A stretch of 64,000 nt of DNA from Laetmonice hystrix (Eukaryota). Position numbers and translations under genes: made by a program. Shown one piece after another: positions 1 to 64,000 of the stretch (the first letter of the stretch is position 1; each line of letters starts with the position of its first letter). The stretch covers positions 744,001-808,000 of the forward strand of contig OZ249445.1 of NCBI GenBank assembly GCA_965235115.1, given 5' to 3'. Below the pieces are notes generated by a model. The model did no database searches. It was not told where the DNA came from and worked only from the letters and a program-made list of their open reading frames with translations.

Positions 1-311
1 CCTAAATTTCCTGTGTCAGCATTGATTTTTGGGCGCAGTAGTGACACAATGAGCTGTCACATCTTCCGTTTTACATTGTGCTCACTTCTGTTGACTTTGC
101 TTCCCAAATGTTCCTGCCAATGTTGCAGACAATGGACGCAAAGCCTACACATGTGAGCGTAAGAGTGACGCAAGGGACACAGCTAGTACGAGTATGGATG
201 CAACCGACATAATGTGATACAAGACCAACACATTAAGTAACTTAATTGCGTCAACGGATGCGGGACTTGCATCGCAAGACCGACATACGATCGACGCAAC
301 TTCGACGCAAA

Positions 312-531
312 AAGCCTCTCCACTATACGTCAGGATTTGCGTTGCTTGTGTCAACGCAGCAAATTTGGGACGTCCCAAAAATTACTTTGCACTGCGTAAC
401 TTGTGACCCCGCCTGAGCCCATTGGCATTGCATCGACTGCGTCACTTTGCGTTATTCACTGCCCCAAAAGTGGCGCAGTACGGACGCAATCGACGCAGGG
501 CCAAAAACGCATATTAGTGGGAGCTTGGCTT
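312..531. mobile_element. Possible decayed MITE with GACGCA-rich interior
   Basis: Imperfect inverted ends AAGCCTCTCCACTATA / TATTAGTGGGAGCTTGGCTT; many GACGCA/TGCGTC motifs. Confidence 0.35.
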
Positions 532-1202
532 TACTTTTTAGGCCAAGCCTACTTACTGTTAAGAACTGTTATCCTCCCCCCCCCCCCCCCCCCCCCCCCA
601 TCGTCCCATTGCCTGGATTGGCATTTCTTTCATCACACACAATCATACACAAGCCAGGCACAAGATTTTCAATTAAATGTGAGTATTATTTAGACAGGTG
701 TATACCTCAGCCTTGGTCTTTGCCGTCCTGTTATTTCATATAAGTCTGCGCTACAGACTTACAATTTGCATAATCAAAGCTATTTCGGTCTTTGGTCAAT
801 CGCACGCTCTACTACACGGGGGCAACCCGGCGCGAACCCTGAACGGAGCGATCTAGGTTAGGGAATCCCCTCCAGGGTTGTGTCAAAAACCAAACCATAC
901 AGAGGCGAAGTTGCGTTTCGTCTAAGATGTGAACCAATGACTTTTGAAAGCAGAACAGGTGTATAGTTTGCAGAAAGTCACCAAATTCATGGACAGAAAG
1001 ATGCTGAAGGAAAGATTGTAATTTTATTCGGTTAAAATAATTTCGGTTCGGGCCCTAGAATCAGCTAGAGTCCGTTCCGGTTTCAATACGGTATATCATG
1101 ACTAAATGCGTATTTTCCATTAGCCGGAAAAGGGTATTCCCTAACCTATATGGACTAACGTTTCCGGTTCTTGGTCCGAGTTGGTCCGCAGATGGAGCAA
1201 AA

Positions 1203-2391
1203 ATGGTAAATAACCTTTGCTTGGCAGTTTATTTGTGAGATTTAACATCGGCGGATATAATGTGACCAACGTGACCATTTACATCTATGGTTATAGATCA
1301 GAGAATGTCCCTGCTAGCACTGTGAACTGTGTTTATTTTTACTAATTTTTAGCGAGTTGTGACTGGGGCTGGGCCTTGCCTGCCTAGCCTGGGTCTCCGG
1401 ACTGTAAAAACATTGGACATGCCACGTCAGTTAGTTTTACGATCATGATGAAGGTATTCACACACAGCCAGGTGTACGGCCTTACGTGGTTAGGGGGAGA
1501 CCAACATGCTGTCTACGGTGTCTACCCATCCCGCAGTCAAAAACTTATCCCCCTGCCCTGGCCTAATTAATTTAGGCTAATAATTAATAATAATAAGGAA
1601 TTTTAAACCTGTTTCTGTACATTGTTTCAGTCTGCACTCTTCAACTTCCAAAGTCTGCTGACAGTTGTTTTGTTACTTATATGCACATGTGCATATGTCC
1701 GCTCCATTGCACCACGGATGTTAGACAAGAACAAGGACGGGTAGGTCCACACTCAAAATCTGACATCAATTTTAAATGCTTTTTGCTGTTATAAGCAATA
1801 AATTTTAAATGCTTCTCTATAACATTTACCTTCAGTAGAGAACTGCCAGTTTAAAACTATTAAATTATGTCATGTAAACGTAAGACCAGTTTAAGAAATA
1901 TTTTCATACTTGCCAGAGACCTGAAAAGAGAGACCATTTATTTGGTTTGTTTGGTTCACTCTCACACATGTGTTTACAGGTTACTGGGTATCTTTTGGAA
2001 GCTGGCAAGGATAGGTGAGTTACAAAACAAGGAAGTTTGTCCTATATGTTCATTTGAAAGATAGGTAACGGTGCTTCGCCTTAAAATAATGCCTAGGGAA
2101 GCAGTTATTAGTGCAGTGTATTATGTCGTAGTGGACGACTGTTATTCATGATTAACCGCCTCCTGCAGTGCTCTACCACTGTGTACATACGCCGCCTCCT
2201 GCAGTGCTCTACCACTGTGTACATACGCCGCCTCCTGCAGTGCTCTACCACTGTGTACATACGCCGCCTCCTGCAGTGCTCTACCACTGTGTACATACAA
2301 AATGTTTTGTCTAATTTCAGGTGAACGAAAAAGTCCCTACATTGCGGTGTGTTGCATTGCTATGGCATTCAGCATATTATTCATGTCCTGA
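1203..2391 (+). CDS. TMEM167A: Protein kish / TMEM167 (72 aa), 4 exons
   Basis: join(1203-1205,1631-1740,1980-2014,2321-2391), all GT-AG, 219 nt. Translates [72 protein letters not shown], recognisably kish. ATG-only first coding exon. AATAAA at 2890. Confidence 0.95.
2156..2298. repeat. 36-bp tandem repeat x4 in TMEM167 intron 3
   Basis: Unit CCGCCTCCTGCAGTGCTCTACCACTGTGTACATACG; ends 22 bp before the acceptor. Confidence 0.95.
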
Positions 2392-3255
2392 ACTCTATCG
2401 AGTCTCTATCGAGTCGAAGCCATTGAACTGAAACCAGGATTGGTGTGCCAGTGATACGATTGGTGAGAACCTATTATCTTGCATGGACAGGAATATGTCA
2501 AAACACAAGGACAGGGCGAAGAGAACCCAGATGCACGGCACAGCGCCATCAGTGGGTTGGGAATCATGTACGACATGATTTCTACACGTATAAAAACATC
2601 TCAAACAGACGCCCAACAGTCGGCGTGTCTAAACTCCAAGAGGGACCACTCAAGTCATCACAAACGTTTCGTGATCAGTTCCGTGTAAACTGCTACCATC
2701 AACCCATATCTTGTACTCCTCTCCCCACCCACTCCCCGCTCACGAGGCCAAGTGAACCTAAAGCGGCAACCGCAGACTACCCAGACATGACAGAAAGTGG
2801 CAAAGGAGTTGGTCTGCCAAAAGATGGAGAAATAAAAAACTAAATCTATGCATTATCTGTCGTGTGATGTCACGTTAACTTGGTCATGGAATAAAATTTA
2901 ACTCAATGTCCAATACTTTTATTTTATTACTGTGAGACTTGTCTTATTTCTTAGTAGATTTACTTTGAAAACGTGATTTACCTACGTGTTTTGTTGCCAT
3001 TTCAAGGTAACTACACAGAGACAAAAGTGGATTTTTTAGATTTCTATTTATTCACTGATTTCTAGCAGTATGTAGCTATATTACAGAACTACCATATAAA
3101 CAGACAAGGCCGAGTGTGTTACACCAGGGACACTTTCAGAAACACTCCATACCTTTAAAATTCTCCCAGGTTGGGTAGTATATGCTCGCAGTGAAACCAA
3201 TTCTCTTGGTTACATCAAACAAAGAGTTCGTTGGGGAATCCTTGACTATAAACCC

Positions 3256-3517
3256 CTGTCAGTGTCTCAAGGACCACTCGTGTTTAATTGACAATCCTGG
3301 CACTCGTGTTTACTTGACGATCCTGGCTCACATCATTGATACTGTCAGTGTCTCAAGGACAACTCGTGTTTACTTGACGATCCTGGCTCACATCATTGAT
3401 ACTGTCAGTGTCTCAAGGACAACTCGTGTTTACTTGACGATCCTGGCTCACATCATTGATACTGTCAGTGTCTCAAGGACAACTCGTGTTTACTTGACGA
3501 TCCTGGCTCACATTGAT
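3256..3517. repeat. 60-bp tandem repeat (~4 copies) in the VPS18 3' UTR
   Basis: Unit ACTCGTGTTTACTTGACGATCCTGGCTCACATCATTGATACTGTCAGTGTCTCAAGGACA; lines 3361 and 3421 are identical. Confidence 0.93.
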
Positions 3518-3598
3518 AATTACATCCACATCAATATTGCACATCTTCATAACGTGGTGGTTACATTCGGTCATGTTTGGTCCTGGTTCTGTTCCCTC

Positions 3599-4000
3599 GA
3601 TCATAACCAGGTCTTCATGACGTCACTGTACTCGTCAGGATCATAAACCGATCATAACCAGGTCTTCATGACGTCACTGTACTCGTCAGGATCATAAACC
3701 GATCATAACCAGGTCTTCATGACGTCACTGTACTCATCAGGATCATAAACCGATCATAACCAGGTCTTCATGACGTCACTGTACTCGTCAGGATCATAAA
3801 CCGATCATAACCAGGTCTTCATGACGTCACTGTACTCATCAGGATCATAAACCGATCATAACCAGGTCTTCATGACGTCACTGTACTCGTCAGGATCATA
3901 AACCAATCATAACCAGGTCTTCATGACGTCACTGTACTCGTCAGGATCATAAACCAATCATAACCAGGTCTTCATGACGTCACTGTACTCGTCAGGATCA
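3599..4000. repeat. 51-bp tandem repeat x8 containing the VPS18 C-terminus and stop codon
   Basis: Minus-strand unit GATCCTGACGAGTACAGTGACGTCATGAAGACCTGGTTATGATCGGTTTAT = DPDEYSDVMKTWL*SVY. Confidence 0.95.
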
Positions 4001-7000
4001 ATGAAAGGCTTGTCGATACTCCTGTAAAGAAATGCACATTTCTTGAATCCAAGGAGGTAAACTTTACTCCTGGATAACGAGTTTTAATAAAGCCAAGAAT
4101 AAAATAAAAATTTAATTGGCTAAAACAACATCACAAAAAGGCCATAGCACCAAGGATCCATGGTCCGAGTCATCTGAAACACTTCCCTTGTAACCACAAT
4201 TTAAAATTCGAGCAAAATCTCGCACTTTATTACATCGTGAGACATGAGAAATGATCTTTCTGTTATATTGTTTAGTTCTTTTAGCTGTGAAATAAAACCA
4301 TTAAAATGTCCTACCTGATCATGACGTCTCCACAGTACACACACTCAGCAGCGACGATGTCATCTAACTCCTCCTGGTGGTACACAAAGGAAGTACATGT
4401 AAAGTACATCAGTTTTTACCTCTGACGTCATGCACTCCGATCCTCATGTCAAACTGAGCCTTGTGAATGAGGAACAAACCAGAACTTGTCATGTTCTTTT
4501 TCTTGACAGATAATAAAATGTACAAGCAGTAGATCTAGTCACTTTATGCCTGCCATGTCACATTGTGACATTAAATTGTTTTACATGCATATCAAATGTA
4601 AATAACTCTGGACACCTCTACTTTCCAACCATGCACACAGGACATACTGTGGACCGGAGAGTCGTGGTAATTTTAGGACATTAGCAACCAAAGCCATCCC
4701 CATGGCCAAAAGTAATCCCAAGATTTTAAAAAACACATTAGTTGGTAAAAGGAGCCATTTTCATGTGGTTCAACATGTGCCATTGGAAGGCCAAGTTTCG
4801 ATATGTCGTTACTAGTTCACCTTGAGTGTCTGGTGTTCCCGGGAGAGGGGTGTGTGCATCAGAGCGTGACCAGACGTGTTGGAGGGGGACTGTTCATGGA
4901 CACTCAGCTGATGTTGAATGTCTTCTGCCTTCACCCGCTTGGCAACACTCAAATGGGGCGTCACCTGAACAACAATCACTCAATACTATCTCACAACTAA
5001 AACAACAGCCAGCAATGGAAATATGTTTCGACTTTTCTTTTCTTTGTGTTTTTATTCTAACTGAACAGGAACACTTACCTCCGTGATGAGGCAGTCACTA
5101 TGGAACCGATGCATACAGGGGAAGATGTAGAATGCTCGCGTCATGAGGGGAAAGCCACAGGTGGAGCACTTGTCCTGAGCCTTGACGAAGGCATACCTGC
5201 AGTGGAATGGTGGTACGGGCCTCAGGCACAGTCACAGAGCAACATGGGAAACAGGTTGAACTGGGGACAAGCATCACATGTTCCAATGGACATTTAGTAA
5301 TCCACAAAATCTCTATTTGCTGTAAGATCTCCCGTCTAGTTATCCTCTGCATGTAACCTTGGTGCTGTGAGCTTCAAGAAAACACCAAAACTTCAGGTTT
5401 CTTTGTACACACGACCCAGCACCTACTTGTTTCTGAAAGCCTGAATTTCAGCTCGTATTTCCCGTGCACTTTCTGTAGCTTCCTCCATCTCCTCCTTGAG
5501 AGCGTCGATGTGCTGGTTGTACTCTAGGAGCGATGTACAGATGGCGTCCTTGAAATGGTCAATTGTGACAAAGTCCGGGAAGAAAGGAAGGATGTCCTCA
5601 ATCTGGAGGAGGTCACACTCATGGAGGAACTCCATGGCCCGGGCGATGTCCTTCTCCTCCTCCACCACGTGGCGAGCTGCAAACAAACATTCAACATAAT
5701 CCAAATGTTTCCACACCGGAAAAATTTTCCTGGGACCAGGTGATTGGCTCAACAGTGGCCTGTGGTTCTCACCGATCTACAGCCTGACCGATCTACAGAC
5801 ATGTTTACCATATCTCCCTCCCTCCCTACCGCCAGAGTTCTGTAGTTGTTCATCTACAGGTGGTTACCACATGAGCAGATGTTTACCACACAACACTCAC
5901 CTATCTGCAGACAGAGTTCTGTAGTTGTTCATCTACAGGTGGTTACCACATGAGCAGATGTTTACCACACAACACTCACCTATCTGCAGCCAGAGTTTTT
6001 TCCTCAGCTCCTCATCATCCTCAGGTTTGCTAGCATTCTGTTTGGCCAAGTCCACGTCTACCTGTTGGAGTATATCACATACGTATACAATTAATTACTA
6101 TTGGGGGAGAAAACTGACTCAAATTGAATGTGCCTTAGCCAAAAGATTATTCTCAAGTAGTGGCATTGTCTGATCATACCTGGAGTGCTAAGTCCACAGC
6201 CTCCTCGTACAGTCCCATTGTGGCGTAAATATGTACACACGCCCTCTTGTGGTCATGTTCGGCACACAGACGAAGGGCATATTTCAGGTCGTAACAAACA
6301 GTTTCAGAGTCCTAGAATAAAGAACCATTTGTTAGCAAGTATGCAGTGTTATCTAAGACTGTGAATGAAAACATTCATTGTGACCTGTAAATGATTGAAG
6401 CAGTTATACCCAGCCCTAACAAATTCTACAATCCCACACTGCCTGCCTGTCGGGGGGGGGGGGGGGGGGGCTGACCCACCTGGCCCTGAGCGTTCAGGTA
6501 AGTCATGAGTTTGTCCGGCTGTAGCTTGGCGTACAGTGAGAGTAGATAGTTGTGGATGGCTTGGTCTCGGTTGTCTTGTTTAACACACTCCTCGAGGTAC
6601 CGGATGGCTTCGTTACCCTACAAAACCACACCAACATTAGCTACACTGCTCGAGGTACCGGATGGCTTCGTTACCCTATAAAACCACACCAACATTAGCC
6701 ACACTGCTCGAGGTACCGGATGGCTTCGTTACCCTATAAAACCACACCAACATTAGCCACACTCCTCGAGATACTGGATGGCTTCGTTACCCTACAAAAC
6801 CACACCAACATTAGCGACACTGCTCGAGGTACCGGATGGCTTCGTTACCCTATAAAACCACATAAAACCCTATACCTAATGACCCTGTACCCAATGACCC
6901 AATGACATATGAAGAGTCCTCGTTGAGAGTGACAGGCCTGGACTATATAATAACCTGACTGACCTGAGCACGGTATTTGTGGTGGTCATACTGTACGAGA

Positions 7001-10000
7001 GCAGGAATCAACATCTTGGGGTCCAGCTGACCACCTTTAGCTATCCAGGCGTCCACCGTTTCCATGGGTACGTTCTGCATTAGGAGTGGTGAAAACTTGT
7101 AGAAGAGATCAACATCTGTTTGTTTGGAGAGGATTTCGAGTGCACCCACGTAGTTCTCATGTTGAAGGTGATGACTGATGACACGCTCGTAATCTGTGCA
7201 GCCAAGAGAAAAACTATGAGTGATTAAAACACAAATCCCACGTCTGTTCATCTCCTCAACTGGCATTCTCTATGATCAATAACCTCACGATATGAGAATG
7301 AGACTGGCAGCGAGTGTTTACACACGGTCGCAGGTCAGCGATTGTTTACACATGGTCGCAGGTCAGCGATTGTTTACACATGGTCGCAGGTCAGCGATTG
7401 TTTACACACGGTCGCAGGTCAGCGACTGTTTACACACAGTCGCAGGTCAGCGATTGTTTACACATGGTCGCAGGTCATCCACTCTTGGTAACTGTTGTGA
7501 TTATGGCAGCAGAATCAGTTGTTGCACATGTAGCAATGATTACGAAGATTATTATTACAGATAAAGACAACAATAGAGAGGTCCCCCAACCGGACATACA
7601 GCAGTCATACTCTAGTAGTAACTAAACCTAAGCTTACCTTGCATGAGGACTGCAAAAAATATCATGTCTTCCACATCGCCATGACTTGCAATCAGGTCAT
7701 AGATTGTCGTCCGGTTGTAATTCACACATTCCTATCAGATGGGAATAAAAACGATCTTAGAATACAAGAAACACAGCACAGACCGTTTACATTTGGTTCA
7801 CGTGGACTGAAAGACTGTAATAAAAACTGAACAAATGTTTAAACCTCATACCAGAGGGCAGTACAAGAGTTGCTCACCTTGACGCTGGGACGGGCCAGGA
7901 ATTTTCTGAATTCTTCCTGCAGCATGTCATACTGGTCAGAGGTCTCCTTGCCCTGTTCCTTGAGGACTCCGAGATGGTTGAGATAGAGTTCAATCAACCA
8001 CGTCACCAGCATCGTCACCTGAGTCTTGTCCTGAGAGCAAACATAGAGTTCACTTCAAATTACTGCATCGACTTCACCTCAAACTCATTCTGTTAACTAA
8101 TTGACTAGAGATTGCGCAGCTGTCTGACCTGCTGTTTGAGGGTGGCCAGCCTGTGCAGGAGGAACGTCTTCAGGGCATCCTTCTGCTCTAACACGATGTA
8201 CTTCAGGGCAATCTCCTCAAACGAGTTCTGGGTCTTGGCATAGATCTCAGCACTCCGACGATATCTGGACAGAAGGGAAATCAAAGTAAAGGCAGGTTAC
8301 ACTATATTATCACAATTTTGCAAAAACCCATGAAGATTGCCACAATATATCCCACCCACACAAACTGTAAACAGAACACGGGTAGACAGAATTAAGATGG
8401 ACACCAGCTGAGGCAGGGAGATGACAAATTGGAAAGGTAAAACCAAGAGAACCACTGTGTGGCTAGCATTCCCTGACAGAGCCAAGTACTTACTCTCCTT
8501 TCTTGAAGTAGAACTCTGCCTGTTTGCTTAGAACCTTGTCCATATTGGCAGGGTTATCCTGGAGATGAAAATTACAAGAATTCTCAAGTCAAAAATTTCA
8601 GTTTTTAACCCTTCCAAAATTTACATCATTTACTGCAGAGGTATTGTTACGTCACATTTTTAGGAGTCCTAAATGATTTTAAATAATGTGTAGAAGGTGA
8701 TAGAATACCTTACAGTACTCCCTGGCGAGGTCAAACTCCTCCTTGTCTAAGTACATCTGCCATACATCTCTGAAACCACAAACTTAGGGTCAGCCTTGGT
8801 TGGTTTGGTCACCTCTCCACACATACAGCTACAACTACAGGATATCATAATTATTATTATACCATATCATCACCCTCATCATCCTTAACCAGTCAGCTTT
8901 ATGTACAACATTCTGCAACACCTGACAAACTACCTGGACTCACGGACAACCTTGTACTTGGTATCATTATCACCTACCTAGACTCATGGACAACCTTGTA
9001 CTTGATATCATTATCACCTACCTGGACTCACGGACAACCTTGTACTTGATATCATTATCACCTACCTGGACTCACGGACAATCTTGTACTTGATATCATT
9101 ATCACCTACCTAGACTCATGGACAACCTTGTACTTGATATCATCGTCACCTACCTGGACACACGGACAACCTTGTACTTGATATCATTATCACCTACCTG
9201 GACTCACGGACAACCTTGTACTTGATATCATTATCACCTACCTGGACTCACGGACAACCTTGTACTTGATATCATTATCACCTACCTGGACTCACGGACA
9301 ACCTTGTACTTGATATCACTATCACCTACCTGGACTCACGGACAACCTTGTACTTGATATCATTATCACCTACCTGGACTCACGGACAACCTTGTACTTG
9401 ATATCACTATCACCTACCTGGACTCACGGACAACCTTGTACTTGATATCATTATCACCTACCTGGACACACGGACAACCTTCTACTTGATATCATTATCA
9501 CCTACCTGGACTCACGGACAACCTTGTACTTGATATCATTATCACCTACCTGGACTCACGGACAACCTTGTACTTGATATCATTATCACCTACCTGGACT
9601 CACGGACAACCTTGTACTTGATATCATTATCACCTACCTGGACTCACGGACAACCTTGTACTTGAAGACATTCTGACTGGTGAATGCCCATATTGTCCCT
9701 TTCAAGGGATCCTTGCACATCCCAATCAGTTTGCCAAAACGCTTCAAGTAAGAAGAGTAATCAAGTCTTCATTACCGTCAAATGTGGTCATTCTCACCGT
9801 AGTTTTATTTTTTGTAATAGCAATATTGGTCCAGTAAAACTGACAGATTAATAGTTTAAAAACATACCCCAAAAAATCAGTCTAGAAAGTTAAAAAACTA
9901 AAGGTTTATATCCCTATGGGCTGCCGTAGCTACGTTCAGCTTAAAGCTTGCTGCTTAGAGCCTTTTTGAAACCAGGGCCAGGAGAAGTCAATAAAGTGTA

Positions 10001-13000
10001 CTTACATCAGGAGGAATGAGGTCATCGTATATAAGCTGTTCATTCAGGCTACAGACAGCCTTCAACCTATACAAAACAAAACTTCTCATTGTATACCATC
10101 GCTGTAAATAGGTTCTCTTCATCGTATACCATAGCTGTAAATATGTTCTCTTCATTGTATACCATAGCTGTAAATATGTTCTCTTCATCGTATACCATAG
10201 CTGTAAATATGTTCTCTTCATCGTATACCATAGCTGTAAATATGTTCTCTTCATCGTATACCATAGCTGTAAATATGTTCTCTTTATTGTATACCATTGC
10301 TGTAAATATGTTCTCTTTATTGTATACCATAGCTGTAAAACATGAGACAGCTAGTTTGAAAACTACCAAAGCTACACTAGGATATGGATTGAGCTGACCC
10401 CACTATTCGACACTGTTAGGGTCTTGAATACAATGTCTGAGGAACCTCACTCAAGTCATTCTCTTATCTTACTGAAGAAAACAATCAAAAAATATACATG
10501 AACTGTGATAAATTTAATTATGATCTGACCGGTCATTAAAGAGAACCAAAACATGGAACTCAGTGAGGACAATGGCCAGTGGGAGAGGGTTGCTTTCAAC
10601 ATCGTCTGTCGGATACTGCATCAGTTTGGTATCCATGGTGATCGAGTCCTGGCCTAGCGTTCCTGTCACATCTATGTTACCATAGTAGATCCCTGGACCT
10701 GTGTACAGTACAATAGCACAACCAATCAATCAATCACTCACTGTAATTTATACTGTATTGGCTTACATGCTAAAGTGCCAGAGACAAGCCTACCAAATTA
10801 TGGCCAAAAGTTTCCAACACAACTCCTATGTCAGTTTCAGTTTGCACAACCGCATTGATTATGTAAAACGTGCCCTGTTACACGGCTTTACACTAACCTG
10901 TCATCCAGGCAAAGGACTTGGGCATGCCTCTATGTTTGGGATGGTAGAACTGAAGCTCACTATATCCAAAGTTACCCGGTAATTCGAGGAATCGCTCTGA
11001 ATGATCACATGAAAGGTTACCGTAACAACTTAGACAAAGAGACACATCAAATCTCAATACTTCAGTAACAAAACAACTTGAGTTTTTACATCAACATTTT
11101 GAGTTGCAAGTAACATTCACTTCCTACATGAGACTAGTTTTACATTCATTCATACCAGGTTGATCTTCATAATGGGAAAATATATGCTGAAATATGGGTG
11201 GCTCTGCTGATGTGGGGATTGACCCTATGAACTGGTACAGGCGTCTGAAATATAAAAATCACAATAAATACAGACAGACACTGTAATGTCATGGCCATAC
11301 ATCATACACCGCTTCAGCCAACTTCACCCAGCCTTGTTTCTCGTCATGTTGGGCTTATGAAATCTTTATTACATGAATTCTAGAACACCCAGATGAAAGA
11401 CACTGACCCGGGTAGTGTTGCCATGACGAAGTACCGATAGTCAGTCAGGGATGTTGATGGCAACTTTTCAAAGGCCAGTCCAGTGACAGGAGTGGCTTTT
11501 TCCTTGCCAAGGTTGAACAGCTATAAAAATATCAACCAGCTGGTCATTGTGCAAACAGTAAACACAACATAACTTAACACACGGATTGAATACTAACCTA
11601 TCACTACATCTCCCCTGCTTACTTTCTCCTGGCAAATGATACTCAACTATTTCATGATGAATTACTCTTCTAAATCAAAAATTCTTACCAGAATATCAAC
11701 ATACTTACGATAATTTAGATCCTACCTCATCTGATCCATAACTGATGTGATCTTTCCCCTCTATTCAATTCTGATCAATTCAGATTTTAAAATGCTACAA
11801 TCTTAACTTAAGATTTGCTTCCCACTTCTAATTGGCTGGTCAGCTGCTAATCATTGTATGTCTATATATACTTTTACCAAACAATCAGATGGATGTAGGA
11901 CCTTTTTTATGAACTTTTTACCACATCTCAGCAGATACAGAAGCAAACCACTTACAAATGGCAATTAACAAACACCAATTCTGCCATTCCACAGCAACCA
12001 TTCAGTTATCTTCCACACTTGAGAATCCTCCACACAGATCCTTAGATCAGGCCATTATTTTGGAGGGCTACATGTTTAGGAAAATCTGGAGATGATACTA
12101 ATAAATATATCACCTTACATCAGGGCGACACAAGATGTAAGATTGGGAGTTTAAGGTTTGGAAACATAGGCAAATAATCCCCAAATATTTTTAGTGAGAG
12201 AAAAATATTGTGGCTGAGGTCCGGAAGCTGGGAATGAACAGGAAACCAGTACAAGTTTTAGCTTGGAGTTCACTTAAACAAATTTAGACATTGAGCAAGA
12301 ATATTTTCCGTTTCTGCCAAAACGTTACTTCTAAAATCATGTATAACTTAACAACCTGTCTCAGGCTGAGTGGACAAAGTAATGATTGTGACACAGAAAG
12401 GATTGCGGTGTTTCAAGCTGAGGCAAGCTAAAGTCAAATGAAAGAAATGAAAACATGACACTACTGCTTGACAACAAACGAATGATTCTTCCACATGAAC
12501 AATTTCAACCATCAGGCTTTTCATTGTTTCCATGAAGTCTAGAAACAGACCCTTTTTCCACTCCTAATTTTCTTTTACAATGTCTGACACAAATATTTAT
12601 TAGGAATACCTCAAAGGTCTTTGAAGGAAGCATGAGCTTCAGGAAGCAAGAAGAGAAAAAAGGTAGATGCTTAATCTGTGTTCTACTGGGACAAAAAGTT
12701 GTTAAGACAAATTTCAGTCTTAATACTATGATTAATAGGCATGTAATAATCAAATATATTCAGCAACTTCCAATGTAATATGTTCTAATGTCCGCGTTCT
12801 GCACTGATATCAAATACCTTATCCATTTGTTCTCATCAGTAGTTTCTTAAATAACCTTGTATTCACTCTTCTTTTTTGTGCATAAACATCCATTTCATAA
12901 TTTTGGAAACCAATATCACCATGAGCTTAAAACAGTGCTAACGGTTGAAGATTTGATAGACAAACTGAGTATGATGAAGATTTCCTGATTCTTGCTCCTG

Positions 13001-14793
13001 TTTAGGTAAGACCTTATGATGTTAGTGGGTGCCTGAACACTTGTACTCTCAAACTGACAAACCACACAGGTCTATCTATTAAATACAACCGTAGGAATCA
13101 TGTTAAACATGTATACACCAAAATATCACACAATATCAATCCATAACTCACCTGTTTGACGTACTGTTCTAAACTGCCCTGGAAGAATCGTGTATCTTCT
13201 CCTGACATGATCTCCGTCTCAAAAAGTAAACCTTCAACAGTTCACAATTATTAAATATTATAGGGTAACTCCTTGGACAAACCAGCCCCTATAGATCATG
13301 TTTTCTTACACATGTACACAACATCCATATTAAAAGCTATAATTACCACTCCTAGTGTTGATCTTAATTACATTTTCCCACCCGCCATTATTCCCGAGAG
13401 GAAAGCCCTCAATGTACCAGAGGCTACCAGTGCTGACCTCTGGTGGTGCCCAGTAGAATCTCTCCAGTGGAGGTGTCACTTGTATTTTGGGTGTTCCATC
13501 CTACAGCACTGATTTGATGACCCTGAAAGAACACCCTACGATTACATCGGATGGCTACATGATTTGATACCAGCAACTTAGGTATACCAATTCTAGGAAA
13601 GTTCACTTTGAAAAATTATAAAAAAGGGGGTCTCACCTTCAGCTTTCCAAGGGGACGAGGCTTCTTGGAGTTACGCGACAAGTAATAGTTTTCACAGGAG
13701 AGCATGCTGACAATGAGATGTCGCCCAGTGGGGTCTTGGTACACTTTGTATATGCGATCATCTAATGCTTTTGGAATCTCCACTTCTGCCAGATAAAAAT
13801 AAATAACACATTTGTCTGTCAAGAGCCATGGTTATCTAACATCCCCCAAGACTGAAAATAATATTCCTAAATGATGAAATTTAGAATTACAACTTTTTCT
13901 GTTAGTGAATATTCTCACAAGAGTAAAGTATGATATGATTTCTTATTCATAGAATAAAATATTCCTTTGCAAAAGACTTAGTCCTGTAATATCCATGACT
14001 TAGTCCCGTGATATCCAGATGAAATAATCTAATATTTACCATCTGGTTGATCTGGATGTTCAAGGTCAAACCGAAGCAACATATTGCTGCTCATTGCCAT
14101 TACCAGAAAGTTATTACAGGCAACAAGGTGCGTGATAGAATCCTTTGGGCTGAAAGTAAACAAAGAAAACATTTGGTACTACTGGCATGGGTTTACAAGG
14201 ATAAAACAAGTCAAAACTGGATTGTAACATTTCTAACATTTATCTTTCTTCAAGATCTATGAATGGGATTATTATTACGATAATATCAACTGTAATAGTT
14301 TAGTCATTCAAAAAAAAAAATAATGCCTTCAGTTCAAGAACTTTCTGCACATCTTTATCTAAAAGGGTTTATACACTTTCATTCATCTGGCCTATGACCT
14401 ACGTGAAATTAATTCTTTGCTTGTTGAAGACCGGTGTATCGTCCTCCAACCTGGCATTGATGAAACCTGTGGCAATCTGTTTGAAAGTACAGGACACAAG
14501 AGAATTCTTGAATTTTTAAGTTGGTAAAATATCTTAAAATCAACACGATGATTTATAACATGGATGGATGCTCTAAAGTCTGTCTGTTACTTTTGGTCTG
14601 TGTGATACTATGTCAAATTGCTTGGGATATGCCAAGAAATGAAAATTCTCAATCAGGTGAACTTATAAGTAGAAAAAAATTAAATAATTTAAAACACTGG
14701 TACACTTACAGGTTCGGGCATTGCATGCTGTTGGGGCATGGCCATCCCTGAGCGTGAAGACGCCTGCTCATACTGATCCAAGATAGACGCCAT
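3958..14793 (-). CDS. VPS18: Vacuolar protein sorting 18 (HOPS/CORVET core, C-terminal RING), ~980 aa, 26 coding exons
   Basis: Exons (minus): 14793-14710, 14476-14403, 14149-14040, 13785-13637, 13522-13438, 13231-13152, 11520-11408, 11244-11156, 10996-10898, 10698-10530, 10066-10006, 9741-9638, 8769-8709, 8558-8494, 8264-8129, 8030-7878, 7731-7638, 7193-6964, 6617-6480, 6311-6180, 6061-5980, 5676-5427, 5196-5079, 4964-4821, 4373-4315, 4021-3958; phases consistent, 2943 nt. Starts MASILDQYEQ; contains AIHNYLLSLYA, LPFFPDFVTIDHFKDAIC and RING CSTCGFPL..FPCMHRFHSDC; ends SIDKPFIDPDEYSDVMKTWL*. Confidence 0.96.
5832..5990. repeat. ~80-bp duplication that includes a VPS18 splice donor
   Basis: CTGCAGATAG|GTGAGTGTTGTGTGG occurs at the real donor (5980/5979) and again one unit (~80 bp) into the intron. 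Confidence 0.85.
6583..6862. repeat. 58-bp tandem repeat x5 containing a VPS18 splice acceptor and exon start
   Basis: Minus unit GGTGTGGTTTTRTAG|GGTAACGAAGCCATCCGGTACCTCGAG...; the functional copy is the last in transcript order (exon starts 6617). Confidence 0.93.
7308..7476. repeat. 28-bp tandem repeat x6, VPS18 intron
   Basis: Unit CAGCGATTGTTTACACATGGTCGCAGGT. Confidence 0.92.
8928..9664. repeat. 44-bp tandem repeat (~17 copies) containing a VPS18 exon end and splice donor
   Basis: Minus unit AAGTACAAGGTTGTCCGTGAGTCCAG|GTAGGTGATAATGATATC; the real donor is the first copy (9638/9637). Confidence 0.95.
10090..10340. repeat. 33-bp tandem repeat (~7.5 copies), VPS18 intron
   Basis: Unit GTATACCATAGCTGTAAATATGTTCTCTTCATC. 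On minus each copy carries TTTACAG. The array ends ~22 bp before the real acceptor. Confidence 0.93.
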
Positions 14794-15337
14794 TTTGAGC
14801 TGACTTTCAACAGCTATATTCTGTGAACCGTAAACATGGATGGAATGACAGACACGATTTATTAGCTCTCATGGTGTCTTTTTTTTAATGCTTCACCGAG
14901 GAGATAATTTTCTGAACTTGTAGAAAGCAGAAAGATGTAATACTTTTAATATGTATTCCAGTGTGAGCCCCCACCCCCTCCCCCCGCCCCCGGCCTGGCA
15001 ACTAATAATTTTTTTAGCTATTTTATGTCCTACAAATTTCAATAAATCAGACACAACACATTACCCATTCTCACACACACGTACATCTAATTCTATATAT
15101 AACATAGGAGCAGGAGGTATGCATTTTTAAATTCCTGCAAAGAGGACCCCCCCCCCTCCCCCTTCCCAATCCCCCACCACTGTGGCGGTCGCTGAGTCAG
15201 GCCCAGGTGGCGGAGACACACCCCCGCCCCAGGCCGTGGTCGGCGGCCGCGCACTCTGTCACGCCCCACTCGGCCTCGGTCGGCGGGGCATCGCCATCTT
15301 CCGCATAGCTGAAGAAACATGATGAAATTATACTTGC

Positions 15338-15786
15338 CTTCTTCACGAGTTGGCTTTTTGGCTTGACGGTTTTATTTGAGCGACTATAAACATCGCATTT
15401 ACATTTTATTTGAGGAGGAAAGGGTCCTCCCGTCCTCCTCGAATTTACCGGATGTGACTGGTGTCATGCTGAAATATTGTCGATTGTCCTTGCTACGGAA
15501 GATGCAACCGTCAGCCACTAGGTGTCGCCATAGTCCGGACCAATCCTCCCGTGTGATGGTAATCGTGGTACGTGTAGCACATGTAGTAAAGTCATTGCTG
15601 CACCTGCAGTTCTCATTCTGCAAATTTAAAATAATTACTAATTATTCTTATTTTATGATGTTATGTCCAAATTTTCTAACGATAAAAATCTTAGAGAAGT
15701 GACGAACGGCGCGAATGCTAACTTTTGTCTTGTACGTTCTGTAATCTCGAAATAATCGCGCAGTTGTTATGATCATCGGTACAGCC
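15338..15786. promoter_or_regulatory. Bidirectional promoter region between VPS18 and TMEM101
   Basis: The two ATGs diverge about 1 kb apart (14793 minus, 15787 plus). The interval is CpG-rich. The VPS18 ATG exon is preceded by an acceptor, implying a non-coding first exon in this interval. CTCF-like GCCACTAGGTGTCGCC at 15514-15529. Confidence 0.6.
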
Positions 15787-18700
15787 ATGGCGGTCGACTG
15801 GAAGAAACTCGTGCGAACAGTGTCTCTATTCTTGGTGGCTCGCTATCCTTTCGTGAATGGCCTGACGTTCCTGTTGCTCCTTGGGGAGCGTGCCAAACGA
15901 GAAAGGTGGGACGATTATTGAACCTTTAATATTTATGCCCTCAAACTCAGTCGGGGATCCAGGAGGGTCACGAACCCGACCCCCCCCCCCCCCACGGCCA
16001 CAGTGACAGTGCCAGTGGCACTGCGATAAGTGATAACTTCATCGCAAAATTTGCCACAAATTTCAGTTTCAGTGTCTAAGTTGTTCTCTCTTTTTTTTAT
16101 ATGACTGTGAGTAGACTCTAATATAACTTTCTGAATTAAGGTTGTTGCCCCCCCCCCCCCCCACTAGTATTAGCATAAATAATATCCCTTGGGACCCCCC
16201 CCCCCCTCCTCCCCTACCTACCACACAAGGTACAACATTCAAGAGTTTATTGGAAACTGTCTGTATCAACAAAAACTATGGTCAAGACGGGGGGGGGCAC
16301 GTTGATCTGACGTCCTGTGACGATTCGTTACAATGTTTCCTTTGCTCTGTTACTTTCAGTTATCCTGCGTTGATCTGACGTCGTGTGCAGAGTATGTGAA
16401 CACCGTGGGACCGACGGCCCGAGACCCGCTAAAAACCCGTCGGTCCGACAGACCTTCCCATTTAGCAGGCCCGATTGTCCCGCACACATTTGGCTGTTAT
16501 GTACCTGACCCCCCCCCCCCCCCCAGAAGGCAGAAGAAGACGACTCGGGGAGTGAAACTGAAATGGACGAGGCATCCATTGAGGAGAAGCTGCTCCACTA
16601 CATGCAATAGACTCCACTACACTGTCCTTTAGCCAACCAGAGCACAGATATACACACTGGATATACATTTTAGATTTATTTATAGGCCTACATTTATTCT
16701 ATTGCACCTGGTAATGACACCAGCATAATAAAGACGTGTTATATTCATGAGCATGCGTTTTTCAACTTTTTGTGTAATTTTAGAAAAGTGACGTATTTCA
16801 GTAGGTCAGACAGAACTCTGATAGGTCCCCCAGACTTGTTACTTCTGCAGGACCGCAGGTCCTGTAGAAATTTTGGCACTTTCACATACTCTGCGTGTGA
16901 CGGTTCGTTACAATGTTTCCTTTGCTCTGTTACTTTCAGTTATCCCACGTTGATCTGACGTCCTGTGACGATTCATTACAATGTTTCCTTTGCTCTGTTA
17001 CTTTCAGTTATCCCACGTTGATCTGACGTCCTGTGACGGTTCGTTACAATGTTTCCTTTGCTCTGTTACTTTCAGTTATCACAATGTTTCCTTTGCTCTG
17101 TTACTTTCAGTTATCCCGCGTTGATCTGACGTCCTGTGACGATTCGTTACAATGTTTCCTTTGCTCTGTTACTTTCAGTTATCCCGCGTTGATCTGACGT
17201 CCTGTGACGATTCGTTACAATGTTTCCTTTGCTCTGTTACTTTCAGTTATCCTGCGTTGATCTGACGTCGTGTGACGGTTCGTTACAATGTTTCCTTTGC
17301 TGTGTTACTTTCAGTTATCCCGCGTTGATCTGACGTCCTGTGACGGTTCGTTACAATGTTTCCTTTGCTCTGTTACTTTCAGTTATCACAATGTTTCCTT
17401 TGCTCTGTTACTTTCAGTTATCCCGCGTTGATCTGACGTCCTGTGACGATTCGTTACAATGTTTCCTTTGCTCTGTTACTTTCAGTTATCCCGCGTTGAT
17501 CTGACGTCGTGTGACGGTTCGTTACAATGTTTCCTTTGCTCTGTTACTTTCAGTTATCCCACGTTGATCTGACGTCCTGTGACGATTCATTACAATGTTT
17601 CCTTTGCTCTGTTACTTTCAGTTATCCCACGTTGATCTGACGTCCTGTGACGGTTCGTTACAATGTTTCCTTTGCTCTGTTACTTTCAGTTATCACAATG
17701 TTTCCTTTGCTCTGTTACTTTCAGTTATCCCGCGTTGATCTGACGTCCTGTGACGATTCGTTACAATGTTTCCTTTGCTCTGTTACTTTCAGTTATCCCG
17801 CGTTGATCTGACGTCCTGTGACGATTCGTTACAATGTTTCCTTTGCTCTGTTACTTTCAGTTATCCTGCGTTGATCTGACGTCGTGTGACGGTTCGTTAC
17901 AATGTTTCCTTTGCTCTGTTACTTTCAGTTATCCCGCGTTGATCTGACGTCCTGTGACGGTTCGTTACAATGTTTCCTTTGCTCTGTTACTTTCAGTTAT
18001 CACAATGTTTCCTTTGCTCTGTTACTTTCAGTTATCCCGCGTTGATCTGACGTCCTGTGACGATTCGTTACAATGTTTCCTTTGCTCTGTTACTTTCAGT
18101 TATCCCGCGTTGATCTGACGTCGTGTGACGGTTCGTTACAATGTTTCCTTTGCTCTGTTACTTTCAGTTATCCCGCGTTGATCTGACGTCCTGTGACGAT
18201 TCATTACAATGTTTCCTTTGCTCTGTTACTTTCAGTTATCACAATGTTTCCTTTGCTCTGTTACTTTCAGTTATCCCTTCATGGAGCCTAACCTCGTGTA
18301 TGGCCACGTCATCGTCTTCATCCTCTGTGGTGTTTGCATGGGTTTCAACTTCAGACGGAAGGAAACCGCATTGATTACAACGGGACAACTTCTCTACCTG
18401 GCTTTTAATATCTACGTCAATGAGAAACTCAATTACCGGCGTTGGGTTACAGTATGTATTCAATTATTTATTTGATCACTAATTTAAAAATTTATAAATT
18501 AAAATCAACTTATAACAAACAAAACGACAACTATAATAGCTTTAAATAATGCTGAAAAAACTGCGTTCCCTTTTCAGAACCGAATTGCAAGCAGGCTTGT
18601 GGGAGTAGCTGGAATCATGATGCTGTATGCTTACTTTACAATGCCAAAACCTCGGCAGGCACAACTACGTCGACTTGGAGAAACTCTCGTTGGCTTGTGG

Positions 18701-19045
18701 TTGATTTGTGCAACGTACATGCTGGTCGAATCAGCAGAAGATCGGTCAGCATTTACAAGTCATATTCCAGGAGGTACTGGCGCCCTCTATCTGTGGGTGG
18801 TTGTACTTGGAACATGCGCTCTGTGCTTCCTTCCCGGCATGTTTGTGTATGATGTGAGCCAAATTTTGGTCGTAGTTCTCTCAATCTCAACAGTCATGGT
18901 GGACTGTGACGTCAACTACTGGACAAAGCGAAGAGGCCTAGACTTCTGGAATCAGATACGATTAACTGCTGATCTATTTTGTATCATCTTGGGACTCTGC
19001 ATGTATCTTACATGTTTTAAGTCGAGAGAAAGGAAGACAGAGTAA
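15787..19045 (+). CDS. TMEM101: Transmembrane protein 101-like (255 aa), 3 exons
   Basis: join(15787-15905,18271-18451,18578-19045), 768 nt open. KPRQAQLRRLGETLVGLWLICATYMLVESAEDRSAFTSHIPGG and DCDVNYWTKRRGLDFWNQIRL match TMEM101 motifs as recalled. AATAAA at 19121. Confidence 0.88.
16301..18277. repeat. 68/35-bp minisatellite with a 614-bp higher-order period, containing the TMEM101 exon-2 acceptor
   Basis: Long unit GTTACAATGTTTCCTTTGCTCTGTTACTTTCAG|TTATCCCGCGTTGATCTGACGTCCTGTGACGATTC, plus 35-bp short units. The variant GATTCATTAC recurs at 16971, 17585 and 18199 (614 = 8x68 + 2x35). Interrupted by an insertion at 16388-16893. Confidence 0.95.
16388..16893. mobile_element. Non-autonomous DNA transposon (506 bp; 13-bp TIR, 6-bp TSD), possibly hAT-related
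   Basis: Perfect TIR CAGAGTATGTGAA / TTCACATACTCTG; flanked by CGTGTG on both sides (16382-16387, 16894-16899); splits the 68-bp array. Confidence 0.8.
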
Positions 19046-20895
19046 CTCATTCATATTAATATTTTTCAAGTTCTATCAGCATTTCAGTTTTACAATGAAC
19101 TTTTTTACGACTGCCTGAACAATAAACCACGTTCTAATGAAAATTTACATCTTGTTATTCTAGAGACAAAAGGACTTGATTATTGGAGCATTTCCGCTGC
19201 ATTAAGCCCAGATTATTTCAGATAAATTCGGAAAAAAGTAATTAAAAAAAGTATACAATGTCGAGGCAGAAGATTTGCTTCCCTTTCAGTCACGAGAGTA
19301 GCTGCTACACTCATCCCCACATCCGAATCAACTTGGACAGTTATTTTTTCAATCCTCTATAGTCCCCCCCCCTCCCCAACAATGGAACCAAGCTAATAAA
19401 GGGTTCGACTGACGCTGGGAATAAAACAAGACATCATATTTATTTATCCACTTTTAATGCAAGCAGTTGTGGTCAAGTTATACATGCATTTACGGACATC
19501 ACGTGATCGCAACAGCCAATTTGTCAGTCCGAGCCACCATGTGGCTTGTCCGCAGACTGGTGGAAATGTAGAACCAGGCAAATATTCGCCCTTATACAAC
19601 CTACGTCAGAGACGTGGGGTACGGCAAACGTTGCGACAAAACAACAACATCAGACTGTGAGTGTCTCACTAACATGACGGATAACATGGCTTTTGTAGGT
19701 GCTGCTATGCTGGTGCCATCTAGTGTTCAAATAAGGCGACACGAAAAATTTCACAAAGATCTACATTCAAATTGAGAAACTTAGAAAATATCACATAGTC
19801 TTCGACCGACGGCCAAGTAACCCCATATTTTTCATTCATTTGAAATTTCTTTCATATATAATACACCAATGTATGTGAGCAGTGCATGAGCTTGACTTAC
19901 AAAATTCAGGGGTTACTTTGCAGTACTTAAAAACCCACAGGGTAAAGCGGAGAAAAATTCTAATGCTATGCAAATAAGATGGTGTCACCCCACCTCAGTG
20001 ACCTAAAGCTGACAAATTACGTTGTTATTCTTTGCCAGCCCAGGTGTTGTCTTATTACCATGTTACCCCGAACCCTGCCCCCATCCCTTACTCTTTATTT
20101 GTATTTTCTATTCCAATTTCTTTCATCCTGACCCAAGTAGTGTCCGTTTTTATTGATTCAAGCCCCAGCCCATTATTTTGAACAGTCCTTGCCCCTCCTA
20201 CAATTTGTTCACGTTCTGCGACGAAGCCTGTCGACATTTACACGCAGGTTAAGTTAAAAAGCTCTGCAAACATGCGCTGAAGCCAATTAACACCCAGCAT
20301 TGCCCCAATGACAGTAAATCAGTGAGAATCTTGTCTTTACTCCCGTATATTTACACATAATTAACAGCTTGACAGGAAAGAGATGGGGGACGGGAGGGGC
20401 ACATAAAATAATAATCAAGATCTCTGCAAAAATACTATCATTATCATTATTACTCTGCCTTGCACAAACATGCACTCAGGATGTGATATCAAAAATAGTC
20501 GTCGCCCTTTCGTCCCCCTCTGATCTACTCAACGACACAGAACAACTCGAGAGGAGTCCATTACTGTAACCTAGCAACCACTAGCATGTCGCCAGTCCTT
20601 GCCTCTCCACTATTTGTCTTCCTTCACCATTCACAATTATACCAATCATAAACATAAGACTGTGTACTATCACAATATATGTACAGTATGTAAGTGGAGG
20701 GTCTTGCAATTTTTTGCAGGTCCTAACTCGGCTTGTTGCGACCTTCGTCCATGTGAATGTGTCACTCACTGAGTTTTGTGAATTTGACATAATTCTCCCA
20801 TCCTGAAGTAGGTCTACGTGGCATGGTAGGGGTAAGCAACACCTGGCCGGATCGCTAGTGTGTATCTGAGAACAAGTTCCTATAACCAGCACAAG

Positions 20896-23800
20896 TTACT
20901 GTTGTTTACAATCGGCCGGTTTTTGCTGACCCGTCTGAAACAGTAATAAAAACATACGGTTACATTCAGGTCACAACGTCCCATATTTTGTTCTTGGCAA
21001 TTTGTAAAAAACATGGCAGACTGATAAAAGGTGTGCACATGCAGGCAAATGCTGATCTGCCAACTAGAGTAGTATTTTTAAGTAATATATTATTCCACAT
21101 TCCTGCTGCATACAAGAAACTACAAGAACAATCGACTACTTTGATGCATCAGTTTTCGTTTTCGGCAAGTTATGACATTCTAGTCTGGCTCCTTTTCCTA
21201 TTATCAATCGGGGTTTTGTTTGAGAAGAGAAGTAATAGAACTGCAATATTTACAGTGGTACTCATAAAAAATGGAGAAATAAACATTTAATAAATCCAAA
21301 GTGAAAACCTCAATAACCTGGAACAACTAATACATGATAGCTCTGGTAGCAGCAAAATATTCATAACTCATCAATAACAGAGCAAGTAGTCAACACAAGG
21401 TTTGAAGTCCCTTTACCCCGAGTTGATACAGATGTATTGTGGTGGCCAAGTTCAATCAATTCTAGATGCGGATTACCCTAAACATACAGTCCTAAACACA
21501 GAAACCTCAGTGAAAAATTGTGCTCGCGTTACATCACCTCATGCAATTTCCTTTTACCATCAGTCCACACCAGGCTCCTAAAAATATTTAAATTTCTAAG
21601 GTCACCCAGAAAAATACTGCAAAAAGCTTCTCACAGAGCACCAAATTCTTTCATGTAACTGAACTGAACTAAGGGTGTACCATTCCAATCTAAGTACTAC
21701 CCTACATCATTAACCAAACCAAAGAGGTGGTGTATTACAAAGATTCCACACAGGTGGCAGTAATTCATACCGCGGGCACGAAGTCTGCGTCGTTATCCTC
21801 ATCATAATCTCCCTCGTCATCGTCTCCCTGCAACCATCAATCTCACGTCAGTCTCACATCAAACATTGAAAATTATTAGGGCAAAGTAATCACATCAATT
21901 CAGGTATAATACATCAATAAATTACTGCTTGAAAAATCAAATACGGAACTAATACTGCATGTACCATACTCTACTCTATGTGTACTGTATGTGCACTGTA
22001 ATACTGGATGTACTGTACGTGTACTGTACTCTATGTGTATTGTATGTGTACTGTACTCTATGTGTACTGTAATACTGGATGTACTGTACGTGTACTGTAC
22101 TCTATGTGTATTGTATGTGTACTGTACTCTATGTGTACTGTATTACTGGATGTACTGTACGTGTACTGTACTCTATATGTGTACTGTATCTGTACTGTAC
22201 TGTATGTGTACTGTAATACTGGATGTACTGTACGTGTACTGTACTCTATATGTGTACTGTATCTGTACTGTAATACTGGATGTACTGTACTCTATGTGTA
22301 CTGTATTACTGGATGTACTGTACGTGTACTGTACTCTATATGTGTACTGTACTGTATACCCTACTTACCTCCTCTTCTCCTTCTTCATCATACTGAAACC
22401 CAGAACAGAATAACCTATTTAACACTGAGCAGATGACAAAACCTCAATCTTTGCATCAAAATTTTAGCCCTGACTGGGAAGAGTTGCATCACTCTATGTA
22501 AATTCATCCCCATACAAAAATCCAGTAGTATTCAAGTGTATAAAGAATGTTCTTACATCATCATCTTCCAATGCCTCGCCAGTGAAGTAGAGTACTGCCC
22601 GCGGGACAATGCGCTCACGGATAAAGTGACCAATTTCAAAGTCAGCAGCAAGCAGTGCCTCCGTATCCTCGTCTGGTTCCTCACCTTCAGGCACTTCAAT
22701 AAAACACGGGTCAACATATCAATACCAGCAACACAACCAGCAACTTATATCAATATCATTACATCGTTACAATTCAACTTTCTGTTTTGTGATGAGTGAT
22801 TTAATGATGGGTTTATACATTTTGTACATGTACACAACTTCTAAACTGTTAAATAGCACCCTCCTTACGACCTGGGCAAAGTCGGCCCGCAAACCTACCT
22901 TCTGGCGGGGAGAAAAAGTTGAAGAAGGAGTCATTTTGAACAGTTTTGGTGACCGTACGCTTTGTCCCACTTCCCTTGTGTTTCTGAACCTTTTTTATCA
23001 CCTTCACAGTCACGTTCTTTCCCTTCTTCCAATCAATAGCACATCTACAATTAACAAATCACAAATTTAGGACAAAGATGAACATTTCAACACATCATTC
23101 CAACTGTAATACGACGATCAATTCAGGTTGACGCGAGACTTTCTGACACACGTATAGAGTGCAGTTGACAGAGCTCAGTCAAGGCATAATAAAGATGATT
23201 TCATTCCCTCTCTCGGTCAAAGGTGTCCTAAGATTTGCATCACTGCTCGTCACTGCACTTGAAACATCTTACATGGTTGTTCTATTTCATTTACTGAACA
23301 AGTCGATGCGTAAACCATGTGTATTTGATTAAAAAAACAAAATTCAATTCTTTAACCGTTAATTTGTTCAATCTTATCATACAATCTGACGCCTTTAAAA
23401 CATCCTTGACAGTGCTGCTAAGATAAATTATATATTCTTTATTTGTTTTAAACGCTAAAGGGAAGGTGACGAGAGAAGACATAGCTCAGTAAACATCAAT
23501 TTCACACCCTCTATGGGTCAATGGTGTCCTAAGTGTTCATCATTGCTTCTCGTTCTCGTAAAGTAAAGCCAGCAGCAAAATTTACTTGAGATATGGAAAA
23601 ATATTTATAATGACTTATCTTATCAGTATCGGGCCTGATGGCAATTAAGCCCCCCCCCACACACACACACACCAACCATCCCTATCGGGTGGAGGTGACC
23701 CAGACATCATCAGTAACAAAAATGAAATCCACCATACATTACAAAGAGGCAGGTAATATGGCTCAGTCAAGGCGAAATGTAGATTTCATTCCTTCAATAT

Positions 23801-26800
23801 TAGGTCAAAGGTGTCCTAAGATTCTCATCACAGCCCAATACTGCCTTCATCACTTACTTCCTGTTTGTATCATAATAAATATTAACATCCAGCCCACCAT
23901 TAGGAAAACAACCAAAAAAACAAAGATTTTGTGAATCTTACTTTTAGCTTTGCCTTCACGTTTCTGCCAGAATTTTTTCTCGGTGGAAGGAGTGGAGTAG
24001 ATATTATAAAGTTCTGTATAGATGAATAGACATACTTTGGACTCTCCTACTTAATCCCAGGTATCTAAGCAAGACGACACGAGAGAAAAGTGCAGTTGAC
24101 CTAGCTCAGTAAAGGTTAATGTGTATTTCACACCCACTCTGGGTCAAAGGTGTCCTAAGATTTTCATCATAGCTCGTCACTGCCTTGAAAACCCCTCCAA
24201 ATCCCTAAACTTTTGGCATAGCGGGCCCCTGTATTTTAGGCTGCTACACCGTCTCTTGAACAACGTAGTAGTAAAAACAGAACCCAAATGAAACCTTTCT
24301 CATCTGGCTATCTAGACTGCAAGATAAGGCTCTAAAATAGCCTAAATTACCAGCTTTGGGGGGGGGGGGGGGGGGGGCTCGGCTCTCCTGTGACCCTAAC
24401 CAGAGCTCTGCCCTTGGTATGAACACTCTGCTGCCGAGACTTCTGGCGGGAACCCTGCCTAAGTCATATACGTGTACCTAAAAAGATGGGCATACCATCT
24501 GTTGGGGTTTTTTCTTGAATGACGAACTGAATCCTTTTTCCAAAGGTTCTTCTGATAATATACAAAATAACAAAATTAATAAGTCAGGGATTAGGAAATG
24601 TACTCACCCTTTACACTTGATAATTTCTGGTCCCTCAAATCCAAATGGATCGGCAGTATCTGGTTCTGACCTCATTACGTATTCCTTTGTTAATACAGTG
24701 TTGGTGAAGTAGTCGTTGCTATCAAAGTGGAAGTCTAAAGTAAAGCCCTGCAATGAAGTACAACAGTGCACTATGTGACCTCTCACTCGCCATGACAGTA
24801 ACCATGGCTAAAGTTGGTTCCAGAACTTGTACCCATATGTCTGGTGCAAAGATCTATATTTAAACCAAAGAAAAATCATGCTGGTTATGATGCTGCAACT
24901 AGTTAACGTTATTTCCAATGTTTTCCAGACATTGAATCTTAAATATTTCATACGGGTCAACTCTTGGGGCTATGGCAAAATACTTTTTCTTGATACATTA
25001 AAATATGACTTACCATTGGATCTGCTTGTGAGAATTTAACTTTGATATCCTTTAAGTGTTTAAGAACTGGCTCATCGTGATCCTGCAAGAAAAGAATATA
25101 AATACTTGAAACTTTGATGCAAACAGTTACATAAGACAATTTGTATTCATGGCCCCATTCTTAGACAATTTGGGGGTGTAGAAATGTAGCAGATCTTACC
25201 TGAACCATCTCCGACAGCATGTCCACATTCTTGAAGACTGTCAGCCAGAACTGTGGAATTCCTGATGGGTTTTCTGAGGATTAAAACAAAAAGTTTCATG
25301 TAGCACTGAACTCCCTGATTTAGGATTGCCACTTCAACGATACATATATTTAGCACAGTATATACTGGTCCATGATTCACACCGACACTGTATTTAAAAC
25401 TAGCTTGAATAATTCATTCATATTTAGAACTCACGCTCTGCAGCATCCTCCTTCTCCTTCTCTTTTTCCTTCTCCTTTTCTGGTTCCTCCTTCTCAGCCT
25501 CGGGTTTCTCAGCCTCCTCCAACTTGGCCTTCTTGGCCAGGTCCACCTGTCATGAGAACAGAGGTTTGTAAACACCCCGTTCACTCACCCTACATACTGT
25601 CCACTTCATACCATAGCCTCACCAATACACAGCCATCACACTAGCCCAAACTAAGTGAAATTGTCATTTTTTGAGAATTTCAACATGTCCTAGAAAAAGA
25701 ATTACCAGCTGTGTCAGTTTTCATTTTGGCAAAAGAAGTAGAACCTTCCACAAGTCGTAGGTATTCCCGCGAGGATCAAACATCAGTTTAGTGTCTCACT
25801 GCCTCCCTACATGGTTCCCAGCTTTCCAAAATTCAAGGACTTTTACCAGATCATTATTTTTTCAAGGACCATGTTCAGGCCTCCTTTCAGTTTTTCTTTT
25901 CATGGGATAGTGGTGATAATAAAAAGAAGGACACCCTGACTTTAAATCAGACACCTAGAATTTTAGTCTGTTCATCAAATTCCCGGACCTTTGCAGGACT
26001 TGAGCACATATTTATAAATTCCCAGAGGTTTCCTGTCCAGGAAGTCCCAATATATAATTTCCAGACTTTTCCCAGTTTCCTGGACCCACGACCCATGTTC
26101 CCTAGTGTAAACATCTTGATTCTGTCAATGATAAGCAGCTTCACTTACACAGAACTTTATATTAGCACTACATATTTTGATCTTCGTACAATTAAGTTTA
26201 TCTGTGTCATAGTGAATTATCCAATAAAAATTAAACCCAAACTGGAATTTTCTATGGGACGATAAATAACATAAGTTTGGCAATCAGTTTGTGTAACAGA
26301 ATCTTGGACTATCACGCCTCTGTGTCAAAGGTCAACTACAAGCTGGGGCTTGGCTCCTTCTGCTAGCTTTCTGACCATGTGGCCCTCTCATATCAAACAA
26401 GGTATATTCCATATCCTCCAGTGTTGTGCAACCTTTGCTTTACATAAAAATAACTTTACTTCTTTCATATGAAAACAATAGGAGCATGATAAATAGCTGA
26501 AGTTCTTGTGCTACCTCCAAGACGCCAAGGATGGACAAAGGACACTGTGAACATGTCACAATTATGAAGAACAATCAATCATTCCCTCTGAGGTCTTGTG
26601 TTGTTCATGCTACATCGTGATGTTTGGAGAATTTGGCATGTTTCAGTTTTACTGTAGAAAAAGTAAGAAACCAAAGCAATACGGCACTTAAGCCCCCCCC
26701 CCCTCAAAATTAAGTATAAGCAAAATTCTTCATGCATAAACTGTCCGAACTAAACATGAATATGGAACACATAACTGAAACCCCACCAGTTGCAGTAAAG

Positions 26801-28895
26801 TTTGCACAGTTAGCCAACTTTTATTATCTGTCTCCACCCCACGGTGTCCAGTTAGCATGATTTTCTATCAAGTATATTTTGCACAAAGCCACAACACTGA
26901 TTGGATAGAGAGAGCGACATAATACATACAGCAAGCTTTACCTCCTCCTCGTCTTCGTCATCACTCGGCCACTCACAGTCGGAATCTGTCGGTTCTACTC
27001 CACCCACCACAATCTCACGCCGCTAATAAACAATAAACAAGTCTCCATCAGTGCACCATTCAATTTATACTTCCTGAAAACTAGCAACAGGCCAGAAAAT
27101 AGCTGCAAATCAGGGAACTCATTCCTAACAGACTATTATTTTGTTTTAAACAAGTATCAAGCACTGGCCAAGTTTTAGGTGATCTAAAGCAAATACTGTT
27201 TGCAATGTTCACTGAAATGCAGAGATCCCAATTTATTCCTTTTATCACTAACATAGTATAAACTTTTAAAACAAGTTGTCAATGACAACCAGAGCAGACT
27301 GAATACCTACCCTCTCGAAGAGTGGTTGGTACTTGGCAGCATACTTGCACTCCAACTCATGAACTTCTTCATAAAAATTGGACTCAATCTTGATCATTTC
27401 AAACTGCAACTTTTTCAGTGCCTTGATGCGCCTCTTCACAACCTTGGGCAGGCTGGTGACGATGGGATAAGTGAAGAAAGAACATCGATTAAAATCCTTA
27501 ATCCAACTTGACATGAGCACTTCATCACCTCTCTCTACAAATTCTCAAGTAACATTTTACTTGAAATTTGGCCCCACCTTTATTTTGGATAGCAGCAACA
27601 TACCACTTTATACAGGGGGTGGGGGTGTACTAGTTTTGCATACATTTATAAGTTTAGATAATTCAAATATTCATGCCTCTTTGAAGATACTTCTTCAGAA
27701 ATAAAAGTAAACATTAGTCATTATGTGAGCAAATAATACATTTGTTTGATATCCTGCTGTACAAATTAATATTTGCCACGTGTAGAGTTCAATGAACTAC
27801 TGCATAGTGTCACTGTGGAAGTGTGATGACTTCTAACATGTCCTCGGTTGATTTTGTGAAATTTGAAGCATGAAAGGTGAAGGACAGAACAAAGGAAAAT
27901 TGCCACACAAACAGGAGGCGACTATTGATATTTCATCATTATACCTTGAAAACATCCAGGCTGCATATCTGGAACTAAATAGGGTACATGCATGCTGAAA
28001 TTGATCTTAGTTCTTTTTGTACAACAAACTATTCTACACCCCCCCCCCCCCAACCTGAGGCCGAGAATGAGAGCAACTTTTAATCTAAAAAACCCAACAC
28101 TACAATCTCAGTAAATTCAATGGGATGAAAAGGGCGAGGACTGAGAAATGATATTATTAGGTGGCCTGCTACCTAAAGCTTCTGCCCAGCACCCTCTGAT
28201 CATACAGAGCAGGAAATCAACACTTGCTGGTGCCTGTACATCAGCCTAGAGAGTTCAATTGTACACAGTTTTATTATCTCAACCAGACTGCTATTGTTAA
28301 ATCACCAGCATGTACCTCTGGATGTATCCTGAGGGGCTGCCGATGATGCTGCCCAGCTTATCCTGTATGGCAGCCAGTACTCCGGGGTTCTGCATCAACT
28401 GACTCGCAATCTCTCCGGAGCCTGGTGCTGCTCCATCACCTGGAACAAACAGTTATCTTCTTACAACGCCATGACAATTCCTGCAAGAATGACGATCAAT
28501 TCTGATATAACGACTATATCCTTGAAAACAATTTCTTTAAACCAAGCCCTACATCAACAGGCAACTTTCAAGATATGGGGGAAAAAATATAGATTCCAGA
28601 TGTGTTAACCGACCTTGTCCCTCTTCATCAACTTCAATTTCTTCAACCTCTTCCTCCTCTTCGACCTTTGGCTTTCTGAAACAGCATATATGCGGAACAT
28701 GCATTTCCGAATACTTGACAAATTTATCCCATCAATGTACTTGTAATATCACTTAGTACGGCTTGCATAGATCTAGCTTCCGGGAATCCAAGAACTTACT
28801 TTCACTACATTTAACAAGATATTGTACTCATAAATTATCTACTACTTTTATAAGATTCATGCTTTCTTTGCAACTTACGTTTCTGGATCAGCCAT
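20896..28895 (-). CDS. NAP1L1: Nucleosome assembly protein 1-like (407 aa), 14 coding exons
   Basis: Exons (minus): 28895-28879, 28675-28614, 28439-28316, 27452-27311, 27022-26942, 25546-25435, 25273-25200, 25082-25014, 24747-24608, 23044-22899, 22693-22557, 22392-22369, 21827-21771, 20934-20896; 1224 nt. Motifs LPKVVKRRIKALKKLQ, GIPQFWLTVF, NDSFFNFF, DFEIGHFIRERIVPRAVLYFTGEA; C-terminal CKQQ*. Probably co-orthologous to NAP1L1 and NAP1L4. Confidence 0.95.
21960..22357. repeat. Degenerate TGTAC/TGTACTGTA low-complexity satellite in a NAP1L intron
   Basis: Repeating GTACTGTA, TGTGTACTG and ACTGGATG motifs start immediately after the donor of the 24-nt micro-exon. Confidence 0.9.
23171..23248 (-). 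ncRNA. SNORD58: C/D box snoRNA, SNORD58/U58-like copy 1
   Basis: Minus strand: degenerate box C GTGATGC (23243-23237), guide CTTAGGACACCT followed by D' TTGA, C'-like ATGAAAT, box D CTGA (23178-23175), terminal stem GAGC/GCTC. Guide is complementary to the 28S rRNA segment AGGUGUCCUAAG. Confidence 0.8.
23483..23547 (-). ncRNA. SNORD58: C/D box snoRNA, SNORD58/U58-like copy 2
   Basis: Box C ATGATGA (23543-23537), guide CTTAGGACACCA plus TTGA, C'-like GTGAAAT, box D CTGA (23489-23486), stem AGC/GCT plus outer ACGAGA/TCTCGT. Confidence 0.87.
23760..23835 (-). ncRNA. SNORD58: C/D box snoRNA, SNORD58/U58-like copy 3
   Basis: Box C GTGATGA (23831-23825), guide CTTAGGACACCT plus TTGA, box D CTGA (23766-23763), stem GGC/GCC plus outer AGGCAG/CTGCCT. 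Confidence 0.88.
24103..24174 (-). ncRNA. SNORD58: C/D box snoRNA, SNORD58/U58-like copy 4
   Basis: Box C ATGATGA (24170-24164), guide CTTAGGACACCT plus TTGA, C'-like GTGAAAT, box D CTGA (24109-24106), stem AGC/GCT plus outer GCAGTGAC/GTCAACTGC. Confidence 0.88.
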
Positions 28896-29179
28896 TGTGA
28901 TGTTATCTGAAAGTACAACGATCCATAATTTACAAATAATTGGGAGTGATGCTGACTTCAGGTATATTGTCTACAATACCGATAATATCTGTAGAAAAGA
29001 AGTGTATTTTCAGTATTTCAAGGGGTGAAAGTCAGTAAGAATTCCACGTAATTAATGGACCTGCAAGCTGAGGTAGACCTGAGGAGGTGGGCAGAACATT
29101 TGACACAATACTGCTGGTGTCCTTTCATGTAAATTCCCCAGCATGGTTCAAAATAACTGGAGCTGGGCCGTTCTGGCGG

Positions 29180-29582
29180 TCCCAGGACGTTTCGAGCGCG
29201 GACCAGTTCGAGCGCCGCTCCATTGCCAGTTCGAGCGCGATTGAGTTCGAGCGGCAACGAGTTGAGCGGGGCTCCGCCGGTGGAGCCGCCCGCATGCTAC
29301 GCCCGCTCGTCCGCGGCCGATTTCGATCGGGGGTAGATTTCGATCGAGACAGTTGAGCGCGGCCACGTTCGAGCGTGCATATGGAGGGCCCTGTCAATGT
29401 CGCAATATGAATAATAGCCTAGTATCATCATACGAAAGATAGGGATACAATTTTTGCCGACTTCTGAGAACGGAAGTTGTGAAATACAGGCCGAGTTGTG
29501 AAATAGTCGCGCTCGAAGTGGTCGGTGTCGGCGCTCGAAGGGGTCGGCGCTCGAACTGGTTCGCGCTCGAAACGTCCAGACA
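29180..29582. mobile_element. Foldback/MITE-like element in NAP1L intron 1
   Basis: 33-bp near-perfect inverted repeats (29185-29217 GGACGTTTCGAGCGCGGACCAGTTCGAGCGCCG; 29545-29577), many subterminal TTCGAGCG motifs, flanked by the 12-bp direct repeat CCGTTCTGGCGG (29168-29179, 29583-29594). Confidence 0.7.
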
Positions 29583-30260
29583 CCGTTCTGGCGGGTCACT
29601 GAGTGCTGAGGGTACCGTGCTGAGGCTGTAAGTGGTAACATGAACATGGAAATGATGCTCCGTCTGGGGTCTCGTCTTGGTTTCATGCTGGTCAGTGAGC
29701 GTGTAATCTTCTCCACAGATGATCTTACATACTCGCACCGACCACTGTGCTATCGCTTACATCGCTCAGAGAATATTGCCATGCCGTTTGAAATATCAAA
29801 CTGACCGCCATCTGCTCCGGTGCCAGTGGTGGCACTGACGAATACATGATGTCATGCCGTCGCGGTCAGTAAGACACACTCGGCCCTCCACCCATGACGA
29901 TGTCGCAATACCCCATCATTAACGTCCTAGTTTTATATATCTTGTCTTACTTCTTCTATAAATGATAAAGATAACCCTCATACTGAATCATGCTGCTACC
30001 ACTTGCTCGTTCGACAATAAACGGCACAGAGAGAGGAAAGCCCCGGCGACAGGGTTCTGCGCCTCGATGGAATTTCCAGCCGCGCGGCACGGCACGCCAG
30101 CCGTCCACGCTGCGATTGTCACACCGTCCAAATACTTGACGATATCATTCCCCTTACAACGACACTCAGTAACAGTTAACCCTTGACGATTACACACTCT
30201 AGAATAACATCTTCATATCTCAATAATATTCAGGGGTATCGATTGGTGTTAAGTTCTTAC

Positions 30261-30400
30261 CAGGAATTTCTGTCGGGTTTCTCTGCTTGGTACTCCCAAC
30301 ACGAGGGAAGATGGCGGCAAAGGGATGATGGTACTCTGGTCGTCACTGATTGGCCCACAGACTGGCCACGTGATCAGCGTTGGCCAATGAGATTTCGTGG
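30261..30400 (-). promoter_or_regulatory. Probable NAP1L promoter and non-coding first exon
   Basis: On minus: pyrimidine start CCCTTT (TOP/TCT-like) at ~30324, YY1-type GCCGCCATCTT at 30318-30308, donor CTG|GTAAGA at 30261/30260. CCAAT boxes lie near 30350 and 30385. Confidence 0.55.
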
Positions 30401-30981
30401 GACATGCGTGACCTAAAAATTGGCGGGTGTATCATAAAGGTCATGGTCATCCAGTGATTTCATTTTCCACCGCCAGGGCCATTTGTCCACTGACCGGAAA
30501 CCGAGCGGAAAGAATTCCCGCCAAACTTCGATAGCAGTGACGGATGCAGAAGGAGGGTTATTGACGTTGCAGCCCCCGTCATGAAGAAATTTTTATGTTT
30601 TTTTTCATTTTTAAAATGACTTAGGCTAGACCCAGGGGCGAGCGCAGTTTTATCTGTATTAGTAGCCTAGTCAGTTCAATGAGGCCCGGAAATAAAAAAA
30701 ACTTGTTTTATAATTACACTTTTTACGGCATTTATTTCTTTGTACTTAAAAATGGGGAAAGAAAAAAGGGAGCAAAAATACGTAGCGAGATATCCCCCCT
30801 CCCACCATACAAACACACAAAATCATTCAAACTTTTATTAGACTTGGTTCTTGAAATAGTACGGTATTATATCATTCATGTTCCTAGCTTTGAGGTTTTG
30901 CTGTTCCACCGACTATATGCTTCTATGTTAGCTACTCAGACTACAAATGTCAATAATAAGAACTTTTATATAATTATATGT

Positions 30982-33900
30982 TTATTCCAGGTCTGTTCGT
31001 CCAGCAACGTCCATGTAGTCTTCTTGAACTTCAGCCTTTTTTTCTACAAAGAAATGAAGTAGATCTACATGTACATGCAAACTAATAACAATTATTTGCT
31101 ATAACATATTTAATATTGATTATAGATGGTACAAATCCAGAGTAAATCTCATGCTAAGAAAGATATACATAATAGCTGCATTAGCTTCAGTTATAACATT
31201 GCAATTTTGTATGGGATTATCAAATCATCATTTTTTTTCTTTACTTTTTAAATGATTTTGCTGCAAAACATTCTGGTTCTGGTATAATAGATATTTAGCA
31301 ACTCTTCCGATACAGTGAGAAATCAATGATGACCACTTCCACCGCCGACTAGATTTGATCTAGAGCATCTTGCTGTGGTCTTGTTCTCATTTGCGGTGTT
31401 CATCAATTTCTCACCGCTTGTTTTGGAAGAGTTAGGGTTAGGGTTAATCTGTATACATTTTTTTTCAAATGAATAATGTGCCAGTACGAATGTTCGTGGA
31501 GAGCTTAGGTCAATCTGCACCTCTACAATCAGCACCAAACCGACCTCAAGGGACCTAAACCGAGATAACCTTCACACTTGTTACTATAGTTTCACAAAAA
31601 CCTGACTGTGCAACAACTGGAAAATACTGCTATACCTTGATGTAAAATGATCCTAAATCAAACCTACAGCTAACCAGCAAGATCACTTAAAGTGAAAACC
31701 AAGAGGTTCACTAGATTAACCTAAGAATTCTCTGCTACGACCCCTGCCCATACTAAATCAAACCTAAGCTCTAACCAGCAAGATCACTTAAAGTGAAAAC
31801 CAAGAAGTTCACTAGATAAACCTAAGAATTCTCTACCACGACCCCTGCCCATACTGCCCAGTGACTGACACAGCTGCTAACCTCTCTGACTGGAAGAACT
31901 GACACTAACCACCTGCACAACTCACGAATCAACCTTCCTGTACCCTCTGACCTCATACTCTCCACGAATTTCTACACTGATGCACACTGTGAAAATATCG
32001 AATTGATAAACATCAATTCGTAGAAAACTCTGCACGCCAAAAGCAGAGTTGCAGGCAACATAATTTAAACCAGGACAGCCTGCTTTTAATTAAAATTACA
32101 ATTAAACGAGTCAATATTGTGATAAAAAGGAAGTTAATATCTGAATACCAAGCAACAGTTTGTCTACTTGGTCCAAATTTAGAAAGCGTCTAAAGAAAAT
32201 TCTGCTGAAGACCTGGAAGAAAAAATAGGTTGTCAATGATATCTTACGGTACATTTACCACTAAATCTTGTAGTTACGTAAAAGACATTCAGAACTTTCA
32301 ACAACTATAAGATGATTAAAACCTTTTTTATGTTTTACTTATGTCGGTTCTAGTGAAATCTTGCAGATCAGGAAAGTAGGTATACATTAATTGTTACTTT
32401 CGTTCATAGATGTTTTACTCTTGAGTTACAAACCATGTTAATCCGCAAACTGTTGAGATGATCCAGCGATAGGTCTGCACGTCCTCAGCTTTCCATACCG
32501 GCCGGCCTTGTCCCAAGGTCAGGGGTGTTGTGATGAAAATAACCAAAAAAAAGAAAAATCATTAAGACATGTGTATGAATTGTGAATCACTGAGTTTTTC
32601 CTGAAAAGAAAGCCAGTTCACTTTGCTGCATTTATTGAAAGCTAGCCAACCTGCTTTCAATAAATATAGGCATGTGAACTGGTGGGGGTGGGGGTGGGGT
32701 GTCCCTAACAGCGTCCCTAACGTCCCTACCTGCCTAATCAGAAGCTAATCGCCGCAATCTTAATTCTAGCCTACCAGTCAGTGAAACCTGACATTCTGTT
32801 TGATGGAGAGTCTTGTATAGTCTTGACTTATGTGGAGTTTACTGATTGATGTCTTGCTCTGTGCTACTTGTGTTTGAAGGATCATCTGTGCCGTTGGCGC
32901 CCCCTGCTAGCGAACCTGTTGGGAAGAAAGCATATGAGATACTAAATTATATTTTTTTATTTAAATGAGTGCAACAAGTTGGGACATACATGTATTTTAC
33001 ACGCATACAGGTGATCATCTGCTGACATACTCTTACCATAACCAAAACTCATGTAAAACAGAATCAGAGCCACCTGGATAAGTTACAAGATATGTTTACA
33101 TTCATCAACGAAAATTTCAAACAGAATATTTGACAGAGCTTGGTTTGATATTTGGTATGCAATTTATATTGAACATTAAAATTTAGTCTAACGTATCCTC
33201 ACCGATTCTTGTAAAGTGTAGCTCGATGTTGTAACTTCTGATCATTCAGTTCTTTCTTTCGGCTCAACCAGTCATACATTTCAGAACACTCAGGGATGGC
33301 ACGTTCATGAAAAATACAGAGAACACAATTAGAGACACAGTATATGGCTATATGGTAGTTATCATCCTGAAAAAGAAGCTGAAAAAGAATTAGGCTGAAA
33401 AAGAAACCGGTCCACCGCCAGTCATTCATGCATGCAATGCTTCCATTGCTTCAATAAATGGCTCTGTCAGTGACCAGTTCTTAACCTAACTTAATCCTAG
33501 CTTGTGAAGAGATCCGGTGAAGAGGGATGACACGGCGTCCTTTCTAGCAGCTGACCAGCACCTACAATACAAAAGTTAGTCTCATCCTACCTGCCATCAC
33601 GGAAGCGTCGGAGCAGTGGTCGGAGCAGTGGTCGGAGCAGTGGTTGGAGCAGTGGTCGGAGCAGTGGTCAGAGTCACACGTGCAAAGTTCATATAGCTCC
33701 CTGCTATAGGTACGCCCTACATCATCTCTCGTTGTACTGCTCATTGTACTCTTTGTCGTACTGTTCATCGTACTGATCATAATGTTCATCAGTCTGTTCA
33801 GCTCATACAATCTTGAAGTTGGTGTGTCGGTGAACCACAGCTGATAGAATCTTGAAGTTGGTGTGTCGGTGAACCAGTTTGAAGTCTCTGATGTAGCTCG

Positions 33901-36900
33901 CCATCTCCACGCTTCAGTCAGAGTCAGACAGCAGTACTCATGCCTACCTGTAAAAGTGGGTAGAAAACAATTGTGGATAAAAACGGAATACAATTTCATG
34001 CTTATAATAAATTTGGCAGTTTTAGTTTCACAGTTTCTATCCAAAAGTTGTCAAAACTGTTGATACCAAACTGTGACGATTTCTGTTAACCTAATTAACA
34101 TTATCCAATATTAAACTGCTTGGGCCAATAATACTTTTGATATGTTATGATGGATTCATCCTGTCTTCATAATGCCTTTTTTAAAATTTGTCGGGTGGTC
34201 TTTTAATAGGGTTTATCTTATATTATATATACAGGGTAATTCAATCCCCAGAATATAAATTACATGTACTGTGAATAAAGTAACCAAGTTTACCAGTAGT
34301 GTTAGTCTGTTACTCCTTCTGGGGCCATTTCAAAACGACTCAGTTGTCCAATGGTAGTTCAGGAGCAAATATCAGACATTGAAGTCCAAAACATCTGGAG
34401 CTGACATCCTGGAGTCTGTCATAGTTCGGATCCCACTCATTATTTGTTATAACTTGGAGACTCACTCTTGGATTGTTTGGTTTATGGAGAAAGTTCTGTG
34501 AGTTCCAACAATCTGCCTCACATCTGTAGTGTCAATGTGTTTGGTTCATCACTTGGGTGTGTGATGATCTCAGGATGAGCCATTATTGATATTTGTCATG
34601 GTGTAGTCACTGCTGTACATTCAGGCCGTGGGATCCTAGAATAAAACCTGACAAAACAAAACAATAAAATAAGAATTTACAATAAGCCAGGTTGAATCAA
34701 GTTAATTAGTTTTGTACCTCTATCTGCAAGGTGACATTAATTACCTCTCATTTTAATTCATCAATCAACTATAGGCTTCCCATTCTAAATGGCAGCACAT
34801 GTCACAAATAACGAAAAGTGCCAGAAGAGGATTGTTTGACAAACGAGTGACAAAGAAATGGCAGCCCCTAAACTGGTTCTTTGTACCCTTACAAATTCTT
34901 CGAAATATCTTACAAATTTGTTGAGATTCTATGATGAAATACATCTTCAGTATACGTACCGGCCACTGACATCTGACTCGCTGCGATGGAGTATCGAGCT
35001 GTTGGCTTGACTTGTGCAGAATTTTCTTTTGATGACTTGCAAGGGAGAGCTTCCGTGTCTTTGTCTTGGCGTCGTAGATATTTGACATTATAATTTTCTA
35101 GCTAATCATTACCTGCCCTACAATATTATTGATGATCTTAGGAGAGTCCCTCGGACAGTTGTAACTACAGACATGATTACATGCCTGGATAAATATCTAC
35201 CACCACCCGAAAGTTTCTGAGACAAAGCTAGATGATAAAATGTGGTCCAATCTAAACTACTAGTAATTTCCATCCCCATCCAGAATTTCCCATGACACGG
35301 CTAATTCCTAGTCGGCCTGATCACACTGATCCTGCACACATATAGGTTTCACAGGCGCCACAGGTCCTTACTGGATGATCTCACCATCTGAAGTAATGTT
35401 GAGACAATTCAGTGTCAGTTAGAGTTCAGGTCTTGGTATTTCCATGTGCGAGACAAAAACTATCCTTTGATAAAAGCATTGACTTTTAATTGTAGTTAAT
35501 CCTGCACCGACTTTACTCGAGGGGACCTGACTGCCCGAGGCAAACTTTATATGTGGTCGACTTGTGCTGGTGAACCTGTAGGGAAGAAAGCCAAGACCTC
35601 GTCTGGTAAGTAACAAATCACTGCTCGAGACAATTCAAATTACCGGTATAATTTTCTAGCTAATCATTATCTGCCCTAGAACATTATTCACAATCTTAGG
35701 AGAGTTTTTCAAACAGCCCGAAACTACAAACATGATTACATGCCTTGATGAATATTTACCACCACCCAAAAGTTCCTATGACAAAGCTAGATGATAAAAT
35801 GTGGTTCAACTACTAGTAATTTCTATTCCCACCCAGAATTTCCCATGACACGGCTAATTCCTAGCGAATTCCCTTCTCTTTACATGTTCCTTTCAGTTTT
35901 ACACAGGGGGACCTGACTGTCTGGAACACATTCTACATGCACATTTGTAAGTGATCATCCACCAACATTCAATATAAACTTACCATGATCACAATTCTTG
36001 TGAAGTGGCGGTCAGATGGTGGATCATACAGGCGCCCTCTGCTGGTAATCTTGTAGGGAAGTAAGCCAAGACCTCGTCCGGACGGTCGACATTCGACATT
36101 ATAATTTTCTAGCTAATCATTACGTGCCCTACAATATTATTGATGATCTTAGGAGAGTCCCTCGGACAGTTGTAACTACAGACATGATTACATGCCTGGA
36201 TAAATATCTACCACCACCCAAAAGTTTCTGAGACAAAGCTAGATGATAAAATGTGGTCCAATCTAAACTACTAGTAAATTCCATCCCCATCCAGAATTTC
36301 CCATGACACGGCTAATTCCTAGTCGGCCTGATCACACTGATCCTGCACACATATAGGTTTCACAGGCGCCACAGGTCCTTACTGGATGATCTCACCCTCT
36401 GAAGTAATGTTGAGACAATTCAGTGTCAGTTAGAGTTCAGGTCTTGGTATTTCAATGTGCGAGACAAAAACTATCCTTTGATAAAAGCATTGACTTTGTA
36501 ATCGTAGTTAATCCTGCACCGACTTTACTCGAGGGGACCTGACTGCCCGAGGCAAACTTTATATGTGGTCGACTTGTGCTGGTGAACCTGTAGGGAAGAA
36601 AGCCAAGACCTCGTCTGGTAATTAACAAATCACTGGTATAATTTTTACAGGTGAAGTTAGGCATCCGAGTAAGAAGGTATAAACTGACAGGCAGGCAAGC
36701 TGAATGACAGGCCAGCAGGCAGACAGACACGCAAGTTACTGAGCAGGAAGCAGGCAGGTCGTAAGACAGACAGACAGGCAGGAGGGAACGATCGCAGACA
36801 GGCAGGCAGTCAAGCAGGCGGTAAGGCAGGCAGGCAGGCTGCCAGGTAGTGAAAGCAGGCACGCAGGAAAGCAGGGGATTGGCCAGGCAGGACGGCACGC

Positions 36901-39900
36901 AGATTGGCACGCATAGGCACACCGCTCCACACACCCACCCACCCACCCAAAACCCCACATTACCACATGTCCACCAGAGTACCCAGCGGACCACCCACCC
37001 AACCAGACAACCCACCCAACCGGCCACCCATCTGACCACACACCCACCCACCCATCGATCCACCCGACAAGACCTAAACGAGCGACCCGAAAAGCAACCC
37101 AACCGACCGTCCAAACAACCGAACCAACCACTGAGCTCACCCACATCCATCTCTTGTCTACACCTCTTACTGGATGGACAACTGTCAAATTACCTGAAGA
37201 AAATACTAGATGAATGCATGCATCCATACAATATGGAATCATACCCTTCTCCCTAATAAATCTGCATTTTCTTAAACCCAGGAGAAAAGAAAATTAAGCC
37301 CAGCCACTCTGTATCGATGCTTTTGTATGAGAATTCCAGTAAAGGATTCAGCAACAAGATAGTCTTGATATTTCAAAGTTAGCATCCTCTAATCCCAACT
37401 CACGTCTAATATTGCTAGGGTGAGATAAGTTTTGAACTCGCTCACAACAGGTTTCAGATAAAGTATCTACAACACATGTTCTCCTTGCCTGCGTTGACAA
37501 AGCAAGTTTGATTTTGTTTAACGCTGTGCAATAATCAGCTCCTGTTATTACATAACTGCTCGGGGTAATGCTTCAATTCAGCACCAATAGAGCAGTATAG
37601 CCCACTGACAACTGCAGATCATGGCATGCCTGCCCTTTTATTTTGGGGTCGTCCCAGGCTCCTGGGCAGCAATTAAGCAGCCATTATTAGAACAGGATTC
37701 TGCAACAAACATGTTTTGATATTTCAAAGTTAGGATCCTGCGGTCCCAGCTCACTTCTAGCAGTGCTAGGCCTAGGGTGAGATAAGCTTTGAACTCGCCT
37801 GCAACAGGTTTTAGAGGAAGTACAACATGTTCTCACGATCCTTGCATGTGTAAGACATAGTTTGCTGAATTAACAGGTGAAACACAGCTCTCTTCAAGGT
37901 TCCACTCTATAGGCTTACTCCCCATCTCCATCGCGTTAGCTTATACAAGCTATGTATCTCCATCTCGTTAGCTTATACAAGCTATGTATGGTACTGTGCC
38001 TACTGCTACATATTTATGTCATACAAAATCCCACAACACTTTCAAAAAATGTATTTTCTTTTATACTCTCCAAGTTGGCTCTGTGGAATGATCTCATTTG
38101 CTCTACAGTAGAGATTCAGAACAGACCTCTGAAATGACATTACACTCACACTGTATCAGCCCATGGTATACCCTACATACACATGGGGTAGTATAGACTC
38201 CAAGATATTTTCAAATACATAGGCCTACTGTCTTCTGGGCAACAGCCCAGGCTCAGTCAGGCTCCCCAAAAATTGTAGGCCTAACACTCTACGCTGGTAG
38301 TACATGTACCCACAGCCACTCTGTCCTCATCATTCAACAGACAAGACAGAGACTTTAGGGCCCTACCTAGCAGGGGGGGGGGGGGGCAGATCACCCTTCC
38401 CCCTGGCCCCCGGTTCTAAAAAAGGTCCAGCAAAGACCGACGGTATCTAAACAATACCTAAGATGTGGATCCATCCAAAATATATTTGCTGCTCTGAGTG
38501 ACAGAATCAGCACACCGTCTGTGGCCTTGACTTCAATCTCATTGAATACCAATTTACCATCGCTCCAAACCAAAGCTATCCGGTAACCGGAAGCCAAAGT
38601 GTATACAGACACCCTATTTAGGTTCTTGTCTCCCCTCATTTCCTCTGGAACCCGGTAGGTAGCGCTGTTTTGTGGGGTGTACTGTTAGTGTTAGTCATGG
38701 TTAGTTGTCAGTATTATGTTAGTTTGTGAGGTGAGGTGAAAGCTAGGAAGCCCCAATTAACCTTCAGCGCCACCTAGCGGAAATCAGTGGGGGATGGAAG
38801 ACAAGGAAGTTGAACTATAAATGGTATCGATACACTACACCTTTGGTTTCGAGCAATGTATAAATCAATGATCATAGGATTCAAATCAAAAGTCACTCAA
38901 GTTTAGCATAGATAAATCGCAGTCATCTTTTGAAATAATAGGCCTACTGATAAAAAAGTTTAGGCCTATTACCGATGGGAATGACAATGCCAGAAATAGG
39001 CATAGAGTCTCCCCATCTGCAAGCACTCTGGCTTATTGTTGATGAGCAAGATAAGTTGAACTTGCTCACTTGTCTAGAGGCAATACAGATCCTACTACCA
39101 CATGCTCTATTTGAAAATATTACAACCCCCTCATTCTTACTTGAGGAGAAATTCTATACTTTTTAAGACCTTGCTTTGTTATAGGCCTACACACACACAA
39201 CAAAACGGGGGAATTTCACATTCTAGGAACACAAATCATTCCCTCTCATAGTCATACAACTTGTACAATATCTGGGGATCCAAACCACAAGGGTAAACAC
39301 CCCATCAAGTCATTGATGAACGCCAGAGGGAGTTGGCGGAGGCTCAACCCCTGCTATCCAAGTGGTTGCATCTATACTAACACCTTTCACAGAGAGACTG
39401 GGCCTAGGTTTTCTATCAGACATTAAACAATTAACCACAGCAGTATCTGAATAGCAGGCCTAAATTGAGGCGAAATAATCAAGTCAAAAACAACTGCTGG
39501 GTGGAATCAATCCGACACTGATTTTTCTATAATGTTGGCCAGTCATCATTAATTTAAATCCAATTATGTACGCTGGTAATTTTGCAGGAAAAGATTTGAA
39601 AAAAGAGACATAATTTTGTCTTGTAAAACGAGAGTTCCAATGACAATGTTTACATGCCAAGGGAGCAGGTCTGTATGAAATTAAATGAAACGACACTTCT
39701 CTGTTACAGAGCTGTTGTTCGACCGATGACGTCTGACATCTATGGCTGTATCGGCTATAATGGTTGCTGACTCGGTTCGAGTTAACCTCTTCCTCTCGGA
39801 TGTTGTCGTCCATTTCCCTGAAAATGCATGGAAAGAAAATATCACGTAAGTGAAATCCTTTATAAGAAAATTAAAATTAGGATCCCTTCACCGAATATCT

Positions 39901-40224
39901 TATGGATTATGATTAGAAATTGTAGAGTGTTCGAAACCTTGAGGCAAGGTATTGCCTCTGTGCTAGGCCTCGTTTGCTGGCACCTGGCACGACACTCAGT
40001 CAAGGCCAATTTTAGTTCTATCCTATAGTACAGGCTTAGGAACTGATAGGCCCTGCCCCGACGCCCGAAACCTACAACCCCTTATGATGACTTTTTGAAA
40101 CACCCGTTTGCATTTGGCCTGTTTGACCTGCTTCGCCCGCCTCCCCGCCGCTATCGTTGACGACGCTGTGTGAGGTTTGGGCGGGAAACTCGGCCCCGCA
40201 CGCTGCCGCATCACGCCACAACAT
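30982..40224 (-). CDS. Predicted orphan protein (~202 aa), 6-exon model, function unknown
   Basis: Model 40224-40128, 39817-39708, 38681-38558, 37193-37141, 33366-33203, 31042-30982. All junctions are GT-AG and phase-compatible. The last four exons give YTPQNSATYRVPEEMRGDKNLNRVSVYTLASGYRIALVWSDGNLTVVHPVRGVDKRWMWDDNYHIAIYCVSNCVLCIFHERAIPECSEMYDWLSRKKELNDQKLQHRATLYKNRKKAEVQEDYMDVAGRTDLE*. The first two exons have weak donors (GTCAAA, GTAACA). No family recognised. Confidence 0.5.
31652..31856. repeat. ~102-bp tandem duplication
   Basis: CTAAATCAAACCTA...CGACCCCTGCCCATACT occurs twice back to back with a few substitutions. Confidence 0.85.
35085..36625. repeat. Local duplication: two ~525-bp near-identical copies with a degenerate partial copy between them
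   Basis: 35085-35610 and 36097-36625 share ACATTATAATTTTCTAGC...AAGACCTCGTCTGGTAA; 35648-35865 is a more diverged partial copy. Confidence 0.9.
36685..37140. repeat. Degenerate (CAGG)n and (ACCC)n microsatellite tract
   Basis: Runs of GGCAGGCA and CACCCACC directly after the donor of the 37193-37141 exon; source of ORFs 36452-37256. Confidence 0.85.
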
Positions 40225-41939
40225 GGCGACGTCACTGTGCAGACCCGTCTGCCTCAGTGAAAAATCCGGACAACTTTCGACAAATTACCATCCTAACAAT
40301 CCGAATACATCCTACCAACCAATAGCGACATATTTAAAACTCCTTTTGATTGCTCGGTGTGATTATTGACTACATAAAATATAGATTCATGCCAACAATG
40401 AGGGTCGACAATTGATCAACGCCAACCATTTCAAGGCGATCAGGGCACGAGTGCTATCATTACCGTGGTACAAGTCCTACCGCTCGAAGACAACACCTGC
40501 GCCAATTATCCGCTAATCGGAATTAACAGGTCTACCTCGATAAACCCCGAGAGTCCACTCGTTTCGGGGACTAACACTGAAATGTCCGAAGTCAGGCCGC
40601 CCTCCTGACTTCTGTTCTATAGCCCTACACGACGGTAGCCTAAATCAGCCCTGATTCTACGCCCCCCCCCCCCCCGGCTCATGTAGGTCTAGGCTACTTA
40701 CTTTTGACGCCGAGGAGGCCTTGTCAGTTTCTTTCGGGTTGCGGGTCGATTTTTAGAATTTGCCCGTTGAGTGTGCGGGACAGAGAGACATCTCGTTGAC
40801 GCGTCTGGCTGCTTTGGGCCCGCAACTCCGAATGACAAAAATGACGATGTTTCGATGACGCGTGCCAAACGCTGCATACATTAACTGCCCGGAGACAGTG
40901 CATTAGCCAATCACCGTATCGCGCCTGACGTACTGGGGTGGGGCATAGACTCTTGCATTCAGATGATTGACGTCTGCTGTCGTCTGCGCCTGCACTTTCG
41001 GTGCCTGGTTTCACGTATGGGCAACGTCATGCATGCATGGTAGCATCTTCAGGCCTGCAGGGCCTAGATCTACACAGGATATTCGGGAGGGGGGGGGGGG
41101 ACGTCTTCTGAAAATGGACCTTTGGGAGTGATGATACAAGCTCCGTACATGCATCGCCTTGTGGGGAGGGCCATGAATGAATATATGAATTTGCGAGCCC
41201 CGTCTTTTCATATCTGTAGATCTAGGGCTATAGGCTGTGGACGTAGGCCTACGTGCATGATGACCCATGCATGCCTCATGGGGATGGGCGTACGTACCTT
41301 TCGCACCCCCCCCCCCCCCACACACACACACCTTTGCAAGTAAAAGTCTATCGCTATGCCAGCAATGCTGACCCTAAATCTTACCTTAATTATAGGCCTA
41401 ACCCCTGACCTCGGTCCACAAATCCCCCAATCACGTAAGGTCCCCAGCCTATCTCTTAGGTAGGCCTACAACCTGAACCCCGGGGTTCTATAGGGCCTTA
41501 TAGCCCCCTATTACTATAGTTTTAGTGAAAGCTTATCCTTAAAAAGTCTGTGCCCCCCCCCCCCTTAAAAATATCCTGGATTCATGCCTGGTAAATTTGG
41601 CCATACGCAGGGCCTTTTCAGTCGAGAAGGACTAGTAGGCCTGTAGCATGGGGCAATTAATGCACGCCCCCCACCCCCACCCCCACCCCCACCCGGGCGT
41701 TTCTGACTCTGGTGAATATATAGCTAGGCCTATAAGGGTCCCGGTCCTCCCCCCTGGGCAGACTTGTTTTCCCAGCGTGACTTCCAAGGCTGGCTACTGG
41801 CAACTATGCTCATTGCTGTACTCTACCTGGAGTTTGGAAAGCCTCGCACACACCACCACCGTGCCACCCATTCCCCAGTCGAAACGGTCAATATACACCA
41901 GCGCCTGCTGGCGGCACTTTTGTGAAACTTTGCAAGCCG

Positions 41940-42658
41940 AAATTATTTCACTCATGTGAATCATACCATCACACGTTCAGCACGATTCGTTCGACAATTC
42001 GCTTAGAATATGCGGAAACCACAATCATTATTACAACCTTTAATTTCTTAAATCCCTCTTAATACACGATAATCATGATTTCGTTCCTCACTATGAACGT
42101 TTAAGGCGCCGAGGCGAAGTTCCACCGCAGCCGGTGAATCATGATTCATGCGCACATCATGGGGTCCTCGGCAAACGGTGCTGCCATCTATCGTTTTGAC
42201 GTGGAACTAAATTACGTGAATATTAGTTCAGAGTTAAAACGATAGATGGCAACACCATTATGTTACGGTGCCGTGCCGCAGTGGCGCTACTGTCTGCTGT
42301 CAAAATTATTTCACATCAACACCACACGTTCAACAAGATTCGTTTGACAATAATTCACTTAGAATCTGCGGAAACCACAATCATCATTACAACCTTTGAT
42401 TTCTTAAATCCCTCTTGATACGCAATAATCATTATTTCGTTCCTCACTATAAACGTTTAAGGCGCCGAAGCGAAGCGAAGTCCCACCGCAGCCGGTGAAT
42501 CGTGATTCATGCGCACATCATGGGGTCCCCGGCAAACGGTGCTGCCATCTACCGTTTTGACGTGGAACTAAATCACGTGAATATTAGTTCAGAGTTAAAA
42601 CGATAGGTGGCAGCACCATTATGTTACGGTGCCGCTGTGGCGCTACTGTCGGCTGTCA
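41940..42658. repeat. Tandem pair of ~360-bp elements, each with an 80-nt hairpin
   Basis: Copies 41940-42302 and 42303-42658. Arms GGTGCTGCCATCTATCGTTTTGAC / GTTAAAACGATAGATGGCAACACC at 42177-42256, homologous hairpin at 42538-42617. Confidence 0.85.
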
Positions 42659-43185
42659 CAGTATGATTGTGTTGGCCCGGTGTAGGTGTTGCGCTGCGCT
42701 TCGGCACTTCAAACATCAATAACGATGAACAGACACAAACACTGATCGATAATGATCGACTATCATATATCAAGCAGGGATAAGGTATCAATAGCTGAAA
42801 GTGAAATGGTCATAACATTTTATTAGGCTAATTAGCGTTATTGTAAGAGAATCTCCAGCTATCCACATGTGTTTTGGCGAAGTTATCTAAAATATGACTA
42901 AATCCCCGCCAGTAGCCTAGCCTGAGTAGGAATAGCCTAGGCCTAGGCGCTGCATGCCGCCTCTTAGGCCCCTAATTGTCTTGACTTGAGTCTTGACCGT
43001 GTGGCCCTTCGGCTTCGGCGTTGCCGTTGTTGGTAGACAGGTCGTTTTGTCCGAATTATTCATCCGTGACTGGTTGACAAGTCAGTGGCGGATTTAGGGA
43101 CCCGCCCCCCCCCCCCCCCCCACGTTTTTTCAAAAACAGGGTTGGTCCCCCTGCGAGACTGAGTGACCCTTGCCCATGTCAGGTA

Positions 43186-43290
43186 GCACTAGATGGCAGC
43201 ATCATTTAGCCGGCAATGATTAGTTCCAATACAAAACACTAGATGGCAGCCGGCAATGATTAGTTCCAATACAAAACACTAGATGGCAGC
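43186..43290 (+). promoter_or_regulatory. Three tandem CTCF-like motifs upstream of the XRCC6 coding exon
   Basis: CACTAGATGGCAGC at 43187, 43237 and 43277; the last two lie in a 40-bp tandem repeat. Matches the CTCF core CCACYAGRKGGCR by eye. Confidence 0.45.
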
Positions 43291-43845
43291 ACCACTGACT
43301 GACTTCAGCCCTAGTAGTCGGCGAGGATTCCAGCATAATCATTGTACGAACTGTGTCGCTGGGAAAAGAGAAACTCTAGTAATTTCTGCCTTTTCAAACC
43401 TATACATTGTTTCTATAACCATTTATACAATTCCATTTTATACATCAGGTTTGCTGTCAGGTTGATGGTGGTACAGTATGACAGGTCAGAAGTCGGCAGG
43501 CATGAGTGAGCGATAATATGAGTAGTTAGCTTCATCAGCGATGAGTTACCTTGGCCTTGCCTGCTGTGCCTGTTTACAACTGTTGAATGTTGCATCTACC
43601 ATGACTTACAGGACTTGGGCATTAAATTGGCACGGTGTCGAGGGGGAGCACCTCTGAGTCGGGCTGACCATCCCCAAATCACTCAAACTGTTACAGTCAA
43701 AGTATTTATTTCCCCATTATGACTGTATGAACCAATTCTAAAATTAAAAAAATTATTTTTAAAATATAGGCCTACATGTATAGATCCATACATTTGAGGT
43801 TTAAAAAATGAAGCACAAGTAGAAACTGTCCTAAGAGGCTAAGTT

Positions 43846-43983
43846 TTCTGGTAGTTGTCCTGGTTATATTGTTTATAGCCAACCGTCATGGCTGATTGGA
43901 AGTGGGGCGATCAGTTTCTGGTAGTTGTCCTGGTTATATTACAGCTAACCGTCATGGCTGATTGGAAGTGGGGCGATCAGTTT
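43846..43983 (+). repeat. ~66-bp duplication containing the XRCC6 acceptor and start codon
   Basis: TTTCTGGTAGTTGTCCTGGTTATATT..AG..AACCGTCATGGCTGATTGGAAGTGGGGCGATCAGTTT twice; ATGs at 43888 and 43954 are in frame. Confidence 0.93.
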
Positions 43984-46900
43984 GGTGCTGACGACGATGA
44001 TGAGAATGATGAAGAAGACCGCGGGTATTTCAAGGTAATTCCTACTTTTAGAAATGTTCTTATACCTAAAATAATGGATTTTAGGCTTTGCAAACAATCT
44101 GAATGCAGATTGAATTACACATTGTCAGTTGTCAAAGGCATCTTTGAACTGTAGGGCCTATGATAAAAGGTTTTTGGAGATATCCAGAACAATGTATCAA
44201 CATAATAATCATTGGTTTGTTTGTGTATGTTTCAGATGGGGGAGAGGGATGGTGTTATATTCCTGATAGATGTTACAAAACCTATGTTTGAGAAAGGAGA
44301 TGGTGATTCAAATGCCTTTGAACTGTGCATAAAGGTATGTATGGAAATAGTACCCCTTCTTGAAGGACTTTTTAAAATTATGTAATTATAAAATGGCATA
44401 AAATTTATAATCTAAGTAATGTCATAAAATGGTTATTCCCCCATGGTAACTTCCCCACAAAATTTTGGGGGTCATGCAGGTCAGGGATAGGGAAATGTTT
44501 TGTGGCAGTGTAGGAGCTGGGGTTAGGGGTTAGGAATAAGGTCAGGGCTATGAATCTTTACTTCCGACCAAGTTTTGTGGGGTTTAAGTTACCATGAGAC
44601 AGGAGTTTTAAAGGCAGGGCATATTAAGGATTGGGATATCTGAAGGATCATAGGATGTGGCTGTAATGTTGCTTATAATGCCAAAATAATTTTTATTTAT
44701 TACGATATTAAGATGATTTTTTGGTGACATATAATGACAAATGTTTCTATGCTTTCCCTTCTAATTATATTACTGAAAATTTTCATTCCAGTGTGCAAAA
44801 AATGTCATCCAGAATAAAATCATCAGCAGTGATAAAGATTTACTTGGCATTGTTTTTTTTGGAAGTGTAAGTCCTTTACATTTGGTCTTTCTTGTCGTTT
44901 ACATATTTAAAAAATAAAAAATCAAATTTATTAAAATCAAATGTAAACCAGTGAAAGTGGGAAGGTGTGGAATCTTTAGGTAGTTTGTAATATGCAATGG
45001 GCATGGCTTAATGTTTTAGTAAAATAACAAATTTGTGTTGTAAAATTCATCAAGGATTACCTCCCTGCCATATTATAGGTGAAAGAAAACAATCCCAGTG
45101 ATTTCAAGCATGTCTACATTTTACACGTGAGTTGTTTGCAAGGCTGATCGTGCTCATTGTAAAGTTACTGAAGTGAATGTAAATGGCATAAGAAGAACTC
45201 TGTGTAAAACATGTCGCACATACTCATAAATGTTGATATTGATGGCATCTTAAGACCTGAGGAAGAAACTAGATGTTAAAAATGTTCTGATATTACTTTT
45301 CCTATTGCTGGCTGAATGATACAGGATTTAGTTCAGCCAGGGGCTCAGCAGGTTCTGCAGTTAGAAGACCTTCTCAATGGTAAGTTGCAGTCAGAAGGAC
45401 GGAGGTGACAGCTCTCTGGTTGTCTGTTCCTAAATCATACCTAAAACATGTTAGCTGCCACCTACAACTCGCCTTTACAAGTCTTTGTTCATGAGACAGA
45501 GTGTATTTGACATGTATAAAGGATCGTAGGAAATACATATTATTGCTATCAACCACAGTGTTGAGGAGCTAGAGGTGATTCTATTTTCCATTAGGCATTC
45601 TTCATAAGGGAAAAGCCATAGCTTTGAGGCTTCATACTTATATTATAATTAGGTGTTCTTGTAGTTAATTGATATAATTCATTTCCCATTATTTGCAGAA
45701 GAGGACAATGATAATTTTGATGAGCAGTTTGGTCACAGCAATGACTACTCCCTGAGTGATGCTCTCTGGGCCTGTTCCAATATGTTTTCTAACTGGTAAG
45801 TGTCGGCGTCGATTCTGTCACCATCAGACATTGTTTTCTAACTGGTGAGTGTCGGCGCGTCGAGTCTTTCACCATCAGACGTTGTTTTCTAACTGGTGAG
45901 TGGTGGCGTGTCAATTCTTTCACCATCAGACATTGTTTTCTAACTGGTGAGTGGTGGCGCGTTGATTCTTTCACCATCAGACATTGTTTTCTAACTGGTG
46001 AGTGTCGGAGCATCAATTCTTTCACCATCAGACATTGTTTTCTAACTGGTGAGTGTCGGCGCGTTGATTCTTTCACCATCAGACATTGTTTTCTAACTGG
46101 TGAGTGTCGGCGTGTCAATTCTTTCACCATCACACGTTGTTTTCTAACTGGTGAGTGTCGGCGCGTCGATTCTTTCACCATCAGACGTTGTTTTCTAACT
46201 GGTGAGTGTCGGCGCGTCAATTCTTTCACCATCACACGTTGTTTTCTAACTGGTGAGTGGTGGCGCGTCGATTCTTTCACCATCAGACGTTGTTTTCTAA
46301 CTGGTGAGTGGTGGCGCGTCGATTCTTTCACCATCAGACATTGTTTTCTAACTGGTGAGTGTCTGCGTCGATTCTTTCACCATCAGACGTTGTTTTCTAA
46401 CTGGTGAGTGTCGGCGCGTCAATTCTTTCACCATCAGACATTGTTTTCTAACTGGTGAGTGTCGGCGCGTCGATTCTTTCACCATCAGACATTGTCAAAC
46501 CATGCTTCTTTAATTTTTCTGTTTCACAATCCAAACATTCTTTCTGGTAACTGGTTCTATCTTTGTCTTGAAAATGATCAAGTAATCTATATGTGGTGAC
46601 TGTCTGAGCACATGTTCTGTTGTAGTTCCCAGAAGTTGGGCTTCAAGCGTGTCATGCTGTTTACTTGCAATGACAATCCTCACGGGAAGAATGCTCAGCT
46701 CAAGGTGGGAAGATTATTATTCTGGACACTTAATGTAACACCAGTAGACACCTTTAGTCTGCGATTACTAGGACACTTAATGTAACACCAGTAGACACCT
46801 TTAGTCTGCGATTACTAGGACACTTAATGTAACACCAGTAGACACCTTTAGTCTGCGATTACTAGGACACTCAATGTAACACCAGTAGACACCTTTAGTC

Positions 46901-49900
46901 TGCGATTACTAGGACACTCAATGTAACACCAGTAGACACCTTTAGTCTGCGATTACTAGGACACTCAATGTAACACCAGTAGACACCTTTAGTCTGTGAT
47001 TACTAGGACACTCAATGTAACACCAGTAGACACCTTTAGTCTGCGATTACTAGGACACTCAATGTAACACCAGTAGACACCTTTAGTCTGCGATTACTAG
47101 GACACTCAATGTAACACCAGTAGACACCTTTAGTCTGCGATTACTAGGACACTTAATGTAACACCAGTAGACACCTTTAGTCTGCGATTACTACTTGTAC
47201 AAGTCTGAGGCTGTCAGTACAGTAGAGCAGGAGACACTTAATTTTTCAATTGGCCACCAGGGGGCTCTTCCCACTAGATTTAGTCCTACGGTCATTGCCT
47301 GTGATAACTTAAAACCCACGAAATTGGGTCGTAAAGATTCATAGCCTGACCTTATCCCTAACCCTGGTCCCTACACCTCCCCGAAACATATCCCTGGACT
47401 CCACTGTAACTGGTAAGAAATATTTAACCTGTGTTTGATGGTATTTCAGAGGCAGGCTGCTGCCAAGGCTGAAGATCTCCATCAGAACGGTATAGCCGTT
47501 GAGTTGATGCATATTAATCCACTGGACGGTGTCTTTAATGTCGCTGCCTTCTATAAGGACATTCTGTACCCAGACGAGGACGAAACTTCTATCATGGCAG
47601 ATGCTGCTGAGAAATTTGATGACCTTCTTACCAAAGTCCGATCTAAAGACCACAAAAAGCGTGCAATGTGTCGCCTTCCAGTTTCCATGGGTCCTAAGTT
47701 GAAGTTCGCAATAGGAGTGTAAGTGTCAAACTGAGTGTATTTGGTGAATCCAGCTCGTTGGTACTTTACCTCAATGGTCTAGCTCACTCTAGAGTTTGGC
47801 CTTGATGAGGATCCAGGAAGGGATGCTAGGGAATTCTATAAAAGTCTGAATTTTGGTCACTAGTTTATGAATTCCAAGTTTTTTCTGCTGTGTTGTATCA
47901 TTTGTACATCAGTCATACTCAGTGACCTGGAAAGTCACGAAGTGAAATTACCTCAACTCTTTGCCATTTTGATCATGATGGTGACATGGCAGTTTTGGTT
48001 ACGTTATGCCAAACGGTTTCCTTCTCGTAGTGTAAATACATGAGAGACAACTGCAAACATTTATTTAATGGCCTGTTAGAGTTCAGATTACAATCAGATT
48101 CTCTTCTTGCCGAGGTATAAGTTCTATAACAGAAGAACTTGTAAACGATTGCAGGTATTCTCTGGTACAAACGTGTAGGATACCACCGAGGGTGAGGCTG
48201 TACAAGAAAACTAATGAAGAGGTCAAGACGGTCACCAAAACTTTTCTCCAGGTTAGATCTCAGCTCAGGTCTCTCAATCAGAATACAGTAGGTGCAAAGT
48301 TATAATACCAGTACTTTATAATGTTAGAATTATGTATTTTTTGTTTTCTAGGAGACTGGGGAAGTCTTGATGCCACAAGACATGAAGAAATCACAGACCT
48401 ATGGAGGACAAAAGATCTCGTTTGAGAATGAAGAAGTTGCTGAAATGAAAAAGTTTGATGAATCTGGGCTGGTGTTAATGGGCTTCAAACCAGTCAGTTC
48501 TTTGAAACGCTACTTCCACGTCAGATCGTCAAAGTTTATCTACCCAGATGAAACGGTTTGTCCATTTCTGAGATTGATGTAAATCCGAGGAGACTTTTTT
48601 TTTTGGGGGGGGGGGGGGGGAGGTGGGGTTGCTGGCAGTGAGGATCACCCTCCAGTCCAATAGTTTGTTGTGAACGATTTCATGGTGTCAGCCAAGAATA
48701 CTAATGTGGATTTTGTTGTTCCTATGTCAGACCATAGAGGGCAGCACTTCTGTCTTCACAGCCCTCCTGAAGAAGTGTTTGGAGCGTAGTGTGGCAGCCA
48801 TCTGTCGCTACATCCCCAGGAAAAACACTCCACCACGATTTGTTGCCCTCTATCCACAGGTTGGTTATGACATGAGAGAGATGGAGACAGATGAATGTTT
48901 TTAATTGATAATATTGGATGTCAGATTGATAAGCAATCTAATAGTGAGCAGTATTACAGTTACAAGGACTTGCAAGTTATCATGTGGCTATTTGTTTGTA
49001 ATGATCGATGTTAAAACTGTTAGTTTTGTTCACGCAGCAAGAAGACCTTGATGATCATAATGTACAAGTAGTACCCCCTGGGTTTCATCTTATGACTCTG
49101 CCATTCGCTGACGACTTCCGCAAGATTAAACTTGATGAGGATGTACCTCGGGGTAAGTTAGTCTTTAAGTTTGATTGGTCAATTCAACAGTCGTACACTC
49201 TGCTCTTTGCCCCCTGAACGTCCTGCAACTTGACTTGAACACATGAATAGACAGTGACTATCCAATTTCAGCCAATGCTGACCAAATAGATAAGGCCAAG
49301 GAATTGATCAAGAAACTGCAGTTTACCTTTAAGTCGGAGAGTTTTGAGAATCCTGTGCTACAGAAGCACTATGCCAATGTGGAGGCGATGGCCTTGGATC
49401 GGGATGAACCCGAAGATGTCATTGACTACACATGTAAGTATCCAAGCGCTGCTTTAACTTTCCTACTTCAGTTTGCCATAATGAGTAACACTATTAATGT
49501 CAGGAACGGTGCAAGATGAAAAGTAAAAGTCTGCCTGAAAGAAATGTAAGAAATTTAATATTTGAAACATTGTGAAGCCGGACACCTCTTGTTATTGTTA
49601 CGGGTTAACAGAGTGTGAATGTTTGTATGCTGTCTCACTCAGTGCCAAACCAAGCCATGATGGACAAACGTGCAGGCCGTCTGCTTGAGGAGTTCAAAGA
49701 CCTTGTCTTCCCAGCTGACTATGTACCTGGAGCCAAGCGAAAAGTGAGGCATAGATGTCATAGCAAAGATTTACCTCAAATAGTACCACTTGATAAGCTT
49801 TTTATGAAGATTAAGGAGAATTGTGTACCCATTTAGTTTTAAGTATATTATGGGAATTAGCACAGGATAAAAATTTCTGCTGTTCAGGAGATTGTTCTTA

Positions 49901-52394
49901 TAATTAAGGCAGGTAAAAACTCTATTGAGAAGATATAATTAAATGAGAAGGAAAAGGTACGGCAGGTATGATGATTGTCAGGATTTTAGAAGCAAATTTT
50001 TTTTGTTTTTTTTGAAGTAATAGTCCTTGTTTTTGTTTTTCCAACAGGGTGGTGCCACAGGCCGGGCAGCTCCAAAGAAACCAAAGATTGAAGTTGAAGT
50101 TGACATCGAGACGGAAGCACGAGCCAATCGGGTAACCTTTAAATGTGTACTGATTTATAGAAAGTTCTACGTAAACTGATGTCTGTGTTTAGTCCACTGT
50201 ATTAGTGGATTGTTACAGTGTTGTATCTCTGTCCCCACCACAATCGATTGATTGTTACAGTGTTGTATCTCTGTCCCCACCACAGTCGATTGATTGTTAC
50301 AGTGTTGTTTCTCTGTCCCCACGAGTCGATTGATTGTTACAGTGTTGTTTCTCTGTCCCCACCACAGTCGATTGATTGTTACAGTGTTGTTTCTCTGTCC
50401 CCACCACAGTCGATTGATTGTTACAGTGTTGTTTCTCTGTCCCCACCACAGTCGATTGATTGTTACAGTGTTGTTTCTCTGTCCCCACCACAGTCGATTG
50501 ATTGTTACAGTGTTGTTTCTCTGTCCCCACCACAGTCGATTGATTGTTACAGTGTTGTTTCTCTGTCCCCACCACAGTCGATTGATTGTTACAGTGTTGT
50601 TTCTCTGTCCCCACCACAGTCGATTGATTGTTACAGTGTTGTTTCTCTGTCCCCACCACAGTCTATTGATTGTTACAGTGTTGTTTCTCTGTCCCCACCA
50701 GTCGATTGATTGTTACAGTGTTGTTTCTCTGTCCCCACGAGTCGATTGATTGTTACAGTGTTGTTTCTCTGTCCCCACCACAGTCGATTGATTGTTACAG
50801 TGTTGTTTCTCTGTCCCCACCACAGTCGATTGATTGTTACAGTGTTGTTTCTCTGTCCCCACCACAGTCGATTGATTGTTACAGTGTTGTTTCTCTGTCC
50901 CCACCACAGTCTATTGATTGTTACAGTGTTGTTTCTCTGTCCCCACCACAGTCGATTGATTGTTACAGTGTTGTTTCTCTGTCCCCACCACAGTCGATTG
51001 ATTGTTACAGTGTTGTTTCTCTGTCCCCACCACAGTCGATTGATTGTTACAGTGTTGTTTCTCTGTCCCCACCACAGTCGATTGATTGTTACAGTGTTGT
51101 TTCTCTGTCCCCACCACAGTCGATTGATTGTTACAGTGTTGTTTCTCTGTCCCCACGAGTCGATTGATTGTTACAGTGTTGTTTCTCTGTCCCCACGAGT
51201 CGATTGATTGTTACAGTGTTGTTTCTCTGTCCCCACGAGTCGATTGATTGTTACAGTGTTGTTTCTCTGTCCCCACCACAGTCGATTGATTGTTACAGTG
51301 TTGTTTCTCTGTCCCCACCACAGTCGATTGATTGTTACAGTGTTGTTTCTCTGTCCCCACCACAGTCGATTGATTGTTACAGTGTTGTTTCTCTGTCCCC
51401 ACCACAGTCGATTGATTGTTATAGTGTTGTTTCTCTGTCCCCACCACAGTCTATTGATTGTTACAGTGTTGTTTCTCTGTCCCCACCACAGTCGATTGAT
51501 TGTTACAGTGTTGTTTCTCTGTCCCCACGAGTCGATTGATTGTTACAGTGTTGTTTCTCTGTCCCCACCACAGTCGATTGATTGTTACAGTGTTGTTTCT
51601 CTGTCCCCACGAGTCGATTGATTGTTACAGTGTTGTTTCTCTGTCCCCACCACAGTCGATTGATTGTTACAGTGTTGTTTCTCTGTCCCCACCACAGTCG
51701 ATTGATTGTTACAGTGTTGTTTCTCTGTCCCCACCACAGTCGATTGATTGTTATAGTGTTGTTTCTCTGTCCCCACCACAGTCTATTGATTGTTACAGTG
51801 TTGTTTCTCTGTCCCCACCACAGTCGATTGATTGTTACAGTGTTGTTTCTCTGTCCCCACCACAGTCGATTGATTGTTACAGTGTTGTTTCTCTGTCCCC
51901 ACCACAGTCGATTGATTGTTACAGTGTTGTTTCTCTGTCCCCACGAGTCGATTGATTGTTACAGTGTTGTTTCTCTGCCCCCACCACAATCGACTGATTG
52001 TTACAGTGTTGTTTCTCTGTCCCCACCACAGTTGATTGATTGTTACAGTGTTGTTTCTCTGTCCCCACCACAGTTGATTGATTGTTACAGTGTTGTTTCT
52101 CTGTCCCCACCACAGTTGATTGATTGTTACAGTGTTGTTTCTCTGTCCCCACCACAGTCGATTGATTGTTACAGTGTTGTTTCTCTGTCCCCACCACAGT
52201 CGATTGATTGTTACAGTGTTGTTTCTCTGCCCCCACCACAGTCGATTGATTGTTACAGTGTTGTTTCTCTTCCCCAGCTGGGTAAGCTCACAGTGGCAGT
52301 GTTGAAGGATTACATAAAGAAGATGAAGATTCAAACCTCTGGCCAGCGCAAGGCAGATCTCATTGATGCCATCAGTGACTACTTCGGACTGTGA
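43954..52394 (+). CDS. XRCC6: Ku70 (vWA, beta-barrel, SAP), ~603 aa, 16 coding exons
   Basis: join(43954-44034,44236-44334,44792-44866,45079-45126,45325-45379,45699-45795,46626-46704,47450-47718,48155-48251,48352-48555,48731-48859,49038-49152,49272-49433,49643-49743,50048-50131,52278-52394), 1812 nt. Motifs [51 protein letters not shown]; SAP domain [21 protein letters not shown]. An alternative in-frame ATG lies at 43888. Confidence 0.96.
44442..44596 (+). mobile_element. Short MITE with imperfect TIRs and an internal GGGGTTAGG motif
   Basis: CATGGTAACTTCCCCACAAAATTTTGG ... CCAAGTTTTGTGGGGTTTAAGTTACCATG; a related copy lies inverted at 47300-47400. Confidence 0.6.
45784..46495. repeat. 51-bp tandem repeat (~14 copies) containing an XRCC6 exon end and donor
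   Basis: Unit TTGTTTTCTAACTG|GTGAGTGTCGGCGCGTCGATTCTTTCACCATCAGACA; the real donor (GTAAGT, 45796) is the first copy. Confidence 0.95.
46724..47193. repeat. 47-bp tandem repeat x10, XRCC6 intron
   Basis: Unit GGACACTYAATGTAACACCAGTAGACACCTTTAGTCTGCGATTACTA, starting ~20 bp after the donor. Confidence 0.95.
47300..47400 (-). mobile_element. Partial copy of the 44442-44596 MITE family, inverted
   Basis: Reverse complement reads TAGGGATAAGGTCAGGCTATGAATC...GTGGGTTTTAAGTTATCAC, matching the 3' half of the 44442-44596 element. Confidence 0.55.
50208..52277. repeat. 42-bp (and 40-bp variant) minisatellite, ~49 copies, derived from the last XRCC6 acceptor region
   Basis: Unit TTGATTGTTACAGTGTTGTTTCTCTGTCCCCACCACAGTCGA; merges into the real acceptor TTTCTCTTCCCCAG|CTG at 52277. 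Accounts for all ORFs in 50218-52463. Confidence 0.96.
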
Positions 52395-52989
52395 TGAATC
52401 TTTTCCCATTCTGACAACAGGCTCATCACGCAATTCATAGGGCAGCACCTTCAACATGTACATGTAAAATTTGCATCGGCTGAGCTGATACCTGACTTAA
52501 AAGAAAAAATTAAATAAAAGGTTCTGACTATAGTTTATTAGTGGTTGAGAAAAATCGCTAAAATTTCATGTTTTATTTTATTATTTTAGTGTTATATGTG
52601 ATGTCAATATATTGAGATCTCGCTTTTTGTCTTAGATAACTGTCATATAAAAAGGAAAGAAATGAGTTCCGTCGTATCTCCTTCAGGGGAGCAGTGAAAA
52701 TCTTTCTACTGAAAATTTCTAAGCAGAAATATTTTCTCGTAGTTTCTAGAGTCAAAATAGGAGTAGAGAAAGCAACATAACATTTTGGAAATACATATAT
52801 TAAAATTGATTAATATGTCTGAGTTGTTATATTACATGACAATTATGGCATAATTGTGTTTTCTCTAATATGTATGTTCATATACATAAAAAGAACATTA
52901 CATGGCTTTGATGTGTTCTGTTATTGTTATGAAAGCCATAGGCCTAATATAAGGACTTCAGGCCAATGACATGACTCCTGTCCTGGCCC

Positions 52990-53150
52990 GGCCGCGCTCG
53001 CCTGCCCTGGTAGAAATGCTGGTTACAGACTCCTGTCCTGGCCCTGCCCAGGTAGAAATGTTGGTTACAGACTTCTGCCCTGGCCCTGCCCTGGTAGAAA
53101 TGCTGGTTACAGACTCCTGTCCTGGCCCTGCCCTGGTAGAAATGCTGGTT
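52990..53150. repeat. 42-bp tandem repeat x~4
   Basis: Unit CTGCCCTGGTAGAAATGCTGGTTACAGACTCCTGTCCTGGCC. Confidence 0.9.
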
Positions 53151-54864
53151 ATATAAATATACTGTACGTAATTAAATTTGGCAAAAGTTCTTAGGTCCCA
53201 CCTTACTCTATCAACTCTTACTCTAATTAAAACTACAGCTTCAACTAGAGAATTTATGGCAGGATGAATTTTATGGGAGAATTTATTTCTTTATAATTTC
53301 ATATCTAACACGGCCCCAACCGAAGATTTGGATCGGCCAAGCCGATACTGGTGGCGCCGTCTGACGACAGCCAGTCCGATTAGGCCGATGTCTCCGATTA
53401 ACTATTATTTTAATATTTTACTAAACCGCAATGGGTCTAAACAGGGGAGGACTTATGAGCGAATTTCTGGGCCCTACAGGGCTAGCCAACACCAGTAAAA
53501 TGGGTTATCCTCGCTATGGCCACACACACGTTTGAAGTTTTAGGTGATGAGCAGATGTCCAAATACGGAAGACGGTGTAGTTTTGTAAATGAATCGATAG
53601 GTGGCGCCAGCGTTCAGTCTGGATGTGCACGTCTCCGTGCCTCCGCTGGAGTGACTGGTGCTGACTGCCGTTAACATCCTCGTGGATCCGAGGCTGGGTG
53701 CGGAAACAGAGATCGGGGACCGAGCAAATGAGTTCACGTCAAAATGTCGAGGCCAGAGGAAAATGTAATAATACTGGAATCCGATGGTAGGTAGCATGTT
53801 TTGTTGACTACATGTCGAGAAGGAAGGTTCGTTAACAGGTTTTTGATGTAAGCAGGCGAGTGGACTGTGCTAGCTCGGGAAACAACCACCCCGACACTCC
53901 CCCGCAACAGACAGTCGTAGACCTCTGCTGTATCGAGGTCGATGACGATGTCGGGTAGCCGTGTGGGGCAGGTGGACGGTGGGTGGGTTTGGGACAGGTC
54001 GGAACTCGGAGCGCAGGGTGGGACGTCGGTCCAGACACAATCCCAGGGAGGGGCCCAGGGTGGACCGAGGAGAGGATCTCATAGATGATTGACTGTGGCA
54101 GTGGGCATGCCATGGTGGCAAGTGTACATGTTACTGTTACTTAGTGTACATGATACTGACTGTTAATGTGTTACGTGCTATACAATGTAACATGCCAACA
54201 CTGGCTTCCTGCAAATTACACACTAGACAGAAATCTAGTACATGGCTCGAATTAACCGGGTTCGCATCGCAGTTTGCATGCCACAATTAAGAGATAATTT
54301 GCAAAATATTGCCTATTACTATTATATTATTAGTAGGCCTACTGCTAATTTACAAACCGGATAACTCAGTAGTTTATTGCAAATCAAAATTTTTAAAGTA
54401 TTTCGAGCCCTGTAGTACTAGGACTATGTCAAGTATGAATCTATTGATTGTTGTTATAAATAAGTAAAATGTTTAGGAAGTACATTGTTTTTTGTATATA
54501 TTTAGCCTTTTCCGGCTAAATAAGATCTTAGTTTGACTAATTACCAAATCCAAACAAATTGCTTGGGTGGTTAGGGTCAGCATGGCCAGGCCTAGGGCAA
54601 GTTGTATTTTTGTAAGAGGATATATAGTCGGTCATTTTGCCATGGATCGAAGCTTAATGGTCACATGACCATGCCAAATGTCTGCTATACCCTGCCAAAG
54701 GTTTATTTCTATGCGAGGTTGTCTGCCGGACAAGAATCTGAATTACACTCATTAAACAAAATTTGGGGTTTTACGTACATTGGATTGTCCGGGACAGCTT
54801 TTTTAGGCAGGGCTATGATTTTTAATCAGTAACCGATCAGTAATACAACAGGTCTGTAACTGAA

Positions 54865-55620
54865 CCCGGCACCCAATCAAAGGCAAGAATTGTGCAACCC
54901 TCCCTCCCCCCCCCCCGGCACCCAATCAAAGACAAGGATTGTGCAACCCTCCCCCCGGCACCCAATCAAAGGCAAGGATTGTGCAACCCTCCCTCCCCCC
55001 GGCACCCAATCAAAGACAAGGATTGTGCAACCCTCCCCCCGGCACCCAATCAAAGGCAAGGATTGTGCAACCCTCCCTCCCCCCGGCACCCAATCAAAGG
55101 CAAGGATTGTGCAACCCTCCCTCCCCCCGGCACCCAATCAAAGGCAAGGATTGCGCAACCCTCCCTCCCCCCGGCACCCAATCAAAGGCAAGGATTGCGC
55201 AACCCTCCCTCCCCCCGGCACCCAATCAAAGGCAAGGATTGCGCAACCCTCCCTCCCCCCGGCACCCAATCAAAGGCAAGGATTGTGCAACCCTCCCTCC
55301 CCCCGGCACCCAATCAAAGGCAAGGATTGCGCAACCCTCCCTCCCCCCGGCACCCAATCAAAGGCAAGGATTGCGCAACCCTCCCTCCCCCCGGCACCCA
55401 ATCAAAGGCAAGGATTGTGCAACCCTCCCTCCCCCCGGCACCCAATCAAAGGCAAGGATTGTGCAACTCCCCCCCCCCCCCCAAAAAAAAACCCACACAC
55501 CCCGTAATCAAAGCCGAGGGTTGTGCAACACATGCACTCCCCCCCCCCCCCCCCCACACACACACACCCTGTAATCAAAGCCAAGGGTTGTGCAATAGTA
55601 CGTGCACTCCCCCCCCCCCC
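54865..55620. repeat. 44-bp C-rich minisatellite (~13 copies plus degenerate tail)
   Basis: Unit GGCACCCAATCAAAGGCAAGGATTGYGCAACCCTCCCTCCCCCC; source of the proline-rich ORFs. Confidence 0.95.
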
Positions 55621-57354
55621 AACCATAATCTAAGAGAAGTGTTGACACAAGATAAAAAATGTAGTTTCATTTTGTCATCCTGCTTGATATGATTTTGTAT
55701 TCTGACCTGCTAAATCATGCTCTATGATGTATGATTCGTATTGAAGCGGTGAAGTCATTGGGTAATAATGCCAGTATCATAGGGTGGTACAGTGGAACAC
55801 CTGGACCAAAGTTCATACTTGCTGTTACTGTTTGTACCGGGTACTACCATTATAATAGGTCATGTGTGTAGCTGAGTGAGACTTAGCACCAACCTTGTTT
55901 CCGGCACTCATCCTGGAATTTATTCCAGTGTCCCAGCTCATTCTTAGCAAGATGAACAGAGAAGTAAAAAAGTATCGTTGTTATTTGAACTTCCTGAGAT
56001 GTGTTTTGTGAGGAAATGTGCGAAGAGGTCACTTGTTTTGAAGTATGATGAGGGAAGGTTGGTATAAAATGATGAATATATTATACATTTTAAGTAGGGT
56101 CAGCCAATTCGAGTGACTGAACACCCAGGACAACCAAAAAATTAGTCTGGGCAACTGAAAAGAACAGATCTGTTGCCCATCGGGACAACCACAACAATGC
56201 CTTTCTAGTAGATATATACCGTATAGAAGACTATTGGCAGTATTGCAGTGGATGGTCCAAACCAAAGCTGGATTTTTTATCCTAACACTGCAAATGCAAT
56301 AGACCACTAGCTCAGAATACATAAAAACAGGCTATTGCCATCTGCTGGCCACAAAGTAGACTGACTGGCTATTTGTGGACTGAAACTTTGTTTTGATCTT
56401 TTTTTTATTTCGATAATCTTTAAACAGTTCCCGGAAAACCATGATTAGTTGTTTGGCAACCAGTTTTGAGATTTTGGTTGCCCAATTTCTGGGAGATTTG
56501 GTGGTCCCTATGCCTGTCACATTGTGATTATTTGAGATAGTTAGGCAGTGACACTTTGACCAAATAAACATTGTTACAAGAAATGTTGATGTCAGCTGGA
56601 AGTAGGTGTGTCCTTGGGTTCATCTGGTAACCTTGACCGTAACTGGTTGGCAGGAGGAAGTGGTGGTGGAGGGGGGGGGGGGTTGAGAATCAGCAGTCTA
56701 CCAGGAAGTACTCTCGTCCCTGATCCGGGCCTACACTGCGGCTGGGTGGGCAACCAGGCCAGCTTGCTTGTCCAAGACATCAGATCTTCTGCCTTATGAA
56801 TAAGATACCACAAATGTTGAGGTACTCGGAGTGTTGGTCATCTACCAGAATACCTCAAACTCGAATGGCACTGTAGGTTGTTAGACGTGATTTTATAGTT
56901 TACCAACGTGTAGCCCTAAGGCCTAAACATGATCATACATGGAAGGTACTTTAGTGAGCTCAAAGAAGTACAAGTACATATTATTACACATAAAATCGCA
57001 GCCTGGACAAATTCTTTTGACTCACAGTGAAATTTAAGAGTTGCATGAAAATATATTATTGTGATCATTGAGTACCCCAGATTAGGTACGTAATGGTTTC
57101 AACTGTGACCAACTTGTTTCATGTTCTTGGAATCATGTTTGGCTGATAACAGACAATGGAAACATCTATTTTATCAGTTGAGAAGGAAGAAAGCCAGTAG
57201 GCCTGTTCTGCTGGTGAAATAGTGTGTGACTGTGAGCCAGGAATGAAGGGCCAACTGTGTGTGTGTGTGTGTGTGGGGGGGGGGGGGTCAGGCAGAATGA
57301 AAATGAAATGGCTGTGTGAGTTGAAGCCTCCAGTGGCAGCCAAGTCTCCCCCCC

Positions 57355-60300
57355 CCTTACTGTGGACTGAGTGACCCCAGTGGTCAAACATGTACCTCCT
57401 TACTGTGGACTGAGTGACCCCAGCGGTCAAACATGTACCTCCTTACTGTGGACTGAGTGACCCCAGCGGTCAAACATGTACCTCCTTACTGTGGACTGAG
57501 TGACCCCAGTGGTCAAACATGTACCTCCTTACTGTGGACTGAGTGACCCCAGCGGTCAAACATGTACCTCCTTACTGTGGACTGAGTGACCCCAGCGGTC
57601 AAACATGTCCTTACTGTGGACTGAGTGACCCCAGCGGTCAAACATGTACCTCCTTACTGTGGACTGAGTGACCCCAGTGGTCAAACATGTACCTCCTTAC
57701 TGTGGACTGAGTGACCCCAGCGGTCAAACATGTACCTCCTTACTGTGGACTGAGTGACCCCAGTAGTCAAACATGTACCTCCTTACTGTGGACTGAGTGA
57801 CCCCAGCGGTCAAACATGTACCTCCTTACTGTGGACTGAGTGACCCCAGCGGTCAAACATGTACCTCCTTACTGTGGACTGAGTGACCCCAGTGGTCAAA
57901 CATGTACCTCCTTACTGTGGACTGAGTGACCCCAGCGGTCAAACATGTACCTCCTTACTGTGGACTGAGTGACCCCAGCGGTCAAACATGTACCTCCTTA
58001 CCAGGGATGGGAACTATTACAGGCGATCGATTACGATTACTATTACTATTGCTTTGAAATTTTACAATTACTATTACTATTACAATTACATTATTTCTAA
58101 TCTATTATAATTACTATTACTATTACTGAGCCATCTATTACAATTACAATTACTATTACATTTTTGCAAGCTGCTTGATCCCGACAAACTTTAAAAGACT
58201 GGCACAGAAAACCCAAACCCAAACAAAGCACCCATCGGCACCCTTCTTAACAGATTTAAAATGAGCCCAGACCGACATCTTGATTGAACAGTGACAACTA
58301 CAGCAGAGACTGAGATGCCAGCTCAGAGTGACAGGCTGGCACTGGCAACCAGTATTTAAACACAGCTCAAGGCAGAAAGTGTCTTGATTTGGCCACTGCC
58401 TTGAGCAGTTCAAGGTAGTAGGCTCCCAAGAGCAGTTCAAGGGGCAGGGTGTGAAAGCTGCTTAGATACAAAAGAAACACTGACAATGGTTTGCTTAATG
58501 CAATTAGTTGTGGTGGTTTAAAACTTAGCCTTAGCTTTTAATTGGCCATATTTTTCCTTTCTAATTGCTTACTTTTTAATAATGCTGAATAAATGGGAAT
58601 GTAGGAACAAACCATTTGGATAACAGAATACATTGTATTGTTATTTGGATATAATAGAAAAATAATATACTATTACTCTATTACTCTGCCTTCTATTACT
58701 ATTACTATTACAATTACTTTAGGAAATTCTCAATCTATTACTATTACTATTACTATTACAGGAAAATCAGGCTATTACATATTAGAATTACATATTACAT
58801 ATTACTATTACCCCATCCCTGCTCCTTACTGTGGACTGAGTGACCCGAGTGGTCAAACATGTACCTCCTTACTGTGGACTGAGTGACCCCAGTGGTCAAA
58901 CATGTACCTCCTTACTGTGGACTGAGTGACCCCAGCGGTCAAACATGTACCTCCTTACTGTGGACTGAGTGACCCCAGTGGTCAAACATGTACCTCCTTA
59001 CTGTGGACTGAGTGACCCCAGTGGTCAAACATGTACCTCCTTACTGTGGACTGAGTGACCCCAGCGGTCAAACATGTACCTCCTTACTGTGGACTGAGTG
59101 ACCCCAGTGGTCAAACATGTACCTCCTTACTGTGGACTGAGTGACCCCAGTGGTCAAACATGTACCTCCTTACTGTGGACTGAGTGACCCCAGTGACCCA
59201 AGTGGTCAAACATGTACCTCCTTACTGTGGACTGAGTGACCCCAGCGGTCAAACATGTACCTCCTTACTGTGGACTGAGTGACCCCAGTGGTCAAACATG
59301 TACCTCCTTACTGTGGACTGAGTGACCCCAGTGGTCAAACATGTACCTCCTTACTGTGGACTGAGTGACCCCAGCGGTCAAACATGTACCTCCTTACTGT
59401 GGACTGAGTGACCCCAGCGGTCAAACATGTACCTCCTTACTGTGGACTGAGTGACCCCAGTGGTCAAACATGTACCTCCTTACTGTGGACTGAGTGACCC
59501 CGGCGGTCAAACATGTACCTCCTTACTGTGGACTGAGTGACCCCAGTGACCCCAGCGGTCAAACATGTACCTCCTTACTGTGGACTGAGTGACCCCAGCG
59601 GTCAAACATGTACCTCCTTACTGTGGACTGAGTGACCCCGGCGGTCAAACATGTACCTCCTTACTGTGGACTGAGTGACCCCAGTGGTCAAACATGTACC
59701 TCCTTACTGTGGACTGAGTGACCCCAGTGGTCAAACATGTACCTCCTTACTGTGGACTGAATGACCCCAGCGGTCAAACATGTACCTCCTTACTGTGGAC
59801 TGAGTGACCCCAGTGGTCAAACATGTACCTCCTTACTGTGGACTGAGTGACCCCAGCGGTCAAACATGTACCTCCTTACTGTGGACTGAGTGACCCCAGT
59901 GGTCAAACATGTACCTCCTTACTGTGGACTGAGTGACCCCAGCGGTCAAACATGTACCTCCTTACTGTGGACTGAGTGACCCCAGTGGTCAAACATGTAC
60001 CTCCTTACTGTGGACTGAGTGACCCCAGCGGTCAAACATGTACCTCCTTACTGTGGACTGAGTGACCCCAGTGGTCAAACATGTACCTCCTTACTGTGGA
60101 CTGAGTGACCCCAGTGGTCAAACATGTACCTCCTTACTGTGGACTGAGTGACCCCAGCGGTCAAACATGTCCTTACTGTGGACTGAGTGACCCCAGCGGT
60201 CAAACATGTACCTCCTTACTGTGGACTGAGTGACCCCAGCGGTCAAACATGTACCTCCTTACTGTGGACTGAGTGACCCCAGCGGTCAAACATGTACCTC

Positions 60301-60735
60301 CTTACTGTGGACTGAGTGACCCCAGTGACCCCAGCGGTCAAACATGTACCTCCTTACTGTGGACTGAGTGACCCCAGTGGTCAAACATGTACCTCCTTAC
60401 TGTGGACTGAGTGACCCCAGCGGTCAAACATGTACCTCCTTACTGTGGACTGAGTGACCCCGGCGGTCAAACATGTACCTCCTTACTGTGGACTGAGTGA
60501 CCCCAGTGGTCAAACATGTACCTCCTTACTGTGGACTGAGTGACCCCAGTGGTCAAACATGTACCTCCTTACTGTGGACTGAGTGACCCCAGTGGTCAAA
60601 CATGTACCTCCTTACTGTGGACTGAGTGACCCCAGTGGTCAAACATGTACCTCCTTACTGTGGACTGAGTGACCCCAGCGGTCAAACATGTACCTCCTTA
60701 CTGTGGACTGAGTGACCCCAGTGGTCAAACATGTA
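57355..60735. repeat. 43-bp minisatellite (~60 copies) interrupted by a transposon
   Basis: Unit CCTTACTGTGGACTGAGTGACCCCAGYGGTCAAACATGTACCT; arrays 57355-58001 and 58822-60735. Confidence 0.96.
58002..58821. mobile_element. Non-autonomous hAT element (820 bp)
   Basis: TIR CAGGGATGGG / CCCATCCCTG; perfect 8-bp TSD CTCCTTAC (57994-58001, 58822-58829); subterminal (TATTAC)n at both ends; no transposase ORF. Confidence 0.9.
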
Positions 60736-60993
60736 CTCCTCCCGACCTCTCTCCTGTTACTAAAGGAGTCCTGCTACTATCTATACCTGAACAGTGTTCA
60801 GAAACTTATCAGTTAAAGAAATCTCCAGAATTGTAGCTATCCTTAAATTTCACGATTTTATCCATTTTATTGCTCTGAATTTGACCTTAAAAAGTTGAGT
60901 CAGGGCATACAGAATCTGGTTGAATAAAATTCTCAAAATAGAAAGTTGAAAAATATCTCTGCCTCATGAGATCAGTTGGGTCGATAGCCGTAA

Positions 60994-61130
60994 AGGCTGC
61001 CGCAGACGACGAACATATTCGCGAACAAATATTAAACATGTTGAATACCAACGAACAATTGTTTGTTCGGCGTTTTGATCACCGCACACGAGCAGATTTC
61101 TGTTCGTGAACAAATCGTCTGCGGCGGCCT
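60994..61130. mobile_element. PIF/Harbinger (Tourist-like) MITE, 137 bp
   Basis: TIR AGGCTGCCGCAGACGA / TCGTCTGCGGCGGCCT; TAA on both flanks (60991-60993, 61131-61133). Confidence 0.75.
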
Positions 61131-62644
61131 TAAGATAGCATTTGAGTTGTTTGTTTAGAACATTTTGAGAAGGCTCAGATTGGCTGACTCACCTGGCCAA
61201 GTCACCCATAATGGGGGGGGGGGGTAGGCTAAGTGTGGCGGTGGTTCTGGTTGGCAGGCCGGGGAGGGGGAGGGGGGAGGGGGGAGGCGGCGCACCTCCA
61301 CAGGTGTCTTCTACCTCACCAGTTTACTCAGGGCTGAGTAACTGTCCTTTATAATGGCGTGATTGCCTGTTGGTACACGTCACTACAAGTTATGTCTCAC
61401 AGATGTAACCTTATTAAACATATTACATGTCAGGAGAAAATTACTGGTAATTAAAAACTTGCAATATCTTATTGTTGATTGAGTAAATGGTACACAAGTC
61501 TCATTATGGTCAACCTGATTGAAATGGCGCCACCAATTGATCTGACTGAAGGCATGTACTAAGTACTGGACTTCTAAAGGTCTGGTATCAGACAAGTGAA
61601 ACCGACCCCTGTACTAGAAGGTGTTCAGGCCGACCTGACGTGGGTCAGTGCTGAGTGTAGAGATCGAGGTCAAGGTCGCCTGTACTGGAATGTGTGGTGG
61701 TCTGGGCTGTCTGTCCCAAGACACCCCCCCCCCCCACACACACACAGTGGGGGTTAGGGTGGGAGAGGGGGGTTGTGCATATCTCAGACTACCACCTGCC
61801 TAGATTTATATATAACTGAAGACCCGCCTATCCCCTGACCATAAATTTTGGACCCCCACAACCATTTCGAGTTTTGGCTCTTCATTGAAAACCACAATAA
61901 AAGAGCACAAACTGGGCGTGTCCCACGACCCGCCGTGTGGAGTGTCCGGCAGCAGAGTAGGCCACCACCATCCAGTACCCGGCAGAACTCTTGTCATTGG
62001 TTCCTAGAAATATTCTCAATGAGTGCCTGCCTCAGTTGTCATGGTTTTGGCACGTCCAGCGTCTCTGGGTTGCCATAGTTTTACCACATTCACAGTTCAG
62101 TACTGTTGATTCCTGTCTCTGAACGATTTGGAAAATAAGAATTGTGGGTATGCCACAAACGTGGCTGTAGACTGGGGGCCGGTGGTGGTGGATTGAATCC
62201 ACTCAAGTACAACAGGTGAAGCACCACTGGGTGAATTAGAAACACTGGGAGATGACTGCCTGCCATGGTGTGTGAGGAACCCCCTCCCACTCCCCCAGCC
62301 TGAGCCAGTCCCACAGTGAGTGTATGGTGTGTGTTTGGGTGACCGGGTGTGGGGGTGTGTGTGTGTATGGTGTGTGTTTGTGTGACCGGGTGTGGGGGTG
62401 TGTGTGTATGGTGTGTGTGGGGGTGACCAGGTGTGGGGATGTGTGTGGATGTGTGTGGGGGGTGGGCGGTGTTGAGTTGAGGGGCCAGTGTTTGTTTGTG
62501 TTTGTGGGGGGTGGTCGCTGATATCAGTGTATCCAGGTAACAGGTAATCACCAACCTCGTCCTCCCCTGCCCTCGTGATTAACATCATACCCCCCCCCCC
62601 CCACCAAACAGGGGGGGACTGGAGAGTCGGCTCACTGAGGTTAG

Positions 62645-62845
62645 ATAATAGTAGTAATATCGGGTATGTATAGGCAGAGCCTGTTGGACCCGGTTTTGGG
62701 TTGGTTTGCCCGAGCACGGCAGGTGTAGCTAGGGCAGCTCACACTTGTCTCTCTGCCAATCATTATCCAATCTGTGTTTGAATGTGTTGAGGGTTCCTGC
62801 TTCTATCAAACTGTTGGGTAATTTGTTCCAATCATCGATAGCTCC
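62645..62845 (-). mobile_element. 3' end of a CR1/L2-type LINE (ORF2 C-terminus and 3' UTR)
   Basis: Minus frame AIDDWNKLPNSLIEAGTLNTFKHRLDNDWQRDKCELP* matches the W-N-x-L-P...F-K-x-R-L-D tail typical of CR1/L2-group ORF2; short UTR ending in TACTACTATTA. Confidence 0.65.
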
Positions 62846-62945
62846 TATACACAAGGATAATGGTCCCGCCCAGGTTAGATAACTGGGAGGGTGGGAGGGT
62901 GGCATGGTGCACCCAGTGTTTGACCTTGACTTGAAGCGTGTCGTC

Positions 62946-64000
62946 TGCTGTGTCGGGGACCGAGTACTTGCTGTGACTGTGCACGTTTGTTATCAAACCG
63001 TCACGCTGTCGTCTGCTGGGAGTGCTGTGTCGGGGACCGAGTACTTGCTGTGACTGTGCACGTTTGTTATCAAACTGTCACACTGTCGTCTGCTGGGAGT
63101 GCTGTGTCGGGGACCGAGTACTTGCTGTGACTGTGCAGTTTGTTATCAAACCGTCACACTGTCGTCTGCTGGGAGTGCTGTGTCGGGGACCGAGTACTTG
63201 CTGTGACTGTGCACGTTTGTTATCAAACCGTCACACTGTCGTCTGCTGGGAGTGCTGTGTCGGGGACCGAGTACTTGCTGTGACTGTGCACGTTTGTTAT
63301 CAAACCGTCACACTGTCGTCTGCTGGGAGTGCTGTGTCGGGGACCGAGTACTTGCTGTGACTGTGCACGTTTGTTATCAAGCCGTCACACTGTCGTCTGC
63401 TGGGAGTGCTGTGTCGGGGACCGAGTACTTGCTGTGACTGTGCACGTTTGTTATCAAGCCGTCACACTGTCGTCTGCTGGGAGTGCTGTGTCGGGGACCG
63501 AGTACTTGCTGTGACTGTGCACGTTTGTTATCAGACTGCCACACTGTCGTCTGCTGGGAGTGCTGTGTCGGGGACCGAGTACTTGCTGTGACTGTGCACG
63601 TTTGTTATCAAACCGTCACACTGTCGTCTGCTGGGAGTGCTGTGTCGGGGACCGAGTACTTGCTGTGACTGTGCACGTTTGTTATCAAACCGTCACACTG
63701 TCGTCTGCTGGGAGTGCTGTGTCGGGGACCGAGTACTTGCTGTGACTGTGCACGTTTGTTATCAAACTGTCACACTGTCGTCTGCTGGGAGTGCTGTGTC
63801 GGGGACCGAGTACTTGCTGTGACTGTGCACGTTTGTGATCAAACCGTCACACTGTCGTCTGCTGGGAGTGCTGTGTCGGGGACCGAGTACTTGCTGTGAC
63901 TGTGCACGTTTGTTATCAAACCGTCACACTGTCGTCTGCTGGGAGTGCTGTGTCGGGGACCGAGTACTTGCTGTGACTGTGCACGTTTGTTATCAAACCG
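62946..64000. repeat. 77-bp minisatellite (>=13 copies, runs off the window)
   Basis: Unit GTGCTGTGTCGGGGACCGAGTACTTGCTGTGACTGTGCACGTTTGTTATCAAACCGTCACACTGTCGTCTGCTGGGA. Confidence 0.96.

Follow-up and report, generated by a model that had tools for sequence, protein, structure and literature searches.

A NAP1-like (NAP1L) histone-chaperone gene in the window, the 64,000-nucleotide stretch of DNA analyzed here (without N), holds four box C/D snoRNA units of the SNORD58 type, probably all within a single intron. The explanation that best fits the combined evidence, and one that we regard as likely, is that the four are paralogues, probably all functional, which were duplicated locally and are processed independently of their position, from the sense orientation of one and the same intron.

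The NAP1L host gene and its intron

The host intron (23045..24607, minus strand) is 1,563 nt long and has GT-AG borders (GTGAGT...TTGTAG). The exon on its 5' side (24608..24747, minus strand) ends in EIIKCK and the GG of a split Gly codon, and the exon on its 3' side (22899..23044, minus strand) encodes CAIDWKKGKN...FFSPPE. The original prediction held that these exons join directly, and both lines of comparison bear this out. In the Pfam NAP profile (PF00956) they are contiguous, with exon 24747-24608 matching profile positions 127-172 (E 5.9e-16) and exon 23043-22899 matching positions 174-221 (E 8.9e-19), and the closest homologue, P0270, reads IIKCKG followed by CTIDWKKGKN, unbroken over the exon junction. 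The former exon was also matched by tblastn to P0010 and P0270. The exons are contiguous in the profile and separated by just the split Gly codon, so the coding sequence lacks no exon here, and from this coding continuity all four units probably lie within a single intron.

The proposed identity of the host was likewise confirmed. PF00956 was matched by five exon pieces of the gene, which is 85% identical to P0270 across 299 assembled residues and ~70% identical to the Owenia and Ridgeia NAP1L1 proteins (tblastn). The 48-aa exon was used as query for the representative set of homologues, and full-length relatives served as queries thereafter. A NAP1L tree puts the host into a clade whose other members are annelids, one nemertean and one brachiopod, and whose sister group is the molluscs (support 99/94). 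Judged by its sequence, the host is a NAP1-like gene with the NAP domain spread across exons, orthologous to metazoan NAP1L1/4.

The intron also contains a high-copy interspersed repeat (24224..24415, no strand assigned), which precedes unit 1 in the direction of the gene and is outside the snoRNA units. Here the summed contig k-mer depth rises to ~20,000, versus ~55 in neighboring bins, with many loose ends, and a G/C homopolymer of 20 nt lies within the repeat at 24358-24377. Contig depth across the four units is single-copy, and their arrangement was confirmed piecewise by DNA contigs from the same sample.

Anatomy and predicted target of the four units

The motif CTTAGGACACCWTTGA occurs four times, always on the minus strand and within 23217-24159; 0.12 occurrences were expected from shuffles, and 0 of 100 shuffles reached four. 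Together with the Rfam matches and the box anatomy, this count upholds the claim of four sense-strand C/D units with a common guide. Where an intronic cluster is taken as at least two sense-strand snoRNA genes in one intron, four units were found here between profile-contiguous exons. Box C (RUGAUGA), box D (CUGA) and a short terminal stem are present in all of them, the C box of unit 4 reading GUGAUGC.

Unit 1 (24103..24175, minus strand) has the C box AUGAUGA at 24170-24164, the D' box UUGA at 24147-24144 with the guide AAAUCUUAGGACACCU, the C' box GUGAAAU at 24131-24125 and the D box CUGA at 24109-24106; the arms of its external stem extend to ~24186 and ~24092. In unit 2 (23760..23836, minus strand) the corresponding boxes are GUGAUGA (23831-23825), UUGA (23808-23805), AUGAAAU (23789-23783) and CUGA (23766-23763), and the external stem differs in sequence (GGCAGUAU.../...AUAUUACCUGCC). 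Unit 3 (23483..23548, minus strand) combines AUGAUGA (23543-23537), UUGA (23521-23518), GUGAAAU (23505-23499) and CUGA (23489-23486) with an external stem of the GAGAAG/CUUCUC type; its guide, ACACUUAGGACACCA, is one nucleotide shorter, with an A adjoining D'. Unit 4 (23172..23248, minus strand) carries GUGAUGC (23243-23237), deviant in its final base, followed by UUGA (23220-23217), AUGAAAU (23204-23198) and CUGA (23178-23175), and has the longest external stem of the four (GUGCAGUGAC/GUCAACUGCAC).

The Rfam comparison suggested in the original prediction matched all four units to SNORD58 (RF00151) with full model coverage, at 38.9, 34.7, 34.4 and 27.7 bits for units 2, 4, 1 and 3, respectively (E 2.6e-6 to 3.4e-3 in a search space of the 2-kb region), though all of these lie under the gathering score of 42 bits. 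For this reason the whole-window Rfam scan at gathering thresholds returned no match, and the units appear only under E-value thresholds. The low scores are attributed to insertions between D' and D and to the greater length of the units; in unit 2 the Rfam alignment ends short of the true D box. SNORD58-type units of environmental origin score 32-42 bits on the same model, the pattern by which such units were collected demanding a UUGA D' box where the Rfam consensus has UUGG.

Ahead of UUGA the units carry CUUAGGACACC(U/A), exactly the guide of the Rfam SNORD58 consensus, and box order and guide agree with the consensus over UCUUAGGACACCUUUG. Read from the sequence, the fifth-nucleotide rule makes the bracketed G in AGGU[G]UCC the predicted target, as originally proposed, and SNORD58 is known to target human 28S Gm4198 (old numbering; Gm4228 in the new). 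The units are thus predicted to guide methylation of LSU rRNA AGGUGUCCUAAG at the G homologous to Gm4198/Gm4228. The yeast equivalent had been named as snR38/Gm2815, which was mistaken: snR38 is the counterpart of human snR38A/SNORD1 (RF00213). Like the SNORD58-type units, this snoRNA is a box C/D guide directed at a G in LSU rRNA domain V, but its target, yeast Gm2812/2815, is equivalent to human Gm4362, and Rfam places it in another family.

Conservation, external stems and alternative readings

Boxes C, D', C' and D and an 11-nt guide core are kept in all four units, with a second spacer of 9-19 nt. Identity between copies is 72% over core and stem versus 57% for shuffled sequence, whereas the 100-120 nt outside the units show 54-55% (shuffled, 58-59%) and are in effect unalignable, a contrast that sustains the earlier observation of conserved boxes and guide amid diverged spacers. 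Tandem Repeats Finder detected no array over the locus, the spacers being too diverged. DNA contigs from three runs of one sample revealed ~32 allelic SNPs in the intron; the three that fall inside units sit in variable loops or spacers, with boxes and guides untouched. A covariance model, R1, found only these four in 64 kb, and a flank-duplex scan for other C/D candidates in the gene recovered the same four. A strict terminal-stem scan missed even these and was discarded as too strict. A repeat finder indicated a possible fifth match at 23978-23993, but its reading as a decayed fifth copy was unsupported by R1.

Each unit is closed by a flanking stem of ~15 bp with compensatory changes between copies, and the minimum free energy folds of all four close on this stem. 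Among these four related paralogues, 87.5% of cells pair, compared with 33-41% when the partner is slid, and both sides have changed in 8 of 18 pairs; 0 of 500 shuffles attain the observed pairing. The flank duplexes range from -12.5 to -23.4 kcal/mol (-15.7, -14.9, -12.5 and -23.4 kcal/mol for units 1 to 4). None of the units keeps the canonical distance of ~80 nt to the 3' splice site, the D-box ends of units 1, 2, 3 and 4 being 1,061, 718, 441 and 130 nt away.

These features suggest how the locus may work. In a lophotrochozoan outside the molluscs, a NAP1-like gene of broad expression hosts the units in the sense orientation. Every unit would be bound by the C/D core proteins and, through its D' guide, would pair with LSU rRNA AGGUGUCCUAAG and direct 2'-O-methylation of the G equivalent to human 28S Gm4198/Gm4228. 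The long external stems would let the snoRNPs fold and assemble wherever they lie and irrespective of splicing; exonucleases may then digest either the excised intron or a cleaved pre-mRNA back to four RNAs, each 66-77 nt long. The copies were probably made through local DNA duplication rather than retroposition of a mature RNA, as the homology reaches into the stem-forming flanks, and they are presumably old, given that the spacers are fully randomized.

Alternatively, the units could be separated by unannotated exons, either non-coding or alternative (poison) ones, which would give every snoRNA an intron to itself in some transcripts, as in non-coding snoRNA hosts. Units 1 and 3 are followed, 41 and 31 nt past their respective D boxes, by pyrimidine-rich tracts ending in AG that could be read in this way, but these tracts are too near the external stems for a normal branch site and resemble the flank homology common to these two units. 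Moreover, a productive mRNA must join the two NAP1L exons directly, and the long external stems of all four units would be superfluous if each unit sat at the optimal distance from a 3' splice site of its own. We consider such exons unlikely, and the units would then share one uninterrupted intron.

It is also rather improbable that only one or two copies function and that the remainder are decaying duplicates that still look intact. One or two copies could be weakened, as the C box of unit 4 closes with a C (GUGAUGC), and unit 3 combines the shortened guide and the A by D' with the lowest Rfam score (27.7 bits). The deviations, however, fall at positions tolerated among known snoRNAs, and boxes, the 11-nt guide core and stem pairing survive in all four units despite the randomized spacers, with boxes and guides free of polymorphism. 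Finally, the proximity of a high-copy interspersed repeat might suggest that the units are a snoRNA-derived mobile or retroposed element lacking guide function, or a chance resemblance. This we hold to be highly improbable: the repeat is confined to 24224-24415, outside units of single-copy depth, R1 finds just four units in 64 kb, and all of these share the sense orientation in one intron. Poly-A tails are absent and the homology passes the mature ends into the paired flanks, which argues against retroposition, and the motif count (four found against 0.12 expected) excludes chance. Four locally duplicated paralogues, probably all functional, thus remain the reading that we favor.

Relation to other loci and known snoRNA systems

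Inspection of orthologous NAP1L introns, suggested in the original prediction, found the cluster absent from seven lophotrochozoan loci. The metagenome-derived loci L001-L003, the annelids Ridgeia, Capitella and Paralvinella and the oyster Magallana gave no match to the guide motif, Rfam SNORD58 or R1 in their NAP1L loci, while R1 detected the true SNORD58-type units of L007-L010 used as positive control; the NAP1L loci of Owenia, Lingula and Lineus lay outside this comparison. The absence from all seven loci indicates that the cluster is lineage-specific.

A different arrangement was found in an unrelated invertebrate-like contig, L010, where the SNORD58-type snoRNA resides in another host, a CIZ1-like zinc-finger gene. 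L010 has two such units, one per intron (introns of 182 and 202 nt), both exactly 81 nt from their own 3' splice site, and their flank duplexes are weaker (-9.8 and -1.4 kcal/mol; a contrast case from a single locus). The comparison of these lone units at 81 nt and their weaker stems with the clustered units at 130-1,061 nt and their long, compensated stems is the most useful to emerge from the locus. It fits the mammalian finding that external stems permit position-independent assembly, and hints at a simple rule, readable from sequence, for telling which introns are able to hold arrays.

Neither the one-intron layout nor a change of host gene is new in kind, and the locus changes no major concept. 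It does provide a clean lineage-specific example of snoRNA host drift, with RPL17 in amniotes, NAP1L here and a CIZ1-like gene in the invertebrate-like contig, and it extends the intronic-cluster layout beyond flies and plants. More speculatively, long covarying stems may have freed C/D snoRNAs from the rule of one per intron at ~80 nt, in which case the lineage would have moved genome-wide to multi-copy arrays, and the NAP1L intron is perhaps its sole source of the SNORD58 guide. We put this forward only tentatively and incline to doubt it; if true, the lineage would offer a natural setting in which to study how animal snoRNPs assemble independently of position.

The vertebrate SNORD58 genes are the closest known relatives in kind. 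In amniotes SNORD58 is hosted by RPL17 with one copy per intron, as the original prediction had stated for vertebrates, and SNORD58A-C(D) are four cis-duplicates within RPL17, kept from birds to mammals. They share with the NAP1L units the box order, the D' guide and the predicted target G, a single conserved guide with a degenerate C' box (UGAAAU), and the multi-copy state within one host gene. The NAP1L units differ in their host, in having all copies in one intron rather than one in each, in a D' box of UUGA against the UUGG of the Rfam consensus, in their greater length (58-69 nt from C to D box), in carrying long external stems, and in lying 130-1,061 nt away from the 3' splice site. The host switch that had been proposed holds as a difference from vertebrate RPL17, but not as a switch with a direction. 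Over long timescales, drift between hosts is documented as the rule for snoRNAs.

Long flanking complementarity away from the optimal branch-point distance is likewise found in the mammalian intronic C/D snoRNAs with external stems. According to a review, the preferred place of C/D snoRNAs in human introns is ~50 nt ahead of the branch point, and long external stems can render assembly independent of splicing; this behavior was established in mammalian cells, and for the NAP1L units we infer it from sequence alone. The cluster had also been described as atypical for an animal, which was overstated, given that intronic snoRNA gene clusters are known in rice and Drosophila melanogaster (Liang et al. 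2002; Huang et al. 2005; both cited in PMC2780460). In these clusters several snoRNA genes share an orientation and a single intron within a protein-coding host, as they do in NAP1L. The NAP1L cluster departs from them in being lophotrochozoan, in its host and snoRNA family, and in consisting of four paralogues of a single family.

Four box C/D units in one NAP1L intron

The motif CTTAGGACACCWTTGA occurs four times, always in an intron and on the sense strand of the gene, against 0.12 copies expected from shuffles, and each copy is embedded in a complete box C/D frame, bearing out the prediction of four sense-strand C/D units in a NAP1L intron. Unit 1 (24175-24103, minus strand) has the C box AUGAUGA, a C-to-D distance of 65 nt and a D box ending 1,061 nt from the 3' splice site; the corresponding features are GUGAUGA, 69 nt and 718 nt for unit 2 (23836-23760, minus), AUGAUGA, 58 nt and 441 nt for unit 3 (23548-23483, minus), and GUGAUGC, 69 nt and 130 nt for unit 4 (23248-23172, minus). 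All four share the order of guide, D' box (UUGA), small D'-C' hairpin, degenerate C' box ((G/A)UGAAAU), variable spacer (9-19 nt) and D box (CUGA), and 219-274 nt separate the D-box end of one unit from the next C box. R1, a covariance model derived from these four copies, found no further or decayed copies in the 64-kb window, and a flank-duplex scan gave no other C/D candidates in the whole gene.

The host intron (24607-23045, minus, 1,563 nt) starts with GTGAGT and ends with TTGTAG. The upstream exon (24747-24608, minus), ending ...GPEIIKCK+GG, covers positions 127-172 of the Pfam NAP-domain profile, and the downstream exon (23044-22899, minus), starting A+TGT GCT ATT GAT TGG, covers positions 174-221, the single missing position being the split glycine codon. 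Full-length homologues are continuous over the junction, with IIKCKG followed by CTIDWKKGKN in P0270, a transcript-derived protein and the closest homologue. At the coding level the two exons thus join directly, as originally proposed, and the intron hides no coding exon. Judged by its protein sequence, the host is a NAP1L1/4-type gene: the assembled exons are 85% identical to P0270 and ~70% identical to the annelid NAP1L1 of Owenia and Ridgeia, and a maximum-likelihood tree groups the protein with annelids, one nemertean and one brachiopod, with molluscs as sister (support 99/94). By this placement the source animal is a lophotrochozoan other than a mollusc.

A high-copy interspersed repeat within the host intron (24224-24415) adjoins a 20-nt G/C homopolymer (24358-24377); its summed contig k-mer depth is up to ~20,000, compared with ~55 in flanking single-copy bins, and many contigs break there, leaving loose ends with G-run/C-run palindromes. 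The NAP1L acidic-tail exon is closely followed by a degenerate short-period repeat (22061-22364), probably a minisatellite within an intron, whose three minus-strand frames all give YSTHRVQYTY-like units.

SNORD58 family membership and predicted target

All four units give matches that span the whole Rfam SNORD58 model (RF00151), with scores of 38.9, 34.7, 34.4 and 27.7 bits. The Rfam match anticipated in the original prediction was thus obtained for every unit, but all fall short of the gathering score (42), and a default Rfam scan is blank for this reason. The units lose score because of insertions between D' and D, and the environmental SNORD58-type units examined score 32-42 bits, so nothing is unusual about the present values among non-vertebrate members.

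In the alignment the guide UCUUAGGACACCUUUG does not differ from the RF00151 consensus guide, and the C five nt upstream of D' is predicted to pair with the bracketed G in AGGU[G]UCC; the guide is indeed that of vertebrate SNORD58. The literature assigns this G to SNORD58A-C, under the name 28S Gm4198 in the old numbering and Gm4228 in the new. As far as is known, the target stretch in 28S is universally conserved, which is consistent with the same guide occurring in another invertebrate-like contig and in protist-like contigs rich in AT. The yeast equivalent named at the outset, snR38/Gm2815, was wrong: snR38 (Gm2812/2815) is the counterpart of human snR38A/SNORD1 (Gm4362; Rfam RF00213).

Three very AT-rich contigs (GC 0.20-0.27) each contain one compact SNORD58-type snoRNA of ~55-60 nt with an identical guide (L007:322-382, L008:1113-1171 and L009:4958-5018), and the guide is therefore widespread outside the RPL17 context of animals.

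External stems, selection and origin of the copies

The minimum free energy folds of all four units close on a long stem formed by bases lying beyond the C and D boxes. On the alignment this external stem comprises ~15 bp, to which the D'-C' hairpin adds 3 pairs. Of the cells in these 18 pairs, 87.5% are paired, and the share falls to 33-41% if the 3' partner is shifted by 1-3 columns. Eight of the 18 pairs have changed on both sides between paralogues, and none of 500 shuffles matched the observed values, in a small sample of four related sequences. The stem sequences of units 2 and 3 differ from those of units 1 and 4, as would be expected if pairing rather than sequence is kept. The flank duplex energies of units 1-4 are -15.7, -14.9, -12.5 and -23.4 kcal/mol.

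Alignment of the four copies shows no variation in the C box core, the 11-nt guide core, D'+CC, C' or ACUGAGC, and mean identity between copies over core plus stem is 72%, compared with 57% after shuffling. The flanks, taken as 100-120 nt on each side, are no better than random (54-55% vs 58-59% shuffled), so the claim of conserved boxes and guide amid diverged spacers stands. One sample, represented by DNA contigs of three runs, shows ~32 SNPs (allelic differences) across the covered intron; the three within units (23191, 24122 and 24137) all lie in loop or spacer and none in a box or guide, which lends weak support to selection on these elements. Fixed differences between the window and the contigs of all three runs were seen at 23005 and 23020, inside the downstream exon.

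Tandem Repeats Finder detected no array across the units, and direct-repeat families end ~20 nt past them. Retroposition of a mature snoRNA is disfavoured as the origin of the copies, as homology between them reaches past the predicted mature ends before it stops; this pattern points to old local DNA duplications as the probable source. Pyrimidine-rich tracts ending in AG on the minus strand (24064-24090 and 23452-23478; UCUCUCGU...UUAG), sharing common sequence, follow the D boxes of units 1 and 3 at 41 and 31 nt, respectively, with a GUAUGU ~30 nt beyond the first; they could be either a duplicated flank or cryptic acceptor sites.

Processing, distribution and relation to known systems

According to a review, the favoured site of human C/D snoRNAs precedes the branch point by ~50 nt, and long external stems are able to make snoRNP assembly splicing-independent. 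None of the four units occupies the preferred position. A contrasting arrangement is found in the metagenome contig L010 (one metagenome scan), where a CIZ1-like C2H2 zinc-finger gene with an open spliced frame holds two SNORD58-type units, one in each of two consecutive short introns of 182 and 202 nt (L010:560-930, locus minus strand); the distance from D-box end to 3' splice site is exactly 81 nt in both, and the flank duplexes are weaker (-9.8 and -1.4 kcal/mol). Set against the long stems of the clustered units, this pattern suggests stem dependence: the external stems of the clustered units probably allow snoRNP assembly that is independent of position, and exonucleases would then trim the intron once it has been spliced out and debranched, or possibly once an endonuclease has cleaved it. 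The contrast between stem strength and position is a mildly interesting mechanistic lead. The L010 organism is invertebrate-like, and its CIZ1-like gene is a third host gene for the SNORD58 family.

Seven other lophotrochozoans share the intron position in their NAP1L genes or in the pieces of them that were available (three metagenome-derived relatives, the annelids Ridgeia, Capitella and Paralvinella, and the oyster Magallana), and the orthologous introns of the metagenome relatives measure ~105, 280 and 1,000 nt. Inspection of these loci, suggested with the original prediction, revealed no guide motif, Rfam SNORD58 match or R1 match in any of the seven. R1 does recover the genuine units in L007-L010, and the cluster is thus specific to this organism's lineage.

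The observation of four units is confirmed, and the interpretation first placed on it is partly supported. The association of snoRNAs with host genes is documented as unstable over long timescales under the 'constrained drift' model, in which broad expression is what a host chiefly needs. NAP1L, a broadly expressed gene, satisfies this demand. Amniote SNORD58 comprises four cis-duplicates in different RPL17 introns, kept between birds and mammals, in agreement with the stated vertebrate pattern of one copy per RPL17 intron. Multiple copies in one host gene are thus already the vertebrate state, and the present locus differs only in its NAP1L host and in the packing of all copies into a single intron. 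It is a new member both of the SNORD58 family and of the class of intronic snoRNA clusters, each of them already known.
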